Source of the DNA: Deltaproteobacteria bacterium
Lineage (GTDB): Bacteria > CG2-30-53-67
Direction of reading: 5' to 3'
DNA length: 64,000 nucleotides
Assembly: GCA_013151235.1 (NCBI GenBank)
Contig: JAADIO010000035.1
Location: 1-64,000, forward strand
Part shown: positions 1 through 64,000 of the stretch, piece after piece
Position numbering within the stretch: position 1 is the first letter of the stretch
Layout of the letters: each line of letters begins with the position of its first letter
The notes under the pieces: model-generated
Databases searched by the model: none
What the model was told of the DNA's origin: nothing
Seen by the model: only the letters and a program-made list of their open reading frames with translations
Translations under genes and position numbers: made by a program

Positions 1-440
1 AAGAGATAACGACTGCCGATATAATGGGATATTCCCATCCGTTTCTGAAAAAGCTTCCACACCTCCTCCAACTCTCCCCGACGATAGGGAACAACGCCGA
101 GATAGTCTTCGATCATTCGATTGACGTTGAAAAAGAGCCATCCTTTCCGGCCTATAACGACCTTTTTTATCGGCGAGGTATGCAGTAGGAAAACTTTGTA
201 TAGGCTGTGGAGTTTGATGAGTGGGGTGCGGAAGCCGAAATGGTCGTTAAAGTAGGTTTCGAAAGATGACGGAAAGGACTGGACCGACTTCAAATCAGTG
301 GGGAAGGAAGGTAAAGAAGCAAGTCTGCGTTTTTCTCCCATGCTCACCGTTTCACGATGTCCTGAGATCATTCCAGCCATAGGAAGGAGGAGCAGAATGC
401 AGAATATCAGGACAGTCACTCTTTGGTATAAAAGGGCCAT
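1..440 (-). CDS. AlgJ/AlgX-like (SGNH) polysaccharide O-acetyltransferase, 5' part; runs off the window edge
   Basis: Manual translation from ATG 440: MALLYQRVTVLIFCILLLLP...EKRRLASLP...FETYFNDHFGFR...KVVIGRKGWLFF. N-terminal TM plus motifs typical of AlgJ-like proteins; directly downstream of the MBOAT gene. Confidence 0.75.
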   Translation of the reverse strand, partial: MALLYQRVTVLIFCILLLLPMAGMISGHRETVSMGEKRRLASLPSFPTDLKSVQSFPSSFETYFNDHFGFRTPLIKLHSLYKVFLLHTSPIKKVVIGRKGWLFFNVNRMIEDYLGVVPYRRGELEEVWKLFQKRMGISHYIGSRYL

Positions 441-445
441 GGGGG

Positions 446-1882
446 TCAGAACCTGAAATAGATAAATGGGTTATAGGCATTAACTGAAAGATCGAGCAGA
501 GCGATCAGAAATATTGTGCCGTGGCCTGCGATCATGGCCAGCCTCCACATACCTTCGGGTCCGGGCAGATTGCCTTTCTCTCCCCGCCAGAGGGCGGCCA
601 AACCTTTTAAGGGCCATGGTACGGCAAAGAGGATCCCGGCAAGTCCCGCAAGAAAAACCTCAGGATTAAGAAGGTATGCAAGGGGTAGAGAGAGACCCGG
701 AGAATTTCTCCCTATTAGTGCAGTAAGATAATGTATTGCGGCTGCCATTGAGTCGGCCCTAAATATTACCCAACTGAATGAAAGGAACAGGAGGAGGTAG
801 AGGTGCCGCAGGGGTGCCCAAAGACGTTTTAAGATGCGGCCCAGCCCGATTCGTTCGAAAACCATAAAAACTCCGTGCAGGGCTCCCCAGATAACGAAAT
901 GCCAATCTGCTCCATGCCAGAGACCGCAAAGCAGGAAGACTGTAAAAAGGTTTGCGTAGGTCCGTATTCGGCCCTTTTTGTTTCCTCCGAGAGGAATATA
1001 GAGATAGTCCCGGAACCAGTTGGAGAGTGAGATGTGCCACCTCCGCCAGAATTCCCGTACGGAACCGGCAATGTAGGGATGGTCAAAATTTTCCAGATAA
1101 TGGAAACCGAACATCCGCCCCAGCCCAATGGCCATATCGGAGTAGCCGGAAAAGTCATAATAGATCTGCAATGCATAACCGATCACCCCCAGCCATGCCA
1201 ACGGGACTGTGAGCCGTTCCAACGGGAGAGCGAAAATCCGGTCCACCACACCGGCCATTACGTTTGCAATCAGGACCTTTTTCCCTAGTCCCTGAATAAA
1301 ACGTCCAATTCCGTAAGAAAAATCCGCCGCGGTTATCCGTCTGTCCCGGAGTTCACGGGCCACGTCATGGTATCGAATAATGGGACCGGCGATGAGCTGA
1401 GGGAAGAGTGAAATATAGAGTCCGAGATCAAGCAGACTTTCCTGTGCCGGTACGTCATTACGGTAGACATCCACCAAGTAGGAGATCCCCTGAAAGGTAA
1501 AAAAGGATATCCCGATGGGAAGATGGATCGCTGCCAAATGCGGAGGTGACAGGGAAATGCTCTGGAACAGAAGAGCGAGGGAATCAACCATGAAGTTGGC
1601 ATACTTGAAAAACCCCAGGAGGGAAAGATTGGCTGTTACCGCCAGAGCGATGGTCCAGCGTCGTGCATGAAGTGACTGGCTGCGGGAGATCAACAGGCCA
1701 AAAGCGTAATTAAGCCCGATAGAAACCAGCATGACAACTACATATAGGGTCTCCCCCCACGCGTAGAAAACCAAACTGGCAGCCAGCAGAAAAAGGTTTC
1801 TCCACCGTAGAGGAAGAAGAAGATTCCCTGCCAGCACTACTGGAAGGAAGATAAAGAGGAAAAGAAGAGAACTGAATACCAT
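446..1882 (-). CDS. MBOAT family O-acyltransferase (AlgI/DltB-like)
   Basis: MVFSSLLFLF start; LPIGISFFTFQ, FPQLIAGPI, DFSGYSDMAIG, EFWRRWHISL, GLWHGA; C-terminal NPFIYFRF. Confidence 0.92.
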   Translation of the reverse strand: MVFSSLLFLFIFLPVVLAGNLLLPLRWRNLFLLAASLVFYAWGETLYVVVMLVSIGLNYAFGLLISRSQSLHARRWTIALAVTANLSLLGFFKYANFMVDSLALLFQSISLSPPHLAAIHLPIGISFFTFQGISYLVDVYRNDVPAQESLLDLGLYISLFPQLIAGPIIRYHDVARELRDRRITAADFSYGIGRFIQGLGKKVLIANVMAGVVDRIFALPLERLTVPLAWLGVIGYALQIYYDFSGYSDMAIGLGRMFGFHYLENFDHPYIAGSVREFWRRWHISLSNWFRDYLYIPLGGNKKGRIRTYANLFTVFLLCGLWHGADWHFVIWGALHGVFMVFERIGLGRILKRLWAPLRHLYLLLFLSFSWVIFRADSMAAAIHYLTALIGRNSPGLSLPLAYLLNPEVFLAGLAGILFAVPWPLKGLAALWRGEKGNLPGPEGMWRLAMIAGHGTIFLIALLDLSVNAYNPFIYFRF

Positions 1883-1985
1883 ATTGCCTGATTTCAGAGA
1901 AAGGTGCATTCCCCGATCCCTTTGTCCTCCTTCTTATCAATTATGATGGTCTCGGGGGGGTCGCACTGGATAATCTTTTTGGTTC

Positions 1986-2873
1986 TCAACAAGATCGTGT
2001 GGGTAAGTCCGGTTTTCCTGCAACGAGATAAATAATGGTTCGATAATATTGAAAACTCTTGAAGCCATAGGCCCTTTTTAAGGCGGTTTTAATCTTGCTG
2101 TTAATACCTTCTACAATGCCGTTGGTGATCCGGGATCGCGTGTAGTTGAGCACGCCGTCCCAATGGTTTTTAAGGGTTTTGGCAAAAACAACGACCTGTT
2201 CAAGGCGACTGTGTGTTGCCCAGTAATACAATTTCTTCAAATAACGTTCAGCCACTTTCGGATATTGAAAGCTCCAAAGTCGTTGCAGCGCTAATTTGAT
2301 GTAATAGGCACGTGATGTCTTAAGGTCCAGGGATTTGAGGTAGGCGATCCGTTCTGTCTGAGCACCACTCAGGTTTCCAGGATTTTTAAGCCAAAGATAG
2401 CGAGAACGTTTCAGGAGTTCGGGTTGCTCCTTGGTTTTAGAGCAGCGAACCTCATCGATGGCGCGATTCATCATGGACATGACATGGTAATGATCGAAGG
2501 TGTTTGCAGCATTCGGCAGGTACTCATGAACCCCTGAAATGTAGGCCGGCCACATGTCGCAGCAGACTTGCTGAATCTGCTCGACGTTTCCTTTGGGGTC
2601 CTTGAAATCCTGGGCAAATTCCTGAAGAACTTCGGCATGACGATGCTCAGCTACATAAAGCACCCGGGATCTCTCCAGGTCACAAAAGGTCGTGACGTAT
2701 TTATGGCCCTTTTGTTTGGAGCATTCGTCGATTCCTGCGGCGACAACCTTGGAAAGATCCAGATCCTGGCGCGCTTGCTTCACATAATGTTCGAGAATTC
2801 GCCAGACACTGTTCGGATGTATGCAAAGTTCTCTCGACAATGGCAAAACGGGCATCTGTTCAGCTAAATGCAA
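1986..2873 (-). pseudogene. ISL3-family transposase, N-terminally deleted
   Basis: GIDE...GHKYVT, CCDMWPAY, FDHYHV, LKRSRYLWLKN, TNGIVEGINSKI, KRAYGF. The frame begins abruptly at FEALVLHLAEQMPV. Confidence 0.85.
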
Positions 2874-2929
2874 TACAAGGGCCTCAAAGATTAATTATCA
2901 TAAATGGGTTACCCACACAAAACTGTTTA

Positions 2930-4143
2930 GTCGATCGTTTCCAAATTAATATTACATCCCATCATGCAACCGAGATGGATTCAAGGCCATATTCCCAGCG
3001 GAAGACAACAGGATTTTCATTCAGCTCTTTGATCCATTGTTGAATCCGGCACTTCAACTCGTCTTTGGTTCCGACACGAATACAGCGCAGAAAAGTCTTG
3101 GCCATTTTAGCCAAGAGGCTTTCAATAATATTCAACCAGGACTCGTGCTTGGGGGTAAAGGTAAACTCAAACCGTTCCGGAACCGTGGCCCCAAGCACTG
3201 CCGGGTTTTTGGGGAGATATGGGCGGAATGGTTGTCCGGAATGATCCGGGTCGTTGTTTCTTCCGGAGAGAAATCATCCAGCATTCGCAGCCAGGTCACG
3301 AACTCACGACTGCGGTGAGGGTCGGCCACCATTTCGTGTATTTGGCCATTTAGAAGATCAATCTCCGCCGGAAGACTCACAGTTCCCAGACACTTATACT
3401 CGGAATCTCTGGAAGCCAAAGAATGTACCTCCGGAAGCGGAGGTAAACCCGAGGCAACATTAGCAATTGCTTGAATACCCGGTTCTTCATCATAGGACAG
3501 AATCGACACGGGAGGCGGACCGCTCTCTCTTTGCTGGCTCAATGCGACTCCTTCGTAGATATGCAAGATTTGAATCACCTTCCATTTCAGGATCTCGGCG
3601 TTCCAGATAATAAGTGATCTTGTGAGGTCGGACTCCGCTCTTGTGCAGGATCTTGGAGATCGTGCCCCTCCGGATTCTTGCAAGAGAGGGATGCCCGGCT
3701 CCCCGGCAATAGGTTCGTGCATGTCGAGCCAACAGTTTGTTCGTCCACAATTCAGAGGAATAACCGAATTCTTTCGGCTTCCGACAGACAAGACTGGTCA
3801 GCCAGATCCGAGCTTCCAGAGTAATCTCAGGGGGGGCCGATCTCGGCAGACCGTCCAGCGCCGTCAACGCTCCCAAAGCAAGGGCCTTATCAATACATCG
3901 CTCCAATTTTGGACGGTTGGTGGAATGTTGACGTACGATTTCCGTAATGGTCACGCCTGTTGCATATGCTAACAGCATCATGGCTCGTTGGACACGGCTG
4001 TCTTTTTCGGCGTGATTGCAACTATCCATATCTTATAATGAATCCTGTTGATTGTGCAAGGAGTTTTCCATTGCCGGGGTCGGACCACGGTACCCTATTG
4101 TTATTGATTGATTCATGCCCCAATAATCGGTGTTTTAAACGCT
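2930..4143 (-). mobile_element. IS630-family element with transposase broken across three frames (3490-4029, 3132-~3600, 2962-3198)
   Basis: HTH part (RKPKEFGYSSELWT, VRPHKITYYLERRDP) and DDE parts (SYDEEPGIQA, DNHSAHIS, FTPKHESWLNIIE); TA at both flanks (2928-2929, 4144-4145). Confidence 0.8.
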
Positions 4144-4150
4144 TAGAGCC

Positions 4151-4197
4151 GTATTTTTGCGCCCTTTCGTTTTTGAAAAATCATAATAATCTCTCAT
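4151..4197 (-). pseudogene. BrnA-like antitoxin, 5' stub cut off at the ISL3 end
   Basis: MRDYYDFSKTKGRKN; the ATG overlaps the toxin TGA (ATGA); resembles the MxxxYDFS..KNPY start of BrnA-type antitoxins. Confidence 0.6.
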
Positions 4198-4385
4198 TTT
4201 CTTCTCCTCCGGTATTCTTTTTGTTCAGTTTTTATTGCCTTCCTGGCCGATATAAGCCGCACAACTTCCTCACTGTCTCGAAAACAGTGGCAAACGATGA
4301 GAATACGTAACTTGAAACTCATCCCAAGCACGATCCCATAATGTTTATTTTCCCATACGTTAAAAGGATTCGAGCACCGGAACAA
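4194..4385 (-). pseudogene. BrnT-family toxin remnant (C-terminal half)
   Basis: VLGMSFKLRILIVCHCFRDSEEVVRLISARKA; the N-terminal FEWD/KHG region is not recognisable. Confidence 0.7.
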
Positions 4386-4422
4386 ACGCAGTCCTGCGGA
4401 AAAACAGGGGTGATATGGGCCG

Positions 4423-6822
4423 TTACATCTCTTCGACGCGCTTCTTATAAAGCAGATGATACAACGTCCGCGAATAGATTTTCATCTTCCGTTTCTCGAT
4501 GTTGGTTACGGCATACCGCCAGAAGCCATAGAGCTTGGTCTGTTTCAGCAGTTTCTCGCTGTAGTGCCGCCAGGTGTATTTTTCCTCGATCCGTTGAATG
4601 GCATTGTTGGAGATATGATTCCAGGTCAGCGGACCCTCCCCTCCCTTCTTCAGGAAATCGATCAGTTGGTCCCGCAGGAGATCGTGTCGAGTCGGGTTGA
4701 TGAGGAAGCCATTCACTCCATTCCGAATGATCTCCGAGGGTCCGCCGAACTGGGTGGCAAAGACCGGCAATCCGCAGGACATCGCCTCCAGAACGGTCAG
4801 GCCAAACGCTTCGAAGAGGGCCGGCTGAACAAAAAAACCGCTGTGATCGGCGATAACCCGGTAAATCTCCCCCGTATCCTCCTTTTTAAGCTGCATCCCG
4901 ATCCATCGGATCTTTCCCTCCAGGTGATACTCTTCGATCAATCGGTGCATCCGGAGAACCTCTTCTTTTTCTTCCGGGTCGTCGGTGGCCTCGGGGTCGA
5001 TCTTCCCGGCAATAATGATCAGGTTGGCCCGGTCCTGAATTTCGGGATACTTTCCGAAACATTCCACAAGGCCGGTAACATTTTTGATCTTGTCGAGGCG
5101 AGCCATGGTAAAAATCGGTGTCTTCCCCGGGTCGTCAAGACATCCGAAGATCTCTTCCCCTTCCCGTTCAAAGATGAAGGAAGTGAGTTCACTACAGCGT
5201 TTCTTGTCACGCCGGTCTTTTTCGGAATAGGGATAGTAGACCGATTCATCCACACCGGGCGAAATGACATTGAATTTCGGGTGGAAGAGATTGATCCCTC
5301 CCAGCACCTGGCAGAAGCCCGGCATGGTGTAGTGCTGGTAGGACTCGTACTGCCCCATGACGGAGGCCGTTCCGGCGATCTCCTGGAAGGTGCTGGTAAT
5401 AATGAAGTCGGCCATGTTCATCGACAGCAGATCGGCGGTAAACTGAAGGGAAAAATGGTACTCCGGCTCCATCTCCTCCCAGTAGAGATCGGAGAAAAGG
5501 TATTTCGATTTCTCCAGGGCATGGGCGATATTGCACTGGATCACGCCGGTCTCCTCGGAGAGCAGGGAAGCGACGAGGTTCCCGTCGGAGTAGTTCCCGA
5601 TGATCAGGTCAGGGTGCCTCCCCAGCTCGACCTTCAATTCATCGAGGGCCTCGTAGGCGAACTGTTCCAGGTAGGGCCAGACCCAGAAACGGGAGATCCA
5701 GTAGGGGATGACATTTTTCTCCCGGTCACGGAAGGGAACCCGGAGAATCCAGCAGTTCCGGGTGTTTTTGATCTTCTCCAGCCGCTCGTGGCAGGTGGTA
5801 TTTTCACTCTCCGGGATGAGCCGGGTCACCACCATGATCTTCGGTTCAAAGTCGAGGCCGGAAAGGAGAAGGTTCTCCGCAAGGGCGGTCTCCAGGGCAT
5901 GAACCTGATCAAGGATGTAGACCACCTGCCCCCCCGTGTCGGGTTTGCCCAGGACATTTTCCTGCCCGAAAAAACCATGGGGGGAGATGATAGCGACTCG
6001 GGAGACCATGGGAATCCGGGAGATAAAACTCTCCAGCGCCAGACTGTCCGGCGCCTCAAAGAGATCCAGGAGAAGCTGCATCGATTCGAGGACCCGTTCC
6101 GGGGAATTGCCCCACCCCGGCTCAAAACCGAAGATCTGCAGTTTCTGCGTGACCTCGGCAAAGGAGAGCGCCCCATCCACCTCTTCCAGCCATGCCACGG
6201 CCCGGTCGAGCATATCGAGCAGTTGGTCCTCGTTCCGGATTTTCTCCCCGTTGACCAGGAGCTGTTTTCCCCCCAGGCAATGAATCTTCAAAAACTCAAA
6301 GAGTTTCCGGTGCCACGTATCCGGGTTCTGGAAGAGACTGCTCGACATGTGGCGATTCAGAAATTCGATCCCCTTGCCGACATTGCGTGGGTCCCGGATC
6401 AGGGGAGAATAGTCGTAAAAGGGGGTGAAGTCGATCTTCAGTTTCATGGGAGTGGCACCGTTTTCCTCCCGGATACAACTGTCCCGTAAATCGAGGAGTT
6501 CTCCGACGGAAATCTGCTCGGGTTCCCCGAACTCCGTGTCGGTATGGGAAAACTTATAGATTCGGTCCTTGCCCATCTGGTAGCGGTGGATAAGGACGGC
6601 AAATCCGTCAAAAAGGATCATCTCGGGGACCTTGCCTAAGAAGGAATCCAGGGACGACAAGTCCCGCAACGCTTTTCCCTTTCCCCGAAAATCCTCCCAG
6701 GCCAGAAGAAGGTCATTCCTCAGGAGGTACCGTTTTTCTCCCCGGAAGAGTTGATGGAGAAAGGCATGAAAATCCCGGACGGATTCCTCCGGAACCAGAT
6801 CAATCCATTGAGTTTTTCTCAT
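4423..6822 (-). CDS. susA: Sucrose synthase (GT4)
   Basis: 799 aa; SPHGFFGQENVLGKPDTGGQVVYILDQV, IIGNYSDGNLVA, AHALEKSKY, MARLDKIKN, QPALFEAFGLTVLEAM. Confidence 0.95.
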   Translation of the reverse strand: MRKTQWIDLVPEESVRDFHAFLHQLFRGEKRYLLRNDLLLAWEDFRGKGKALRDLSSLDSFLGKVPEMILFDGFAVLIHRYQMGKDRIYKFSHTDTEFGEPEQISVGELLDLRDSCIREENGATPMKLKIDFTPFYDYSPLIRDPRNVGKGIEFLNRHMSSSLFQNPDTWHRKLFEFLKIHCLGGKQLLVNGEKIRNEDQLLDMLDRAVAWLEEVDGALSFAEVTQKLQIFGFEPGWGNSPERVLESMQLLLDLFEAPDSLALESFISRIPMVSRVAIISPHGFFGQENVLGKPDTGGQVVYILDQVHALETALAENLLLSGLDFEPKIMVVTRLIPESENTTCHERLEKIKNTRNCWILRVPFRDREKNVIPYWISRFWVWPYLEQFAYEALDELKVELGRHPDLIIGNYSDGNLVASLLSEETGVIQCNIAHALEKSKYLFSDLYWEEMEPEYHFSLQFTADLLSMNMADFIITSTFQEIAGTASVMGQYESYQHYTMPGFCQVLGGINLFHPKFNVISPGVDESVYYPYSEKDRRDKKRCSELTSFIFEREGEEIFGCLDDPGKTPIFTMARLDKIKNVTGLVECFGKYPEIQDRANLIIIAGKIDPEATDDPEEKEEVLRMHRLIEEYHLEGKIRWIGMQLKKEDTGEIYRVIADHSGFFVQPALFEAFGLTVLEAMSCGLPVFATQFGGPSEIIRNGVNGFLINPTRHDLLRDQLIDFLKKGGEGPLTWNHISNNAIQRIEEKYTWRHYSEKLLKQTKLYGFWRYAVTNIEKRKMKIYSRTLYHLLYKKRVEEM

Positions 6823-9011
6823 CCCTGCATCTCCAGAAAACGGTAATTTTCAATCCCCTCGAGGATTCCCGCCGTAAAGCCGTCCCGGGAGAAATAGATA
6901 TTCCGGCTCCCCTTGAGGTGGTCCAGTTCATCACTGTGGTTCCCCACAACAATGGCCGGCATCTCCCCCCGCAACATCTCTTCATCATTGCCCGAGTCTC
7001 CGCAGACGAGAATATTCTTCAGGGGGGTATTCCATTTGTAGGCAAGATAACGGATCGCCTTCCCTTTCGAGGCACGGTAAGGCAGAATGTCGATAAACTG
7101 CCTATGGGAAAAGATCAGGTTGTAACGACACTTGTTTTCCACCAGCAGGGCATGGATCCGGGCCAGGGTATCGGACATATTCAGATGAGTTCCGTCGATG
7201 TAGTAACTCAGCTTGAACTGCCGCTGGGTCTCCCCTTCCTGAATCTCCAGGAAGTCGAACTCCGTTAAGAGCTGCTTGATCTTTTCCCGGTTCCAGCGAG
7301 CAGAGATGTGGCTCTCCCACCCCTTGTCGGGGACCAGGTCTGGACCATAGTAGATCTCCGCGCCGACGGAAGAGATGATCAGATCGGGTACGGGAACATC
7401 ATTCTCCTGCAGTACCTCCATGGCGGAATCAATGGTCCGGCCCGTGGCAATTCCGAAACCGACGCTTTCGTTATTCTTGTTCAGCCGTTCCAGGAGGACT
7501 TCCAGTGCCTCTTCGTTCCCGATGAGGGTATTATCAATATCGGAAATAATAAACTTGTTGACCCGGCTCATACGCCGTCCGAAAGCATCCGCCCCGGCCG
7601 GCTCGATCTTTTTTTCCTCTTCGCCGCCGCAGAGCGGGAGTACACCCTTCGTCAGATAGGTCTTGCAATGGGCATCCCAGGCATAATGCTTCCGGACGTT
7701 GTTGATCCCGTTCGTGGAGAATTTCTGCCACAGGTCGGGGTTGACGAGGATCTTCTTGATGGCCCGGGCAATCTCCTTGCCGTTCGTTACATCCACGAGG
7801 ATCCCGTTCCGGCAGTTTTTGATAATATCCCGGGGACCCCCGTCATCAGTCGCCACGATCGGAAGTCCGCAGGAGGCCGCCTCAAGGAGGGTCAAACCGA
7901 AGGGTTCCGTCAGTGCCGTATTGATAAAGATCCCCTTCTTGCCGGCGGCAATCCGGTAGAGTTCAGGAACCTCGTATTCGAAATCATGTTTCTTCGGAAT
8001 GGCCAGTTTGCCGTACAGATCGTACTTGTCCATGAGCAGAAGAATCTCCGTCAGGACCTCCCGTTCGTTCTCCTCCATCTTCGAAATATCCTTCCGGATC
8101 CCCGCAAAAACGGCTAGGTTCGCAAGGGCCTGCAACTCCTTGTTCATGCCGTAGGCGGAGATCAATCCGTCGATATTCTTCCGTTTTTCCGGACGGCTCA
8201 GGGCAAGAATCAGCGGTTTTTCAGGTTGAAGGAAGAAACGCTCCAGGTTCGACGAGATCGATACGATCGCCTGCTTATGGACTTCATCGACCTTCTCGTC
8301 GGAGAAAATATCGTCATAATAGGGATGGAATTTCGTCAGGTCGATCCCCGGCGGAATCACGCGATACCGGGGCAGTTCATGGTTTTCATAGAGGTCGTAC
8401 TGTACCTCCACCTCCTGGTGGGTCGAAGTGACCACAAGGTCAACATGTTTCAGGATCTCCTCTTCCACTGCGATCCGGTGATCGATCCGGAAACGCTTGT
8501 TGACGGTATCTTCACTCATTCCGCCCGCAAGAAGCCTTTCCTTCTTCGACCGGCCGAGGGAGTGGCCGGTGAAGACAAAGGGGAGCCCGAGAATGTGTGC
8601 AAGATCCATGGCGATCTTGCCCGCATCGGCGTAATGGCCGTGAATAATGTCGGGGAGCGCCCCTTCGCTCTTCAGGAAGCGTAGGGTCTTGTCCACATAT
8701 TCATCGAGGAAGGGCCAGAGAAGCTCTTTGCGGATGTACCGGGTCCCACCGCACTGGATGCGGACGATTCGTACATTCTCCGCCAACGGCTCGATGGGGC
8801 GGCTGTAATCGGGAGAGACACGCTTGTCCCGGATCAGGCGTGTAAATAGATCGACCTGCCGCACCCCCGGATGCTTTCCCAGCGCCCGGGCCAGTTCCAG
8901 GACATACTTGATCTGCCCCCCGGTATCGGCATCGCGGCCCATCTCCAGATTGTGTTCCCGAATCAGGCCATGCAGGCTGATCATCAGGATATGCTTCCCA
9001 TGCCGGCTCAT
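6819..9011 (-). CDS. sps: Sucrose-phosphate synthase with C-terminal HAD sucrose-phosphatase domain
   Basis: GRDADTGGQIKYVLELA, HGHYADAG, TGHSLG, EPFGLTLLEA; HAD motifs SDIDNTL, ATGR, SKG, GDSGND. Confidence 0.95.
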   Translation of the reverse strand: MSRHGKHILMISLHGLIREHNLEMGRDADTGGQIKYVLELARALGKHPGVRQVDLFTRLIRDKRVSPDYSRPIEPLAENVRIVRIQCGGTRYIRKELLWPFLDEYVDKTLRFLKSEGALPDIIHGHYADAGKIAMDLAHILGLPFVFTGHSLGRSKKERLLAGGMSEDTVNKRFRIDHRIAVEEEILKHVDLVVTSTHQEVEVQYDLYENHELPRYRVIPPGIDLTKFHPYYDDIFSDEKVDEVHKQAIVSISSNLERFFLQPEKPLILALSRPEKRKNIDGLISAYGMNKELQALANLAVFAGIRKDISKMEENEREVLTEILLLMDKYDLYGKLAIPKKHDFEYEVPELYRIAAGKKGIFINTALTEPFGLTLLEAASCGLPIVATDDGGPRDIIKNCRNGILVDVTNGKEIARAIKKILVNPDLWQKFSTNGINNVRKHYAWDAHCKTYLTKGVLPLCGGEEEKKIEPAGADAFGRRMSRVNKFIISDIDNTLIGNEEALEVLLERLNKNNESVGFGIATGRTIDSAMEVLQENDVPVPDLIISSVGAEIYYGPDLVPDKGWESHISARWNREKIKQLLTEFDFLEIQEGETQRQFKLSYYIDGTHLNMSDTLARIHALLVENKCRYNLIFSHRQFIDILPYRASKGKAIRYLAYKWNTPLKNILVCGDSGNDEEMLRGEMPAIVVGNHSDELDHLKGSRNIYFSRDGFTAGILEGIENYRFLEMQG

Positions 9012-9907
9012 CGTTTATCCGCCTCCTTCCATGTGAGATAGGGTCGATAAAATGCACCGTTATCCGGGACGGCGCCCGGCAGTCCGCAGACCGCGCCGGC
9101 GAACTCGGCGGCCCGATCGAGAATAAGCTCCGGCGCCCAGCCTCGCAGGATCCCCATCGCCAGGATCGCGGTATAGGCATCCCCCGCCCCCACGGTATCA
9201 ACCATGACCGGGACCCGCGCCGATCCCGTCCGAAAAGATTCGTCCCCATGATAGAGAGCGCTCCCCTTGGCCCCCCGGGTCAGGCAGACCCATTCCAGAC
9301 GGTAGCGTTCCATCATCTCTTTCACAAACAGATCGTCGTTTTCCTCCCCACCCAGCAGTCCACGACAGATCTTCAGTTCCTCATCGTTCAGTTTCACAAC
9401 ATGACAGGCTGCAAGAGAACGTTCAATCACTTCCCGGGAAAAGGTGTTCTTCCTCAGATTCATGTCGTACAAAAGAAGGGCGGAGCCGACCCGGTCCAAA
9501 ATGGCATGAAGCGTACTCCGGGAATGCGGATGCCGCTGCGCAAGGGTCCCGAAATAGATCAAAGCCGGTCCCTCGTCGAGGACACGGAGCAGCCTGTCCC
9601 CGGCCTCGATATGATCGTAGGCCACATCCTCCACGATGGTGAAATCAGGCACCCCCGCCGGATCCACCCTGACCCGTACCGTACCGCTCGGGTGGCGGGG
9701 ATCCCTCTGGAGCAGATCGGAAGTGATATGATTCCGCAGGAAAAACGCTTCGACGGCCCGTCCCCGCTCATCGTCACCAACCCGGCTCACCAGGCGGCTG
9801 TCGAAGCCGAAGGAATGGAGGTGAAAGACGAAATTGAAAGGCGCCCCTCCCAGCCGCTCGTACGCGGGGAAAATATCATAGAGGATCTCTCCGAAACTGA
9901 GAATCAT
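9008..9907 (-). CDS. PfkB-family carbohydrate kinase (probable fructokinase)
   Basis: FGEILYD, GGAPFN, DTVGAGDAY; ATGA-coupled to sps. Confidence 0.9.
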   Translation of the reverse strand: MILSFGEILYDIFPAYERLGGAPFNFVFHLHSFGFDSRLVSRVGDDERGRAVEAFFLRNHITSDLLQRDPRHPSGTVRVRVDPAGVPDFTIVEDVAYDHIEAGDRLLRVLDEGPALIYFGTLAQRHPHSRSTLHAILDRVGSALLLYDMNLRKNTFSREVIERSLAACHVVKLNDEELKICRGLLGGEENDDLFVKEMMERYRLEWVCLTRGAKGSALYHGDESFRTGSARVPVMVDTVGAGDAYTAILAMGILRGWAPELILDRAAEFAGAVCGLPGAVPDNGAFYRPYLTWKEADKR

Positions 9908-9957
9908 ATTTCATACCGGGATCTGAATGGATTGGAAACGTATTGAAAATAAAAAGG

Positions 9958-9987
9958 ATTATAGCACAGAAAGAAGGAAAAAGACAA
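9958..9987 (-). promoter_or_regulatory. Putative sigma70 promoter of the sucrose operon
   Basis: TTGTCT-18 nt-TATAAT with extended -10 (TGcTATAAT). Confidence 0.55.
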
Positions 9988-10011
9988 ATGGATAAGAACA
10001 TTTTATTGGCT

Positions 10012-11133
10012 CTATCGCTTCCGTATGAGTATATAGAGCCTCCCGCGCACCATCATCACACCGGCCATGGCCCCGGCCTTCTTTCCTTCCCCGAAATAGA
10101 TATCGGCCCGGAACGGTCCTTCGATCGCCTTGCCGATATCCTGGCTGACGGCGAAGTGTCCCTCGTATCGCCAGTCCGACACATCGCCTTTTTCGTCAAG
10201 GACCGGAAGCTTCGTCGTATAATAGAGAAGGGTTCCCGCCGGGATGACGCGGGGATCGGTCGCCAGCGAATGCAAAGGGGTGAGCGGGATATCGAGAACC
10301 CCGTGCGCCCCTTTTCCAGCCACCTTGAAGAAGATATAGCGGGGATCGGCGTTCATGATCCTCTCCGCCTCCGACGGATGGCCGCGGAGCCAGGTGGAAA
10401 TCCCCTGCACCGACCCCTCTTTCGGAGTGAGCTTCCCCTCCCGGATCAGCAACCGTCCGATCGAACGGTAGGGACGGCCGTTGCTCCCGTCGTACTGGAC
10501 CCGGATGACCGACCCGTCGGTAAGCCGGATGCTCCCCGCCCCCTGGATCTGTAGGAAGAACCGCTCCACCGGATCGTCGAGCCAGACCTGTTCCAGCCCC
10601 CGGCCGGCGAGGACATGACCGCTGTCAATCTCTTTTCGTGTGTAGTAGGGAGGCGGGGCGGAGGAAACGGTTCCGTTGATCCCAAAGGGATCGGGTTTCA
10701 GTTCCGGCGGACGGCGATAGAGAGGATATCGGAAGCGTTTCGTCCGATGCAAGGACCCCCGCAGGAGCGGCTCATAGTATCCGGTAAAGAGGACCTCCTC
10801 CGGGATCCCGTAGAGATGGAACCCCCCGCGGAGACGCTCCACCCAATCCCCCCCGCCCCGCGCCCCGTCGAGGGCGGAGCGGAAAACGGTCAGCGTCTTG
10901 ATGAGATCCGCGACGGTCACGGTACGACCGGCGAGTCTCACCGGCGCCTTCGGATCTAAAGCGTTCATGGCGGTAAGGGTATCCTCCGCTGTCTTCCGCA
11001 GAAGCGCAGGAGAGTCGCCGTTTTGTTCAAGGATACCGAAATCCCCCGGCCGGAGATGAACTCCGAGACGGGACGGAGGAAGACAGCCGATCCAGAGGAG
11101 GAAGAAAAGGAACGCGAAGAGGGCATGTTTCAT
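10012..11133 (-). CDS. mltA: Membrane-bound lytic murein transglycosylase A
   Basis: Lipoprotein-like signal (WIGC); FTGYYEP, FFLQIQGAG, NGRPYRSIG, QDIGKAIEGPFRADIYFG. Confidence 0.9.
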   Translation of the reverse strand: MKHALFAFLFFLLWIGCLPPSRLGVHLRPGDFGILEQNGDSPALLRKTAEDTLTAMNALDPKAPVRLAGRTVTVADLIKTLTVFRSALDGARGGGDWVERLRGGFHLYGIPEEVLFTGYYEPLLRGSLHRTKRFRYPLYRRPPELKPDPFGINGTVSSAPPPYYTRKEIDSGHVLAGRGLEQVWLDDPVERFFLQIQGAGSIRLTDGSVIRVQYDGSNGRPYRSIGRLLIREGKLTPKEGSVQGISTWLRGHPSEAERIMNADPRYIFFKVAGKGAHGVLDIPLTPLHSLATDPRVIPAGTLLYYTTKLPVLDEKGDVSDWRYEGHFAVSQDIGKAIEGPFRADIYFGEGKKAGAMAGVMMVRGRLYILIRKR

Positions 11134-11142
11134 CAGGAATGC

Positions 11143-12093
11143 TCAGGGAATGGCCAGCATGCGCTCTAAGGCGGCCACGGAGCGGAGCCGGATCTCCTCG
11201 GGGACCGTGATGACCGTCTCCATCTCTTCCAGCGAGCGGGCGACCAGTTCGAGGGTGGTCCGTTTCATGTTCTGGCAGGTCATCATGGGAAGGTCCCACG
11301 GGGTGGGGGCGTCGGAGACAATATGAAACACCTTGCCCGGATTCCGGTTCCGCAGGTTGTACAGAAGGCCCCGCTCCGTGCAGACGATAAACTCCCCGGC
11401 CTCGGACGCTTCCGCGTAGCGGAGCATCCCCGAGGTGCTCGTCACATGGTCGGCAAGTTCCAGCACCTCCATCGGACATTCCGGATGGGCCAGCACGAGT
11501 GCGCCGGGATGCCCGGCCTTCGCCTCCCGCACCATCTCCGCCGTAAGGAGATTGTGGACGATACAGAATCCCTTCCAGGGAATGATTTTCTTCTCTGTAA
11601 ACTGCTGCGCGTAGGCGGAGAGATTCTTGTCGGGGATGCAGATCACCCGGTCCGTATCCAGGGAGTTGATGACACGGACCACGTTCGCCGACGTGCAGCA
11701 GATATCGCTCTCCGCCTTCACCGCGGCCGAAGTGTTCACGTAGGCCACGACGGGAACCCCCGGATGTTCGGCCTTCAGCGCCCGCAGCTTTTCGACCGTC
11801 ACCATGTCGGCCATGGGGCATCCGGCGTAGCTCGCCGGGAGGAGGACCGTCTTTCCCGGATTGAGAATGGCGGCGCTCTCCGCCATGAAGTGGACCCCGC
11901 AGAAGACGATCACCTCGGCATCGGAATCAACGGCAAGCCTGGAGAGTTCCAGGGAATCGCCGGTATGATCGGCAATCGCCTGGACCTCGTCTACCTGGTA
12001 GTTGTGGGCCAGGATCACGGCGTTCCGTTTCCGCTTCAGGTCGAGGATTTTCCGGTTCAGCTCTTTGATGACATCGGATTTAAGTTCATTCAT
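11143..12093 (-). CDS. nadA: Quinolinate synthase
   Basis: ILAHNYQ, GDSLELS, FCGVHFMAE, AGCPMA, YVNTSA, CCTSAN, AHPEC; start placed at MNELKS. Confidence 0.95.
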   Translation of the reverse strand: MNELKSDVIKELNRKILDLKRKRNAVILAHNYQVDEVQAIADHTGDSLELSRLAVDSDAEVIVFCGVHFMAESAAILNPGKTVLLPASYAGCPMADMVTVEKLRALKAEHPGVPVVAYVNTSAAVKAESDICCTSANVVRVINSLDTDRVICIPDKNLSAYAQQFTEKKIIPWKGFCIVHNLLTAEMVREAKAGHPGALVLAHPECPMEVLELADHVTSTSGMLRYAEASEAGEFIVCTERGLLYNLRNRNPGKVFHIVSDAPTPWDLPMMTCQNMKRTTLELVARSLEEMETVITVPEEIRLRSVAALERMLAIP

Positions 12094-12129
12094 TGGGGCA
12101 CGTTCCCGATGAGAGGTTGAGTGTTGAAA

Positions 12130-12158
12130 AGGATATGAAAATTTCCGGAGAGTGTCAA
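12130..12158 (-). promoter_or_regulatory. Putative sigma70 promoter for nadA-mltA
   Basis: TTGACA-17 nt-TATCCT, 36 nt upstream of ATG 12093. Confidence 0.65.
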
Positions 12159-12328
12159 GGAATAGATCTAAACGATCTTTTTCATCAGCCGGCTCCCCCA
12201 AGGGTGTTTCCTTTCATGATAATCCCGCAACCACCTCCGGACAACAAACCATTCGAATTATATCTAATGTCAGGCAGTCCCGATCCTGCAGAAGCGATCC
12301 TTTTGCCAATTTTAAACCTCGTAAGTCA

Positions 12329-13633
12329 TCAACTTTTATTAGAAGAAGTTTCTCCCAGAAACTCGTTCACCCCCTTGATGGCGCAGAACTCCCCGCACAT
12401 GGAACAGACCGCCTCATCCTGCGGCGGCGAGGACTCCCGGATTTTCCGCGCATGTTCCGGGTCGAGGGAGAGACGGATCTGGGCATCCCAGTCGAGATCC
12501 CGCCGGGCGCGGGCCATCTCCCGGTCCCGTTCCATCGCCCCCGGGATCCCCTTGGCGATATCGGCGGCATGAGCGGCGATCTTCGCTGCGATCACCCCTT
12601 CCCGTACATCGCCGACCGTGGGAAGGCGGAGATGCTCCGCCGGTGTCACGTAGCAGAGGAAGTCGGCGCCAGCCGCCCCGGCGATCGCCCCGCCGATGGC
12701 GGAGGTAATGTGATCATAACCGGGGGCAATGTCGGTCACCAACGGCCCCAGCACATAAAAAGGGGCCCCGTCACAGAGTTCCTTCTCCAACTTGATATTC
12801 ATTTCCACCTGATTGATCGGGACATGCCCCGGCCCCTCGATCATCACCTGCACTCCCGCCTCCCGTGCCCGCTTCGTCAGCTCCCCCAGAACGATCAGTT
12901 CCTGGACCTGTCCCCGGTCGGTGGCGTCGGCCAGACACCCGGGACGCATCCCGTCCCCCAGGCTGAGACAGATATCGTAACGGACCGCGATCTCAAGGAG
13001 CCGGTCGAACTGTTCGTAGAGAGGATTCTCACGGCCGTTATGGATCATCCATTCCAGAAGGAAGGAGCCGCCGCGGCTTACCACGTTTAAGAGCCGCCCC
13101 TCCCGCCTCAGCCGCTCGATGGTCCCGAGGGTGACGCCGCAATGGACCGTCATGTAGTCCACCCCCTCCGCTCCCTGCCGCTCGATCACATCGAAGAAAT
13201 CCTCCGGGTCCATCCGCACGACCCCCTGCCGCTTCTCTACCGCATGCAGCGCCGCCTCGTAGATCGGAACCGTTCCGAGTGGAACGGCGACCTCCCGCAG
13301 GATCCGGCGGCGGATCCCCGGAAGATCACCGCCGGTGGAGAGGTCCATGATCGTGTCGGCCCCGGCGGCCACGGCGGCTCGGGCCTTTTCGATCTCTCCG
13401 TCGGCATCAAGATGATCCCTCGAGGTCCCGATATTGGCGTTGATCTTGGTCGAAAGCCCCTCTCCAATTCCGATGGGAATGCTCTCCCTCCGGTTCCGGT
13501 TCCGAAGGACCACCGCCCTCCCTTCCGCCACCTTCCGGGCCAGCGCCTCCGGCGGGATTCTCTCGTTCCGGGCCACCTGCCGGATCTCTTCGGTCACAAC
13601 ACCCTTGCAGGCCGATCTCATCTGCGTCATCAT
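12329..13633 (-). CDS. thiC: Phosphomethylpyrimidine synthase
   Basis: KINANIGTS, DTIMDLSTGG, VSRGGS, SLGDGMRPG, EGPGHVP, GYDHITSAIG, CSMCGEFC; lies in the thi operon. Confidence 0.93.
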   Translation of the reverse strand: MMTQMRSACKGVVTEEIRQVARNERIPPEALARKVAEGRAVVLRNRNRRESIPIGIGEGLSTKINANIGTSRDHLDADGEIEKARAAVAAGADTIMDLSTGGDLPGIRRRILREVAVPLGTVPIYEAALHAVEKRQGVVRMDPEDFFDVIERQGAEGVDYMTVHCGVTLGTIERLRREGRLLNVVSRGGSFLLEWMIHNGRENPLYEQFDRLLEIAVRYDICLSLGDGMRPGCLADATDRGQVQELIVLGELTKRAREAGVQVMIEGPGHVPINQVEMNIKLEKELCDGAPFYVLGPLVTDIAPGYDHITSAIGGAIAGAAGADFLCYVTPAEHLRLPTVGDVREGVIAAKIAAHAADIAKGIPGAMERDREMARARRDLDWDAQIRLSLDPEHARKIRESSPPQDEAVCSMCGEFCAIKGVNEFLGETSSNKS

Positions 13634-14283
13634 CTCATCCCTTCCCGGCGGGGAGTCCCGCCTCTTCGTTGAAGTTCCGTCATTATACCCGCAGCGGTTT
13701 CCCGGATGTCCCCACCGGCCAGAACGGCGGAGATCAGTGCAACTCCGAAAGCCCCGGCCCGAAGCACCGGCGCCACTTCCCGCTCCCCTATCCCGCCGAC
13801 GGCAAAGACGGGGACCGTCAATTCACGGCAAGCCGCATCAAGTCGGTCAAGCCCGAGAGGGGGGCCGTAAGACCTCTTTGAAGGAGTGTCGAAGACGGGT
13901 CCGAAGGTCACGAAATCGCCGCCTTCCGCCTCCGCCGCCTTCGCCTGCTCCAATGAGTGGGTGGAAACTCCGATCAGGGCATCCTTCCCCACGATCCGAC
14001 GGGCCTCCCGGGCGGAGTAACTCGACTGCCGCAGGTGAACCCCGTCGGCCTCGACAGCCGCGGCGATGTCGGCCCGATCATTGATCAAGAGCTTCGCCCC
14101 ATATTCCCGGGTCAGTACTCGGACCGTCATGCCCAGGTCATAGAGTTCCCGGTCGGTAAGGTCGCGCTCCCGAAGCTGCACCGCACGCACACCGCCTTCG
14201 AGGGCCTCCTCCAGGGCGGACAAAAGATCTCCGCCCGGAACCTGTTGACGGTCGGTGATAAGGTAGAGGGTGAAGTCGATCAT
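13630..14283 (-). CDS. thiE: Thiamine-phosphate synthase
   Basis: LYLITD, VQLRE, INDRAD, GVHL, GVSTHS, GPVFDTPSK, AVGGI. Confidence 0.93.
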   Translation of the reverse strand: MIDFTLYLITDRQQVPGGDLLSALEEALEGGVRAVQLRERDLTDRELYDLGMTVRVLTREYGAKLLINDRADIAAAVEADGVHLRQSSYSAREARRIVGKDALIGVSTHSLEQAKAAEAEGGDFVTFGPVFDTPSKRSYGPPLGLDRLDAACRELTVPVFAVGGIGEREVAPVLRAGAFGVALISAVLAGGDIRETAAGIMTELQRRGGTPRREGMR

Positions 14284-15056
14284 TATTGAATCATTCCCTC
14301 AATCGGGCTGCTCGCCGTGGCGTAGAGCTTCCTCGGGATACGACCCGCCCGGTAGGCCAGCCTTCCCGCCCGGACGGCATGGTTCATCGCTTCCGCCATG
14401 GCGATCGGGTCCCCGGCGCCTGCGATCCCCGTGTTCATCAGGACCGCCTCCGCCCCTAACTCCATCGCCACCACGGCGTCCGAGGCAGTCCCCACGCCGG
14501 CATCGACCACAACCGGCACCGACACCGATTCCATGAGTATCCTGAGATTGTAGGGATTGCAAATTCCGAGGCCCGAGCCGATCGGGGCGCCGAGCGGCAT
14601 GACCGCCGAGGCGCCGGCATCCTCCAGTTTCATCGCCAGGATCGGATCGTCCGTGGTATAGGGAAGGACAATGAACCCTTCTTTCACGAGAACCCGGGTC
14701 GCCTCGAGAAGCCCCTCGGTGTCGGGGAAAAGACTCTTGTGCTCTGCGATCACTTCGAGTTTGACCATGTCGGAAATCCCGGCCGCGCGGGCAAGGCGCG
14801 CCGTTCGAATCGCCTCGTCGGCCGTGCTGCACCCCGCCGTGTTCGGGAGGATCTTGTACTTCTTCGGATCAATGTGTTCCAGCAGGTTCTCCTTCGTCGG
14901 GTCGGTAATGTTGACCCGCCGTACCGAGACCGTCACCACGTCCGCCCCGGAGGCCTCCACCGCCCGGCGTGTCTCGTCGAAGTCTTTGTACTTCCCCGTC
15001 CCGATCCAGAGACGAGATCTAAACTCAATGCCGGCGATCATCAGTTTCTCTTCCAT
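14283..15056 (-). CDS. thiG: Thiazole synthase
   Basis: [39 protein letters not shown]. Confidence 0.96.
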
Positions 15057-15102
15057 TGTGAACTCCTTATAGAGCGGTCAGCGGCCTGTTCCAGGAATCG
15101 CC

Positions 15103-15154
15103 ATCCCGGATAAACCGGGACGCTACATCCGCCGGGGGTAAACCCCGGCGCTAC
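15103..15154. repeat. Two tandem GTAG-led REP-like palindromes
   Basis: Minus strand: GTAGCGCCGGGGTTTACCCCCGGCG followed by GTAGCGTCCCGGTTTATCCGGGA. Confidence 0.6.
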
Positions 15155-15212
15155 GGGTCCTTTGTTCTTATCTTTTTATCCTGTAGATCCAGCCAGAAAG
15201 GTTATTGCTTTT

Positions 15213-15608
15213 CTCTGCGCTCTCCGCGTCTCTGCGGTGAATGCCTTTTGTCCTTGATCTTGTTTTTGCCTTTGATATTGTTTTTTTCATGATTGTCCTT
15301 GTGCATGCGGGATCATCCTCCCCCCACGAACCCCACCACCTCCAGCACATCCCCATCAGCCAGGGTCGTCTCCCCGTAGACCTCGGGGGGGATGATCTCC
15401 CGGTTCAGCTCCACCGCCACCCGGGCCGTGGAGAACCGCAATTCCTGCAATAATCCGGAGAGAGCCATCCCCTCCGCAATCTCCCGTTCTTCCCCGTTGA
15501 GTTTGATCTTCATCTCCGTGCCCTCAAGGTTTGTGTTTTTCGTTTTTGTCTTTAATCCGCCTTTTCCACATTTTGATTTTCTCTGCGCCCTCAGCGTCTC
15601 TGCGGTGA
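15213..15608. repeat. 28-bp direct repeat pair flanking thiS (15213-15240 and 15581-15608)
   Basis: CTCTGCGCTCTCCGCGTCTCTGCGGTGA versus CTCTGCGCCCTCAGCGTCTCTGCGGTGA (26/28). Confidence 0.8.
15313..15513 (-). CDS. thiS: Sulfur carrier protein
   Basis: 66 aa; [15 protein letters not shown]-terminal VGFVGGG. Confidence 0.95.
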
Positions 15609-15630
15609 TCGTTTTTCGCCTCTGTCTTTT

Positions 15631-17025
15631 TCAGAAGTGGACGTCTTCTTCCCCCCGGGCGACCCGATCGAGGCCCTTCTCTACTTCCCGCCGGAAGGCA
15701 TCATCTTTGAGCTGTGTTACGCGGGCGACAATCTGTTCGTGCACGGCGGCACGCGTCTTTTCCGTTCCGTGGTCCTTAAAATACTCCATGAGGGAGAAGA
15801 GTGCATTGGCCTCGCAAAAATCCCGGACCCTGCCCGACTCCGCAACGGCACGAAAGGCCTCCCCCGTCCGGCCGGAACGGTAGCAGGCAGTGCAGAGGCT
15901 CGGCTCCAGGCCGTGATCAAGGATGGCTGCAATCACCTCATCCAGGTTCCTGCCATCGCTCAGGGAAAACTGAGCGGTCCCCGTCTCCTCTTTCGCATGG
16001 GCATAGCCGCCGATGTCGGTCCGGGACCCGGCGCTGATCTGGGAAACGCCGATCCGGATCACCTCGTCCCGCAGTGCCGCACCTTCCCGGGTGGAAACGA
16101 CCACCCCGGCGTAAGGCACGGCCAACCGGAAGACCGCGACGATTTTTTTGAATGCTTCGTCGGAGACCGGACAGGGAACCGATTGAAGAGCGGAGCCTGC
16201 CGCCGGCTGGAGACGGGGGACCGAAACCGTGTGGGGACCGACGCCGAAGCGCTCTTCGAGATAGCGCGCATGGGCGATCAGGGCCAGGACCTCGAAACGA
16301 TCGTCGTAAAGGCCGAAAAGTGCCCCCATCCCGACATCGCCGAATCCCGCGGCCACGGCCCGGTCCATGACGGAGAGACGCCGTTCATAGTCGCTCTTCG
16401 GACCGGAGGGATGCATCCGGGCATAGGTTTCCGGGTGATAGGTCTCCTGAAAACATTGATAGACCCCCGCGCCAGCCCCCTTCAGGCGTCTGAAGTCATC
16501 TTCATCCATCGGGGCGGCGTTGACATGAACGATCCGGATCGGCGTTTCCCGGTAGATGGCCGAGACTGCGTCGCAGAGGTAATCGATGGAGGAGCCGCTC
16601 CCCTCCCCGGCCACGAGGAGAACCCGCCGGTAGCCTCCGTCATACAACGCCCGCGCCTCCTCCACGATCCCGGGGATCGGGAGGGTCTTCCGTTCCGCCT
16701 CCCTGTTCTCCCTCCGGAAGCCGCAGTAGAGACAGTTGTTGACACAGCGGTTGGAGATGTAGAGCGGTGCGAAGAGGACGATCCTTTTACCGAAAACCCG
16801 CTCCTTGACCTCCCGGGCCGTCTCGTAGAGGCGGTCGATCAGGGCGGGTTCTTCGATCGACAGCAGCACCGCTGCTTCCAAGAGGTCGAGCGGCTTTCCC
16901 TGCCGGGACTGCTCCAGAATGGTCTCCGCGAAAGCCCCGCCACGATGCCCCGGCTGCAAAAGGTTCTGAATTTCTTCTTCCGGAATCCGGAATGCACTCT
17001 TGACTTTCTCTTCCTCTGTTTTCAT
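15631..17025 (-). CDS. Radical SAM tyrosine lyase of the ThiH/HydG group with HydG-type architecture
   Basis: 464 aa; RIVLFAPLYISNRCVNNCLYC, FQETYH, GVGPHTVSVPRL, C-terminal CTAC-X22-C; ATG overlaps the thiF stop. Confidence 0.9.
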   Translation of the reverse strand: MKTEEEKVKSAFRIPEEEIQNLLQPGHRGGAFAETILEQSRQGKPLDLLEAAVLLSIEEPALIDRLYETAREVKERVFGKRIVLFAPLYISNRCVNNCLYCGFRRENREAERKTLPIPGIVEEARALYDGGYRRVLLVAGEGSGSSIDYLCDAVSAIYRETPIRIVHVNAAPMDEDDFRRLKGAGAGVYQCFQETYHPETYARMHPSGPKSDYERRLSVMDRAVAAGFGDVGMGALFGLYDDRFEVLALIAHARYLEERFGVGPHTVSVPRLQPAAGSALQSVPCPVSDEAFKKIVAVFRLAVPYAGVVVSTREGAALRDEVIRIGVSQISAGSRTDIGGYAHAKEETGTAQFSLSDGRNLDEVIAAILDHGLEPSLCTACYRSGRTGEAFRAVAESGRVRDFCEANALFSLMEYFKDHGTEKTRAAVHEQIVARVTQLKDDAFRREVEKGLDRVARGEEDVHF

Positions 17026-17822
17026 TTTTTCTCCAGTAATAAACGTAAAACAACATTCGCCTGGTGATGCGCCGCCACTCCCACCCGGGGGGACATGAGT
17101 CCCGTTCCCGGCGCAGCGGCCGTCGTCCCATCGCCGACGATGAAGCACCGTTTTCCGAAGGGAGTGATCCGGATTTCCCCAGAGGGACCGTACCCGGCGA
17201 GGCCCGAGGCGCAGACGACAAAGGTCCCGTCCATCTTCCGGAGGACGGTATTGATCATCATCGACTTGGCTTCGGCCGTATCGAAGGCCTCTACGATTAC
17301 GGAGACCCCGGCAAAGATCTCCGTCAGGTTCTCCGGGGTCAGACAGACTTCATGACTCGAAACTTCCACATAGGGGTTGATCCGATGGAGGTTCGCAGTC
17401 ATTGCCGCCGCTTTGGTCATCCCGATCTGGTCGGTGAAATACTGCTGACGGTTCAGGTTGGAAGGTTCCACCACATCGTAATCGGCAAGGATCAGCCGCC
17501 CGACGCCGAGCCGGGCAAGCGCCACCGCCACGGAGGAACCGAGCCCTCCCAGTCCGGCAATCCCGACGACCCCCCTTTTCACCTTATCATGGACACCGGG
17601 CGTATGACGGGCCGCCATGAGAATTTCCAGTTCTTCCCGGGAAGGAACCTCCCCGCGCCGGATCAGGACCACCTCATCCCCCTCTGAAAGAAGCCGGTCG
17701 TCGGACACGGGAAAACCGTTGAGAATGAGGAGATCGGCGTTCGGCTTTTCGGCTTCACGAAGGGCATGGAGAGTTAGTTGCTCCGGCAGGGCGAGAAACC
17801 TTTCATTGACTTTGATCCGCAT
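17022..17822 (-). CDS. thiF: ThiS adenylyltransferase with N-terminal ThiS-like domain
   Basis: N-terminal ubiquitin-like MRIKVNE...LIRRG; GIAGLGGLGS, DYDVVEPSNLNRQ, EAFD. Confidence 0.9.
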   Translation of the reverse strand: MRIKVNERFLALPEQLTLHALREAEKPNADLLILNGFPVSDDRLLSEGDEVVLIRRGEVPSREELEILMAARHTPGVHDKVKRGVVGIAGLGGLGSSVAVALARLGVGRLILADYDVVEPSNLNRQQYFTDQIGMTKAAAMTANLHRINPYVEVSSHEVCLTPENLTEIFAGVSVIVEAFDTAEAKSMMINTVLRKMDGTFVVCASGLAGYGPSGEIRITPFGKRCFIVGDGTTAAAPGTGLMSPRVGVAAHHQANVVLRLLLEKK

Positions 17823-17931
17823 GGCAGAACTCCACCCGCAGGATCGCAGCGGCAATCCAGGACCCACGAACCGGATGAGAGTAAAGAAGGAGGATTCGGA
17901 GGGAGCGGGGAGACCCCGCAAAAAAGACTCC

Positions 17932-18025
17932 AAACCGTTTCCCTACGCCGGCATGACCCGGATCAGGTTCGAAGGGTCGCCCGTCTGCACGGGACTCTCA
18001 GCCGTTCCGGCTCCCCTACGGTTTG
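17932..18025 (-). ncRNA. TPP riboswitch
   Basis: Minus strand: AAACCGUAGGGGAGCC...GGCUGAGA...GACCCUUCGAACCUGAUCCGGGUCAUGCCGGCGUAGGGAAACGGUUU; UGAGA, CCUGAU and GCGUAGGGA cores, P1 AAACCG/CGGUUU; upstream of thiF. Confidence 0.95.
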
Positions 18026-18033
18026 ATGATGGG

Positions 18034-18063
18034 ACTATAGCAGAAAGAAAGTATCCGTGTCAA
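18034..18063 (-). promoter_or_regulatory. Putative sigma70 promoter of the thi operon
   Basis: TTGACA-18 nt-TATAGT with TG extension; predicted +1 lies at the riboswitch 5' end. Confidence 0.7.
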
Positions 18064-18156
18064 ATACTTTGCCGGATCGTACGTTTTCCCGTTTCCGGCA
18101 AAGACACCTTCCTGTATAATTGCATGAGGAAATCTGTGAATCACGGGAAGGAACCA

Positions 18157-19128
18157 ATGAAAAACCGCATCCTCATTCTCATCAACCCGGCGGCGGGAAA
18201 CGGCGCAGGCAGCCGGATCCATTCGTTGATCCGTTCATCACTGCATGATCCGGCCCGCGGGGAAAGGATTGATGCCGTCCTCACCGACCGGATCAACCTG
18301 GTTTCACAAGCCGGTGAAGCTGCGCTCCGCTATTCCCGGATCATCGCCGCGGGGGGAGACGGCACGGTCTCCCGGATCGCGGAGGGAATCTTCAGAAGCG
18401 GAGGGAAAGCAGCGCTCGGACTCCTCCCTCTCGGAACCGGGAACGACCTTGCTCGCACACTGGGGCTCTTCCCCCCTGCCCTCCGGGAGACGGAACAAGG
18501 CCTTGCCGACGCCGTCGATTCCATGGCCCGCGCAGGGACACGCCCCTTCAACCTCCTCGCCATGGATGGGGTCGGATACTTCATCGATTACGCCGGGATA
18601 GGACTCGACGGAACCGTACTGAAGAGCTACACAGCGTTTCAGAAGAACCGTTTCTATCGGCTGTTGCGGCCGGCACGGCTTCTCCGTCTTCTCCTCTACG
18701 GTCTGTTCCTCTTGCGTCACCTTGCATACCGACTCCCGCCGAACATCGAGATCCGCACCGGCGACGGGGATGAACCCGTCCATACAGGGAAAGAGCATTC
18801 CCTTCAGGGTGTCGTCATCAGCAATATCCCCTACTACGCCGGCGGTTTTCCGCTCGCGCCAGAAACCGATCCCTCCGGCGGTCTTTTTACGGTCACGCTG
18901 ATAAAAGGTCTTCCGGATATCCTCCGTATCCTCTCCTCCCGGATTTCCCCCTCTCACCACATTCCCGAAGCCCTCAGGCAGATCAACACCTCACGCCTGA
19001 CCTGGTCCGTCCCGCCGGGCGTCCCATTCCAGTGGGACGGAGAATGGTCTTCCACCCCTCTCCCCCCCTCCGGAACGGTCAAAGTCGCAGGACAAATACC
19101 GGTACTGATCCCCCTTTTTCAAAAATAG
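18157..19128 (+). CDS. Diacylglycerol kinase family lipid kinase (YegS/BmrU-like)
   Basis: INPAAG, GGDGTV, LPLGTGNDLAR, GIGLDG, NIPYYAGG, QWDGE. Confidence 0.88.
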   Translation: MKNRILILINPAAGNGAGSRIHSLIRSSLHDPARGERIDAVLTDRINLVSQAGEAALRYSRIIAAGGDGTVSRIAEGIFRSGGKAALGLLPLGTGNDLARTLGLFPPALRETEQGLADAVDSMARAGTRPFNLLAMDGVGYFIDYAGIGLDGTVLKSYTAFQKNRFYRLLRPARLLRLLLYGLFLLRHLAYRLPPNIEIRTGDGDEPVHTGKEHSLQGVVISNIPYYAGGFPLAPETDPSGGLFTVTLIKGLPDILRILSSRISPSHHIPEALRQINTSRLTWSVPPGVPFQWDGEWSSTPLPPSGTVKVAGQIPVLIPLFQK

Positions 19129-19202
19129 ACCACGCGGGAAAATCGGTTTGCCTCCCCATTATATTATTGTTATAGTACCACTCTCGAACGGGAGACCTGA
19201 TC

Positions 19203-19826
19203 ATGATCGACTGGCGTTATCTGACTCTTCCGGTGATCGGTGCCGTCATCGGATGGATCACCAACCTGATCGCCATCAAGATGCTCTTCCGCCCCTACCG
19301 GCCGGTCAAGATTCTCGGCATGACCTTCCAGGGGTTGCTCCCCCGCCGGCGCAAAGAGTTTGCCCTCAGCATTGCGAAGACGGTGGAACGGGACCTGCTC
19401 ACGGCCGAGGATATCACCCGTTTCCTCGAAGATGTTCACTGGGAGGAGGAGGTGGAACGGGCCGTGGAAGAAAGCCTGGAGAGCCGCCTCAAGAGCGGGA
19501 GGGTCAGGCTCCTGCTCAGGGCACCGATCTTCGGCCTGATCGGGCAGGAAGTGATTCGTCAACTGAAGGGAATCTTGAGCCGGACCATCATTGAAAAAGT
19601 CCGGGAACACAAAGGTCCCCTGGTGGAAAAGTTCCAGGATGCCCTGGAACTGGAAAAGATCATTTCCAGGAAAGTGGAAGGCTTCAACATGGAAAAACTG
19701 GAATCCCTCCTGATGAACCTGATCGCGAAAGAACTGTCCTATATCGAGCTGGTGGGGGCGGTCCTCGGTTTTCTCATCGGTCTGGCACAGATGGCGCTTT
19801 TGCTTTTTCTGAAAAATATTCATTAA
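19203..19826 (+). CDS. DUF445-family membrane protein
   Basis: IGWITNLIAIKMLFRP, QGLLPRR, ELSYIELVGAVLGFLIG. Confidence 0.85.
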   Translation: MIDWRYLTLPVIGAVIGWITNLIAIKMLFRPYRPVKILGMTFQGLLPRRRKEFALSIAKTVERDLLTAEDITRFLEDVHWEEEVERAVEESLESRLKSGRVRLLLRAPIFGLIGQEVIRQLKGILSRTIIEKVREHKGPLVEKFQDALELEKIISRKVEGFNMEKLESLLMNLIAKELSYIELVGAVLGFLIGLAQMALLLFLKNIH

Positions 19827-19827
19827 T

Positions 19828-20694
19828 ATGATGGCAACAGGGATCCTCTACATCGTGGCCACACCAATCGGCAATCTGGAGGATATAACCTTCCGGGCCG
19901 TCCGAATCCTCAAGGAGGTGGATCTCATCGCCGCTGAGGATACACGTCACTCCTCCCGGCTTCTGAAACATTACGGGATCACAACCCCCACAACCAGCTA
20001 TCACGACTATACGGATTCGAAGAAACGTGCCTCTCTGATGCGCCGACTGGCGACGGGTGACAAGATCGCTCTCATCAGCGACGCCGGCACACCGGGGATC
20101 TCCGATCCCGGCTACCGGTTGATTTCCGAGGCGGTTGCCGGAGGGATCGAAGTGACGGCCGTGCCCGGTCCATCGGTCCTGACGGCGGCGCTCTCCGCAG
20201 CCGGTCTTCCCACGGATGCCTTCTATTTCAATGGTTATCTCCCGAACCGGGCCGCCGCCCGCCGTAAGGTGCTCCGATCCCTGGCGGAACGGCGGGAAAC
20301 CCTGGTCCTCTATGAGGCACCCCACCGGATCACGGCCTCGCTTTCCGACATGAAAGACCTGCTCGGCAACCGGCGAATCGCCGTCTGCCGGGAGATGACC
20401 AAGCTCCACGAGGAGATCTTCCGGGGGAACCTGGAAGAAGCCCTGCAAAACTTCTCCACGCGGGAAAAGATCCGGGGGGAGTTTACCCTCGTTGTCGAAG
20501 GGGCGAAAAAAGACCCGGCTCTACCGGTCGACCTGAACCTTCCGGATGAAATCACCCGAGCCATGGAGGGAGCAGGAGTGAACCGGAAGGAGGCGGTGCG
20601 GATCGTCGCGGAACGGTTCGGCCTCCCGAAAAAGGTGGTTTACCGGGCAAGCCTAACGGACAAGGATTCGCACTTACCATCATCACCTCGATGA
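19828..20694 (+). CDS. rsmI: 16S rRNA C1402 2'-O-methyltransferase
   Basis: LYIVATPIGNLEDIT, AEDTR, SDAGTPGISDPG, YEAPHR, REMTKLHEE. Confidence 0.95.
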   Translation: MMATGILYIVATPIGNLEDITFRAVRILKEVDLIAAEDTRHSSRLLKHYGITTPTTSYHDYTDSKKRASLMRRLATGDKIALISDAGTPGISDPGYRLISEAVAGGIEVTAVPGPSVLTAALSAAGLPTDAFYFNGYLPNRAAARRKVLRSLAERRETLVLYEAPHRITASLSDMKDLLGNRRIAVCREMTKLHEEIFRGNLEEALQNFSTREKIRGEFTLVVEGAKKDPALPVDLNLPDEITRAMEGAGVNRKEAVRIVAERFGLPKKVVYRASLTDKDSHLPSSPR

Positions 20695-20716
20695 ATTCAT
20701 ACAAAGGAGAAAATCG

Positions 20717-21844
20717 ATGGAACCGAGCAAAGTCTATTACGTCTCCGCCCGGGCGACCAAGTGGTCCTACCGGGAGAGCCTGGCGGGCCGTTTCGAGACA
20801 CTTCTGAAAGAGTTCCAGGTCGGGAAGTACCTCAAGAAAAAAGACCCTGTGGCGCTGAAGATGCACTTCGGCTCCGAAGGGGCGCACAGGATCATCCGGC
20901 CCCTCTTCGTCCGAAAGGTGGTTGAGACCGTTCGCCGGGCGGGGGGAAAACCCTTTGTCACCGACACCGTCCGGATCAAGGGACTTGACTACCTGAAGGT
21001 AGCGAACGAAAACGGAATCAACGAACAGGCCTGCGGGGCGCCGGTGATCCTGGCCGACGGAATCTTCGGCAATGATCACGTCTCCGTACCCTCAGGTTCG
21101 GAACAGGGGGAGGTCTTCGTCGCTTCCGCCCTTCATGACGCGCCGTCCATGATCGTCCTCTCCCACTTCAAGGGGCATGTCAATGCCGGAATCGGCGGGG
21201 CAATCAAGAACCTCGCCATGGGGGGGCTCTCCGGCTCCGACCGCAACCACGACTGGAAGCACGGCAGGGGGGGAATGCATACCCACCACACGGCCGGCAA
21301 GATCGAGTGGGAACGGGAACAGTGCAGTCTCTGCAACCAGTGCGTGGAGATCTGCCCTCTCGACGCATGCTCTTTTGAAAACGAACTGTGGGAATACAAT
21401 GCAAAAAAATGCTGGCGCTGCGGGCGCTGCGCCCGGGTCTGCCCCGAGGGGGCCCTTGATATGCCGATGGATGAGGACCGCTTTCACCAGGGGATGGCGG
21501 AATCGACAAAGGCCGTTCTTTCCACATTTAAAGAACACCGCGTCCTCTACATTAACTTTCTGCTTGAAATCCAGCCGGAATGCGACTGCATGCCCGGCGC
21601 CGATGTACCGGTAGTTCAGGACCTCGGGATTCTGCTCTCCGACGATATCGTGGCGATCGACCAGGCATCCTGCGACCTGATCCTCCAGAACCCGCCTCTC
21701 CCCGGATCCATGGCCGAGGACCGGGGGCTGAAGCCAGGGGACGACATCATGCTCAAGCTTCACAGAATCGACGGCCGGAAACATATCGATGCGGCCTGTG
21801 CGCTGGGCCTGGGGAACAAGGAATATTCCCTCATCAAGACCTGA
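20717..21844 (+). CDS. DUF362 domain Fe-S protein with 2x[4Fe-4S] ferredoxin insert
   Basis: KMHFG, SHFKGH, GGAIKNLAMG, CSLCNQCVEICP, CWRCGRCARVCP, PECDC, DIVAIDQA. Confidence 0.88.
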   Translation: MEPSKVYYVSARATKWSYRESLAGRFETLLKEFQVGKYLKKKDPVALKMHFGSEGAHRIIRPLFVRKVVETVRRAGGKPFVTDTVRIKGLDYLKVANENGINEQACGAPVILADGIFGNDHVSVPSGSEQGEVFVASALHDAPSMIVLSHFKGHVNAGIGGAIKNLAMGGLSGSDRNHDWKHGRGGMHTHHTAGKIEWEREQCSLCNQCVEICPLDACSFENELWEYNAKKCWRCGRCARVCPEGALDMPMDEDRFHQGMAESTKAVLSTFKEHRVLYINFLLEIQPECDCMPGADVPVVQDLGILLSDDIVAIDQASCDLILQNPPLPGSMAEDRGLKPGDDIMLKLHRIDGRKHIDAACALGLGNKEYSLIKT

Positions 21845-21912
21845 ATCGTCTTGACACCCGCCCCGAAAACGTTATAAAAATGATAGGTCTGCTTCTCGAA
21901 AGGATTATACCG

Positions 21913-22590
21913 GTGGGAAAGATTTTGATTGTTGACGATTCCGAGGACAATCGCGAGGTACTGCGCGCCGTCCTGGAACACCAGGACTATGAGGTCATCT
22001 CCGCTGAGAGCGGCGAAGAAGCAATCCGCCTTGCCGTCGAGATTTCTCCGGACCTGATCCTGATGGATGTCATCATGCCGGGGATGGACGGGATCACGAC
22101 CTGCCGGACGTTGCATACCCATGACAAGACGCAGGGGATTCCGGTCATCATGCTGACGGCAAAAAATGAACCGGAGGACTTGCAGCGGGGACTCGAAGCA
22201 GGGGCCGTGGACTACGTCAAAAAACCCTTCCTGATGGCCGAACTGATGGCACGAGTCAAGACCGCCCTTCGCCTGAAGGCCGCCCAGGACAAACTGGTGG
22301 TACAGGAAAAAAAGATCGCCGTCATGGAGCTGGCCGGGGCCGCCGCCCATGAACTCAACCAACCCCTCACCGTCATTAACTGTCAGGTTAAACTCCTTGA
22401 AGAAGCCCTCGAAGAAGAGGGGGTTTTTCCCGGCAGCCGGGAGATCGAAATCATCTATGAATCGGTACGGAAGATGACGGAGATCATCCGGAAGATCGGG
22501 AACATTACGAAGTACAGAACCAAGGAGTATCTCCTCGGCGACAAGATCATCGACCTTGATGAAGCGTGCGAGGATGAAGTCGAGGAATGA
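21913..22590 (+). CDS. Response regulator: receiver domain plus HisKA-like H-box helix, no ATPase domain
   Basis: ILIVDD, LMDVIMPGMDG, KPF, then ELAGAAAHELNQPL; GTG start after AAGGA; TTGACA at 21851. Confidence 0.85.
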   Translation: MGKILIVDDSEDNREVLRAVLEHQDYEVISAESGEEAIRLAVEISPDLILMDVIMPGMDGITTCRTLHTHDKTQGIPVIMLTAKNEPEDLQRGLEAGAVDYVKKPFLMAELMARVKTALRLKAAQDKLVVQEKKIAVMELAGAAAHELNQPLTVINCQVKLLEEALEEEGVFPGSREIEIIYESVRKMTEIIRKIGNITKYRTKEYLLGDKIIDLDEACEDEVEE

Positions 22591-22774
22591 CGTACGTTCC
22601 GCATTGCCTTTGACGTTGATCTTGCCTTTGCCGGATCCCGCTTTTCGCCGCTTGACCTGCTTCCTGCAAAATCGGGGGAAGTCCAGATATCTTTTCCCTT
22701 GACATCACGGCGGCAGAATGTTTAATTTAGTAATTGAATTCAATTGATTCATTTAACTATTTCCGGAATCCTTC

Positions 22775-23221
22775 ATGGAATTGACTCGGGCTGCGGATTA
22801 CGCCTTGCGGGGTGTTCTATATCTCTCCTTGCAACCGGAAGGGACCCTTTCCGTCATCAGCGAAATTGCCGAACAGATGGATATCCCCGAAGGGTTCCTT
22901 GCGCGAATCTTCCAGACCTTGGCCAAATCCGGCATCATCCGTTCCCACCGGGGCAAAAAAGGGGGCTTCTCCCTGGCTCTTCCGGCGGAAGAGATCAATA
23001 TGCGGAAAGTGATTGAGACCATGGAGGGACCGATTCACCTGAACCGCTGTCTCAACGGATACGGCGACTGCGGGCGTGGAACGCTCTGCTCCCTGCATGA
23101 TGTGTGGTGCCGCATTCAGGAACAGGTGATTACGACCCTTGGTGAAACAACCTTCTCCTACCTCGCCCAACAGACGAAAAACAAGATGCAGGAACATCCC
23201 CCTGCCGAATCATCTTCATGA
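22775..23221 (+). CDS. Rrf2-family transcriptional regulator with three Cys
   Basis: ADYALR, SHRGKKGGFSL, CLNGYGDCGRGTLC. Confidence 0.9.
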   Translation: MELTRAADYALRGVLYLSLQPEGTLSVISEIAEQMDIPEGFLARIFQTLAKSGIIRSHRGKKGGFSLALPAEEINMRKVIETMEGPIHLNRCLNGYGDCGRGTLCSLHDVWCRIQEQVITTLGETTFSYLAQQTKNKMQEHPPAESSS

Positions 23222-23361
23222 ATCAACGAGAGAAAGAGAACGATTCTTACGGAATAATTTTTTTCTGTCGCTGTATTTGCCAAGATCTTCTGTTGACAAG
23301 GCCACGGAGAGTATGAGAATGATATCAGAGTAGATTCGAACTCCTGATCCGGAATATCATC

Positions 23362-24309
23362 ATGCAAATCATTCGCGACCTTGTCCAGCTGGAACATCGG
23401 TTTACTTATCCTGTCGTCACCCTCGGCAACTATGACGGGGTGCATCTGGGGCATCAGAAGATCTTTGAACAGGTGATGGCAAGAGCCCGGAAGATGTCCG
23501 GGACCTCAATCATCTTCACCTTCGAACCGCACCCTCTCAAAGTACTTTCCCCTTCCACGGCCCCACCGCTTCTGAATACCTTTCGACGGAAAATGGAACT
23601 CTTTGAGGCCTACGGCATCGAGGTCGTCATTTGCGCTGAATTCACCCGGGAATTAGCCGCCACACCACCGGAGGACTTCATCAAAAACATTCTTGTCGAT
23701 CAAGTCGGAGTAAAAGAAATTCTCGTGGGATATGACTACGCCTTCGGCCGGGGCAAACAGGGAAACACCGACGCCATGGCGGAGATGGGAAGACGTTACG
23801 GTTTTCAGGTAGAGGTCATCCCGGCATTTACCCTGCATGAAGAAGTGGTCAGTACGACTCGAATCCGGGAGCTCGTGCGCCGGGGAGAGATCCGGAAGGT
23901 CTGTACTCTCCTTGGACGTTGCTACGCCAGCGAGGGGATTGTCACCGCCGGCGACCACCGAGGCAAAGGCCTGGGCTTTCCCACGGCAAACCTCGAATCC
24001 CATAATGAAATCTTCCCGAAACGGGGGGTCTATGCCGTACAAGTCGAATACAAAGACCGTCTCTTTGACGGCGTGGCCAACATCGGGACCCACCCCACTT
24101 TCGGCGAAGGGCAGGTCACCATCGAGGTGCACATCTTTGATTTTCAGGAAGAGATCTATGGACAATTCGTCCGGGTTCTCTACCGGGAACGCCTTCGGGA
24201 TGAACAGACCTTCGGTAGCAAGGAAAGTCTGGTCCGCCAGATCCATCAGGATATCAAGAAGACCAGGGAGATCCTTCAACCACACGGAAAGAAAGAAACA
24301 TCCAAATGA
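23362..24309 (+). CDS. ribF: Bifunctional riboflavin kinase/FAD synthetase
   Basis: GNYDGVHLGHQ, FEPHP, GFPTAN, NIGTHPTF, EVHIFDF. Confidence 0.95.
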   Translation: MQIIRDLVQLEHRFTYPVVTLGNYDGVHLGHQKIFEQVMARARKMSGTSIIFTFEPHPLKVLSPSTAPPLLNTFRRKMELFEAYGIEVVICAEFTRELAATPPEDFIKNILVDQVGVKEILVGYDYAFGRGKQGNTDAMAEMGRRYGFQVEVIPAFTLHEEVVSTTRIRELVRRGEIRKVCTLLGRCYASEGIVTAGDHRGKGLGFPTANLESHNEIFPKRGVYAVQVEYKDRLFDGVANIGTHPTFGEGQVTIEVHIFDFQEEIYGQFVRVLYRERLRDEQTFGSKESLVRQIHQDIKKTREILQPHGKKETSK

Positions 24310-25331
24310 TCAAATCACGTAAAATGTTCTGGTTCGGGATCATCCTCAGTCTCGCCCTCATCATCCTTCTTGTACAACGCACCGACATTCACAAACTTGC
24401 CCTCGCCTTCCGTCAGGCAAATTATCTCTACTGCCTGCCGGTCATTGCCGTCGCATTGCTCGGGATCCTGATCCGGGCATACCGCTGGGGTCATATCCTG
24501 GCCCCACTGCACCGGGCTTCCCGGAAAAATCTTTTTTCGGCCATGATGATCGGATTCATGGCGATTGACATTCTCCCTGCCCGTATCGGAGAAGTTGCAC
24601 GAGCCGTTCTGATCGGCAGAAAGGAACCGATCTCGAAAACCAGTGCGCTGGCAACCATTGTCGTGGAACGACTCTTTGACATATTTACCCTGCTTCTGCT
24701 GCTGGTCTGGGTCCTCTTTGCCATGTCGCACTCCACACTTCCCCCGGTCTATATCCGTACGCTCAAGGCAGGGGGGACCATGATGGCGGCACTCTTCGTC
24801 GGGGTCCTCTTGTTTCTCGTCTTCCTCCGCTTCAATACCGGTGTCGCTCTGAACTTCGTCCGGTTCTGCCTGCGCCCCTTTCCCCACTCATTGCAGACAA
24901 AGACACTGGAATTGATGGACTCCTTTGTCGCCGGTCTGACCACGATCCGGATGGGAAGAGACCTTCTCTGGATCATCTTTTACTCCGTCCTTCTCTGGAG
25001 TCTCTACGGAATAGGAAATCTTTTTATGCTTCGTTCTTTCGGCATTCGAACACCGGTTTATGTTCCTTTTTACCTGGTGATCGTACAGGCCTTTGCCGTC
25101 GGGATTCCTTCCTCACCGGGGTTTGTCGGCACCTACGATGCAGCCGTCGTAGCCGGGCTGGCACCTTTCCATGCCGATGAAGCCGTCCGGCTCAGCTTCG
25201 CCCTCCTCTCACATTTTCTGATCTTCCTCCCGGTCATCCTCTACGGGCTCATCCTCCTCTGGAGAGAGCATCTCACCCTCGATGTCCTAGAAAGAGAGGC
25301 CGGCACGGAGCCGGAGGAAACGGAGGGATGA
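24306..25331 (+). CDS. Lysylphosphatidylglycerol synthase TM-domain (flippase-like) protein
   Basis: Multiple TM segments; RAYRW, LPARIGEVAR, VERLFD, PSSPGFVGTY. Confidence 0.82.
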   Translation: MIKSRKMFWFGIILSLALIILLVQRTDIHKLALAFRQANYLYCLPVIAVALLGILIRAYRWGHILAPLHRASRKNLFSAMMIGFMAIDILPARIGEVARAVLIGRKEPISKTSALATIVVERLFDIFTLLLLLVWVLFAMSHSTLPPVYIRTLKAGGTMMAALFVGVLLFLVFLRFNTGVALNFVRFCLRPFPHSLQTKTLELMDSFVAGLTTIRMGRDLLWIIFYSVLLWSLYGIGNLFMLRSFGIRTPVYVPFYLVIVQAFAVGIPSSPGFVGTYDAAVVAGLAPFHADEAVRLSFALLSHFLIFLPVILYGLILLWREHLTLDVLEREAGTEPEETEG

Positions 25332-25606
25332 TAATGGGACGGTTTTTTGTCTTTCTTCTCTGGGGATTGTTTGTCTACCTGTTATGGAAGGTTCTCTTTC
25401 CGGGCAGCAGACATCCGCACAGCGAGGAGACCCCGGAAACAACGATGGAGATCATGGTGCATGATCCGAACTGCAACACCTTCATCCCCCGCCCCGAAGC
25501 CCTCTCCAGAAAAATCGGCGGCAAAACACACTACTTCTGCAGCCGGAAATGCATGAAAGAGTTTCGTACCCGTACGCACAAAGAAACCCCGAATCAGCAG
25601 ACCTGA
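25328..25606 (+). CDS. Small membrane-anchored YHS/TRASH-domain protein
   Basis: N-terminal TM; MVHDPNC...HYFCSRKC. Confidence 0.75.
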   Translation: MIMGRFFVFLLWGLFVYLLWKVLFPGSRHPHSEETPETTMEIMVHDPNCNTFIPRPEALSRKIGGKTHYFCSRKCMKEFRTRTHKETPNQQT

Positions 25607-26295
25607 TTTCTGATAATGGTTCGGCGAAGACGATCAAGAAATCCGTTCCGGTCCGCACCGTCTGAAGGCTGAACATAGACCGGCTCACCAATAACCACAT
25701 GGACGGTTCCCGGATGAAGACGGAATGTTTTTTTCGGCATCACCTCGAAGCTGCCGGAGATGCTTACGGGGATGATCGGTGCCCCCGAGGCCTCGGCCAG
25801 GTAATAGCAACCTTTCTTGAAGGCATGAACCTTGCCGTCCGGAGAACGGGTCCCCTCGGGAAAGATCAGGACCGACTGTCCCTCACGAATCTTGTCGGCA
25901 GCGGCTTTGAGACTTCGACGGGCCCGCTCCCGGTTGGACCGATCGATCATGATGTTTCCATAGCGCCGCATGGCAAAGCTGAAGACCGGAATCCGGTACA
26001 ACTCCTTCTTCGCGATCCAGCCGAGATGACGGGGAAGATAGCCCATCAGAACAAAGATGTCAAAATAACCCTGGTGGTTGGAGGTAACGATTATCGCGGA
26101 GTCCACAGGCAGATTCCGTTCCCCCCGGACCTTGACCCGGACCCCGGAAGCGGCAATAATCGTCCGAGCCCAGAGCCTGGCGAAAAAATGGAGGCACTTC
26201 CCGCTGGAATCCAGAAAGGAAAAGACAACAATCAGACTGCCGCAGAGGACCGTCATGAAGATTCCGACGGTCCAAACCCAGAGTGTGCGAATCAT
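25594..26295 (-). CDS. plsC: 1-acyl-sn-glycerol-3-phosphate acyltransferase
   Basis: NHQGYFD, AKKEL, FPEGTRS, FKKG. Confidence 0.9.
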   Translation of the reverse strand: MIRTLWVWTVGIFMTVLCGSLIVVFSFLDSSGKCLHFFARLWARTIIAASGVRVKVRGERNLPVDSAIIVTSNHQGYFDIFVLMGYLPRHLGWIAKKELYRIPVFSFAMRRYGNIMIDRSNRERARRSLKAAADKIREGQSVLIFPEGTRSPDGKVHAFKKGCYYLAEASGAPIIPVSISGSFEVMPKKTFRLHPGTVHVVIGEPVYVQPSDGADRNGFLDRLRRTIIRNQVC

Positions 26296-26453
26296 GATTC
26301 CTCCAAATGGGGGAAGTATAATGGCCTTCAACGGATATTTCAAGCTCTATCCATAGGAAAACATTGACTTTAGAAGGGTTTCTGCGATAGAGTAAACGAA
26401 CGGTTCGCCGTTTGGAGCCGCAAACGATACCCCGAAGGGAGTCATCCGGTACC

Positions 26454-27233
26454 ATGACAATCAAGGTTCTTTTCCTGGGAACCGGGACATCCTCCGGCGT
26501 TCCCGCAATCCTCTGTTCCTGTCCGGTCTGTCGGTCTGCGAACCCGAAGAACAAACGGCTCCGTTCCTCCATCCTCATCAGTATCGGAGAGAAAAACATC
26601 CTGGTCGATACGGCAACGGACCTGCGGGAGCAGGCGCTGCGTTACCGGATCCCGAGGATCGATGCCATTCTTTTTACGCACCCCCACGCCGACCATGTTC
26701 ACGGCATCGACGAGATCCGCATCTACAGTTTCCACAGCGGAGAACCGATTTCCTGCTACGGGAATGAAGAGACGATCAAAACCATTCACCGGCAATTCCC
26801 CTACATTTTCGTACCCGAGGAAGAACGGCAAAGTTTTATCCCCCGCATCAACACTCATATCATTCATGGTGCTTTTGAACTCTTCGGTCAGGAGATTATT
26901 CCGATCCCGATCCGGCACGGCAGTCAAACCATCCTGGGGTATCGGGTCGGGCCCTTCGCATACCTGAGCGACTGCAACGGAATCCCCAGGGAAAGCATCG
27001 AACTCCTGAAGGGCCTGGATCTCCTTATCCTCGACGCCCTGCGGCATCGGCCTCATCCGACCCATTTTTGTCTACAGGAGTCGGTGGAGACAGCCCAACG
27101 CATCGATCCCGAACGGACGCTGTTTACCCACATGGCACACCAGCTCGAACACGAGGAGTCCAACCGGTCTCTTCCCGGCAACATGGCGCTCGCCTTTGAC
27201 GGGCAGGTCGTGGAATTTAACACGGCGCCCTAA
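26454..27233 (+). CDS. MBL-fold hydrolase (PhnP-like)
   Basis: LGTGTSSGVP, CSCPVC, THPHADHVHG, HPTH, THMAH. Confidence 0.9.
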   Translation: MTIKVLFLGTGTSSGVPAILCSCPVCRSANPKNKRLRSSILISIGEKNILVDTATDLREQALRYRIPRIDAILFTHPHADHVHGIDEIRIYSFHSGEPISCYGNEETIKTIHRQFPYIFVPEEERQSFIPRINTHIIHGAFELFGQEIIPIPIRHGSQTILGYRVGPFAYLSDCNGIPRESIELLKGLDLLILDALRHRPHPTHFCLQESVETAQRIDPERTLFTHMAHQLEHEESNRSLPGNMALAFDGQVVEFNTAP

Positions 27234-27249
27234 CCGAGTTCTCCTGCAG

Positions 27250-29001
27250 ATGAGAAAAAAAACCGCCAGAAAACAGCCGTCCATCCCCAAAGAAAAAACA
27301 CTGAAGGTCATCCGTTCCTCCATCGCAAACAGGAAGAAGGAATGGCAGGGGAAGGAACGAGGAGATGGTTTCGTCATCATCCAGATCGACGGGCTCCCCC
27401 ATCCGATCCTGATGCAGGCCTTGTCCGAAGGCTACATGCCCTTTGTACAAGGGCTCCTTGCATCGGGAGATTTTAATGTCAGTCGTTACCGTTGCGGAAT
27501 CCCCGGCAACACCCCGGCCTCGCAGAGCGGGATCATGTACGGTGAAAATTTCGGGATCCCGGCCTTCCGATGGCTCGACAAACAGAACGACAGCCTTGTA
27601 AGTTTCAAGAACCCCCTCTCGGCACAAACCGTGGAACAGAGCATTTCCCAGGGAAAACGGGGGATCCTGGAGAACGGGAGCAGTTACATCAATCTCCTCT
27701 CGGGAGGCGCCAAACGCTCCGTACTAACCTTGAGCACCTTTCTGACGCAGGACATGCAGAAACGGATCTCCGGACTCGCCATTTTCTTCCTTTTCTTTTT
27801 CAACATCATTCCCGTCTTCCGCTCCCTTCTTTCTTCCGTACTGGAACTGTTTCGGGAACTCTATGAATACCTGGAGATCCGCCTGAAGGGAGGCGTACAA
27901 AAAAGTGAAGGATTCTTCCCGATGGTCCGGATCTTCTCTAATGTCCTGTTTTTTGAAGTCGCCACCGTTGGGGCACTCATCGACATCAATCAGGGAAGAC
28001 CCTCCATCTGGCTGACCTACAACGGATACGACGAGGCCGCACACCAGCGTGGGCCGGAAACCAAATATGCGCTCAAAACCCTTCGCGTGATTGATCGGGG
28101 GATTCGGAAAATCGTTCGCCAGATCCGGAAAAAACGTCGGGGAATGCACTACGATGTTTACATTCTCTCCGATCATGGACAACACCCCTCCATTCCCTTC
28201 CGCTACGAGTTCGGGGAAACCCTGGAAAACTTCATCTACTCCAAGGTCAAGGAAGGACGAATTGCCCAGTACGATTCCGGCGGGGATGTCAAGGATTACC
28301 TCATGCTCGCCCTGAGTTCCACTCTTTACAACTTTGCAGATCAGAACCTTTTTTTCATGCGGAGAATCTTCAAACGGATCGCAAAATACATCGAGCGGAA
28401 CATCCTTCCGGAAGAAACCCGAAAGATCACCGGGAACATCTCCATCGTTAACTCCAGCCCCATGTCCAATCTCTATTTTAATATCGACCGTGGACGAGTC
28501 GATTTGGAACAGATTGAACGGGTCTATCCCGGTCTGGTGGGAGCCCTCGTCCGCCACAAGGGGATCGGCCTCATCCTCGCCCGGTCGGACGGTGATCCGA
28601 TGATCCTCTCCCGGGCAGGTCGGGTCTTCTACCATCACGGCAAAAAACGGATTGACGGAGACGATCCCCTGAGCGGATTCGAGGATGCGGAATTAATCGA
28701 AGCGGAAATCCTTCAGCAATTCTCCATGCCGAACGCCGGAGACCTCGTCCTCTACGGCGCCTTCAAGGAAGGGCGGATCATCAACTTCGAAGAACAGATG
28801 GGCGGTCACGGGGGAATCGGCGGGATGCAGAACACCCCCTTCATCCTCTATCCCAGCCGGATCAAGTACGCCTTCCACTCCATCCGGAATTCCAGGGAGC
28901 TCTATCCGGTCTTTTCAAAATACCTCGGGAAACCATCCCCCCTGACCCCCTCCCCACCCGATCAAGGCCACGCTCTGATGGAAGGGGCAGACCAAGAGTG
29001 A
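27250..29001 (+). CDS. Alkaline phosphatase superfamily (type I phosphodiesterase-like) protein
   Basis: IQIDGL, TPASQSGI, GYDEAAH, LSDHGQ, GGHGGIGG. Confidence 0.8.
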   Translation: MRKKTARKQPSIPKEKTLKVIRSSIANRKKEWQGKERGDGFVIIQIDGLPHPILMQALSEGYMPFVQGLLASGDFNVSRYRCGIPGNTPASQSGIMYGENFGIPAFRWLDKQNDSLVSFKNPLSAQTVEQSISQGKRGILENGSSYINLLSGGAKRSVLTLSTFLTQDMQKRISGLAIFFLFFFNIIPVFRSLLSSVLELFRELYEYLEIRLKGGVQKSEGFFPMVRIFSNVLFFEVATVGALIDINQGRPSIWLTYNGYDEAAHQRGPETKYALKTLRVIDRGIRKIVRQIRKKRRGMHYDVYILSDHGQHPSIPFRYEFGETLENFIYSKVKEGRIAQYDSGGDVKDYLMLALSSTLYNFADQNLFFMRRIFKRIAKYIERNILPEETRKITGNISIVNSSPMSNLYFNIDRGRVDLEQIERVYPGLVGALVRHKGIGLILARSDGDPMILSRAGRVFYHHGKKRIDGDDPLSGFEDAELIEAEILQQFSMPNAGDLVLYGAFKEGRIINFEEQMGGHGGIGGMQNTPFILYPSRIKYAFHSIRNSRELYPVFSKYLGKPSPLTPSPPDQGHALMEGADQE

Positions 29002-29094
29002 GACCCCAAGAAGCAATCGGATGGGCACTCTGAAACGTTTGAGATTCAATTAGAAATGAAATCAGGCAACCACTTTCCGGGGAAGGATCATACG

Positions 29095-29335
29095 CCGGAA
29101 CCGACCGCCGATTCGGCGAATCAGATGCAGGGCAAGCCGGCGGTGCAGGTTCCAACGCTCCATGGCGAGTGCAATGCAAAAGCCCCCCCAGAAAGAGAAA
29201 GATGTTCTCGTTGGCGTAGGGTCGCGCAATGGCGACGCTGTTCATGATCCCCAGGAGCGGAAACAACAACAGCGGCGCCAGCGCCGTGACCGGAATGGGG
29301 ATTGCCTCGGTCATCCAGCAACAGACCATCAGAAC
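29095..29335 (-). pseudogene. Fragment of an SLC13/DASS-family Na+:anion symporter
   Basis: WMTEAIPIPVTALAPLLLFPLLGI...YANENIFLFLGG, then a frameshift to FCIALAMERWNLHRRLAL; both ends missing. Confidence 0.8.
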
Positions 29336-29401
29336 CGCCTACAGAGACTTCCCGGCTTCTCTAAGAATCCCCAATAAATGGATGGACGGTGCCCCTGAGA
29401 C

Positions 29402-30199
29402 TTAAAGCGCTTCCTTGCGGCGTTGACGTTCGCGCAGATCATCCTTGGTCCATACATAGGGAAGATCAATCACCGTTCCCGCAGGAAGTTTTTCGGCCGC
29501 ATAGCGCAAACAGTCGAGCAAGATATTTTCGTGTGTAATGGAATCTCCCACATCGCCGAGGGTCAGGCCGAAGGGATGACGAAGATAGAGGGCCAGGGAG
29601 GGCTTCACCTGCAGGGTGATCTCCCGCACCAGGGAGATCGAGACCGTGCACAGGCCCATCCGGTCGAGAACTCTCTGAATCAGTCCCACGGACTGGCTAC
29701 AGACCGGTCAGGAGGGCACCAGGATCACGAGATCGACTCCGTCATCGAGAAGCGCGCCGCCAACCAAAGGCACCCGTTCCGCGATCAGTTTTTCCGGAAA
29801 AGGAACATACCCCATGAAAGAGAAATGTCTCGGAGCCGCCTCACGGATCGCCCCTTCGATCCGCAGCTGTTTCAACAGTCCCAAGGGGAAAACGCAGTCC
29901 AGGTCTTTCAATGCGCGCTTCGTGTCGTAGCCGGGATGGGCTAAAGCGATCTCTTCCGGATCGATATCGTTCGGGATAACCCGAAAGCTGTCATCTCCCA
30001 GCTTATTGCGGGTGGAAAACGGCCCCTGACGATTGCGCAAATAGGCTCCTGATGTGGTGACCAGTGCAACCCGGCATTGATCAACCGGTTTTCCAACGGG
30101 ATGGTGATCGGTCGGCCGGCTGAAGTACATCCATTCAAAATCAGGCAGGATACGGCTTCGGATATAGTCTCTTTCAACCTCTGCGAAGTTCAAACTCAC
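29402..30199 (-). CDS. Selenoprotein of the PrdB/GrdB (Gly/Pro reductase selenoprotein B) type; Sec at codon 164 in a UxxC motif
   Basis: ORFs 29708-30199 and 29402-29689 are in frame; read-through gives VDLVILVPS-U-PVCSQSVGLIQR. Also VALVTTSG, GYD, DLDCVFPL, FSFMGY, PFGLTLG; GTG start with AAAGGAG. Confidence 0.9.
29660..29707 (-). promoter_or_regulatory. Bacterial SECIS-like hairpin
   Basis: After UGA: CCGG-UCUG-UAGC-CAGUCC-GUG-GGACUG-AUU-CAGA; G-led loop begins 18 nt after the UGA. Confidence 0.75.
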
Positions 30200-30246
30200 T
30201 GACTCCTTTTCCTTTCGTCGCGACCGAGAGCCTCTCCGGAAGGCTT

Positions 30247-30423
30247 AGTGGCCCTATTCGTAAATACGGTGGCCTGTCTGCGTGCGGCCCGCCCGCACAG
30301 GCAGGCCTCGTCTTCGTTGCGCTCCCTACACCGTACCACAGGGGGTACGCTTCAGTCGCGTGCCTTGATGAGACCGTCCTGCGACCCTCTCGGTGCGTCA
30401 CAGTATTTGCGAACAGGACCTCT
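30247..30423. mobile_element. MITE-like element, copy 1
   Basis: Ends AGTGGCCCTATTCGTAAATAC and GTATTTGCGAACAGGACCTCT are imperfect 21-bp IRs; inverted homolog at 36097-36294. Confidence 0.8.
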
Positions 30424-30703
30424 TGGGATCATCAGATTGTTGTTCCCGGAGGGCTGTGATTTGTGAGTGCAATGAAACTCCAAAGGGCACGATGAAACAG
30501 AGGACCACTTGAATGAAACTTCTTTTTGTAAGGGCTTCTCCAAATAGAAGATCAGTGTGATTAATCAGCACGAGCATGATCCCCACGATCAAAGAAACAC
30601 GCGTTGCCCGAAGAAATATTTTTATGGATGTTTCCCTTTGTGTTCTCAAAAATCGTTCTCTACCTCGGAAATTGTCCCCTATTCTTTTCTGTTCTTCAAC
30701 CAA
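30398..30703 (-). CDS. Small two-TM protein, NrtS-like
   Basis: RATRVSLIVGIMLVLINH...VLCFIVPFGVS; the last codons come from the MITE. Confidence 0.6.
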   Translation of the reverse strand: MVEEQKRIGDNFRGRERFLRTQRETSIKIFLRATRVSLIVGIMLVLINHTDLLFGEALTKRSFIQVVLCFIVPFGVSLHSQITALREQQSDDPKRSCSQIL

Positions 30704-31083
30704 TGGAACAGACCCTTGCTTCCCTGAACCGGAGCTATGGTAGGCGGCTTTTCCCTCGGGTCATCAAGCTTCATTTCCCACCATGCCTTCGGGCTTCTGG
30801 TGCCGCAGGAAGCACACTGATAGGGGTCGTAGATTTTGATCCAACTCGGCTGATCCGGTATATGTACATAGACCCAGCCCGCGCCCCGCTTGCGGTTTTT
30901 GACATCCTCAATTCTTGCCGCCAGAAAGGTTGAAGCCTCCCCTGCCTCGGCTACAAAGAGTGTCTCCATCCCTTTCTCCGGGGAGTGGATATACCAGGGG
31001 CCTCGGGTTTGGATTCTCGTAACCAGTTCGTCTGCCCGTTCCCATGTGAGAAGCCCGGTTAGCGGTTTGGAGTGATTGGACAT
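30679..31083 (-). CDS. Hypothetical Trp-rich protein with CxxC
   Basis: AAGGAG RBS and ATG; YDPYQCASCG; co-oriented between the ahpD-like and NrtS-like genes. Confidence 0.65.
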   Translation of the reverse strand: MSNHSKPLTGLLTWERADELVTRIQTRGPWYIHSPEKGMETLFVAEAGEASTFLAARIEDVKNRKRGAGWVYVHIPDQPSWIKIYDPYQCASCGTRSPKAWWEMKLDDPREKPPTIAPVQGSKGLFHWLKNRKE

Positions 31084-31121
31084 GGTTGCGGTCTCCTTCC
31101 TATCATCCGGTCAGGTAAAGA

Positions 31122-31661
31122 TTAAAAATCGATGTCCACCTGCAAGGCATCCAGAAATCTATTAAAAGAGGTGAAGAGTTCCATGACACCAAGGGCCTCA
31201 ATGATTTCCGCATCGCTGACGCCGGTCTTGCGAAGGGCATCAAATTCGTCCCCCGTGATCTTCAACGGTTCCCGGCTCGCCTTCCGTGCAAAGCGGATCA
31301 AGGCCTGTTCTTGGGCATTAAAATCAGCCTTGTCGATCTGTTCCGTGATGTTTTGGATCTCTTCCTCCGAAACGCCGATCGATTTCAGCGCACCCGTATG
31401 GGCCGCGACACAATAGGCACAGCTGTTGTCCTTGGAGACGAGAACGGCGATGGTCTGCTTGACCTTCTGGTTCAGATCTCCCTGCACCATCACCGCCTTG
31501 ACCTTGTTCCAGTTGGCTTCCAAAAGGGGGGGATAGTGGGCGTAGGTCCTGAACAGATTGGGCACCATACCAAACTCTGCTTCAACTTCCTTGAATATTT
31601 CCTGGACTTGACTGGAAAGGTTTTGCGCTTCCGGCGGCTGAATCCTAGACATGATGAACAC
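31122..31661 (-). CDS. AhpD/CMD-family peroxidase-related protein
   Basis: FGMVPNLFRTYAH, VSKDNSCAYCVAAH, FNR; AGGAGG RBS. Confidence 0.9.
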   Translation of the reverse strand: MFIMSRIQPPEAQNLSSQVQEIFKEVEAEFGMVPNLFRTYAHYPPLLEANWNKVKAVMVQGDLNQKVKQTIAVLVSKDNSCAYCVAAHTGALKSIGVSEEEIQNITEQIDKADFNAQEQALIRFARKASREPLKITGDEFDALRKTGVSDAEIIEALGVMELFTSFNRFLDALQVDIDF

Positions 31662-31703
31662 CTCCTATAATACAGGTTAACAAAATAACCGCCCAAATTA
31701 TAA

Positions 31704-31717
31704 ACCGAACGTCCGGT
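31704..31717. promoter_or_regulatory. Putative TetR operator upstream of the ahpD-like gene
   Basis: ACCGAACGTCCGGT imperfect palindrome next to a minus-strand TATAAT (31697-31702). Confidence 0.6.
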
Positions 31718-31741
31718 ATAATAATGTGCAAAAAAAAGAGA

Positions 31742-32341
31742 TTATTCCTTCAAACCAATCAATACCTCAAGGGATTTCAAACAGTTTTGGAACAATCTTT
31801 CATCCTTTTCAAGTCTAGCCATCATGATGCAGCCTTCCAGCGTTGAAACCACATGACGGGCTAGCAGGTGGGCGGAAAGATCGTTCCGTACTTCGCCTGA
31901 AACCTGTGCGTTTTTGATAACGTCCTGAAGTTTTTCTACCCATTCTTCAAAGATCCCTCTGATAAAGTTTGCGAAGAAAGGCTCCTTGTCACTCATTTCC
32001 AGGGCGGTATTTCCGAAGATACACCCTCCCACGAAACCATTGCTTTTATGCTTTTTGAATACACATTGAAAGAAACGGCGGAGTGATGCACCCGGTGTTG
32101 TACCGGAGAGGGAGCGGTTGAGAAACTCCAGGAATTCTTCCCTGGCCTTTTTCAGGATGGCAAGAGCCAGGGCATCTTTCCCTTCAAAATGAAAATAGAG
32201 ACTCCCTTTTTTCAGCCCCGTGGCCGCAACCAGATCATTGATGCTGGTGGCTCCAAATCCCTTCTGATGAAAAAGACGGGTCGCCTCGGAAAGTATTTTT
32301 TCCCGCGTCACCCCCCCTTTGGTTTGCATCTCGCCTCCCAC
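31742..32341 (-). CDS. TetR/AcrR-family regulator (NemR-like)
   Basis: TREKIL...GLKKGSLYFHFEGK HTH; GCIFGNTALE. Confidence 0.92.
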   Translation of the reverse strand: MGGEMQTKGGVTREKILSEATRLFHQKGFGATSINDLVAATGLKKGSLYFHFEGKDALALAILKKAREEFLEFLNRSLSGTTPGASLRRFFQCVFKKHKSNGFVGGCIFGNTALEMSDKEPFFANFIRGIFEEWVEKLQDVIKNAQVSGEVRNDLSAHLLARHVVSTLEGCIMMARLEKDERLFQNCLKSLEVLIGLKE

Positions 32342-32348
32342 ACCAAAA

Positions 32349-32393
32349 ACCGACCGTTTGGTCTATATTAGTCTCCCGAAAAACATTTGTCAA
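32349..32393 (-). promoter_or_regulatory. sigma70 promoter of tetR with adjacent operator
   Basis: TTGACA-17 nt-TAATAT, followed by ACCAAACGGTCGGT (32349-32362). Confidence 0.7.
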
Positions 32394-32518
32394 GTGGATT
32401 CTGTTGCCAAGCTTCCTTCTCCTGTGATATTTTAGAATAAATAACCAGGGTATTCAAGAACCGGGAGAAGCCCCCTTCCCCGGTCCAAAACCGAAAACAT
32501 TTCCGGGAACACCATTCC

Positions 32519-33634
32519 ATGATCAAAGAAATAAAACTGCGGGGGAATCTCTCCGAAATCTCCGTTGCCCAGGTCTTTCACGCCCTCTCCATCTCCGGGA
32601 CCACAGGGATTTTCCAATGGTCCTTCGGCCTGGTCGAAAAGAAGGTATATATCCACCAAGGGCGGATCGTCTTCGCTACCTCCAACCGGCTCAGCGAACG
32701 CCTCGGCGAATCCCTCTTCCGGCAGGGACGGATTCGGGCCGTCGATTTTATCCAGGCCTCCAGCCGGATCACGGAAACGAAACGGCTCGGGCAGATCCTG
32801 ATCGAGATGGGGGTCCTGAACAAGGAAGAGATCAAGGAAGGGATCATTGCACAGGTGCGGGAGATCATCGACAGTCTCTTCAACGAGTCCCAGGGGGAAT
32901 ATACATTTCTGGAACAGGAAAAACTGCCGAAGGAGGTAATCACCCTCGACATCAATACACAGGAATTGATCGTCAGGGGGGTCCAACGGATTACCGACTG
33001 GGATCTGATTTTGCAGACCCTGACCGGCATCGATGCCATCCTTGAGCCGTCGGCCAATGCGGAGCAAAAACGGATCGACGTTCCACTCTCGGAAGATGAG
33101 CAGAAGATCCTCCAACTTGTGGATCGAGAAAAAAGTGTCGCGGAGATCTGTGCCGCTGTAGATGGTAACGACTTTGAGACCTGCCGGACCCTGATGGCCT
33201 TTCTCTGTGCCAACCTGATTCGGAAGATCTCCGATACCGAGATCGCCGTGGTCGAGGAAAAGAAAACAAGCCGTTTCTTTGAAAAAACCGTCCACTGCTA
33301 CAACCGTCTCTTCTCTTATACCTACCGTTATCTCGGCGAAAAGGTCGGAAAACTAGGCGACAAGAATCTCTCCCACTATCTGGAGGAAATCAAGGGCGAC
33401 TATCCGGTCCTCTTCAAAGGAATTTTTCTGATGCCCGACGGAACCCTGGCGACGGAGGTCCTGAAAGAAAACTTTGGCCAGTTGGAAGAAAGGGGAAGGA
33501 ATGAAAGACTCCTCGCCGGCCTGAAGGCCCTTCTGGCGGCGGAACTTTCAGCCACACGGGAGTCCCTCGGTGCGACGGAGGAGACCTTCGTCATCTCCCG
33601 GCTGAAAGAAATCATGGAAGGGATGAAAAAATAG
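32519..33634 (+). CDS. DUF4388-domain protein
   Basis: LRGNL...TG...KKVYIHQGRIVFATSN..ERLGE, KRLGQILIEMG, GEYTF. Confidence 0.8.
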   Translation: MIKEIKLRGNLSEISVAQVFHALSISGTTGIFQWSFGLVEKKVYIHQGRIVFATSNRLSERLGESLFRQGRIRAVDFIQASSRITETKRLGQILIEMGVLNKEEIKEGIIAQVREIIDSLFNESQGEYTFLEQEKLPKEVITLDINTQELIVRGVQRITDWDLILQTLTGIDAILEPSANAEQKRIDVPLSEDEQKILQLVDREKSVAEICAAVDGNDFETCRTLMAFLCANLIRKISDTEIAVVEEKKTSRFFEKTVHCYNRLFSYTYRYLGEKVGKLGDKNLSHYLEEIKGDYPVLFKGIFLMPDGTLATEVLKENFGQLEERGRNERLLAGLKALLAAELSATRESLGATEETFVISRLKEIMEGMKK

Positions 33635-33653
33635 ATCGTCCGATCACTCCGGA

Positions 33654-36047
33654 TCAGCATTTCCCGGAAGAGATCAACACCTCCGAAATCTCCCGTACTC
33701 GTTCCATCTTCGTTTCCACTTGGCGAACCAGAGCGGCAGAATCGCTCCAACCTTTCTCCAAGAATGACAAAGGAACGTCGAGGGACGTTCCAACCTCTTC
33801 CGGCAAACCGATAAGACAGAGCATCCCCCTAAGATCATTGAAAAAACGCTTTGTCGAAAAGAGGACATCATACAATCCGGCATGCACCGGGTCCTTCTCT
33901 TTCAGGAGCAAAAGCGTTCGGATCGGAGATGTTTCATAAATCTCAAATCGGGCCTTCAACAGACAGATCACCAGAGAAATATCAAAGATCCCGCCCTTGC
34001 CCTGCTTGAGGTCACACTCCCCCGCCAGGGTATCTGCATAGTCATGCCGTTCCTGCAATTCCCGGACAAGATCGCGGACCAGCCGTTCCTTGTCCCGGAA
34101 AACCCTTCCCGCAATGATCTCCTCTTCAAAGCGCCGGTGCAACACCGAATCTCCGAAGACCCGTCGGGCCCCCAACAATTCGGTCCTTTCAATATAGTCC
34201 TCGGGTTCACGCCGATCGAGATAGGCCGCAAGCGCATTGAAGGGGATCACAAAAGTTCCGATCTTTTCCGCAATCCGATGATGAGGGAAATTCCCGACAC
34301 GGGTCAGTTCCCGGTGCATCCGGTGAACGGCGCCCTGCAGGGACGCCGGGTCCAGACGGTCGGGATCACAGAGAACGAACATGTCGTAATCATTGTCAAG
34401 AGCACGTCCCTCGGCATTGCCCCCCGTTGCATAGATCGCGAAACCGGAACGCCCGGTAATTCCCGCCTCCCGGCAGGCAAACCGCACCAGGTACCGGACA
34501 TATCGATCCATATAGCCGGCGCGGGCAAAACGCTTCGTCCGAACGGCATGCAGGGCATAGCTCAAAAACGACAGGTCATGACAGTCATGAAGGGTTTCAT
34601 AGCAATCGGGAAAGACAACGGTCCCGGCAAGGGAGGCATAGATTCTTCCCGCAGTCCGACGAAAACGCCCGGGATCGGGAATTCCTTCCGAGGGGAGAAC
34701 ATCCCGTTTGACAAGACGGAGGATCTTTCTTTCGATTCGTCGCCTGCAAAAGACCTGAATGAATTCAATATACTTTTTGAACTCCTCTTTAAAAAGGCCG
34801 GAAACCTCCCGGATCCGCCTGGAATAGCGGAAATAGCTTCGGAGCAGGACCGTCGAGGGGTGAACCCCTTCCGGTTCCCCGTACCCCATCAGGAGGGCCA
34901 CACGGTCCAGAGCCGCCCGGCAATGTGCATCGGTATAAAAGACCCCCTCCTCCTGAGCATAGATCAGATGCAGAAGAAAACGGAGGAGTTCCATAAAGGC
35001 CAGAGACTCTTCCAGGGAGGCATACTCCTCCTGCATGGCAGGGTCCATCCGCTGCAAGCTCTTGAAGACCTTCCAGAAATGTCCCCCCACGATACCAAGG
35101 TTTGCCCGCCGGGCGGCAATCAGGATTTTGGCCAGCCGGAGACCGTCCACCTTGGGGACGATCTCCCCGCTGCGGGTCCGGTGGGCGGCCAGAGAGCGGA
35201 TCTCTTCCACCACCCCCCGAATGAATCCTTCATAGTAACGGTTATCCAGGCCGGCCCGGTAAGTATACCTCCGCACCACCCGCTCCTGAAACTCCTCGAA
35301 GAGAGAAATACTTCCCGCAATCGGCACGGCCCCGAAGAGCTGGGTAATCACAACCAGGTTCGTCCGTTCCACATCCATGAGTTCTTCATAGACATCGATA
35401 CAGGCGGAAAACCACTTGGAGCCGGAGTGTTCCGACAGATAGAAATGCATCTGCGTCGCCCGGCGGTACATCTCCCGGTTGAGCTTCCCCACCAGGCGGT
35501 TCAGCGCGGCCAGGTCACCGCCTGCACGGTGAATAATCCCGACATCAATATCATCCTGGTCCCGCCGGGCACCCACGTGACAGATCACAAACTCGGGAAG
35601 GTTCTCCTCCCCTTCCGAAAGGATATCAAGAAACGACCGGATCAGAGCGGAATAGAGGAGGGAGAACTTCGCTTCCGCTCGCAGCAATACCTCCTTGTAG
35701 GAAGCCGTCCGGTTCGTCACGCGGGGACGATCTTTTTCCAGCAATGCGAGACAGTCAAGGTTCAGGAAAATTAACTGGAGTGCGTAATAACAACCGAGAA
35801 GATCTAAAGCTTCCTCACGGCTCCGGGCAAGATGACGGATCAGCTCCATTTCCTCCACGCAGAAGGGAGAAATCCTGTCGAGGCGAACCAGGGAGAGAAC
35901 CCGTCCTTTTTCCATTCGGTCAAGCAGTTGGGGGAGGAACCTTGAAATGATGTGAAGATTTTTCCGGTAATGATTTCCCAGAAGCGAAGCTTTCCCGATC
36001 CGTTCCGTAAGGCGGGCCTCAATCCGGCAGCGTTCACGTTCCGGCAT
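33654..36047 (-). CDS. Divergent GlnE/GlnD-like protein with two nucleotidyltransferase modules
   Basis: FVICHVGARRDQDDIDVGII; FAIYATGGNAEGRALDNDYDMFV; GARRVFGD; DLKQGKGGIFDI. Confidence 0.65.
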   Translation of the reverse strand: MPERERCRIEARLTERIGKASLLGNHYRKNLHIISRFLPQLLDRMEKGRVLSLVRLDRISPFCVEEMELIRHLARSREEALDLLGCYYALQLIFLNLDCLALLEKDRPRVTNRTASYKEVLLRAEAKFSLLYSALIRSFLDILSEGEENLPEFVICHVGARRDQDDIDVGIIHRAGGDLAALNRLVGKLNREMYRRATQMHFYLSEHSGSKWFSACIDVYEELMDVERTNLVVITQLFGAVPIAGSISLFEEFQERVVRRYTYRAGLDNRYYEGFIRGVVEEIRSLAAHRTRSGEIVPKVDGLRLAKILIAARRANLGIVGGHFWKVFKSLQRMDPAMQEEYASLEESLAFMELLRFLLHLIYAQEEGVFYTDAHCRAALDRVALLMGYGEPEGVHPSTVLLRSYFRYSRRIREVSGLFKEEFKKYIEFIQVFCRRRIERKILRLVKRDVLPSEGIPDPGRFRRTAGRIYASLAGTVVFPDCYETLHDCHDLSFLSYALHAVRTKRFARAGYMDRYVRYLVRFACREAGITGRSGFAIYATGGNAEGRALDNDYDMFVLCDPDRLDPASLQGAVHRMHRELTRVGNFPHHRIAEKIGTFVIPFNALAAYLDRREPEDYIERTELLGARRVFGDSVLHRRFEEEIIAGRVFRDKERLVRDLVRELQERHDYADTLAGECDLKQGKGGIFDISLVICLLKARFEIYETSPIRTLLLLKEKDPVHAGLYDVLFSTKRFFNDLRGMLCLIGLPEEVGTSLDVPLSFLEKGWSDSAALVRQVETKMERVREISEVLISSGKC

Positions 36048-36096
36048 AATCCCCTCTCCCGGGAGAAAAGATGTGTTTCAGGTCCGGTGAAAACTT

Positions 36097-36294
36097 AGTA
36101 GTCCTGTTCGTAAATACTGTGACGCACCGAGAGGATTGCAGGATGGCCTCATCAGGGCGTGTAACAAAGGCATACCCCTGTGGTACTGCAGAGAGCACAA
36201 CGTAGAGGAAGAAGCCGTCCTGCGGCACTCAAATGCCTGCCTGTGCGGGCGGGCCGCACGCAGACAGGCCACCGTATTTACGAATAGGGCCCCT
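36097..36294. mobile_element. MITE-like element, copy 2 (inverted relative to copy 1)
   Basis: Ends AGTAGTCCTGTTCGTAAATAC and GTATTTACGAATAGGGCCCCT; internal homology to 30247-30423. Confidence 0.8.
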
Positions 36295-37328
36295 TAGAAG
36301 AGGGTCGGAGGGTCCTCCGCCCGGGCCTTCTCTTCTTCCACCGGTTTCTCCAGCGAGAGCGGTGGAGATTTCTCCGATTCCCGTTTCCGGTCAAACCCCT
36401 TGAAAACATACTGACCAAGAAGGGAATGATACTTGCTCCATCGTTCCGGGGAAGGATCGGCCATGAGCTGACGGAAGACTTGCACCTTGGCATCAAGATC
36501 GTCCAACATGTGGAGTACGAGGGCCTCCAGGGTCATCGGTTTAACCGGTGAACCGAACTCCTCCCGACCGTGATGGGAGAGCAGAAGATGTTTTAAAAGG
36601 AGCGCCTTCTCTTCCGGAAAGGAGGGCAGAGACCGGATCACTTCGGAGATCCACTCGAGTTCGATGGAAATATGCCCGAGGAGCCGCCCTCGATCCGAAT
36701 AATCGAAGCCGCGAAGATAGGTAAGCTCTTCCACCTTCCCCAGGTCATGCAGAAGGATGCCGGTCCGGAGGAGATCCCGGTCCAGCTCGGGATAATGGGG
36801 GGCCACCCGTTCCCCTAATCCAAAGAGGGAGAGCGTATGTTCGAGAAGACCGCCCAAGTAGGCATGATGCATCGCCTTGGCGGCAGGCGCCCGGCGCATC
36901 TTGTCTGCAAGGGAGGGGTCCTCGAAGATAGACTGCAGGAGTTTCCGGTAGTCGGGATCCGCCACCGTCTCCCGTGCCGCCGTCAACGCCGTCCACATTT
37001 CCTCCGGGTCCCGGGCGGAAGAAGGAAGAAAATCAGCAGGATCAATCGTTGCATCCTCCACACGGACGAGGGACTGCAGGCTCATCTGGAGTTTTCCGTT
37101 ATACTCCGTAACCTGCCCCGCCACCTGAAGAAAGTCCCCTTTCGAAAATTCCTGCGCCACCCGGTCGGCCTTCTCCCAAACCTTGGCATCGATCTCGCCG
37201 GAACGGTCACCTAATTTCACCGTTAAAAATGGTTTGCCTGCCCGCGTCGTGGCCAAACTCTTTGCCCGTACCAGATAGATTCCGCTGACCTTTTGTCCCT
37301 CCGCCAGTTCTGCAATCCTGCATCCCAT
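36294..37328 (-). CDS. yhaM: OB-fold plus HD-domain 3'-5' exoribonuclease (YhaM/Cbf1 family)
   Basis: GKPFL..LGDRSGEIDAKVW, PAAKAMHHAYLGGLLEHT, LHDLGK, GHI, LSHHG..EFGSP, DDLDAK. Confidence 0.88.
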   Translation of the reverse strand: MGCRIAELAEGQKVSGIYLVRAKSLATTRAGKPFLTVKLGDRSGEIDAKVWEKADRVAQEFSKGDFLQVAGQVTEYNGKLQMSLQSLVRVEDATIDPADFLPSSARDPEEMWTALTAARETVADPDYRKLLQSIFEDPSLADKMRRAPAAKAMHHAYLGGLLEHTLSLFGLGERVAPHYPELDRDLLRTGILLHDLGKVEELTYLRGFDYSDRGRLLGHISIELEWISEVIRSLPSFPEEKALLLKHLLLSHHGREEFGSPVKPMTLEALVLHMLDDLDAKVQVFRQLMADPSPERWSKYHSLLGQYVFKGFDRKRESEKSPPLSLEKPVEEEKARAEDPPTLF

Positions 37329-37436
37329 TTCGCTCCCCTTCCATGGAAAAGATTCGGTGGCATCCCGCCTTCGTCGGTTTCCGGCATGCTACTATATCTT
37401 TTTCCATGGGGAAGTTCAAGCAGAAGACAGAATCAT

Positions 37437-38225
37437 TCATCTATGTTGTCGGGACCGGCGGGGAATCCCGAAGATCCCGACGAGACCTATCCCCAGGAGG
37501 AAGAGACTGGCCGGTTCCGGAACGGCACTTATTTGATGTATCTCCGCAGGGGAGAGACAGTAATCATAAATTTCAAGATCGTCAAGCATCCCCGAGAAGT
37601 ACCAGGGATTGTTTCCCCCTTCCATGCGGGTCATCCCCATGATCATCGGGGAACCGGTCCTGCTGTAGTTGAAGACATACCCCTGGCTGCCGACCGGCAC
37701 CCCATCGATGTAGAGGTACATGTTCCCGAACTGAAAGGCCGTTGTCAAATGGTGCCATTGACCGTCATTGACGGCAAAGGGAGACTCTATGACGGCCACT
37801 TTCGTACCTGCACGAGGGCTCTCGTCCAGGGCCACATGAGCCTTGCCGTCGACCATCCTGACGGAGAAACCATGATTGGTCCCGTACCAGGCATCAGGAT
37901 CGGAGCTGAAGATCGTCCCGATCGAGGTCTGAGTGGTCTGAAACCAGGTAGCGAAGGTAAAGACCGCCGGCTGCAGGACATCATCGAAATGGACATAGTC
38001 GTCGACACCATCGAAGGAAAGAGCACCCGCCGGGTTGCCAAAACGGTCGGCAACAAAGGTCCCCCCCATCACCGTCCCGTCATAACCATTTCCCGTGGCA
38101 TCCATGGCGTTTCCATCAAAGGGAAAGTAAGCCACCGGTCCATCAATCGGTGCAGCACCCACGGGCTGCCAGGCAAAGAGAATGCAGGGCATCAGGAGAA
38201 GGATAGAGAGGATCTTTTTCATCAT
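37437..38225 (-). CDS. Secreted LamG/ConA-like protein with PEP-CTERM sorting signal
   Basis: Signal peptide; YFPFDGNA.D..GNG, DRFG, DGQWHH, LYIDG, LDDLEIY; VPEPASLFLLGIGLVG..RR. Confidence 0.9.
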   Translation of the reverse strand: MMKKILSILLLMPCILFAWQPVGAAPIDGPVAYFPFDGNAMDATGNGYDGTVMGGTFVADRFGNPAGALSFDGVDDYVHFDDVLQPAVFTFATWFQTTQTSIGTIFSSDPDAWYGTNHGFSVRMVDGKAHVALDESPRAGTKVAVIESPFAVNDGQWHHLTTAFQFGNMYLYIDGVPVGSQGYVFNYSRTGSPMIMGMTRMEGGNNPWYFSGMLDDLEIYDYCLSPAEIHQISAVPEPASLFLLGIGLVGIFGIPRRSRQHR

Positions 38226-38315
38226 CGGCTCCTTTCATAAAGAATGATTGAGAAAAGAGGGATTCGCTCCACGGTTCCGGAACCGGAAATCAGATTCCTT
38301 CCAATCCGTTCAAAA

Positions 38316-38330
38316 GCACAATACATGCCA
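38316..38330 (-). promoter_or_regulatory. sigma54 -24/-12 promoter of the PEP-CTERM gene
   Basis: TGGCATGTATTGTGC, with GG-N10-GC spacing matching TGGCACG-N4-TTGC. Confidence 0.7.
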
Positions 38331-38611
38331 ACTTCTCCAGCAACCAGAAACCCGGAAGAAGGCCTTGTGAATCAAAGAGAAAGCCCGGAGTACCGGCACG
38401 ACCGAACGGGGAAGAACCCTCGTGTCGGATCAATATTCTGACAACCGTCAGATGTTCAACAAAAAAAGAAGAACCTTCCCCGGCCAGGAAAAACCGGAAC
38501 AGTGCTGCATCTGTTTCCGGCAAAATCGGGGGAAGCCCCGGAAAAAATTGGAGGTTGACGTGGAGGAGGTCCGACTGTATCCTGCCTCAAGGAAGGAGAC
38601 ATACACTGTTA

Positions 38612-39289
38612 ATGCGTATCCTGCTGATCGAAGATGACGCAAAAACGGCAGAGTTTATCCTGAAGGGATTGCGTCAGGAAAATTATGCTGTCGATCATAC
38701 AACAAACGGAGAGGACGGGCTCCACCAGGCCTGCACCACTCCCTACGATGCAGCGGTTGTTGACGTCATGCTTCCGAAGCTGGACGGATTGGAAGTCATC
38801 CGGAAGATGCGCAACCGGGGGGTACAAACCCCGGTGATCATTCTCAGCGCCCGAAGTACAGTGCATGACCGTGTTTGCGGTCTGCAGGCAGGAGGAGATG
38901 ACTACCTTGTCAAGCCCTTTGCCTTTTCGGAATTAACAGCCCGGATCCAGGCGCTTCTTCGCCGATCCGCACCCGTCAATACTCCGATGACCCTGAGCGT
39001 CGGAGACCTCACAATGGACCTGGTACGTCGCAAGATCTTCCGCGGGGGAGTTTCCATCGAACTTCAGCCAAAGGAGATGGCCCTGCTCGAATACCTGATG
39101 CGGAACACGGGAAGGGTGATCTCCAAAACCATGATCATGGAGCATGTCTGGGATTACAATTTCGATCCCCAGACGAATGTCGTGGAATCCCGGATCTGCC
39201 GCCTGCGCGACAAGATAGACCGTCCGTTCAGGGAAAAGCTGATCCACACCATCCGGGGTATCGGATATGTCCTCGAGAAAAAAACATAG
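38612..39289 (+). CDS. OmpR-family response regulator (CusR/CzcR-like)
   Basis: MRILLIEDD, DVMLPKLDG, DDYLVKPFAFSEL, VWDYNFDPQTNVVE, LIHTIRGIGY. Confidence 0.92.
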   Translation: MRILLIEDDAKTAEFILKGLRQENYAVDHTTNGEDGLHQACTTPYDAAVVDVMLPKLDGLEVIRKMRNRGVQTPVIILSARSTVHDRVCGLQAGGDDYLVKPFAFSELTARIQALLRRSAPVNTPMTLSVGDLTMDLVRRKIFRGGVSIELQPKEMALLEYLMRNTGRVISKTMIMEHVWDYNFDPQTNVVESRICRLRDKIDRPFREKLIHTIRGIGYVLEKKT

Positions 39290-40697
39290 ACCCTTCCGGA
39301 CCGTAACCTTCCGCCTCACCTTGGGATACGCGCTTCTTTTCAGCATCCTATCCGTAGCCGCCTTCGGCTGGGCATACATGGCGATCATATCCGGGTTCAA
39401 CGACCAGTTAGACCGCAACCTGAAGGGTGATACCGTAGAGTTCGAAACCCTCTACATGGAAAAGGGACTCGGCGCCCTGCAGAAGGAGTTCGACCGGGAA
39501 TCGGAATCGGACGGCAGGAACCGCGTATTCATGGAGCTGATCTCCGGGGACGGGAGGATACTGGCCGCATCGGACCTCGAGGCCTGGGGTTCCCTCCCTC
39601 CACGGCCCACCGCGGTGAAGGATAAACAGGAGCGGATCCGGTTCCGCACACTCACGCTTCCGGACCGGGAAGATCCCGTCCGCACCGTATGCAAGGAGAT
39701 CCCGGGCGGCAAGATCCTCCGCATAGGGAGGACCCGCGAAGAAAACGAAATCCTCGTGCGCAAGCTGAGGGAGATATTCGGAACCACATTGACCGTACTG
39801 ATCCTCCTCGGCGGACTGGGCGGCGGTGTGGCAGCGAGGCGTGCCATGGCAGGGGTGTCACGGGTCACGGAAACAGCCCTCAGGATCGGCCGGGGCCATC
39901 TATCCCGCAGGGTCCCGCCGGGCAACGAAGGAGAGGAGATCGAGGCCCTGGCCAGCGCCTTCAATGCCATGCTGGAACGTATCGACTCCCTCGTCTCAGG
40001 CCTGGAAGAGGTCATACACAACATCGCCCACGATCTGAGGAGCCCGCTGACGAGAATCCGCGGCATCGCCGAGACGACCCTGACCGGCCCGGATGACCCG
40101 GCAGCATACCGGGAGATGGCCGGAACGGTCGTGGAAGAGTGTGACCGCCTGGTCGGTCTTATCCAGACCCTGCTGGAGATAGCCGAAAACGATGCCGGCG
40201 CTGCGGAGATCCCCATGGCCGGGGTCGACATGGCCGGCCTGCTGAAGGATGCCGTCGAACTTTTCGAGGCGCCGGCCGAAGACAGGCGGATAGGGCTGGA
40301 AGCAAATATCTCCGGCGAACCGGTGCTTATCGACGGCGACCCGCGCCGTCTCCAGCGGGCCGTGGCAAACCTGCTCGACAACGCCATAAAGTACACCTCC
40401 CCGGGGGGGAGGATCAACGTATCGGCCCGCCGGGAGGATGGATCGGTCAGGATCGACATAACCGACACCGGAATCGGGATAGACCCGGACAAGCAATCCC
40501 GCATATTCGACCGTTTCTACCGCATCGCCCCGGCCCGCACCACTCCCGGGAACGGGCTCGGCCTGAGCCTCGCGCGATCCGTTATCAGGAGACACCACGG
40601 GGAGATCTCCGTCACCAGCACACCCGGAATGGGAAGCACCTTCACCATCCGGCTCCCCGCACGGAAGGATCATCCTGAAAATCATGATCCAGTATGA
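39267..40697 (+). CDS. Membrane sensor histidine kinase with HAMP domain
   Basis: Two TM segments; IAHDLRSPL, NLLDNAIKY, DTGIGI, GLGL. Confidence 0.92.
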   Translation: MSSRKKHRPFRTVTFRLTLGYALLFSILSVAAFGWAYMAIISGFNDQLDRNLKGDTVEFETLYMEKGLGALQKEFDRESESDGRNRVFMELISGDGRILAASDLEAWGSLPPRPTAVKDKQERIRFRTLTLPDREDPVRTVCKEIPGGKILRIGRTREENEILVRKLREIFGTTLTVLILLGGLGGGVAARRAMAGVSRVTETALRIGRGHLSRRVPPGNEGEEIEALASAFNAMLERIDSLVSGLEEVIHNIAHDLRSPLTRIRGIAETTLTGPDDPAAYREMAGTVVEECDRLVGLIQTLLEIAENDAGAAEIPMAGVDMAGLLKDAVELFEAPAEDRRIGLEANISGEPVLIDGDPRRLQRAVANLLDNAIKYTSPGGRINVSARREDGSVRIDITDTGIGIDPDKQSRIFDRFYRIAPARTTPGNGLGLSLARSVIRRHHGEISVTSTPGMGSTFTIRLPARKDHPENHDPV

Positions 40698-40709
40698 CCG
40701 GATTGTCAT
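40694..40709. promoter_or_regulatory. Putative CusR/CzcR-type binding box upstream of the arnT-like gene
   Basis: ATGAC-N6-GTCAT inverted repeat. Confidence 0.5.
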
Positions 40710-40782
40710 GTTGGGGTCACGGCGGGAGCAAAGAAGACTGTTATGATACGGCCTTGATGAATAATCCGGAGGGAAAGAGCCT

Positions 40783-42438
40783 GTGAAACGCGCGGTCCCG
40801 GTCGCCCTGTCGGCCTTAATCATGTTTTACATCCTGCCCCTGGGAATCCGTCCCCTCATGATTCCTGATGAAACACGCTACGCGGAGATCCCCCGGGAAA
40901 TGCTGCAAACCGGGGACTGGGTGGTCCCCCGCCTTGACGGTCTCCGTTATTTCGAGAAACCGGTCCTGGGATACTGGATCGAAGCGGGAGCACAGTCGCT
41001 CTTCGGGCAGAACCGGTTCGCCGCCCGTTTTCCTTCGGCCCTCTCCGCCCTCCTGACCGCCTGGATGCTTTTCATCCTTGTCCGCAGGTTCGGCGGGGGA
41101 AGGTTGCCGGGAATCACGGCATTCTTCATCTGCCTGACCAGCCTGGAGGTCTTCCTGTTGGGAACCTTCAATGTCCTGGACGGTCTTTTCAGCCTCTTCC
41201 TTACGGCGGCCATGGTCTTATTTTTCTTCGCCCACAGAGAAACCGGCCCATGGAAGAAAGGCCGCCTTCTCGCCCTCTCCGGCGCATCCTGCGGGCTGGC
41301 CTTCCTGACCAAGGGCTTCCTGGCATTCGCCATCCCGGTCGCGGCTGTCGTTCCATACATGATCATGGAACGCAGGACGAAAGAGCTGCTCCGGGTTTTC
41401 CTGATTCCCGCCGTTTCTGCCCTGCTGGTCGCACTCCCCTGGTCCCTGGCCGTCTTCCGCAGGGCGCCCGATTTCTGGAGGCACTTCTTCTGGGTGGAAC
41501 ACATAAGGCGATTCTTTTCCGGCGACCCGCAACATCCCCAGCCGTTCTGGTTCTTCGTGCCCGTACTCCTGGCGGGAGCGCTCCCGTGGTCCTTGCTTTT
41601 CCCGGCCGCCTTCCGCGGACTGAAGGGAAGACGCCCCATGGATCCGCTCACCCGGTTCGCCCTGTGCTGGCTCCTGTTCCCCTTCATTCTCCTCTCCGCC
41701 TCGCACGGCAAACTGATCACCTACATCCTCCCCTGCTATCCGCCCCTCGCCGTACTGTTAGCGTCCGGACTGCACGCATATCCCGCAAAGGAAGAAAAAA
41801 AAGCATTCACCGCGGCGGCACCGGCCGCGGCAGGCCTTGCAGCACTCCTTGCAGCGTTCCCGGTCTTCATCCGGTGGACCCGGCTTCCCGGAGTGCCGGG
41901 TTACGGACCCGGGGAGGCCATGAAATGGGCGGCCGCATCCCTTCTTCTACTGGGCGCAGCCCTCTTCTTTCTCTTTTCGGCGCGATCAGGGCAGCGGGAG
42001 AACCGGCCGGCGCTTTACACTATCGCCGCCTGTCTCATGCTGGCTTCCATATATTTTTCGGTCCCGGACCGGATCCTGCAGGCCAGGTCTCCGGGGCCTT
42101 TCCTGCTGAGTCACAAGAAGGAGGCAACGGGCAGGACCATCCTGGTCTCGGAGGGAGGGCTCGCACCGGCCCTTTGCTGGTACTACAAAAGGAACGATGT
42201 CCTCATCCTCGAAGACGAGGCGGGTGAGCTGAAGTACGGTCTTGGTTACCCCGATGCCGAAGACCATGGAATAAGCCTCGGGCGGCTCGCCGAACTCGTG
42301 CGCGAAACCTCCGGGACGGGCCGCCGGGTCGTCCTGGTCGGCAGGACCCGTCTGTACGAATCCTGGAGGAAGGTCCTTCCCGAACCGGTCAGTGAAGAGA
42401 AAGATGTGACGGGGACATTCATCATCGCCGGGTTCTGA
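40783..42438 (+). CDS. ArnT-family lipid-carrier-dependent glycosyltransferase
   Basis: PDETRYAEIPREM, YFEKPVLGYW, LTKG, EHIRRF, KLITYILP, GELKYGL. Confidence 0.88.
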   Translation: MKRAVPVALSALIMFYILPLGIRPLMIPDETRYAEIPREMLQTGDWVVPRLDGLRYFEKPVLGYWIEAGAQSLFGQNRFAARFPSALSALLTAWMLFILVRRFGGGRLPGITAFFICLTSLEVFLLGTFNVLDGLFSLFLTAAMVLFFFAHRETGPWKKGRLLALSGASCGLAFLTKGFLAFAIPVAAVVPYMIMERRTKELLRVFLIPAVSALLVALPWSLAVFRRAPDFWRHFFWVEHIRRFFSGDPQHPQPFWFFVPVLLAGALPWSLLFPAAFRGLKGRRPMDPLTRFALCWLLFPFILLSASHGKLITYILPCYPPLAVLLASGLHAYPAKEEKKAFTAAAPAAAGLAALLAAFPVFIRWTRLPGVPGYGPGEAMKWAAASLLLLGAALFFLFSARSGQRENRPALYTIAACLMLASIYFSVPDRILQARSPGPFLLSHKKEATGRTILVSEGGLAPALCWYYKRNDVLILEDEAGELKYGLGYPDAEDHGISLGRLAELVRETSGTGRRVVLVGRTRLYESWRKVLPEPVSEEKDVTGTFIIAGF

Positions 42439-42478
42439 CCCATGACGGGCGGGGCCCTTTCCGGAAAGATGTGAAATC

Positions 42479-43867
42479 ATGAACTGCCTGCTGAAGAACA
42501 TTGCGCCTGTCCTGCTCATCCTCTCCGGCTGCGCCCTCTACCACCCGCTGCCGCTGACCCCGGCGAGTGTATCGGCTGCGCTGGCCCCGCCGGAGATGGG
42601 CAAGGTCCGCATCCTGGCAAAGAGACTGAAACACCCGATCCTGAAACCGATTGCTTTCGATGAACGGGACGGGCTCTCACCAGACGAGGCCGCCGTCCTC
42701 GCCGTGATCGCCAACCCGGGCCTTCGCGCTGTCCGGGACGAACGGGGTATCGCCGCGGCACAGCTCATCCAGGCCGGGATCCTGCCCAACCCCGTCCTTT
42801 CCCTCAGCATGGAGCACCCGACAGGCGGTCTGACGGCGGGAACCACGGACGCCTACGGCTCGCAGCTCGACTGGGAGATCACGTCGCTCATCACCTACGC
42901 CTCCAGGAAGAAGGCCGCCGCGGCGAAGGCGAAGGCCGTCGATCTTTCCGTGGCGTGGCGGGAATGGCAGGTCGCCCAGGCGGCCAGGCTTCACTGCCTG
43001 AGGCTCCACTGGACCGGGAAGAAGATCTCCCTGCTTGAAGCATCACGCAAAGATCTTCTCAGGACCGTGAAAACGGTTGAGACGGCGGTGGCAATAGGGG
43101 CAAAGACCGGGGTGGACCTCGCCGCGGCGAAGGCCGAGCTGAACGGGACCAAAACCCGCCTGGCGCGGATGGAGGGGGAACGTGAGAAGGAGCGACTCGC
43201 CCTGAACCGGGCCGCGGGATTCCCGCCGGGGCGGGTCCTCCCCATCGAGGACGTATCGCCCTCCACCGTATGGCTGGAGAAGTACGGGACAGCGCAGCCA
43301 CGCCCGGAGCGGAGCCGTCTTGACCTGATCGCGCTGAGGATGGGATACGAAAGCCGGGAGGCGGAGTTGAGGGCGGCGGTACTCTCCCAGTTCCCGAAGA
43401 TCGGAATCGGCCTGATCCACGCCCGGGACACGGGGGACGTGATCACCACCGGCCCGGCCGTCACCTTCGAGTTCCCCCTCTTCGACCGGAACCGGGGACG
43501 GATCGCGCTGGAGCAGGCCACGCGGAAGAAACTCTTCGACGAATATACGGCCCGGGTCTTTGAGGCCCGCTCCGAGATCGCCGGGATCATGAAGATGGCG
43601 AAGAACCTGCGGACCATGATCGAACTGGGAAGAGAGGCCATACGGGTCCAGAGGCACCTTGTCAGGACCTACGGAGCAGCGCTCAACCAGGGGAACGCCG
43701 ATATCCTCAGTTACTACGGGGCCGCAAACAGGCTCAGGGAAAAGGAGTTGGAACTGGCGGACCTGCAGGAGAAGATGACCGATCTCGGTGTCGCCCTCGA
43801 ATCTGCATTGGGCAGGCCTGTTCCCCTCTTCAGGAAACACCGTCCCGCACAGGGGGTGAAACCATGA
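42479..43867 (+). CDS. TolC-family outer membrane efflux lipoprotein
   Basis: LSGC lipobox; ANPGLRA, LPNP, PLFDRNRG. Confidence 0.88.
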   Translation: MNCLLKNIAPVLLILSGCALYHPLPLTPASVSAALAPPEMGKVRILAKRLKHPILKPIAFDERDGLSPDEAAVLAVIANPGLRAVRDERGIAAAQLIQAGILPNPVLSLSMEHPTGGLTAGTTDAYGSQLDWEITSLITYASRKKAAAAKAKAVDLSVAWREWQVAQAARLHCLRLHWTGKKISLLEASRKDLLRTVKTVETAVAIGAKTGVDLAAAKAELNGTKTRLARMEGEREKERLALNRAAGFPPGRVLPIEDVSPSTVWLEKYGTAQPRPERSRLDLIALRMGYESREAELRAAVLSQFPKIGIGLIHARDTGDVITTGPAVTFEFPLFDRNRGRIALEQATRKKLFDEYTARVFEARSEIAGIMKMAKNLRTMIELGREAIRVQRHLVRTYGAALNQGNADILSYYGAANRLREKELELADLQEKMTDLGVALESALGRPVPLFRKHRPAQGVKP

Positions 43868-44087
43868 GAACGCTTCTTGCCGGGTACGGCCGGGCAGGAT
43901 TTTCCCCCGAGGAGGCACTGATCCAGGCGGGGAAGAACCGTATGCGCCCCATCGCCAGGACCACCGCAGCGGCGATCCTGGCGCTGATGCCCCTATTTCA
44001 GACCTTACGGTACAGATGTTCCTGGTCCTGATGGTTCTCCCGGTACCGGTCCGGGTTCTCATGGAGGGAAAGAAAAGAGGAGAATGA
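43864..44087 (+). pseudogene. Deletion remnant of an RND permease (C-terminal helices)
   Basis: EEALIQAGKNRMRPIARTTAAAILALMP, then frameshifted ISDLTVQMFLVLMVLP...; ATGA overlaps at both ends. Confidence 0.75.
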
Positions 44088-45190
44088 AATTGAAGAAGAA
44101 GATCTCGGTCCTTCCGGCCGTCGCCGCGATGATCCTCCTCGCCACCGCCGCCGTGACGGGGTACAGATGCAACAGCCGCCTCTCTCCCGGCGGAAACGCC
44201 CCTCCCCACCGGAGGGCCGGACCGGGCCGGATCCGGACGGTCACCCCCGGACGGAGGAGTTTCACCGTCCGGATCCCGTGGTTCGGAAAGGTGGAGAGCA
44301 AGACCGCCGTTTCCATCATCGCACCGGAGAGGGGACGGATCGTTTCCGTGGATGCCCCCGATGAATCAACCGTAATGAAGGGAACGGTCCTGTTCACTCT
44401 CGGCGGACCGCGGATCCGGGCGCGTTCCGCGACCCTGCGGGCAAGGATCGCCTCCCTCCGCAGGCAGGCCGCCCTGGCGGGAGAGATCGTGACCCTGAAA
44501 CGGGAGGCGGTCGCCGGGAAGATGGCCCGCAGGGAAGAGCTCCTCTCCGCGGAGGAATCCCTCGCACGCATCAGATCAAGGCTGAAGGCAGCCGAAGAAG
44601 AACGGGCCGCCCTGCGGCGGATGATCCGGATCCGGGCGCCCCGGGAGGGGGTGATGACAAGGCGCCGCGTCAACCCCGGCCAGGAGGTAGGGAAGGGAGC
44701 GGTCCTGGCCGAACTGGTCCCGGCGGGATCCCTGAGGATCGCGGCCACCCTGTTTCCACCCGGGAATGTCGCTCTCACCGGGCTTTCCGCCGTTGCGGAG
44801 CCCGCATCCGGCGGGTCCGTCTCCGTGACCGTCACGAAGGTATTGCCGCAACGCACGAAGGAAGGCGCCTCCACGGTCTGGCTGGAAGGCCCGGATGTTG
44901 ACGGGCACTTCGCCCCGGGGGAGTCCGTGTCGGGTCATCTGATCCTTGCCCGGCATGAAAAGGCCCTCGCCATCCCCCGCCCTGCCGTCGTCTACGACGA
45001 CAGGGAACGGCCCTTCGTCTTCGTGAAGAGACCGGATGGATATCACCGGCAGCCGGTGAAGACGGGTGAGACAGAAGGCGGCTGGGTGGAGATCAAAGAG
45101 GGGGTCGGGGAGAAGGACCGGGTGGTCGTGGAGGGGGCCTATGAACTCTTCTACCGTGACTTCAACCGTATCTACAAGGTCGAGGACTGA
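44084..45190 (+). CDS. RND efflux periplasmic adaptor (MFP)
   Basis: N-terminal TM, lipoyl halves, coiled coil; ALAIPRPAV, VEIKEGV, VVVEGAY. Confidence 0.88.
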   Translation: MKLKKKISVLPAVAAMILLATAAVTGYRCNSRLSPGGNAPPHRRAGPGRIRTVTPGRRSFTVRIPWFGKVESKTAVSIIAPERGRIVSVDAPDESTVMKGTVLFTLGGPRIRARSATLRARIASLRRQAALAGEIVTLKREAVAGKMARREELLSAEESLARIRSRLKAAEEERAALRRMIRIRAPREGVMTRRRVNPGQEVGKGAVLAELVPAGSLRIAATLFPPGNVALTGLSAVAEPASGGSVSVTVTKVLPQRTKEGASTVWLEGPDVDGHFAPGESVSGHLILARHEKALAIPRPAVVYDDRERPFVFVKRPDGYHRQPVKTGETEGGWVEIKEGVGEKDRVVVEGAYELFYRDFNRIYKVED

Positions 45191-45217
45191 CGGATTCGGG
45201 ATGAGTCCGTCCGTGAG

Positions 45218-48200
45218 GTGCAACCGATGCGGAGTTTCCTGCGTTTCATAATCAGAAATCCCATGGCCGTGATCCTGGCGGCCGCCGCCATGAGTCTCGG
45301 CGGCATCTACTCGGCCCGGCACATGCCGGTCGATCTCTTCCCCGACCTCAACATCCCCGTCGTCAACATCATCACCCACGATCCCGGGGCGGCGCCGGAA
45401 GAGATGGAACGGCTCGTCTCCCGGCCGATCGAGGACGCGGTCCGGTCCATCGTAGGCGTGAAACGTGTGGCCTCCATCTCCGTGCAGGGGATCTCCCGGG
45501 TCACCGTGGAATTCACGCGGGGAACCACGGTCCGCGATGCCCGGCAGCTGATCCAGGCCCGGCTGGGACGGGTCGGCGCAGCCCTCCCGGCGGGTGTCAT
45601 CCCGCGGCTCGAAAGCATCGGCACCACCCTCCAGGAGGTCTGCGGTTACATCCTCTACGGGGCCGGCGACCCGGTCACCCTGCGAAGTATCGTCCGCCAC
45701 GAACTGTCGAGCAGGATCATGGAAGTGGACGGGGTCTCCTCGGTGGAGGTCCTCGGAGGGGACCGGCGGGCCTTCGATGTGGAGATCGAACCCGGGACGC
45801 TGATCCGTCTCCGTATCGGCATCGACGATATCCTCGCCCTCCTGAAAAGATCGAACCGGTCGGTGATCGCCGGGTATATCGACCGGTCCGGCCGGGAATA
45901 CTTGATCCGCGGCGACGCGCGCATCCGGACACTCGGCGATATCCGCTCCCTCCCGGTCCCGCTTCCGGGGGGACGATCCGTGCGGCTGGGGTCGATCGCG
46001 AAGATCCGGGAAGGCCGCGTGCCGAGACACTACACGGTCCACGGAGACGGTGTCCCGGCAGTTGCAATGATCGTGCGCAAACAGCCGGGGGCAAGCACGG
46101 TCCGGGTGGCGGAGGGTGTTGAAAGAACGATCCGTGCCCTGGCTCATCTCCTGCCGCCGGGGACCCGGGTGAAGAAGTTCTACGATCAATCGGAGATCAT
46201 CCGGGAGTCGCAGGGGGAGATCCTGCGGGATCTCCTGATCGGGGCCGGGCTGGTCATCCTGGTCCTCTACCTCTTCCTCGGATCGTTCCGGCCGACCTGG
46301 ATCGTGGCACTGACCATCCCCGTCACCTTTCTTGCCACCCTCGCCGTCCTCGGCGCGGCGGGGGAAGGACTCAACATGATCACCATGACGGCGCTGGCGC
46401 TCGCCGTCGGCATGATCGTGGACGATGCCATCGTCGTGATGGAGAGCATCTGCCGGCACGGCAGCCTGACATCCTCGGCACGGGATGCGAGTATCGAGGG
46501 AACGCTTCAGATCGCGGGTCCCGACGCCTCGGGGACACTGACCACCGTGGCGGCGTTCCTGCCGATGGTGATCGTCACCGGGATCACGGCGCTTTTCCTC
46601 CGGCCCTTCGGAATCACGGTCAGCGCCGCCCTCCTCGTCTCCCTCGCTCTATCCCTGACCCTGGTGCCGGTTCTTGCCGGCCGCAGCCCCTCGACCGTCT
46701 TCCGGCGGAACGGCTTTCCCGGCGCCCGGCTGATCGCCCGGCTCGACGGGATGCTCCAGACCGTCCTGAGGTTCTCCTTCCGGCACAGAGTGACGGTCCC
46801 GGCCCTTGCCGTTCTTTCTCTCGCCATCGCAGGGCTTCTCGCCTGCCACAGCAAGGTCTCCCTTCTGCCGCCCGTCGACGAGGGGGCCATCCTCGCGGAA
46901 TACACCATGCCGCCGGGCACGTCCCTTTCCGAAAGCAACCGGATCGGGGGAATCGCCGAACGGATCGCCCTGGCGGACCCGGACGTCTCGTCCGTCTACC
47001 GGAGGACGGGTTCCCCCGGCATCGGCTACCAGATCGAAGGGGTCAACCGCGGGGAGCTGCTGATCAAGCTGAAGCCGAAATCCGCACGGACCCGGCGGGT
47101 CACGGAGATCATCCGTTCCCTGAAGGGCTCCTATTCGAAACTGCGGGGAGCCGTCTTCATCTACCACCAGCCGACGCAGGAGAAGATCGACGAAAGCTTT
47201 TCAGGACTACCGGCGCTCTTCGGTGTCACGGTCTACGGGGACGACATGGAGACCCTGACCGGACTGGCCGGACGGGTGGAAGAGATCCTCGCCGGAGAAC
47301 CGGGGATCTCGAATGTCGTAAACAACACGAAGATCAAGGTCCCGGAGATCCATGTCCGGATCGAACCCCGCCGTCTCGAACAGTACGGAGTCAGCACCGG
47401 TCCTCTGCTGGACACGATCCGGGCCGCCCGCTTCGGCATAGAGGGAACACGGATCATCCGGCAGAAGGAGGTGGTCTCCGTAAGGGTCCGGATCAGGACG
47501 CACGGTCCGCTGGATCTCCGGAAACTCCGGGATCTGCCGGTCGGAACCGCCGGCGGCGGCTGGGTCCCGCTGAAACGACTCGCGGAGATCACCATCGACC
47601 ACGCCCCGGCCGCCGTCACACGACTGAACGGCCGCCGGGAGATCACCCTCGTCGCCGAGGTGGAGGGGAACATCCCCGCTGCGGTCCGGCGGCTGCGCAA
47701 ACGGTTCCGCTCCATCCCCCTGCCGGAAGGGTACAGCATCGGCTTCACGGGACAGTACCGGGTACTCATGAAAACGATGCACGACATCATCCTGGCGCTT
47801 GTCACGGCGGTTCTCCTTATCTACCTCATCATGGTCATGCAGTTCAAGTCATGGCTCCAGCCGCTGATCATCCTTGCGGCCGTTCCCCTGTCGCTGGCCG
47901 GCGCGCTGGCCGCGGTCTTTCTCACGGGACACGCAATCGACCTGTCCGTCGGCATGGGGGCCCTCACGCTGGCAGGGATAGCCGTCAACAACGGCATTCT
48001 CCTGATCGACACCGCCAACCGGGAAGCGGCCTCGGGCAAGGATATGGCCGGGGCCATCATCGCTGCCGCCTCCGTGCGTCTCCGGCCGATCCTCCTGACG
48101 AGCCTGACCACCATCGCCGCGCTGCTCCCCTCCGCGGCCGGTCTCTCCGCCGGTTCCAGAATCTTTCAACCCTTCGCGGTCTCGGTGATCGGCGGGCTGA

Positions 48201-48301
48201 TCACCGCCACATTCGGCACACTCGTCGTGATCCCCACGCTGGCACTTTCCCGAAAACTCGTTCCGGATGCCCCGACGAAAAATCATCAGGTTGCAGATTG
48301 A
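45218..48301 (+). CDS. RND efflux permease (CusA/AcrB superfamily)
   Basis: MPVDLFPDL, VGMIVDDAIV, GIAVNNGIL, RLRPILLT; start may be ATG 45227. Confidence 0.93.
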   Translation: MQPMRSFLRFIIRNPMAVILAAAAMSLGGIYSARHMPVDLFPDLNIPVVNIITHDPGAAPEEMERLVSRPIEDAVRSIVGVKRVASISVQGISRVTVEFTRGTTVRDARQLIQARLGRVGAALPAGVIPRLESIGTTLQEVCGYILYGAGDPVTLRSIVRHELSSRIMEVDGVSSVEVLGGDRRAFDVEIEPGTLIRLRIGIDDILALLKRSNRSVIAGYIDRSGREYLIRGDARIRTLGDIRSLPVPLPGGRSVRLGSIAKIREGRVPRHYTVHGDGVPAVAMIVRKQPGASTVRVAEGVERTIRALAHLLPPGTRVKKFYDQSEIIRESQGEILRDLLIGAGLVILVLYLFLGSFRPTWIVALTIPVTFLATLAVLGAAGEGLNMITMTALALAVGMIVDDAIVVMESICRHGSLTSSARDASIEGTLQIAGPDASGTLTTVAAFLPMVIVTGITALFLRPFGITVSAALLVSLALSLTLVPVLAGRSPSTVFRRNGFPGARLIARLDGMLQTVLRFSFRHRVTVPALAVLSLAIAGLLACHSKVSLLPPVDEGAILAEYTMPPGTSLSESNRIGGIAERIALADPDVSSVYRRTGSPGIGYQIEGVNRGELLIKLKPKSARTRRVTEIIRSLKGSYSKLRGAVFIYHQPTQEKIDESFSGLPALFGVTVYGDDMETLTGLAGRVEEILAGEPGISNVVNNTKIKVPEIHVRIEPRRLEQYGVSTGPLLDTIRAARFGIEGTRIIRQKEVVSVRVRIRTHGPLDLRKLRDLPVGTAGGGWVPLKRLAEITIDHAPAAVTRLNGRREITLVAEVEGNIPAAVRRLRKRFRSIPLPEGYSIGFTGQYRVLMKTMHDIILALVTAVLLIYLIMVMQFKSWLQPLIILAAVPLSLAGALAAVFLTGHAIDLSVGMGALTLAGIAVNNGILLIDTANREAASGKDMAGAIIAAASVRLRPILLTSLTTIAALLPSAAGLSAGSRIFQPFAVSVIGGLITATFGTLVVIPTLALSRKLVPDAPTKNHQVAD

Positions 48302-48326
48302 CAAATCTGATGTTCTTTGTTATATT
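48298..48326 (+). promoter_or_regulatory. Putative sigma70 promoter
   Basis: TTGACA-17 nt-TATATT with TG extension. Confidence 0.6.
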
Positions 48327-48350
48327 TCATTGCAGTAGCGAGCGGAAAAA

Positions 48351-48818
48351 ATGGCTGTGACACAGGGACACAACAAAACGTTTCGCAAGGCACTGACGTG
48401 GGTCTGCATTTTCTTTCTTATTCAGACCCTGCCTGCTCTCCTTGGAATGTCTTTTCCGGGAGAAATGGGTGTAGGTGCGGTTTCTGCAGCCGTCTTCGGC
48501 GAGAGAAGATCAGCACCGGAATCCTTACTTTCCTCTTCCCGACTTTCGGACTCGGCACAAGATTTTTCGGCCTTTACGCTCTTGCAGTTTCCTCTTCTGC
48601 ATGATCAGGCCGCCAGACCGTCGGCTCTTTCGGGAGACGCAGAGATTCCCTTTCCCTCAAGGGACCCGGATAATCTGGATGATCTTCCGACCTCTGCCAG
48701 AACACATCGGGCTTTCCGGACTTTCCCCGGGGAAAAGACAAGCGCCCTTCCGACGTTGTTTTGTATATCCGCCCGTTCCAATGCAATCTTTCTTTTTAAT
48801 CAGGCCTTTCGAATTTAA
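48351..48818 (+). CDS. Hypothetical protein with N-terminal hydrophobic segment and low-complexity linker
   Basis: ATG 24 nt after the predicted -10; ends IFLFNQAFRI. Confidence 0.5.
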   Translation: MAVTQGHNKTFRKALTWVCIFFLIQTLPALLGMSFPGEMGVGAVSAAVFGERRSAPESLLSSSRLSDSAQDFSAFTLLQFPLLHDQAARPSALSGDAEIPFPSRDPDNLDDLPTSARTHRAFRTFPGEKTSALPTLFCISARSNAIFLFNQAFRI

Positions 48819-49014
48819 AATCTCCCTGCCGGATCCATATCTTCCATTTTCCCTCTTCCTGTACCGGCCGTCAGGCCCTTTTCCGGCAAAGACGGTTGAG
48901 GACCAAGTGGACGCAACCGGGGTTGAGTAACCTTTTCTGAAAAGAACCGATCCCTGTCGGCAAGTCAAACAGGAAGCGCTTTACAGATCCGAACAACAAC
49001 GGGAGGAATATAAA

Positions 49015-49434
49015 ATGAATCGACGCATAATGGTCGTGGATGACGATCCCGGCATCCTGCTGAGTACAACTTTTTTCCTCAAGCAGGCCGGATTTGAAGT
49101 ATCTCAGGCCGCCAACGGACGGGAGGCACTCCGGAAACTTCTCGGAGCACAGCGGAGAAGAATTCCTTATGATCTTCTGATCACGGATAACCAGATGCCG
49201 GAGATGTCCGGTCGCGAACTGTTTCAGGAAATCCGACTCTACACCCGCTCACTGCCCGTCTTCGTGGTTTCCGGCCTGTGGGATGCGGGCTTTGCAAGAG
49301 AACTGGAAGCAGACGGCCGCGCCGCCTTTTTCCTGAAACCCGTCGATCTGGAAGAATTCGTTACAGGGGTGAAATTTCACATGGAAGGGTCCGGGCGAAC
49401 CTGGAAGGATCTTTCATCACGACTGGTTTCATGA
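49015..49434 (+). CDS. Single-domain response regulator
   Basis: IMVVDDD, ITDNQMPEMSG, KPV; GGAGG RBS. Confidence 0.88.
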   Translation: MNRRIMVVDDDPGILLSTTFFLKQAGFEVSQAANGREALRKLLGAQRRRIPYDLLITDNQMPEMSGRELFQEIRLYTRSLPVFVVSGLWDAGFARELEADGRAAFFLKPVDLEEFVTGVKFHMEGSGRTWKDLSSRLVS

Positions 49435-49504
49435 AATTCGGAATGCCGAATGAGTAGAGGACAAAAATTTTTCGACATCACCCACTGAAAAGGAGAACAA
49501 CACC

Positions 49505-50491
49505 GTGGACGCAAAAGCACAGGAAGCCAACGCACGGCTGGAAGAGAAAACCCTGCTGGTCAAACGACTTGAAGGAGAAATCTCGAAGGTCCTCGTGGGC
49601 CAGCGTGACCTGCTGGACCGGCTCCTGATCGGGCTGCTGGCCGACGGGCATATCCTCGTGGAAGGGGTCCCCGGCCTGGCGAAGACCACCGCAGTCAAGA
49701 CCCTGGCAGCGGCCATCCGGACGACCTTCCAGCGAATCCAGTTCACACCGGACCTCCTCCCGGCCGACCTGATCGGCACCCGGATCTACCTGCCGAAAAC
49801 AGGCGAGTTCACCACCAAGAAAGGGCCTCTTTTCGCAAACATCATCCTGGCCGACGAGATCAACAGAGCGCCGGCAAAGGTGCAAAGCGCCCTTTTGGAG
49901 GCAATGCAGGAGCGGCAGGTCACCATCGGCGAAGAGACCTTTGCACTCCCCCGCCCCTTTCTGGTCATGGCCACACAGAATCCGATTGAACAGGAAGGAA
50001 CCTATCCCCTGCCCGAAGCTCAGGTCGACCGGTTCATGTTGAAAATCACCATCACCTACCCCGGCCGGGAAGAGGAACGGGAGATTGTGAAACGCTTTGC
50101 CGGTCGGCCGGAATATACCGTCCAGCCCGTCCTAACCCCCGAGGAGATTCTCGACCTGAAGGAGGCCACCACGAAGATTTACCTCGATGAACGGCTCTCC
50201 GACTACATCGTCGACCTCGTCCAGGCAACGAGGAACCCCGGGGATCATGGTCTCCCCCTCGGTTCCATGATTCAGTACGGGGCCTCCCCCCGTGCCTCGA
50301 TCTACCTGAACCTCGCCGCCCGTGCTCACGCCTTCCTCCGGGGACGGGGGTATGCAACACCCGAGGACATCAAGTCCGTCGCTCACGACGTGCTCCGCCA
50401 CAGGGTCATCCTCTCCTACGAGGCCGAGGCGGAAGAGATGACCCCGGATGAAGTAATTCAGCAAATTCTGGACAAAGTTGAAGTCCCTTAA
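49505..50491 (+). CDS. MoxR-family AAA+ ATPase
   Basis: EGVPGLAKT, RIQFTPDLLPAD, DEINRAPAKVQSALLE, ATQNPIEQEGTYPLPEAQ. Confidence 0.95.
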   Translation: MDAKAQEANARLEEKTLLVKRLEGEISKVLVGQRDLLDRLLIGLLADGHILVEGVPGLAKTTAVKTLAAAIRTTFQRIQFTPDLLPADLIGTRIYLPKTGEFTTKKGPLFANIILADEINRAPAKVQSALLEAMQERQVTIGEETFALPRPFLVMATQNPIEQEGTYPLPEAQVDRFMLKITITYPGREEEREIVKRFAGRPEYTVQPVLTPEEILDLKEATTKIYLDERLSDYIVDLVQATRNPGDHGLPLGSMIQYGASPRASIYLNLAARAHAFLRGRGYATPEDIKSVAHDVLRHRVILSYEAEAEEMTPDEVIQQILDKVEVP

Positions 50492-50540
50492 GAACCGTTA
50501 CTCCTTCTCTTCTGAACAGCCGGCAGTCAGGGAGGTTGCG

Positions 50541-51428
50541 ATGTCTCTCGATGCGGAAACCATCCGGAAGATCCGGAAGATTCACATCATCACCAATTAC
50601 CTTGTCAATGACATTATGACAGGAGAATACCATTCCGCCTTCAAGGGATTAGGGATGGAGTTTGCCGAGGTCCGGGAATACCAGCCGGGAGACGACATTC
50701 GAACCATTGACTGGAACGTGACGGCCCGGACGGGCCGCCCCTTCGTCAAATCCTTCCAGGAGGAACGGGAACTGACGGTCATGCTCTTAGTGGACATCTC
50801 CGCCTCAGGTTCCTTCGGAACCTTCCGGACGAAGAATGAAGTCGCCGCCGAGATCGCCGCAACGCTCTCCTTTTCGGCCATCAAGAACCAGGACAAGGTG
50901 GGTCTTCTCCTCTTTACCGACCGCGTGGAGAAATACATCCCCCCTCGGAAGGGACGGAGCCATGTCTGGCGCGTCATTGAAGAAGTCCTCGAGTACCGCC
51001 CGGAGTACCGGGGAACCGATCTTTCGGCGCCCCTGGAATATATCAACCGGGTCCTGAACCGTAAGACAATCTGCTTCCTCCTCTCAGACTTTCTCGCCGC
51101 CGGTTTTGAACGCCCCCTCCGGGTCGCCTGCCGACGGCACGATATGATTGCCGTCACCCTGACCGACCCGCGGGAAACGGTCCTCCCCGCCGTGGGTTAC
51201 CTGAAACTGCTGGACGCAGAAACGGGTGAGATCCTCATCGTGAACACCCGGGATCCCGAAACAAGGCGGACCTACACCGACCGGTGGCGGGCAGCGCGGG
51301 AAAAAACGGTGAAGATCTTTCGTTCCCTCGGGATCGACCACATCGAGATCCGCACCGACCGTCCCTATGTAGAAGATATCATGCGATTCTTCCGTCTCCG
51401 GGAAAAACGGAGGACAAGGATAAAATGA
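50541..51428 (+). CDS. DUF58 protein
   Basis: GMEFAEVREYQPGDDIRTIDWNVTAR, EERE, DISAS, LSDF. Confidence 0.92.
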   Translation: MSLDAETIRKIRKIHIITNYLVNDIMTGEYHSAFKGLGMEFAEVREYQPGDDIRTIDWNVTARTGRPFVKSFQEERELTVMLLVDISASGSFGTFRTKNEVAAEIAATLSFSAIKNQDKVGLLLFTDRVEKYIPPRKGRSHVWRVIEEVLEYRPEYRGTDLSAPLEYINRVLNRKTICFLLSDFLAAGFERPLRVACRRHDMIAVTLTDPRETVLPAVGYLKLLDAETGEILIVNTRDPETRRTYTDRWRAAREKTVKIFRSLGIDHIEIRTDRPYVEDIMRFFRLREKRRTRIK

Positions 51429-52417
51429 AGAACCTGCTGTCGGACATTCCGATTCGGCGGCTCTTCCTGCTGCTGGTTCTCCTGCTAATAACAACAGCAG
51501 CCGGATCGCCGGCGGAAACCGATGCTCCCCGGACTCCTTCCGCCCCGGTCACGCTAAAAGCCCGCCTCTCTCCCGAAGAGGCGACCATCGGCGACCGGAT
51601 TGCTTATTCCCTGACCCTCACCCGCGCGCACAAGGTTCTGATGGAATTGCCGGAGCCTCCCCGTTCCATAGACGGGGTCACTCTCCTCAAGGTCGAGAAA
51701 AAGGCGCCGAAGAAGGAGGGGGACCGGATCGTCGAAAGCAGAAGTTACCTCTACCGCGTTGACCGGACGGGGACGATCGTATTCCCTGCACTGAAAGGAA
51801 CCTGTCTTTCCGACGGCAAGGAAATCACCGTGGCAACCCGGGCGCTGACCCTGACGGTCCGCTCCCTGCTGCCGGCAAAGATGAAGGACATCCACGAGAT
51901 CAAGCCGCTTGAACCGGCGGGGTTCTATCTTCCCATCCCTTTTCTCATCGCAGCAGGCCTTCTCCTCCTCGCCCTCCTCGTTGTCGTCTTCCTGAGGCAG
52001 CGGCGAAAGAAACGGGCCGATCTTCCCTTCGTCGAAGCGGTCCGCTCTCCCCGAGAAGAGGCGGAAGAGGCGTTGAACAAACTGGCAGCTTCAGGCCTGA
52101 TCGAGAAGGGGGAATTTAAAAAATACTGTTTCCGCCTCTCAGAGATCTTTCGGCGATACCTGGAACGAAGGTTCCGATTTCCCGCCGTGGAGTCAACCTC
52201 CGAGGAGATCCGGCACAACCTGAACACCCTCCCTGCGGAAGAGAAGTTAAAAGAAGAGGTGCGTCTTTTTCTCCGCAACACAGACCGGGTAAAATACGCC
52301 GGCCATCAGGCGGAGCGGGAAGAGATCGACGGGGAAACGGAACGGGTCCGAACCTTTGTGGCCCTCACATCGCAGGAAGGGACTTCGGAGAAGGAGGCAG
52401 AGCATGTGGCGTTTTGA
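51425..52417 (+). CDS. Bat-operon membrane protein (signal, Ig-like region, TM, helical C-terminus)
   Basis: IGD, DIHEIKP, TM, RRYLERRF..A.E.TSEEI, DRVKYA. Confidence 0.75.
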   Translation: MKNLLSDIPIRRLFLLLVLLLITTAAGSPAETDAPRTPSAPVTLKARLSPEEATIGDRIAYSLTLTRAHKVLMELPEPPRSIDGVTLLKVEKKAPKKEGDRIVESRSYLYRVDRTGTIVFPALKGTCLSDGKEITVATRALTLTVRSLLPAKMKDIHEIKPLEPAGFYLPIPFLIAAGLLLLALLVVVFLRQRRKKRADLPFVEAVRSPREEAEEALNKLAASGLIEKGEFKKYCFRLSEIFRRYLERRFRFPAVESTSEEIRHNLNTLPAEEKLKEEVRLFLRNTDRVKYAGHQAEREEIDGETERVRTFVALTSQEGTSEKEAEHVAF

Positions 52418-53396
52418 CGATCCCTGGAATCTGATTCTCCTCCTGATCATCCCCATCCGGATCTTTTTCCATCAGCGACGGCAGAGGGGAGCACTCCTTT
52501 TCTCCGGTCTGCAGACCGCCAAATCTCTCCCCCGGACGGGGACGGTTTCCGCCTCATGGGGGCCTTTGCTGCTGCGATCGGCTGCTCTGCTTTTTCTGAT
52601 CGTCGCCCTCGCCCGGCCCCAGTCGGGTCGAACCACCACGGAGGTCCTGACCAAGGGGATCGACATCATGCTCACCCTCGACACCTCGGGGAGCATGAAG
52701 GCCCTCGATTTCGAAATTAAAGGAAAACGGATCAACCGTCTCGCCGTGGTCAAAAAGGTCGTGGCAAAATTCATCAAAGGAAGAGAACATGACCGGATGG
52801 GAATGGTGGTCTTTGCCGGGAATGCCTACACCCAGTGTCCTCTGACCCTCGACCGGGGCGTTCTTCTGACCCTCCTCGACCGCGTCGAGATCGGACCGGC
52901 CGGGGACGGGACGGCCATCGGATCCGCCCTGGCCACGGCGGTCAAACGACTCAAGGACTCAAAGGCAAAATCGAAGGTGGTGATCCTCCTCACCGACGGC
53001 CGGAACAACACCGGAAAGATCGATCCCGAGACGGCAGCCGAACTGGCCAAAAACTACAACATCAAGGTCTACTGCATCGGCGCGGGCACGAAAGGCCCGG
53101 CCCCTTTCCTGGTCGATTCCTTCTTCGGGAAACGCTATGTCTATCAGAATGTGGACATCGACGAGAAAACCCTGAAAATGATCGCCGCAACCACAGGGGG
53201 CCGGTACTTCCGGGCCACCGATACCAAGGGACTTGAGGCAATCTACAAAAAGATCGACAGTATGGAGAAAACGAAGGTGAAGGTCAAGGAATACAGCGAA
53301 TATACGGAGGAGTTCGCCTGGTTCCTGATCCCGGGACTTTTCTTTCTGGGACTCGAGGTCGTACTGGAAAACACATTTTGGAGGAAGATCCCCTGA
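52404..53396 (+). CDS. BatA-like VWA protein
   Basis: ALARPQ, DTSGSM MIDAS, PLTLD, GTAIG, LLTDG, TGGRYFRA. Confidence 0.9.
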   Translation: MWRFDDPWNLILLLIIPIRIFFHQRRQRGALLFSGLQTAKSLPRTGTVSASWGPLLLRSAALLFLIVALARPQSGRTTTEVLTKGIDIMLTLDTSGSMKALDFEIKGKRINRLAVVKKVVAKFIKGREHDRMGMVVFAGNAYTQCPLTLDRGVLLTLLDRVEIGPAGDGTAIGSALATAVKRLKDSKAKSKVVILLTDGRNNTGKIDPETAAELAKNYNIKVYCIGAGTKGPAPFLVDSFFGKRYVYQNVDIDEKTLKMIAATTGGRYFRATDTKGLEAIYKKIDSMEKTKVKVKEYSEYTEEFAWFLIPGLFFLGLEVVLENTFWRKIP

Positions 53397-53447
53397 TCTT
53401 TTTCCCGCTTCCATCTTTCGATGGGATCGGGAAAAAAGATATGTACA

Positions 53448-53531
53448 TCCCCCCTTTTCCAAAGGGGAGAAGAGAATCAGGGACACCAAAAAACCTCTAC
53501 TCCTTATAACCTCCCCCTTTTGAAGGGGGAT
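53448..53531. repeat. Two CCCCCTTT/AAGGGG palindromes between batA and batB
   Basis: TCCCCCTTTTCCAAAGGGGA and TCCCCCTTTGAAGGGGGA-type hairpins. Confidence 0.6.
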
Positions 53532-53551
53532 TGAAAGAGAGAAAAAAACCG

Positions 53552-54559
53552 ATGCATTTTAAAAACGCACAACTCCTGCTCCTCCTGTGGCTCGTTCCCC
53601 TCTTGGGGCTCTTCTATCTCTGGTCCTTCAAGAGTCGGGACCGGTGCCTTCGGACCTTCTGCAATAATCCCGCCCTGCTGCCCCGCCTCCTGCACGGCGT
53701 CCACCGGAAGCGGCAGCGGATGAAGGCGGCCCTTATCGTCGTCGCTATTGCACTCTCCATCGTAGCCTTGGCACGCCCACGCTGGGGATTCCGGTGGGAA
53801 GAGATCAGGCGACGGGGTGTCGATATCGTCGTAGCCCTCGACGTCTCACAGAGCATGATGGCGACCGACGTCGATCCGAACCGCCTGGAACGGGCAAAAC
53901 GGAAGATTCAGGACCTTCTGACCATGCTCAGGGGAGACCGAATCGGGCTGGTCGCCTTTGCCGGGAGCAGTTTCATTCAGTGCCCCCTGACCCTCGACTA
54001 CGGCGCCTTCCGGATCTTCCTCGATGGGCTCTCCCCGGACCTGATCCCCGTACCGGGTACGGCTGTCGCCCGGGCCATCGAGACTTCCCTGACCGCCTTC
54101 GATCCGAAACTCAGGACTTCCAAAGCCATCATCCTGATCACCGACGGCGAAGATCACGGCGGCAATCCCCTCAGCGCTGCGAAGAAAGCGAAGGAAGCCG
54201 GGGTGAAAATTTTTACCATCGGCATCGGCAAACGGGAAGGCGCCCCGATTCCCCTGGCCGGTCCCGGCGGGGGATTTAAGAAGGATCATTCCGGCAATCT
54301 CATCCTGACCCGTCTTGATGAGGAAACCCTGAAAAAGATCGCCTTGACAACGGGCGGTGCCTACGTTCATTCTGTCACGGGTGATATGGACCTGCAGTCG
54401 ATTTATCTGAAGGGGATCCGAATGGGAATGAAACAGACCGAATTGGCGACCCGTCGTAAGAAACGATGGACGGAGCGATTTGAATGGCCCCTCATGGCGG
54501 CGGTTTTTCTCCTGATCGCAGAGGGGTTTCTCCGGGAAGGGGGACGGGAGGAGGCATGA
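53552..54559 (+). CDS. BatB-like VWA protein
   Basis: ALARPRWG, DVSQSM, PNRLERAK, LITDGEDH. Confidence 0.9.
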   Translation: MHFKNAQLLLLLWLVPLLGLFYLWSFKSRDRCLRTFCNNPALLPRLLHGVHRKRQRMKAALIVVAIALSIVALARPRWGFRWEEIRRRGVDIVVALDVSQSMMATDVDPNRLERAKRKIQDLLTMLRGDRIGLVAFAGSSFIQCPLTLDYGAFRIFLDGLSPDLIPVPGTAVARAIETSLTAFDPKLRTSKAIILITDGEDHGGNPLSAAKKAKEAGVKIFTIGIGKREGAPIPLAGPGGGFKKDHSGNLILTRLDEETLKKIALTTGGAYVHSVTGDMDLQSIYLKGIRMGMKQTELATRRKKRWTERFEWPLMAAVFLLIAEGFLREGGREEA

Positions 54560-55386
54560 TCCGGCATTTTCTGGTAATCTTTGGCTGTCTGAGTACCCTG
54601 CTTCTCACCGGGCACTCCCTCTGGGCCGCATCCCCCACCCGGGCGATGAAAGAGGGGATACGGGCCTATCACGCGAAAAAATACAAAGAGGCTCTCACCC
54701 ACTTTGAAGCAGCGGAAGTCGAAGCACCGGACGATCCGAAGATCCGCTACAATGCCGCTGCCGCCCGATACCGCACCGGTGACTTTGCATCCGCAGCAAA
54801 AGAATTCGGACAAGTCCTTTCGAAAACCGAAGACCCGAAACTCCGGGCAAAGGCCTACTACAACCTCGGCAACACGGCCTTCCGAGAAAAAGACCTGAAG
54901 GCCTCCTCCGGATTCTATCGTAAAGCACTCTCCATTGACCCTGAAGACCGTCAGGCCAAGGAAAATCTCGAGTTCGTCCTGAAAGCGATCAAACAGCAGA
55001 AGCAGCAGAAACGGAAGCAGAATGGGAAAACAACCAAGAATCAGGCAAAACCGAAAGAAGATCAAAAAACAGAACCGACACAAGAGACACGGAATTCCGC
55101 GCAGAAAGAAGGAACGGGGAAAAAATCACCGCAACCAACAACCGGGAAGAACAAGGAACAAAAACCTCCGGAAGGGAAAATTCATGAAACCGGAGGGGGA
55201 AAAAAGAAGGGGCTGAAAGGGACCGGGACCAACGCTCGTCCGGACCATCCCGTTGAGGGGCATCCCCTCTCCCCGGAGGAGGCGGAACGGCTGCTCAATT
55301 CCCTGAGTGATGATCAACGGGCCTACTTCCGGAAGCAGGCGGCACGGGAAGCCCCCAACAGGAAAAACGTCGTGGAAGACTGGTAA
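54556..55386 (+). CDS. BatC-like TPR protein
   Basis: YNLGNTAF, AKENLE, Q/K-rich linker, EAERLL, C-terminal DW. Confidence 0.85.
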   Translation: MIRHFLVIFGCLSTLLLTGHSLWAASPTRAMKEGIRAYHAKKYKEALTHFEAAEVEAPDDPKIRYNAAAARYRTGDFASAAKEFGQVLSKTEDPKLRAKAYYNLGNTAFREKDLKASSGFYRKALSIDPEDRQAKENLEFVLKAIKQQKQQKRKQNGKTTKNQAKPKEDQKTEPTQETRNSAQKEGTGKKSPQPTTGKNKEQKPPEGKIHETGGGKKKGLKGTGTNARPDHPVEGHPLSPEEAERLLNSLSDDQRAYFRKQAAREAPNRKNVVEDW

Positions 55387-55388
55387 GC

Positions 55389-57158
55389 ATGAAAGAAAAC
55401 GATTTCAAAAAGATGGGGGAAATTTTACTCCTCATGGTGTCGCTTCTGCTCCTCTATCAACCGGCGCAAGCCGGGGAGCTCTCCGTCACGGCCGGCGTCG
55501 ACCGGAACAGGATCACCCTGGAAGACATGGTTCGTCTGACCATCAGCGTCTCGGGGAGCCGCAAAACGCCTGAACCGGAGCTGCCCGACCTGCCCGACTT
55601 TGAGATTGCTTCCCGGGGGCGTTCCTCCCAGGTTCAGATCATCAACGGGTCCTACTCCTCCCGGATGGATTATACCTATCTTCTTGCACCGCAAAAAACG
55701 GGGAGACTCACCATCGGACCGGCGATCATCCGTTTTCAAGGAGAAATCTATCGAACCGATCCGATTACAATCCGTGTTGAAAAGACCCGCCAGTCGGAAA
55801 CCGAGAACCGAGATCTTTTTATCACCACGGAAGTCGATACCGCCAAACCTTACGTGGGGCAACAGGTAATCTATACCTTCCGCTTCTTCCGCCGGGTCCA
55901 GGTGGACAACGCGTCCCTGGAAAAATTGGATTTCAACGGTCTTCAGGTGGAAGACCTCGGCAAGGAAAAATCCTACACAACGGTTAAAAATGGAATCCGT
56001 TACCAGGTCACGGAGTTTCGCAGGATTCTTTATCCCGTCCATGCAGGGTCCTTGACCCTTCCGACCGCAACGCTAAAGTGCGATATTCCTTATGGACAGC
56101 CCAGTCCCTACGATATTTTCAATTTCGGCACGGAACGTTCCCGAACGAAGATTCTCCGGTCGAAACCAATCACCCTTCAGGTCCGTCCCCTGCCGGAACA
56201 GGGGAAACCGAAAAACTTTTCCGGGCTGGTCGGTAACTTCAGTCTGATTGCCCAATTAGGGAAAGAAGAGATTGAGGAAGGAGGATCGGCAACGCTGACC
56301 ATGACGGTGATGGGAACGGGAGATCTTACCGGTGCACCGAGACCCAAGATCGAAGGCCTGCAGCATTTCAAAACTTATGATGATCAACCGACCCTCACCC
56401 GGGAGACCCGTCAGGACCGGGTCCTTTCCCGGAAGGTCTTTAAAACCGCTCTCGTTCCGATGGAACCGGGGACGATCACCATCCCAGGCGTCTCGATTTC
56501 CTTCTTCAACCCCGATGCCGGACAGTACCAGAAACGGAAAGCCGGCCCCTTTATCCTGAAAGTCCGACCGGCTGCGACGAAGGAGGAAATCAACCTGACC
56601 GATGCGACCCCGGCGGTGCCCATCCGGAAAGGGATCAAAATCGTCGGTCGGGACATCCTCCCAATCGTCACCGGCCTCGACACCTTCAAAGACCGCTCGT
56701 TTTCCCTGACCTCTCCGGGAGTGATGGGTCTCTGTTTTATCCCCCCCTTTGCGTTTCTCGTCATTTTCCGAATCAAGCGGGAACAAGAGCGGCGAACCAC
56801 GGATATCGGCTATGCCCGGAGCAAGCGGGCCTGGAGCCATTTTGAAGCAGGTATCAAGGAAGCCCGGACCTTGATCCGTCAGGGTAATTCCCGAAAGCTT
56901 CATGCCCATCTCGCCCGAACCCTCCAGTCCTATCTCGGTGCCAAGATGAATCTTGCCGGAGAGGCCCGGACGCCGGCCGAGCTGAAGGAGGCCCTGGCCT
57001 CCCGCCTGAACGATCCGTCCCTGCCGGAGGAGATTCATCGGCTGCTGCGGGAACTGGAGTACCGGCAGTTTGCACCTGAAAAAGAGGGGAGCCACGATGG
57101 CACATCCGACCTTGATCGGGTCGTAAAGGTTTGCAAAAAGGTGGAGAAAAAACTATGA
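55389..57158 (+). CDS. BatD-like protein
   Basis: VDRN, SSQVQIING, YVGQQ, FSGLVGNF; C-terminal TM. Confidence 0.85.
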   Translation: MKENDFKKMGEILLLMVSLLLLYQPAQAGELSVTAGVDRNRITLEDMVRLTISVSGSRKTPEPELPDLPDFEIASRGRSSQVQIINGSYSSRMDYTYLLAPQKTGRLTIGPAIIRFQGEIYRTDPITIRVEKTRQSETENRDLFITTEVDTAKPYVGQQVIYTFRFFRRVQVDNASLEKLDFNGLQVEDLGKEKSYTTVKNGIRYQVTEFRRILYPVHAGSLTLPTATLKCDIPYGQPSPYDIFNFGTERSRTKILRSKPITLQVRPLPEQGKPKNFSGLVGNFSLIAQLGKEEIEEGGSATLTMTVMGTGDLTGAPRPKIEGLQHFKTYDDQPTLTRETRQDRVLSRKVFKTALVPMEPGTITIPGVSISFFNPDAGQYQKRKAGPFILKVRPAATKEEINLTDATPAVPIRKGIKIVGRDILPIVTGLDTFKDRSFSLTSPGVMGLCFIPPFAFLVIFRIKREQERRTTDIGYARSKRAWSHFEAGIKEARTLIRQGNSRKLHAHLARTLQSYLGAKMNLAGEARTPAELKEALASRLNDPSLPEEIHRLLRELEYRQFAPEKEGSHDGTSDLDRVVKVCKKVEKKL

Positions 57159-58009
57159 AGAAGATTCCTTTCCTGCTGATCCTTCTCCTGCCCCTTCTGC
57201 TGCTGACTCCGCAGACGGCAAGTCCGGAGCATAAAAACGCACTCGCCCTCTTTCTCAAGGCAAACGAATCCTATCAGAAAGGCGATTACGAATCGGCCCG
57301 GGATCTCTATACCCGAATTCTCGATCAGGGGATACGGAATGGGATTCTTTACTATAACCTGGGAAACACCTATTACCGGCTGGGCCGGACCGGCAAAGCT
57401 ATCGAGAACTACCTTTCGGCCAGGGAATGGATCCCGCGATCGGAAGACCTGGAGGCCAACCTCCGCTACGCCCGGGAAGAACGGAAAGACCGGATCGAAG
57501 CGACGGGCGGCATACTGCGGGAACTCTTCTTCTGGTATTACCGGATGTCGTTTCCGGAAATGGTCCGGATCTTTCTCTTGAGCAACGTAATTTTCTGGGG
57601 CACCGCAGCCGGCCGTCTCTTTTCCCGGCGGCCCTTTCTCCGGGGGCTTCTCTACATTTCACTCCTGTTCGGGCTGACCATGGGAATCACGGCGGCGACC
57701 CGTTACCTCCAGACCCGGCTGCACCGACCGGCCGTCATCATCGTGCCGAAGGCATCGGTACGATCCGGAATGGACCCGGAGAGTACCACCCTCTTCGTCC
57801 TTCATGACGGTGCAGAGGGATGGATCGACCGAACCCGGGACGGCTGGGTCCTCTTCCGCCTCCCCTCCGGAAAAGAAGGATGGCTGAAAAAGGCCCAGGT
57901 CGGCAAGGCCGCCTTGCCTTACATGACAGAGAAAAAGTCAGGCTCATCATCCTTCTCGGAATCCGTACCTTCCCAACAAGGTGCGCTGCCCCACCGTCAA
58001 CGGGTATAA
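57155..58009 (+). CDS. BatE-like TPR plus SH3 protein
   Basis: YYNLGNTYYR, ANL, two TM segments, LHDG, GW. Confidence 0.85.
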   Translation: MKKIPFLLILLLPLLLLTPQTASPEHKNALALFLKANESYQKGDYESARDLYTRILDQGIRNGILYYNLGNTYYRLGRTGKAIENYLSAREWIPRSEDLEANLRYAREERKDRIEATGGILRELFFWYYRMSFPEMVRIFLLSNVIFWGTAAGRLFSRRPFLRGLLYISLLFGLTMGITAATRYLQTRLHRPAVIIVPKASVRSGMDPESTTLFVLHDGAEGWIDRTRDGWVLFRLPSGKEGWLKKAQVGKAALPYMTEKKSGSSSFSESVPSQQGALPHRQRV

Positions 58010-58066
58010 AGTTCCTGCTCTGGATCTCATGCGGATCAGGACAGGGGGAAACTGAAACAAACAACG

Positions 58067-60763
58067 TTAACGCTCCGCCTCCAGTGCATGGGAAACCGCT
58101 TCACTGAGTGTCGCTAATTGATAGGGCTTGGCGGCCACGGAGGCAAAACCATAGCTTCTGTAATCGGCCATGATCGGGTCGTCTGCATACCCGCTGGAAA
58201 CAATCGCCTTAATCTGCGGATCAATATTCAGGAGTTTCCCAATTACCTCCTTCCCTCCCATTCCACCCGGAATGGTTAGATCCAGGATGGCAACCCTGAA
58301 AGGATCTCCACTCTCAAAGGCCTTTGAATAAAGTTCGATCGCCTCTTCTCCATCTTTGGCCCCTTCGACCCGGTAACCAAGATGCTTCAAAATCTCACCG
58401 GCGACTCTCCGGATGGACGGTTCGTCATCCATGACCAGGATACGGCCCGTCCCGCGAAGCGGGGCAAGTCTTTCTTCTTCGGCCTTCTCCGGAACATTGG
58501 AAGAAGCCGGGAGGTAAATGGAAAAGGTGGATCCATGCCCCGGGCTGGAGTAAACGGAGAGATGCCCCTTGTGTCGCTGGATGATGGAATAGCTTCCGGC
58601 CAGACCCAACCCACTCCCCTTCTGCTTTGTTGTAAAATAGGGATCAAAAACCCGTTGTTGATATTCCATGGGAATACCGGTCCCCTCATCGGTCACATCG
58701 ATCCGGACATAGTCCCCCTCGGGCAAAGGAACATGCTTTCCGTGGGAGAGGCGGACATTCTTGCAGGAAATTCGGAGCACCCCGCCGTCGGGCATTGCCT
58801 GCTCTGCATTGAGTACCAGATTATGAATTACCTGGCCGATCTGGCCTTCATCGATCTCCACGGCGGCAAGTCCCCCGGGGAACGACATCTCGGAACGTAC
58901 GTTGGACCCCCGTAAGGCAAAGGCTGTCGATTCCCGAACCACCTTTTCAACCGTTGTCGTTCGGATGACCGGCGCACCTCCTTTCGCAAAGGTCAACAAC
59001 TGCTGCGTCAGCTCCCGGGCACGCAATGTCGCCTTTTCCGCGTCCATGATCAACCCCTTCACATGCTCATCCGTGGAAGACTGATACTGTGCGAGGGAAA
59101 GATTCCCGAGGATCACCGTAAGAAGGTTGTTGAAGTCGTGGGCCAATCCTCCGGCCAGAAGGCCCAGGGATTCAAGTTTCTCCTGTTTCAACAGCTCCTG
59201 CTCCATCTTTTTGCGGAGAGTAATGTCCCGGATAATTCCCTGAATATAATCCCTGCCCTTCAGACGAAGACGTTGCAGATTAATCTCCGCATCAAAAAGA
59301 CCACCATCCAGACGTCGGTGCCGCCATTCGAATACCGGACAATCACCTGCCAGTGCGGCCCGGATCATTGTTTTGCTCTTTTCTCTGGATGAAACTCCAT
59401 CCGGTTGGATACCGGGAGAAAGGTCATCCGGCCGTTTTCCGACAATCTCCTCACGCACCGCACCAAAAAGTTCCAGCACCCTCGGATTGCAATCAATGAT
59501 CGTAGGTTCCCCCCCTTCCAACTGAAGAAGGAGTACACCGTCCGCTGCACTATCGAAAAGGGCTCGGAACTTTTCTTCCGACTCCTTAAGGGCATGGTCC
59601 GACCGGGTCCGTTCGTCGATTTCCTTTTGTAACTGTTGGTTTACACGGCTCAGATTTCCAAGATATCGTTCCCGCTGCACATACCGCCGTGCCACCAATA
59701 TAAGTAAAACGGAAACAAATCCCGTACAAAGGAGTCCGGAGAACAATGCAGCCCGTGCCTCATAGGGATGAAACGTAGCAAGCAAGGCGGGCGCAGGATA
59801 AGCAACAAGGTCCCATCTGCGTCCCGGCACGGAGAGCGGAGTTCGTCGGAACAACTTTTTGAGCAGGACCGGAAGGCCGCCGGGCCGGAGGGAACCCTTC
59901 GACTCTTTTCGCGTCCGGGAGGCATGGGTGTAAAGAATCGTCTTGCCGCCCCCTTCTTCGACTTCGATAATTTTATAATTAACACCCAGTTTCTCCGTCC
60001 CCCGCAAGACCTCTTCAAAAACATCACCGAGCTGAAAAACACCCAGGGCAAAACCTTTCAGATTTTTTCGCTGCGCCTCATTCCCTGCATGGGAAGGCGT
60101 GGATGCATAGAGCGGCTGTATCGCGAAAAACCCGTTATGCTCACCAAAATTCGTGAGAGGGGTGCGAGTGACAATCGTCATCCGGCCACGATCCCGTGCG
60201 GCAACCAGAGAGGCCGCAATCACCGGATCCGAAGCCAGGTCGAAGCCGATCATCTTCTCGTGTATTGCGGAAGGTTCAACCCTGACCAGCGGATCGTACG
60301 AGGAGCGGGATCCGGCGGAAATGATTTTTCGACCTGGCCCCCTCTCCGTAATCCGGAAGGTCGGGCCTTCCTCTGTCCGGAATGCCGCCTCAAATGCTCT
60401 CCGGTCGGGACCGGAAACCGGCTGCACCCACCCCAGGGCATGGATTCCGGGATGGTCTGCAAGGTAACCGCTCACGAATTTCCGGAATTCATTTTTGGTT
60501 ACATCGACGGAGGAAGCATAAAAATCGGCAATTTCCTCAACCCTTGCCAACGAATGATTGAACCCTTCCTGAAGGTCCCGGGCATGTGTCTCCGCCCGGA
60601 GTTGGAATTCCGCGGCAAAAAGCCGGACCTGCCACTCCATGACCTTGTGATAGAGCACAAAGGACAAAACAATCCCGATCACACTGTTTACAATGACCAG
60701 AAACGTCCAGCGGGAAAAAGAGGAGACTTTCGGTTTCGTGAAAACTTGAGCCCTGGGCGCCAT
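58067..60763 (-). CDS. CHASE-PAS hybrid histidine kinase with receiver domain
   Basis: CHASE (IHALGW, GFDL), PAS, GLAHDFNNLL, FTTK..GSGLGL, ILVMDDE, LDLTIPGGMGG. Confidence 0.92.
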   Translation of the reverse strand: MAPRAQVFTKPKVSSFSRWTFLVIVNSVIGIVLSFVLYHKVMEWQVRLFAAEFQLRAETHARDLQEGFNHSLARVEEIADFYASSVDVTKNEFRKFVSGYLADHPGIHALGWVQPVSGPDRRAFEAAFRTEEGPTFRITERGPGRKIISAGSRSSYDPLVRVEPSAIHEKMIGFDLASDPVIAASLVAARDRGRMTIVTRTPLTNFGEHNGFFAIQPLYASTPSHAGNEAQRKNLKGFALGVFQLGDVFEEVLRGTEKLGVNYKIIEVEEGGGKTILYTHASRTRKESKGSLRPGGLPVLLKKLFRRTPLSVPGRRWDLVAYPAPALLATFHPYEARAALFSGLLCTGFVSVLLILVARRYVQRERYLGNLSRVNQQLQKEIDERTRSDHALKESEEKFRALFDSAADGVLLLQLEGGEPTIIDCNPRVLELFGAVREEIVGKRPDDLSPGIQPDGVSSREKSKTMIRAALAGDCPVFEWRHRRLDGGLFDAEINLQRLRLKGRDYIQGIIRDITLRKKMEQELLKQEKLESLGLLAGGLAHDFNNLLTVILGNLSLAQYQSSTDEHVKGLIMDAEKATLRARELTQQLLTFAKGGAPVIRTTTVEKVVRESTAFALRGSNVRSEMSFPGGLAAVEIDEGQIGQVIHNLVLNAEQAMPDGGVLRISCKNVRLSHGKHVPLPEGDYVRIDVTDEGTGIPMEYQQRVFDPYFTTKQKGSGLGLAGSYSIIQRHKGHLSVYSSPGHGSTFSIYLPASSNVPEKAEEERLAPLRGTGRILVMDDEPSIRRVAGEILKHLGYRVEGAKDGEEAIELYSKAFESGDPFRVAILDLTIPGGMGGKEVIGKLLNIDPQIKAIVSSGYADDPIMADYRSYGFASVAAKPYQLATLSEAVSHALEAER

Positions 60764-60888
60764 TTCCCCCTCCCCTCATCCTTACTCAAGAAGGTTCATT
60801 TATGGTAAAAAGTGTAACGGTCTCAGGATGCTTCTGCTTTTCCACAGGAGAAGACGAGAGGAGTGTAAAACCGGAGAAAGAAAAAAAA

Positions 60889-62499
60889 CTATTCCTCTTT
60901 TGCCGCCGCTTTCCGCCGGGGCCGCCTTTTCCCCTTTGGTTTTTTTGTATGGGAGCCGTTATCGTCGATCTCATTTTTCTTTTCCACTATGCCGGGATGC
61001 TCAACCTGTTTCTCCGTCTTCTCTGCTTTCTTCTCAATAAAATTGAGCCGGTAGAGATGATGATACAGGTCCGGTTTCCCTTTGAGATGAATTCTTACCT
61101 TGTGTGACATCTCCATATTGACAATCTCGCTCCGTTTTCCGTTCAGCAGGAACTCGGCAAGATCCATGGAGACCTCCCCCTCCACAGCGGAAACATTTCC
61201 CTTGGCCACATGCATCTGTATGGTCCGGAGGATCGTCAAGGCAATCGACTCCAGGGACCGTACACGACCCGTTCCTCCACATCGATCACAAGGTAGATAG
61301 GTCCCTTCCTCAACCGGGGCATGAATTCGCTGACGGGAAATCGAGAGCAGACCGAAACGGGAGATCGTGGAGATCTCGGTCTTGGCCTTTTCCCCTTTCA
61401 TGCAGGCCTTGATGCATTTCACAACTTCCTGTTGATGTTTCTTGTTCAGCATATCGATAAAATCAACAACGATCAAACCGCCCAGATCGCGAAGACGCAA
61501 CTGCCGTGACACTTCTTCGGCCGCTTCCATATTGGTATGAAAAGCGGTTTCCTCGATCCCTTTGGCCCGCATTGATTTTCCTGAATTTACATCGATCGAA
61601 ACCAGCGCCTCCGTCGGTTCGATCACAATCGAGCCGCCCGATTTCAAGGGAACTTTCCGCTCGTAGATCCGCTCAATCTGTTCCTCCAGATTATGCTTGG
61701 CAAAAATCGGTTTAGCCCCCTGGTAAAGTTTCACTCGATTTCGGTAACGGGGCATGATCTGTTTAAAAAAGGTCGTCGTCTTTTTATAGACCTCCAGGTT
61801 GTCGATCAGAATCTCCTTGATCTCCGTCGTAAAATAATCCCGAATGGAACGGATCACAAGGTCCGATTCCCGGTAGACCAGTGATGGGATCTCCTGTTCC
61901 GTCGCATCATGGAGGATCCGATCCCAAACCTTGAGAAGAAACTTCATTTCACGGGCCAGAACGGTCTTGGGCATTCCCAACCCGGCGGTCCGAATGATCA
62001 CCCCGAACCCCTCAGGGACCTTCAGATCTTTCAGAATCTTTTTCATCGCTGACCGCTCTTCATCATCCTCGATCTTCCGGGAGACCCCACCACTCTTGCT
62101 CCCCGGCATGACAACCAGAAAACGGCCGGGAAGAGAGAGATACGTCGTCATGTAGGCCCCTTTTTGATCTCGTTCCTCCCGGACCACCTGGATCAGGACC
62201 TCCATTCCCTTCTCGATCACATCCTGAATGCGCGGCCTACCCTTGGCGTTTTTCCGGCCTTTATAATAGGAATGATGAATCTCCCGAAAAGGAAGAAATC
62301 CATTTTTGCGTTCCCCATACTCGACAAAGGCCACCTGGAGACTCGGTTCCACCCGCACCACCGTCCCTTTGTAGATATTGCCTTTATGCCGTTCGGCGGC
62401 GGCCGTCTCGACCCCCAACTCTTCCAGAACGCCATTGTCTACAATCGCAACACGGCTTTCTTCCGCGTGAATCGCGTTGATCAACATCTGTTTTGCCAT
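60889..62499 (-). CDS. Ribonuclease E/G family
   Basis: MLINA, GNIYKG, SLPGRF, IDVNSG, LRLRDLGGLIVVDFIDM, CDRCGGTG; short basic tail. Confidence 0.93.
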   Translation of the reverse strand: MAKQMLINAIHAEESRVAIVDNGVLEELGVETAAAERHKGNIYKGTVVRVEPSLQVAFVEYGERKNGFLPFREIHHSYYKGRKNAKGRPRIQDVIEKGMEVLIQVVREERDQKGAYMTTYLSLPGRFLVVMPGSKSGGVSRKIEDDEERSAMKKILKDLKVPEGFGVIIRTAGLGMPKTVLAREMKFLLKVWDRILHDATEQEIPSLVYRESDLVIRSIRDYFTTEIKEILIDNLEVYKKTTTFFKQIMPRYRNRVKLYQGAKPIFAKHNLEEQIERIYERKVPLKSGGSIVIEPTEALVSIDVNSGKSMRAKGIEETAFHTNMEAAEEVSRQLRLRDLGGLIVVDFIDMLNKKHQQEVVKCIKACMKGEKAKTEISTISRFGLLSISRQRIHAPVEEGTYLPCDRCGGTGRVRSLESIALTILRTIQMHVAKGNVSAVEGEVSMDLAEFLLNGKRSEIVNMEMSHKVRIHLKGKPDLYHHLYRLNFIEKKAEKTEKQVEHPGIVEKKNEIDDNGSHTKKPKGKRRPRRKAAAKEE

Positions 62500-62546
62500 C
62501 GTTTCTCCCGATACCTCACAGGGAACCCCTTCACCGGGGATTCATT

Positions 62547-63113
62547 CTACTTCAAATAAGCCTTCTGAATATGGATCGGTTTCAGGGGGTTGTCTCTTCG
62601 ATCCCTGGGAGCCTGGACGATCTTGTCCACCACGTCCATCCCCTCCACCACTTTTCCGAAGACCGTGTATTTGCCGTCCAGGTAAGCCGCCCGGGCTACG
62701 CAGATAAAAAACTGGGAACCGGCACTGTTTGGATCCTGTCTCCTCGCCATCGAAAGGGTCCCTCGTACATGATGGTGAGCATTGAATTCCGCCGGGATGG
62801 TATAACCCGGTCCGCCCATTCCATCATTGTTGCGGTTATGATCCTTCGTATTGGGATCTCCGCCCTGAATCATGAAACCGGGGATCACCCGGTGGAAATA
62901 GGTCCCGTCATAGAAACCCTCCCTGATCAACTTCTTGAAATTTTTAACCGTCTTCGGCGCGTCCTCGGGATAAAAAGAGAGTACGATTTTCCCCGCATCC
63001 GTCTCGAGAACAGCCAGGGTATCCTTTTTCTGTTTGGCCGCAAAACCCTGTCCCGAGAGCAGGGAGAAAATAACAACCAATGAAACCATGACGGAATAGA
63101 CTTTCCATTTCAT
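62547..63113 (-). CDS. Exported cyclophilin-type peptidyl-prolyl isomerase
   Basis: Signal peptide; FHRVIPGFMIQGGD, LSMAR, SAGSQFFI, YTVFGKV. Confidence 0.93.
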   Translation of the reverse strand: MKWKVYSVMVSLVVIFSLLSGQGFAAKQKKDTLAVLETDAGKIVLSFYPEDAPKTVKNFKKLIREGFYDGTYFHRVIPGFMIQGGDPNTKDHNRNNDGMGGPGYTIPAEFNAHHHVRGTLSMARRQDPNSAGSQFFICVARAAYLDGKYTVFGKVVEGMDVVDKIVQAPRDRRDNPLKPIHIQKAYLK

Positions 63114-63724
63114 TTTTTCTTCTCCTTTTCGGCGCCGCCGGTTTTCAGGAACTCTTGCAAGCACTCCCAAACTTGATCTTTCCCGTTGGAATCAGCAGCC
63201 GAAAAGAGTACCAGCGGTTCCTCCTTCGGGATGCCGAGACCGAAGCGAATCATCGAAGCCTGTTTGAAATTCTTCTGCCGGGAGAGTTTATCCGATTTGG
63301 TGGCTACAGTCAATACAGGGATCCGATGATAGAGCAGATATTCCCGCATGACCTTGTCCGAAGCGGCAGGTGGGTGCCGTACATCAACAATATGAACGAC
63401 AGCGGCCAGAAGAGGATTCCGTTCCAGGTAACGCTCCACCATCGGCCCGAACCCCTGCCGGACGGACGCCGGCACTTTTGCAAAGCCGTACCCCGGCAGA
63501 TCGACAAAATGAAAGGTTCCATTAATCCGGAAAAAATTGATAGTCTGAGTCCGGCCGGGCCGGGAACTGGTCTTGACGAGCCGTTTCCGGTTCAACAGTG
63601 TGTTGATAAGAGAGGATTTCCCCACATTGGAACGTCCGGCAAAGGCAATCTGCGGAATCTTCTGCGGTGGATAGTCTTTCTTGTGTACTGCGGAGACAAC
63701 AAACTCGGCGGCATGAATCTTCAG
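63110..63724 (-). CDS. engB: Ribosome biogenesis GTPase YihA/YsxC, apparent CUG start
   Basis: (L)KIHAAEFVVSA...IAFAGRSNVGKSS, PGRT, DLPGYG, TKSDK. Confidence 0.9.
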   Translation of the reverse strand: MKIHAAEFVVSAVHKKDYPPQKIPQIAFAGRSNVGKSSLINTLLNRKRLVKTSSRPGRTQTINFFRINGTFHFVDLPGYGFAKVPASVRQGFGPMVERYLERNPLLAAVVHIVDVRHPPAASDKVMREYLLYHRIPVLTVATKSDKLSRQKNFKQASMIRFGLGIPKEEPLVLFSAADSNGKDQVWECLQEFLKTGGAEKEKKK

Positions 63725-64000
63725 GCGGACTCCTTCTGCTCATAAATGAGCAACGGCTGTTCCTCCCCCTTGACCGCCTCTTCGGAGACGACACATTCCT
63801 TGACATTCACCTGAGAAGGAAGATCGTACATCACGTCAAGCATGACATTTTCCAGGACCGCCTTCAATCCCCTGGCACCGGTCTTCCGTTTCTGGGCGAT
63901 TCCGGCAACGGCCGTCAGGGCTTCATCGGAAAACTTCAGGGAGACTCCTTCAAACTCGAAGAATTTCTGGTACTGCTTGACCAATGCATTCTTCGGTTCG
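63721..64000 (-). CDS. clpX: ATP-dependent Clp protease ATPase subunit, 3' end
   Basis: EPKNALVKQYQK, KTGARGL, LDVMYDLPS; upstream of engB. Confidence 0.93.
   Translation of the reverse strand, partial: EPKNALVKQYQKFFEFEGVSLKFSDEALTAVAGIAQKRKTGARGLKAVLENVMLDVMYDLPSQVNVKECVVSEEAVKGEEQPLLIYEQKESA

What the first reader, a model, noticed from the sequence alone, without database searches (positions are those of the whole stretch)
15631..17025. HydG-type radical SAM enzyme occupies the thiH slot of a TPP-riboswitch operon
Seen: 464 aa, coupled to thiF and upstream of thiS/thiG, with GVGPHTVS and C-terminal CTAC-X22-C (about 15814-15894; 22 residues counted). Known: canonical ThiH is about 370 aa and lacks this extension. 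The CX2CX22C auxiliary cluster and the GPHT His are HydG features used to convert dehydroglycine to CO/CN for [FeFe]-hydrogenase. No hydA, hydE or hydF is in the window. Inference: a HydG-architecture enzyme supplies dehydroglycine to ThiG, so it may be an evolutionary intermediate, a dual-function enzyme or one with a repurposed auxiliary cluster.
Basis: partly seen in the sequence, partly recalled or inferred. Interest (0 to 1): 0.78.

Follow-up and report, generated by a model that had tools for sequence, protein, structure and literature searches.

The report
HydG-shaped tyrosine lyase in thiamine operon
The thiamine operon of this bacterium uses, in place of the usual ThiH enzyme, a protein built exactly like the hydrogenase-maturation enzyme HydG, and it belongs to a widespread, apparently undescribed group that databases mislabel as HydG.

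Summary
Window 15631-17025 (-) encodes a 464-aa radical SAM protein with CX3CX2C, the GPHT histidine (H265) and C378-X2-C381-X22-C404 at 15814-15894. Its start overlaps the thiF stop (ATGA). It lies in a TPP-riboswitch operon: thiF, this gene, thiS, thiG, thiE, thiC.

It passes NCBI's HydG model (449.5 bits, cut-off 312) and fails ThiH (306, cut-off 380). Its predicted fold matches HydG 4WCX (TM 0.92). The 99.25%-complete genome has no HydA, HydE, HydF, ThiO or short ThiH, and one ThiG.

The gene belongs to a distinct thiamine-linked subfamily with a signature (I165, H167, V188; true HydG has R, N, T), found in several phyla. In a 301-genome sample, 20 genomes carry it: 19 copies lie beside thiS/thiG, none of the 20 genomes has HydA or a short ThiH, and 7 also have a true HydG next to HydE.

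Most likely (about 0.8) it is the operon's dehydroglycine-forming tyrosine lyase. The role of the conserved auxiliary cluster is unknown. Whether it is ancestral to HydG or derived from it is unresolved (AU tests).

I found no paper on it. This scan noted the same lineage twice before on other DNA.

The parts
18034..18063 (-). sigma-70-like promoter TTGACA-18-TATAGT just upstream of the riboswitch
   Evidence: 11 of 12 hexamer matches, TG before the -10. This is a consensus match only.
17922..18027 (-). TPP riboswitch aptamer (RF00059)
   Evidence: 77.9 bits, gathering score 54.3, full model 1-105.
17022..17933 (-). thiF: ThiS adenylyltransferase with an N-terminal ThiS-like domain. The listed TTG start overlaps the riboswitch by 12 nt, so the true start may lie further downstream.
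   Evidence: NF006395 277.8 bits (cut-off 159); PF14453 ThiS-like at residues 38-94; PF00899 at 115-302.
15631..17025 (-). thiamine-linked HydG-architecture radical SAM tyrosine lyase, 464 aa (the finding)
   Evidence: TIGR03955 449.5 bits (cut-off 312); TIGR02351 306 bits (cut-off 380); 4wcx 426.8 bits over residues 13-464; AF2 model pLDDT 85.9; Foldseek TM 0.92 to 4wcx_A.
16723..16746 (-). radical SAM cluster motif C94-X3-C98-X2-C101
   Evidence: invariant in 16 of 16 thi-context, 61 of 61 hyd-context and 4 of 4 ThiH rows.
16462..16533 (-). subfamily signature I165, H167 ... V188 (true HydG has R, N, T) at the N-terminal ends of two barrel strands
   Evidence: H167 in 42 of 42 thi-type rows against N in 51 of 51 hyd-type rows; V188 98% against T 98%; predicted strands 165-169 and 189-193.
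16231..16233 (-). His265 of the GPHT motif, the only HydG-specific invariant histidine (the presumed dangler-iron ligand)
   Evidence: H in 61 of 61 hyd-context and 16 of 16 thi-context rows, I/V/W in 4 of 4 ThiH; kept in 110 of 110 signature-bearing homologues; a review names 'a conserved histidine (265)'.
15814..15894 (-). auxiliary-cluster motif C378-X2-C381-X22-C404
   Evidence: all three Cys kept in 16 of 16 thi-context rows and in 110 of 110 signature-bearing homologues.
15577..15607 (-). dispersed short repeat, copy 1, between the HydG-like gene and thiS
   Evidence: 2 copies in the window (0 in shuffles); 9 in the genome against 0 for the reversed control pattern.
15313..15513 (-). thiS, sulfur carrier
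   Evidence: TIGR01683 73 bits (cut-off 37.45).
15209..15239 (-). dispersed short repeat, copy 2, in the 256-nt gap between thiS and thiG
14283..15056 (-). thiG, thiazole synthase; the only copy in the genome
   Evidence: PF05690 367.5 bits; 1 match in G000.
13630..14283 (-). thiE, thiamine phosphate synthase
   Evidence: TIGR00693 191.2 bits (cut-off 145.1).
12329..13633 (-). thiC, phosphomethylpyrimidine synthase
   Evidence: NF009895 662.3 bits (cut-off 410).

Best explanation
The gene encodes the tyrosine lyase of the thiazole branch of thiamine synthesis, so it is a functional ThiH. It cleaves tyrosine by radical SAM chemistry to p-cresol and dehydroglycine (2-iminoacetate), which ThiG uses together with ThiS thiocarboxylate and DXP. 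It does this on a complete HydG scaffold: barrel, C-terminal domain, three auxiliary-cluster cysteines and the HydG-specific histidine.

It belongs to a distinct thiamine-linked subfamily of the long (HydG-form) proteins. In this subfamily three residues that are invariant in true HydG (R165, N167, T188) are replaced by I, H and V. By the predicted strands they lie at the barrel end that carries H265; that this end faces the auxiliary cluster is inferred from the published position of the C-terminal domain. Two helix residues invariant in true HydG (M392, K396) have become variable.

Shown: the architecture, the operon and riboswitch control, the absence of alternatives and of hydrogenase partners, the subfamily, and its complementary distribution with ThiH. 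Inferred: that the channel changes let dehydroglycine survive instead of being split to CN- and CO, and that the auxiliary cluster, which selection clearly maintains, has a role other than building the Fe(CO)2(CN) synthon (holding or passing on dehydroglycine, electron relay, or structure).
For: Architecture:
- TIGR03955 scores 449.5 bits against a cut-off of 312.
- Full-length alignment to HydG structures 4wcx (426.8 bits) and 4rtb (406.4 bits); ThiH 7pd1 scores only 213.1 bits and aligns only to residue 375.
- AF2 model pLDDT 85.9, with Foldseek TM 0.92 to 4wcx_A and 0.70 to ThiH.

Context:
- The TPP riboswitch and promoter-like site are followed by thiF, this gene, thiS, thiG, thiE and thiC, with an ATGA overlap to thiF.
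- TPP riboswitches occur in 9 of 12 other thi-context loci scanned. In L036, L040 and L070 the riboswitch lies directly before the HydG-like gene.

No alternative in the genome (99.25% complete):
- One HydG/ThiH homologue only.
- No HydE or HydF over cut-off, no Fe_hyd_lg_C match, no ThiO.
- One ThiG.

Relatives:
- 9 of 9 genomes of the family have the gene; 0 of 9 have HydA or HydF.
- All 8 relatives' genes have thi-gene neighbours.

Subfamily:
- Among 99 distinct proteins from loci, 17 long forms had only thi neighbours (16 intact plus one split gene), 61 had HydE/F/A neighbours, 17 had neither and 4 were short ThiH.
- The signature separates the groups: H167 and V188 in 16 of 16 thi-context rows against N and T in 61 of 61 hyd-context rows. 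It holds with 42 thi-type and 51 hyd-type rows.
- 110 of the 120 nearest 90%-identity cluster representatives carry x-H-V, and all 110 keep H265 and the three Cys.

Complementarity in the 301-genome phylum sample:
- 20 genomes hold the thi-type; 19 of these copies lie next to ThiS/ThiG and 1 is at a contig end.
- 0 of the 20 have a short-ThiH-level match, against 61 of the other 281.
- 0 of the 20 have HydA, against 75 of 281.
- 7 of the 20 carry a second, R-N-T-type copy beside a HydE-like gene.
- All 3 genomes of another small phylum keep both types, so the two forms are not interchangeable.

Against: - There is no biochemical or genetic test; everything is comparative.
- The protein fails the curated ThiH model (306 bits, cut-off 380).
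- It keeps every HydG-specific cluster ligand, including the histidine that in HydG binds the fifth iron. That histidine has no obvious use in plain dehydroglycine synthesis.
- In published HydG structures the C-terminal domain sits at the barrel bottom. That is where dehydroglycine is proposed to leave ThiH towards ThiG (passages read), so how ThiG would get the product is unexplained.
- The channel-defining residues 85 and 192 are Phe, as in HydG.
- The genome has [NiFe] hydrogenases, so a CO/CN consumer cannot be ruled out by absence.
- Genome quality was not reported for the 301-genome sample, kin are not independent, and matches below the 30 fetched loci were classed by score only.
Confidence: 0.8

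Rival explanations
1. Dual or different product. The enzyme still splits dehydroglycine at its auxiliary cluster and supplies CO and/or CN- (or an Fe-carbonyl-cyanide unit) to some other metallocofactor, such as the [NiFe] hydrogenases of this genome or an unknown acceptor. It would do this instead of, or in addition to, feeding ThiG.
For: All three auxiliary Cys and the HydG-specific His265 are invariant in 16 of 16 thi-context rows and in 110 of 110 signature-bearing homologues. Nineteen or more HydG-specific invariant residues are kept, among them R81, N97, R134, Y158, D230, T266, S328, Q329, R383, R386, F391 and E414. The genome encodes [NiFe] hydrogenase large subunits.
Against: The gene is under a TPP riboswitch and translationally coupled within thiF-thiS-thiG. 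In three other lineages the riboswitch sits directly in front of it. Without it the genome has no dehydroglycine source for its single ThiG. R165, N167 and T188, which are invariant in true HydG, are replaced, and M392 and K396 are unconstrained. Genomes that keep a HydE partner keep a separate R-N-T copy for it.
Confidence: 0.1
2. It is an ordinary HydG maturase, and its partners (HydA, HydE, HydF) are missing only because the assembly is incomplete or the partners are too divergent to detect. The thi-operon position would be incidental.
For: It passes the NCBIfam HydG equivalog cut-off, and public records name close relatives HydG.
Against: The genome is 99.25% complete, has no Fe_hyd_lg_C match at all and no HydE or HydF over cut-off. 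The same holds in 9 of 9 family genomes, in 0 of 5 further carrier genomes and in 0 of 20 carriers in the 301-genome sample. The positive controls worked: HydA was found in 75 of the other 281 genomes. The subfamily signature tracks thi neighbours, not hyd neighbours.
Confidence: 0.03
3. It is a ThiH whose C-terminal domain is a functionless relic. The protein makes dehydroglycine, and the extra domain with its cluster is kept only because the fold needs it.
For: HydG lacking the domain still makes dehydroglycine (review passage). M392 and K396, invariant in true HydG, are free to vary here.
Against: A relic would not be expected to keep a non-cluster ligand (His265) and many surrounding residues invariant across several phyla. 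The subfamily has also gained its own invariant residues, H167 and V188, at the end of the barrel strands that also carries His265, the end the review places against the C-terminal domain. I saw no truncated thi-type form among the full-length hits.
Confidence: 0.07

Closest known systems
HydG, [FeFe]-hydrogenase H-cluster maturase (TIGR03955; structures 4WCX from Thermoanaerobacter italicus and 4RTB from Carboxydothermus hydrogenoformans)
   Same: Length, radical SAM barrel, BATS domain, C-terminal domain, CX2CX22C, the GPHT histidine and most HydG-specific invariant residues. It scores over the family cut-off and the predicted fold has TM 0.92 to 4wcx_A.
   Different: There is no HydA/E/F in the genome or in relatives, and the gene is in a thiamine operon under a TPP riboswitch. 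It has I165/H167/V188 where HydG has invariant R/N/T, and M392 and K396 are not conserved. It forms a group of its own in trees. It coexists with a separate true HydG in some genomes.
ThiH, 2-iminoacetate synthase (TIGR02351; structure 7PD1 from Thermosinus carboxydivorans; E. coli ThiGH)
   Same: The genomic role: it sits beside thiS/thiG under TPP control and is the only candidate dehydroglycine source. The tyrosine-lyase core residues are shared by all three groups, for example Q193, E194, Y196, H205, K210, R271, R300, R313, E314 and R319.
   Different: It is about 90 residues longer, with an Fe-S domain that ThiH lacks. It scores below the ThiH cut-off (306 against 380). ThiH has small residues (S; S/A/G; G) at positions 165/167/188. 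A long, well-supported branch separates all long forms from ThiH.
Engineered HydG lacking the C-terminal domain (described in the review PMC10114646)
   Same: It shows that a HydG barrel can act as a dehydroglycine synthase (passage read).
   Different: That is a laboratory truncation. The natural protein here keeps the domain and all of its ligands.

Membership tests
HydG (TIGR03955) | Score above the curated equivalog cut-off | tested here: met
   449.5 bits against 312.15. 10 of 10 other thi-context proteins also pass, at 392-465 bits.
HydG (TIGR03955) | Radical SAM CX3CX2C plus C-terminal CX2CX22C auxiliary-cluster motif | tested here: met
   C94/C98/C101 and C378/C381/C404.
HydG (TIGR03955) | Conserved histidine that ligates the fifth ('dangler') iron | tested here: met
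   H265 in GPHT is invariant in hyd-context and thi-context rows and absent from ThiH. Equating it with the published His265 rests on conservation and on my count of a 14-residue offset in the 4wcx chain. It was not checked on coordinates.
HydG (TIGR03955) | HydG fold including the C-terminal domain | tested here: met
   Foldseek TM 0.92 over 457 columns to 4wcx_A.
HydG (TIGR03955) | Co-occurrence with HydA, HydE and HydF | tested here: not met
   None in the own genome. 0 of 9 family genomes have HydA or HydF. 0 of 20 carriers in the 301-genome sample have HydA.
HydG (TIGR03955) | Residues invariant in hydrogenase-linked HydG: R165, N167, T188, M392, K396 | tested here: not met
   The window protein has I, H, V, R and E at these positions. 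The pattern holds across the subfamily.
HydG (TIGR03955) | Makes CO, CN- and the Fe(CO)2(CN)Cys synthon | not testable with these tools
   This needs an enzyme assay.
ThiH (TIGR02351) | Score above the curated equivalog cut-off | tested here: not met
   306.1 bits against 380. 10 of 10 other thi-context proteins score 286-335 bits.
ThiH (TIGR02351) | About 370 aa, ending just after the barrel, with no second Fe-S domain | tested here: not met
   464 aa. The ThiH chain 7pd1 aligns only to residue 375.
ThiH (TIGR02351) | Encoded with thiS/thiG under TPP control | tested here: met
ThiH (TIGR02351) | Only dehydroglycine source in a genome that has ThiG | tested here: met
   No ThiO and no other ThiH homologue; one ThiG. 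The subfamily never co-occurs with short ThiH: 0 of 20 carriers and 0 of 11 carriers among the 41 genomes.
ThiH (TIGR02351) | Produces dehydroglycine and p-cresol and supports thiazole synthesis | not testable with these tools
   This needs complementation or an assay.

The most novel reading that the evidence does not exclude
The thiamine-linked long form is not a side branch but the ancestral state. On this reading, a ThiH that had already acquired the auxiliary [4Fe-4S]/His site used it to hold or process dehydroglycine for ThiG, and it was later recruited, by changing three channel residues to R/N/T, into making CO and CN- for the H-cluster. The auxiliary site of the thiamine form would then have a catalytic or substrate-handling role of its own that is still unknown.
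Probability: 0.25. Interest if true: 0.85.

Novelty: new variant of a known kind. Interest (0 to 1): 0.66.

Why it matters
First, annotation. The curated HydG model names this whole subfamily '[FeFe] hydrogenase maturase HydG'. Eleven of 11 thi-context proteins tested pass its cut-off, and public records call close relatives HydG. Surveys that use HydG as a marker of [FeFe]-hydrogenase capacity would therefore overcount. Thiamine-pathway reconstructions would wrongly report a missing ThiH in these lineages, which include Nitrospirota-labelled MAGs, Deltaproteobacteria- and Thermodesulfobacteriota-labelled MAGs, and Moorella and Thermanaeromonas.

Second, mechanism. How HydG turns dehydroglycine into CO and CN- is described in the review I read as the remaining grey area. 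Nature here offers a matched pair of enzymes with the same scaffold and cluster ligands. They differ consistently at only five positions (165, 167, 188, 309, 377). Three of these sit at the barrel end next to the auxiliary cluster. That makes the question directly testable by swapping these residues.

Third, evolution. The subfamily is the obvious candidate link between thiamine synthesis and H-cluster maturation, although the direction is not resolved.

Tried and rejected
- Complex prediction of the HydG-like protein with its ThiG, using alignments A1 and A2: no verdict (score 0.00, mark 0.32). It counts neither for nor against binding.
- treekit AU test on the 88-row set: three runs of 288 s never finished. 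I replaced it with a 44-row IQ-TREE LG+F+G4 analysis. One search timed out and was re-run one constraint at a time.
- Rooting gave three different answers. The quick PMSF tree of 70 rows put the thi-context rows in a basal unresolved set. The quick PMSF tree of 88 rows gave 26 thi-type rows as a clade (98 SH-aLRT) nested with 5 Bacillota hyd rows. The 44-row LG+F+G4 tree attached ThiH inside the thi-type. AU p-values for the three placements were 0.742, 0.316 and 0.318, so none is rejected. I therefore reject any firm claim of 'intermediate' or 'derived'.
- Parsimony polarity from ThiH states at the five discriminating columns was uninformative, because ThiH differs from both groups at 165, 167 and 188.
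- Bit score alone as a classifier was rejected. The A1 profile scored some R-N-T proteins as high as 673.7 and 604.9 bits, so classes rest on signature plus neighbours.
- Phylum-level surveys centred on G000, G020, G038 and G035 reached only 14, 6, 3 and 9 genomes. A large sample came only from the phylum of G056.
- Three papers could not be opened because they are not held. I therefore could not read the identity of His265 in the primary structure paper.
The supplements of PMC9046217 (alignments) might bear on residue roles.
- Literature searches found no description of a thiamine-operon HydG-type enzyme. One nutrition paper only speculates that hydE/hydG might stand in for thiH (passage read).
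Full report
**The observation**

Window 15631-17148 (-) is one open frame. The start that fits the evidence is the ATG at 17025, which gives 464 aa:
- It overlaps the thiF stop codon as ATGA and has GGAG 6 nt upstream.
- The nearest homologue, 81% identical, begins at the same methionine.

The translation holds CVNNCLYC from residue 94, GVGPHTVS from 261 (histidine at 265), and C378-T-A-C381 followed by 22 residues and C404.

Rfam finds one family in the whole window, a TPP riboswitch at 17922-18027 (-), at 77.9 bits against a gathering score of 54.3. A promoter-like TTGACA-18-TATAGT lies just upstream. The genes that follow on the same strand are thiF (with an N-terminal ThiS-like domain), the gene in question, thiS, thiG, thiE and thiC, then nadA. 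Upstream, a diacylglycerol-kinase-domain gene points the other way.

**What the protein is by sequence and fold**

- It scores 449.5 bits on NCBIfam's HydG equivalog (cut-off 312.15) and 306.1 bits on ThiH (cut-off 380).
- Against solved structures it aligns over residues 13-464 with T. italicus HydG (4wcx, 426.8 bits) and over 35-462 with C. hydrogenoformans HydG (4rtb, 406.4 bits).
- ThiH (7pd1) gives 213.1 bits and stops at residue 375.
- An AlphaFold2 model built on 15 subfamily sequences has mean pLDDT 85.9 and pTM 0.90. Foldseek places it on 4wcx_A with TM 0.92 over 457 columns, against 0.70 for ThiH.

So the architecture is HydG's, C-terminal domain included.

**The genome**

The window lies in a 2.62-Mb assembly of 73 contigs, 99.25% complete.
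- It holds one HydG/ThiH homologue, this gene.
- It has no HydE or HydF over cut-off, no match at all to the [FeFe]-hydrogenase catalytic domain and no ThiO.
- It has a single ThiG, the neighbour.
- It does have [NiFe] hydrogenases.

A ThiG without a dehydroglycine source makes no thiazole, and this gene is the only candidate.

**Relatives**

- In 41 genomes (own, relatives and a spread of others), all 9 of the window's family have the gene over the HydG cut-off. None of the 9 has HydA or HydF.
- By tblastn with the window's Thi proteins and a reference hyd cluster (L113, checked), the family's genes all sit next to thiF, thiS, thiG, thiE or thiC.
- The GTDB phylum of the window has only 14 genomes. 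The other family (5 genomes) has no homologue at E <= 1e-30.
- Public titles of the nearest contigs say 'Nitrospirota bacterium' or just 'bacterium'.

**A distinct subfamily**

From 102 loci plus the window I extracted 99 distinct homologues:
- 16 long forms with only thi neighbours, plus one split gene (L123) in the same context;
- 61 with HydE, HydF or HydA neighbours (one of these, L067, also has a ThiE-like hit 7 kb away);
- 17 with neither;
- 4 short ThiH.

Of 135 columns that are at least 95% conserved in the 61 hydrogenase-linked proteins, 73 are fully kept in the 16 thiamine-linked ones. The kept columns include the radical SAM cysteines, H265, C378, C381, C404 and many residues that ThiH lacks.

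The groups differ sharply at a few columns. With 42 thiamine-type, 51 hydrogenase-type and 16 ThiH rows, five columns are at least 80% conserved in both long groups and differ between them:

| Column | thi-type | hyd-type |
|---|---|---|
| 165 | I | R |
| 167 | H (100%) | N (100%) |
| 188 | V | T |
| 309 | V | I |
| 377 | L | F |

ThiH has S, S/A/G and G at the first three. M392 and K396, invariant in the hydrogenase type, vary in the thiamine type.

In the model, residues 165-169, 189-193, 264-268 and 307-310 are barrel strands. Positions 165, 188, 265 and 306-309 therefore sit at the N-terminal ends of strands. [quoted passage not shown] This placement is an inference, because I had no coordinates to measure.

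**The histidine**

A review says the fifth iron of HydG is bound by 'a conserved histidine (265)'. In my alignment only one histidine is invariant in HydG and absent from ThiH, the one in GPHT. The other invariant histidines, H205 and H252, are shared with ThiH. By my count it is position 279 of the 480-residue 4wcx chain, which fits a 14-residue tag. I could not open the structure paper, so the equation is well founded but not read from the source.

**Breadth**

- Of the 120 nearest 90%-identity cluster representatives, 110 carry x-H-V at 165/167/188, and all 110 keep H265 and the three cysteines.
- Sources name them either 'HydG' (NCBI; for example Moorella glycerini, M. humiferrea, Thermanaeromonas, and Nitrospirota and Deltaproteobacteria MAGs) or '2-iminoacetate synthase' (JGI, UniRef).
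- At 50% identity the subfamily collapses to about four representatives among the 150 best (P0123, P0128 and the partial P0141 and P0228), with one mixed form, P0125 (R-H-V).
- Ten of 10 further thiamine-context proteins pass the HydG cut-off (392-465 bits) and fail ThiH's (286-335 bits).
- TPP riboswitches precede 9 of the 12 other thiamine-context loci scanned. In L036, L040 and L070 the riboswitch is immediately in front of the HydG-like gene.

**Complementary distribution**

In 301 genomes drawn from the phylum of G056 (a 'Deltaproteobacteria' MAG; genome quality not reported), 102 had a match to the subfamily profile at E <= 1e-40.
- I fetched the best 30. Of these, 20 carry I-H-V (one I-H-L), and 19 of the 20 lie beside thiS/thiG (the other is at a contig end).
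- The other 10 carry R-N-T, and 9 of those 10 lie beside HydE, HydF or HydA.
- All 21 matches at or above 600 bits were among those inspected. One of them (604.9 bits) is R-N-T.
- Of the 20 carrier genomes, none has a short-ThiH-level match (238-305 bits, ending near profile position 360). Among the other 281 genomes, 61 do (my count from its table).
- None of the 20 has HydA, against 75 of the other 281.
- Seven of the 20 have a second long copy. All seven are R-N-T and sit next to a HydE-like gene.
- In another small phylum all 3 genomes keep both a thiamine-context copy (R-H-V, beside thiS, thiG, thiE and thiC) and an R-N-T copy.
- In the first 41 genomes the 11 carriers have no short-ThiH-level hit. 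The 4 genomes that do have one (G017, G021, G022, G040) lack the thiamine type.
- A further 5 carrier genomes have no HydA.

Caveats: kin are not independent, matches below rank 30 were classed by score only, and these are samples. The pattern is nonetheless consistent: the thiamine type replaces ThiH, not HydG.

**Mechanism**

- Shown: the scaffold, the ligands, the regulation, the replacement pattern.
- Established knowledge: HydG and ThiH both cleave tyrosine to p-cresol and dehydroglycine. HydG without its C-terminal domain gives 'mainly 2-iminoacetate'. Fragmentation is thought to happen in the HydG-specific channel, and CO formation at the fifth iron (passages read).
- Inferred: replacing R165, N167 and T188 with I, H and V alters that channel so that dehydroglycine survives for ThiG.

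The strict conservation of the auxiliary ligands and the new invariant H167 argue that the second site still does something. Holding the labile imine, gating its transfer or relaying electrons are guesses. One problem remains: the proposed exit for dehydroglycine in ThiH is the barrel bottom, where this protein carries its extra domain.

**Evolution**

All long forms are separated from ThiH by a long, well-supported branch. Monophyly of the thiamine type is not rejected (AU p = 0.267). Three placements of the ThiH root were compared: inside the thiamine type, between two sister clades, or inside the hydrogenase type. None is rejected (AU p = 0.742, 0.316 and 0.318). 'Evolutionary intermediate' is therefore possible but not shown.

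**Novelty**

Eight literature searches found no account of a thiamine-operon HydG-type enzyme. I read passages of PMC3226654, PMC3543383, PMC9046217, PMC10114646, PMC8162317, PMC8855341 and PMC9147846. None describes it. Subscription papers and supplements were out of reach.

This scan's own notes record the same lineage on two other genomes, with the same reading. I repeated the tests independently on this genome. I rate it a new variant of a known kind.

Noticed in passing
window 15209-15239 and 15577-15607 (-): A 31-nt repeat (CACCGCAGAGACGCNGAGNGCGCAGAGAAAA) flanks thiS, inside the two unusually long intergenic gaps of the operon (117 and 256 nt). The 27-nt core occurs 9 times in the genome with up to 2 mismatches, against 0 for the reversed control pattern. 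It looks like a dispersed REP-like element; its function is unknown.
   Followed up: partly
L174-L180 (second copies in G105, G115, G140, G240, G180, G317, G079): Seven genomes carry a true-type (R-N-T) HydG next to a HydE-like gene, yet show no [FeFe]-hydrogenase catalytic domain at E <= 1e-20. Scalindua loci (L039, L041, L043, L053, L064) also show HydE-HydG pairs, with no HydA or HydF within the flanks. These HydE/HydG pairs may serve something other than HydA, or the assemblies may be incomplete.
   Followed up: partly
P0147-P0256: Many other long ThiH/HydG-family representatives keep the C-terminal cysteines but replace the HydG histidine (R, T, E, S) and the channel residues. This suggests further uncharacterised subfamilies.
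   Followed up: no
P0122, P0124, P0126, P0130, P0158: These are 800-1100-aa proteins with a true-type HydG as their C-terminal half, presumably fusions. Some have a second weak match to the profile in the N-terminal half.
   Followed up: no
L123 (G004:C30): In one family member the thiamine-type gene is split into two frames (hits at 24027-24386 and 24400-25353 of the contig). This is either a frameshift or an assembly error.
   Followed up: no
window 17022-17933 (-): ThiF carries an N-terminal ThiS-like domain (PF14453, residues 38-94) in addition to the separate thiS gene. The listed TTG start overlaps the riboswitch aptamer by 12 nt, so the real start is probably further in.
   Followed up: no
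window 4423-9907 (-): A sucrose gene cluster: sucrose synthase (799 aa), a sucrose-phosphate synthase/phosphatase fusion (730 aa) and a PfkB-family kinase.
   Followed up: no
G009-G013 (family f2, same class): The sister family of the window's lineage has no ThiH/HydG homologue at E <= 1e-30 in 5 of 5 genomes. I did not examine how, or whether, these genomes make thiazole.
   Followed up: no

Follow-up and report, generated by a model that had tools for sequence, protein, structure and literature searches.

The locus described here raises two questions, namely whether a pair of neighbouring open reading frames is in fact one selenoprotein gene, and what a protein of the PrdB/GrdB type could do where the partners of these reductases are missing. 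Environmental surveys find PrdB-like UxxC proteins among their most abundant selenoproteins and count them as proline reductase. As far as the available parts of these sources go, this has been the practice since 2005: the Sargasso Sea survey reported 42 non-clostridial UxxC 'proline reductase' genes (PMC1088965) and the GOS survey 235 (PMC2398784), such selenoproteins of Geobacter uraniireducens and Anaeromyxobacter were listed as well (PMC1794560), and the name is kept in reviews of 2022 and 2026 (PMC9312934, PMC13188914; context also from bioRxiv 10.1101/2022.07.06.499078 and PMC10579247). A search of the open-access PMC and bioRxiv literature found no paper on prdA-less PrdB-like proteins or on an AhpD/ArsS context. 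The gene investigated here lies in a 64,000-nucleotide stretch of deltaproteobacterial DNA, called the window below, and belongs to a genome (G000) that is 99.25% complete with 0% contamination.

The two minus-strand open reading frames, 29708-30199 (163 aa) and 29402-29689 (95 aa), share one frame and are separated only by the TGA at 29708-29710 and six sense codons (PVCSQS), just as a preliminary description of this DNA had it. Reading through the TGA gives a 265-aa protein with P-S-U164-P-V-C167. The motif and the length counted from GTG 30199 stand as that description gave them, but a start at TTG 30193 (263 aa, U162) appears likelier, since the AGGAG lies 9 nt ahead of the TTG and only 3 nt ahead of the GTG, and since the database protein of this gene begins with M-N-F and its homologues with M-N/S-F. 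The 265-aa numbering is used throughout. Databases carry the clade to which the protein belongs almost only as a 161-aa fragment. The features of the locus are collected in Table 1.

Table 1. Features of the selenoprotein locus and of the genes upstream of it (window coordinates).
Feature	Position	Strand	Basis
PrdB-like selenoprotein gene, UxxC at U164/C167 (265-aa numbering)	29402..30199	-	read-through translation, TIGR04483, PF07355
In-frame UGA, predicted to be read as selenocysteine	29708..29710	-	homologue ends, locus sequences, Cys homologues
Bacterial SECIS hairpin; upper stem 29690-29695 with 29681-29686, loop GUG 29687-29689	29674..29703	-	fold, synonymous conservation, compensatory changes
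Ribosome-binding site AGGAG, 9 nt before TTG 30193	30203..30207	-	sequence
Dispersed repeat of ~160 bp, inserted before the gene	30244..30400	.	blastn
Small NrtS-family membrane protein gene, NF038050 44 bits (cut-off 25)	30398..30703	-	profile match
134-aa hypothetical protein, no Pfam/NCBIfam family; shared only with L019 and L020	30679..31083	-	profile and neighbour searches
AhpD-like peroxidase-related gene, TIGR01926 122.5 bits (cut-off 81.8), PF02627; C78-x-Y-C81	31122..31661	-	profile match, alignment
Second TetR operator-like palindrome, upstream of the AhpD-like gene; score 22.1	31701..31720	-	motif scan
TetR repressor (PF00440 + PF16925)	31742..32341	-	profile match
Sigma-70-like promoter TTGACA-17-TAATAT (32393-32365), abutting the main operator palindrome (32346-32365)	32346..32393	-	motif scan

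The recoding of the UGA is best judged from the relatives of the gene. Among 93 database homologues 89 stop exactly at the UGA codon, and the four full-length ones comprise two with CxxC and two in which the first Cys is lost. UGA occupies the site in 22 of the 23 fetched loci, which were retrieved with a pattern built on the N-terminal half of the protein, and Cys takes its place in P0092, P0093 and L200. A single TGA lies inside every match in two genome sets (12/12 in 41 related genomes, 37/37 in 151 Desulfuromonadia genomes), and P165, C167, Q169 and S170, in the short stretch that leads from the UGA to the false second start, are invariant (25/25). The hairpin folds as had been drawn, with its GUG loop 18 nt past the UGA, and the same GUG serves as the 'start codon' of the false second frame; a G is present in the apical loop, but the Val codon fixes it as well. 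Taken by itself this hairpin is weak (z -1.16, 28 of 200 shuffles folding equally well), and we count it as real on the comparative evidence from synonymous conservation and compensatory changes. The fourfold third positions of S170, V171, G172 and L173 are 96, 88, 88 and 100% conserved in 24 close sequences, whereas at 57 other fourfold sites of the same sequences the median is 48% and no value exceeds 83%. Over the 7 pairs of the stem 97.9% of cells are paired in 60 sequences that were not selected by the SECIS motif, compared with 9-59% in slid controls, and in the same 60 sequences the Gln and Leu stem codons covary (CAG/CTG 47, CAA/TTG 10, CAA/CTG never); the loci L042-L161, picked by a SECIS-containing pattern, were excluded from these tests. 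The genome holds selA, selB and selD above the cut-offs, selD with an in-frame TGA of its own, and tRNA-Sec (selC) was found. The preliminary description had proposed a selenoprotein and had named Cys or Sec at codon 164 of homologues and selA, selB, selC and selD in the genome as checks; the data support the proposal. That the UGA is a true stop, leaving a pseudogene or two separate genes, is hardly credible: the lone hairpin is not significant and the internal TAG of the clade member L041 shows that decay does happen, but the invariant residues beyond the UGA, the SECIS covariation, the Cys homologues and the full Sec machinery all stand against it. On comparative grounds the gene is a predicted, mis-annotated selenoprotein gene, i.e. 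one enzyme cut in two at the UGA.

A genome-wide reading of UGA as Trp or Gly was rejected, because TGA terminates ordinary genes, ArsS among them. A crude search of the whole genome for UGA plus hairpin gave 417 matches and was too noisy to point out other selenoproteins; a glutaredoxin-like frame with W-U-P-H-C on contig C4 (TGA at 416, plus strand) is likely a second UxxC selenoprotein of this genome. Four distant homologues (P0083, P0094, L040 and L017) miss one catalytic residue, the Sec being replaced by Glu or Ser or the resolving Cys by Asp, and are possibly non-redox or monothiol forms.

The assignment to the PrdB/GrdB superfamily, also made in the preliminary description, is upheld by PF07355 (GRDB; 26 bits, above its cut-off of 22) and by TIGR04483 (PrdB) as the best family match, though the latter, with 109.6 bits, stays below its cut-off of 300. 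The GrdB, GrdF and GrdH models give 27-39 bits and do not pass their cut-offs of 602-800, and the identity to annotated PrdB proteins is 28-31%. In a quickly built tree of 99 rows, only 4 of them PrdB, one branch sets the 27 close relatives apart (SH-aLRT 99) and another the PrdB rows (SH-aLRT 100); a topology that unites the two is rejected, though weakly (p-AU 0.038). R73, H88, Y91, D99, U164, C167, Q175, R176 and T185 are present in 27/27 clade rows and in 4/4 PrdB rows, and this retention of the PrdB catalytic core argues for a kept substrate pocket and the same selenium/sulfur chemistry. E9, R14, H208, C230, R256, Q259 and K262 are specific to the clade. Judging by profiles, tree and residues, the protein is to be placed in a distinct prdA-less clade of the superfamily, as neither PrdB nor GrdB.

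The AlphaFold model (pLDDT 94.4) puts U164 just before the helix 165-180. A PDB sequence search with the protein and with its profile gave no match (best E 0.009, a designed protein), Foldseek gave no structural match of the model at E <= 0.001, and the best structural match (Z 8.8, rmsd 3.5, 139 aligned) is to generic alpha/beta folds. The lack of a clear fold match shows neither a new fold nor an absence of relatives. Among longer proteins a fusion search, in which only 8000 candidates were scored, gave 4 matches at 37-42% identity; none of the 4 belongs to the clade or carries an informative fused domain, which is a weak negative at that number of candidates.

Neither PrdA/GrdE (PF09338) nor GrdA (PF04723) nor proline racemase (PF05544) was found above cut-off in the whole genome, no UGSC partner was found in it, and its two thioredoxin-family matches both lie on contigs other than that of the window. 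The earlier claim that the window holds no PrdA/GrdE, GrdA or thioredoxin gene is thereby extended to the genome for PrdA/GrdE and GrdA. PF09338 is also absent from 19 of the 21 other carrier genomes (their completeness is not given), and in the remaining two it lies on other contigs than the selenoprotein gene. In fetched annotated prdB loci prdA adjoins prdB in 3 of 4 cases. The annotated prdB of Peptoclostridium acidaminophilum (L196, NZ_CP007453.1) has no prdA within 3.5 kb. A Stickland-type amino-acid reductase, with its partner missing from the assembly or non-homologous, would agree with TIGR04483 as the best family match and with the kept PrdB core. However, the complete set of partners is lacking in a nearly complete genome, PF09338 is absent from or unlinked in the carriers, annotated prdB usually has prdA at its side and the joint tree is rejected, if weakly; we hold this reading to be very improbable and largely refuted. 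Since the pyruvoyl partner is missing genome-wide, the clade cannot be a proline reductase, and the non-Stickland function that had been proposed for the protein is favoured by the genomes and by the separate clade alike.

The second half of that proposal, a stand-alone enzyme, is right only insofar as PrdA/GrdE is missing: the gene closes a conserved cassette whose TetR and AhpD-like genes lie 0.9-2.1 kb upstream. The order on one strand is tetR, the AhpD-like gene with its CxxC, small genes and the selenoprotein gene, last in the unit, where neighbour families are named from among the matches listed (123 of 132 picked ORFs). The NrtS-family gene is a local passenger, found also in L019, and the ~160-bp repeat is intergenic, has internal palindromes and occurs in about 20 related copies on at least 15 contigs of the genome, one of them at 36120-36297 of the window. 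The Cys in the GC[IL]FGN motif of the repressor is invariant in 27/27 motif matches, none of which has Sec in the TetR. Besides the window, 12 of the 26 loci scanned have the palindrome ahead of tetR, namely those in which tetR and the DNA upstream of it are present. When the genome is ranked by the operator motif, which was defined by eye from these same loci, the tetR promoter (32346-32365) comes first, a site inside a coding region on contig C24 second and the site before the AhpD-like gene (31701-31720) is the third-best distinct one. With an invariant Cys and a palindromic putative operator at its own promoter, the repressor resembles a NemR-type thiol-sensing regulator; among 5 PDB matches of the TetR protein at E <= 1e-12 there was no chain named NemR. 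Downstream of the selenoprotein gene lies a minus-strand ORF (28862-29329) whose first ~50 codons are transporter-like, presumably a fragment of a DASS/SLC13 anion transporter, and which then becomes degenerate; it has no Pfam/NCBIfam match and no paralogue in the genome and is probably a remnant.

The linkage to the AhpD-like gene recurs in the clade. Of the 27 clade loci (two of them from one genome; tallies were made by tblastn with neighbour queries and counted by hand), 19 have this gene less than 3 kb upstream, and 3 of the 8 loci without it have less than 1 kb of upstream DNA available. The linkage spans both main branches of the clade and two AhpD paralogues only ~30% alike; the label changes 7 times on the tree, kin not being independent. 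Within 8 kb of the selenoprotein gene the PRK06370 flavoprotein is present in 6/27 loci and ArsM, ArsS or TIGR04282/04283 genes in 9/27. At least one of the AhpD-like, ars-module and PRK06370 genes is found in 24/27. The three loci with none are L024, which has 199 bp of upstream DNA, L029, which has old yellow enzyme and MsrA/B, and L041 with its internal stop. Other neighbours connected to redox or electrophile chemistry are old yellow enzyme (L022, L025, L029), MsrA/MsrB (L029, L030), an OsmC-related protein (L025), GST (L028) and DsrE2 (L020). The clade is patchy, being found in 3/151 Desulfuromonadia, 2/301 Acidobacteriota, 3/9 genomes of the family of the window and in Thermoleophilia, and this patchiness suggests that it travels as a mobile cassette.

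Three further observations concern these loci. In L035 an AhpD-like gene with C-H-Y-U (4209-4763), 1.7 kb upstream of the PrdB-like gene, is itself a CxxU selenoprotein split by ORF calling. In L024 and L252 (G046) the selenoprotein gene and a TetR-AhpD pair lie near contig edges in matching orientation and may be adjacent across an assembly gap. The AhpD-like family distantly matches the debrominase Bmp8 (alignment A4, E 1e-8), a thiol-based reductive dehalogenase.

From these data we propose a thiol-redox module under TetR control in which the single-chain selenoenzyme serves as terminal reductase and acts on a small oxidised or electrophilic substrate; we give this reading a probability of roughly 0.45, i.e. 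somewhat below even odds. In PrdB and GrdB, according to the available parts of two sources, the selenolate attacks a substrate activated by the pyruvoyl partner (PMC13188914, PMC10838667); since there is no such partner here, the substrate must be reactive by itself. The target of the U164 selenolate would be an activated C-X bond or an oxidised centre of sulfur, arsenic or halogen; C167 would then turn the adduct into a selenenyl-sulfide, which the AhpD-like dithiol would reduce. The AhpD-like protein could be recycled from NAD(P)H by a flavoprotein disulfide reductase of the PRK06370 family, encoded on contig C25 in this genome, and electrons would pass from NAD(P)H through the flavoprotein and the AhpD-like CxxC to UxxC and the substrate. 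Oxidant or electrophile stress would be sensed by the Cys of the repressor and the unit would be derepressed. Mycobacterial AhpD relays electrons from a flavoprotein to a terminal enzyme in such a manner. For fluoroacetate, cleavage of the C-F bond by a GrdB-like selenolate whose partner is not a pyruvoyl protein has been proposed, in the part of the source available (PMC10838667).

We favour such a relay because the dependence on the AhpD-like gene is one-way, the PrdB core is kept and the flavoprotein recurs, and the direction of electron flow toward the selenoprotein is inferred from co-occurrence only. Against the relay, the PRK06370 flavoprotein gene is on another contig in the genome of the window, and as two unrelated small genes and the repeat separate the AhpD-like gene from the selenoprotein gene there, co-transcription is unproven. 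Among 64 scanned ORFs (of 79 picked) adjacent to other orphan PrdB-like clades, 42 have a Pfam family and only about 9 of these are thiol or sulfur related, and such mixed neighbours weaken a general thiol-redox reading of the whole superfamily. A second PrdB-like clade that looks prdA-less, with a UGIC motif, occurs in about 32/151 Desulfuromonadia genomes (L166-L192); in 15 loci (16 in the cluster) it is preceded by a gene for a two-domain rhodanese whose N-terminus has a signal-like stretch.

The one-way dependence is seen in the Desulfuromonadia, where the AhpD-like gene is present in 24/151 genomes and the clade in 3/151, all 3 among those 24; G001 and G008, for instance, have the AhpD-like gene and no clade member. 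Because 21 of the 24 AhpD genomes are without the clade, the AhpD-like protein does not depend on the selenoprotein. We fetched 18 of the 24 AhpD loci, leaving out two carriers and four short or partial matches, and none of the 18 stretches holds the selenoprotein. VTT-domain, PRK06370, DUF547, ArsS or ArsM genes lie downstream of the AhpD-like gene in 13 of them, PRK06370 within 5 kb downstream in 11, and ArsS or ArsM within 4 kb of the TetR-AhpD cassette in 6. These counts imply that TetR-AhpD often heads a flavoprotein/ArsS module in which the selenoprotein is optional. In the genome of the window this module is scattered, with ArsS and PRK06370 on C25, TIGR04283 on C11 and TIGR04282 on C10. 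No ArsM was found in the genome and no ars genes are in the cluster, which is not the composition of an arsenosugar (ArsM-ArsS) locus. No operator-like site was found before the ArsS genes or in two stretches upstream of the flavoprotein gene. The ArsS and PRK06370 pair of this ArsM-less genome (C25:109775-112310) occurs also in G001, G005 and G006. Genome-level co-occurrence with ArsS was rejected as evidence, its frequency among the carriers (16/21) being barely above the 60% baseline (90/151 Desulfuromonadia).

It could be argued that the selenoprotein supplies ArsS/ArsM of an arsenosugar pathway with trivalent methylarsenicals by reducing the pentavalent ones (DMAs(V), MAs(V)). The available parts of two papers report that ArsS uses DMAs(III) (PMC13598754) and that anaerobes reduce DMAs(V) (PMC10579292). 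The ars-module genes close to the clade change 6 times on the tree, the TetR-AhpD loci have the arsenic neighbours counted above, and the clade-specific R14, H208, R256 and K262 might bind an oxyanion. The genome of the window has ArsS, PRK06370 and both glycosyltransferases and no ArsM, so it would need a reductase in order to use DMAs(V) from outside. However, its ars genes are on other contigs with no operator-like site before ArsS, 18 of 27 clade loci have no ars gene within reach, genome co-occurrence is uninformative, and only 3 of the 90 Desulfuromonadia genomes with ArsS have the clade, so the selenoprotein is not required for it. We regard an arsenic role as unlikely. An equally unlikely, bolder version makes the clade a dedicated methylarsenate reductase that depends on selenium and draws on the AhpD-like dithiol and an NADPH flavoprotein, and makes the many environmental 'proline reductase' selenoproteins partner-free selenium reductases with clade-specific substrates. 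If a methylarsenical were the substrate, this would put a name to the enzyme behind a reaction that anaerobes are known to carry out in paddy soil and groundwater.

Electrons may also flow the other way, with the UxxC protein acting in the manner of thioredoxin to re-reduce the AhpD-like peroxidase and, elsewhere, ArsM, Msr or OsmC enzymes. The placement of a CxxC or UxxC between a strand and a helix is the geometry of thioredoxin CxxC sites, and in the model the UxxC stands just before a helix and after a strand. The neighbours are often thiol-dependent enzymes, and PRK06370 directly adjoins the selenoprotein gene in L030, L032 and L034, all without an AhpD-like gene. Against this, the AhpD-like gene does without a clade member in most Desulfuromonadia that have it, the genome of the window has an ordinary thioredoxin, and the conserved pocket residues of PrdB would be needless for simple disulfide exchange. 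Reverse flow is on the unlikely side too, yet together with methylarsenate reduction it is the main rival. The terminal-reductase reading is the one we carry forward, and as the TetR and AhpD-like context is present in cultured, non-pathogenic Geobacter relatives, the three-protein system is open to rebuilding and assay. Geobacter argillaceus (L023) and Geotalea toluenoxydans (L031) are cultured carriers of the selenoprotein gene.

Compared with known systems, the protein shares its size, the position of UxxC and the core residues with PrdB (TIGR04483) of Clostridia, Enterococcus and Ligilactobacillus. It differs in having UPVCSQ in place of UGTCHR and FSFMGY in place of MGGGG, in an added N-terminal helix, C230 and basic C-terminal tail, and in its separate place in the tree and a genome without prdA or racemase. 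With GrdB, GrdF and GrdH it shares the PF07355 domain above cut-off and the selenolate nucleophile, whereas it has 265 aa instead of ~430, UxxC instead of the UxxCxxC of GrdB, and no GrdE/GrdA. The GrdB-like FarB of fluoroacetate reduction is, in the available part of the source, a precedent for selenolate attack on a pre-activated C-X bond (PMC10838667), but FarB has the partner FarE and feeds GrdA/C. The UxxC 'PrdB' proteins of the surveys belong to the same superfamily with the same motif, and these sets probably overlap with the clade; in the available parts of those surveys they are named proline reductase, with the missing prdA and the gene context unmentioned. The RclR-RclX and RcsA systems of HOCl defence resemble the cassette in an AhpD-like CxxC protein under a redox-type regulator, AhpD-family proteins acting in HOCl defence according to the available parts of PMC7950407 and PMC9751292. 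The ArsS arsenosugar cluster (TIGR04167, TIGR04169, TIGR04282/04283) has flavoprotein, VTT-domain and DUF547 neighbours in common with it. In the available parts of their descriptions neither of these systems includes a PrdB-like selenoprotein, whereas here the regulator is of the TetR family and the selenoprotein an optional member.
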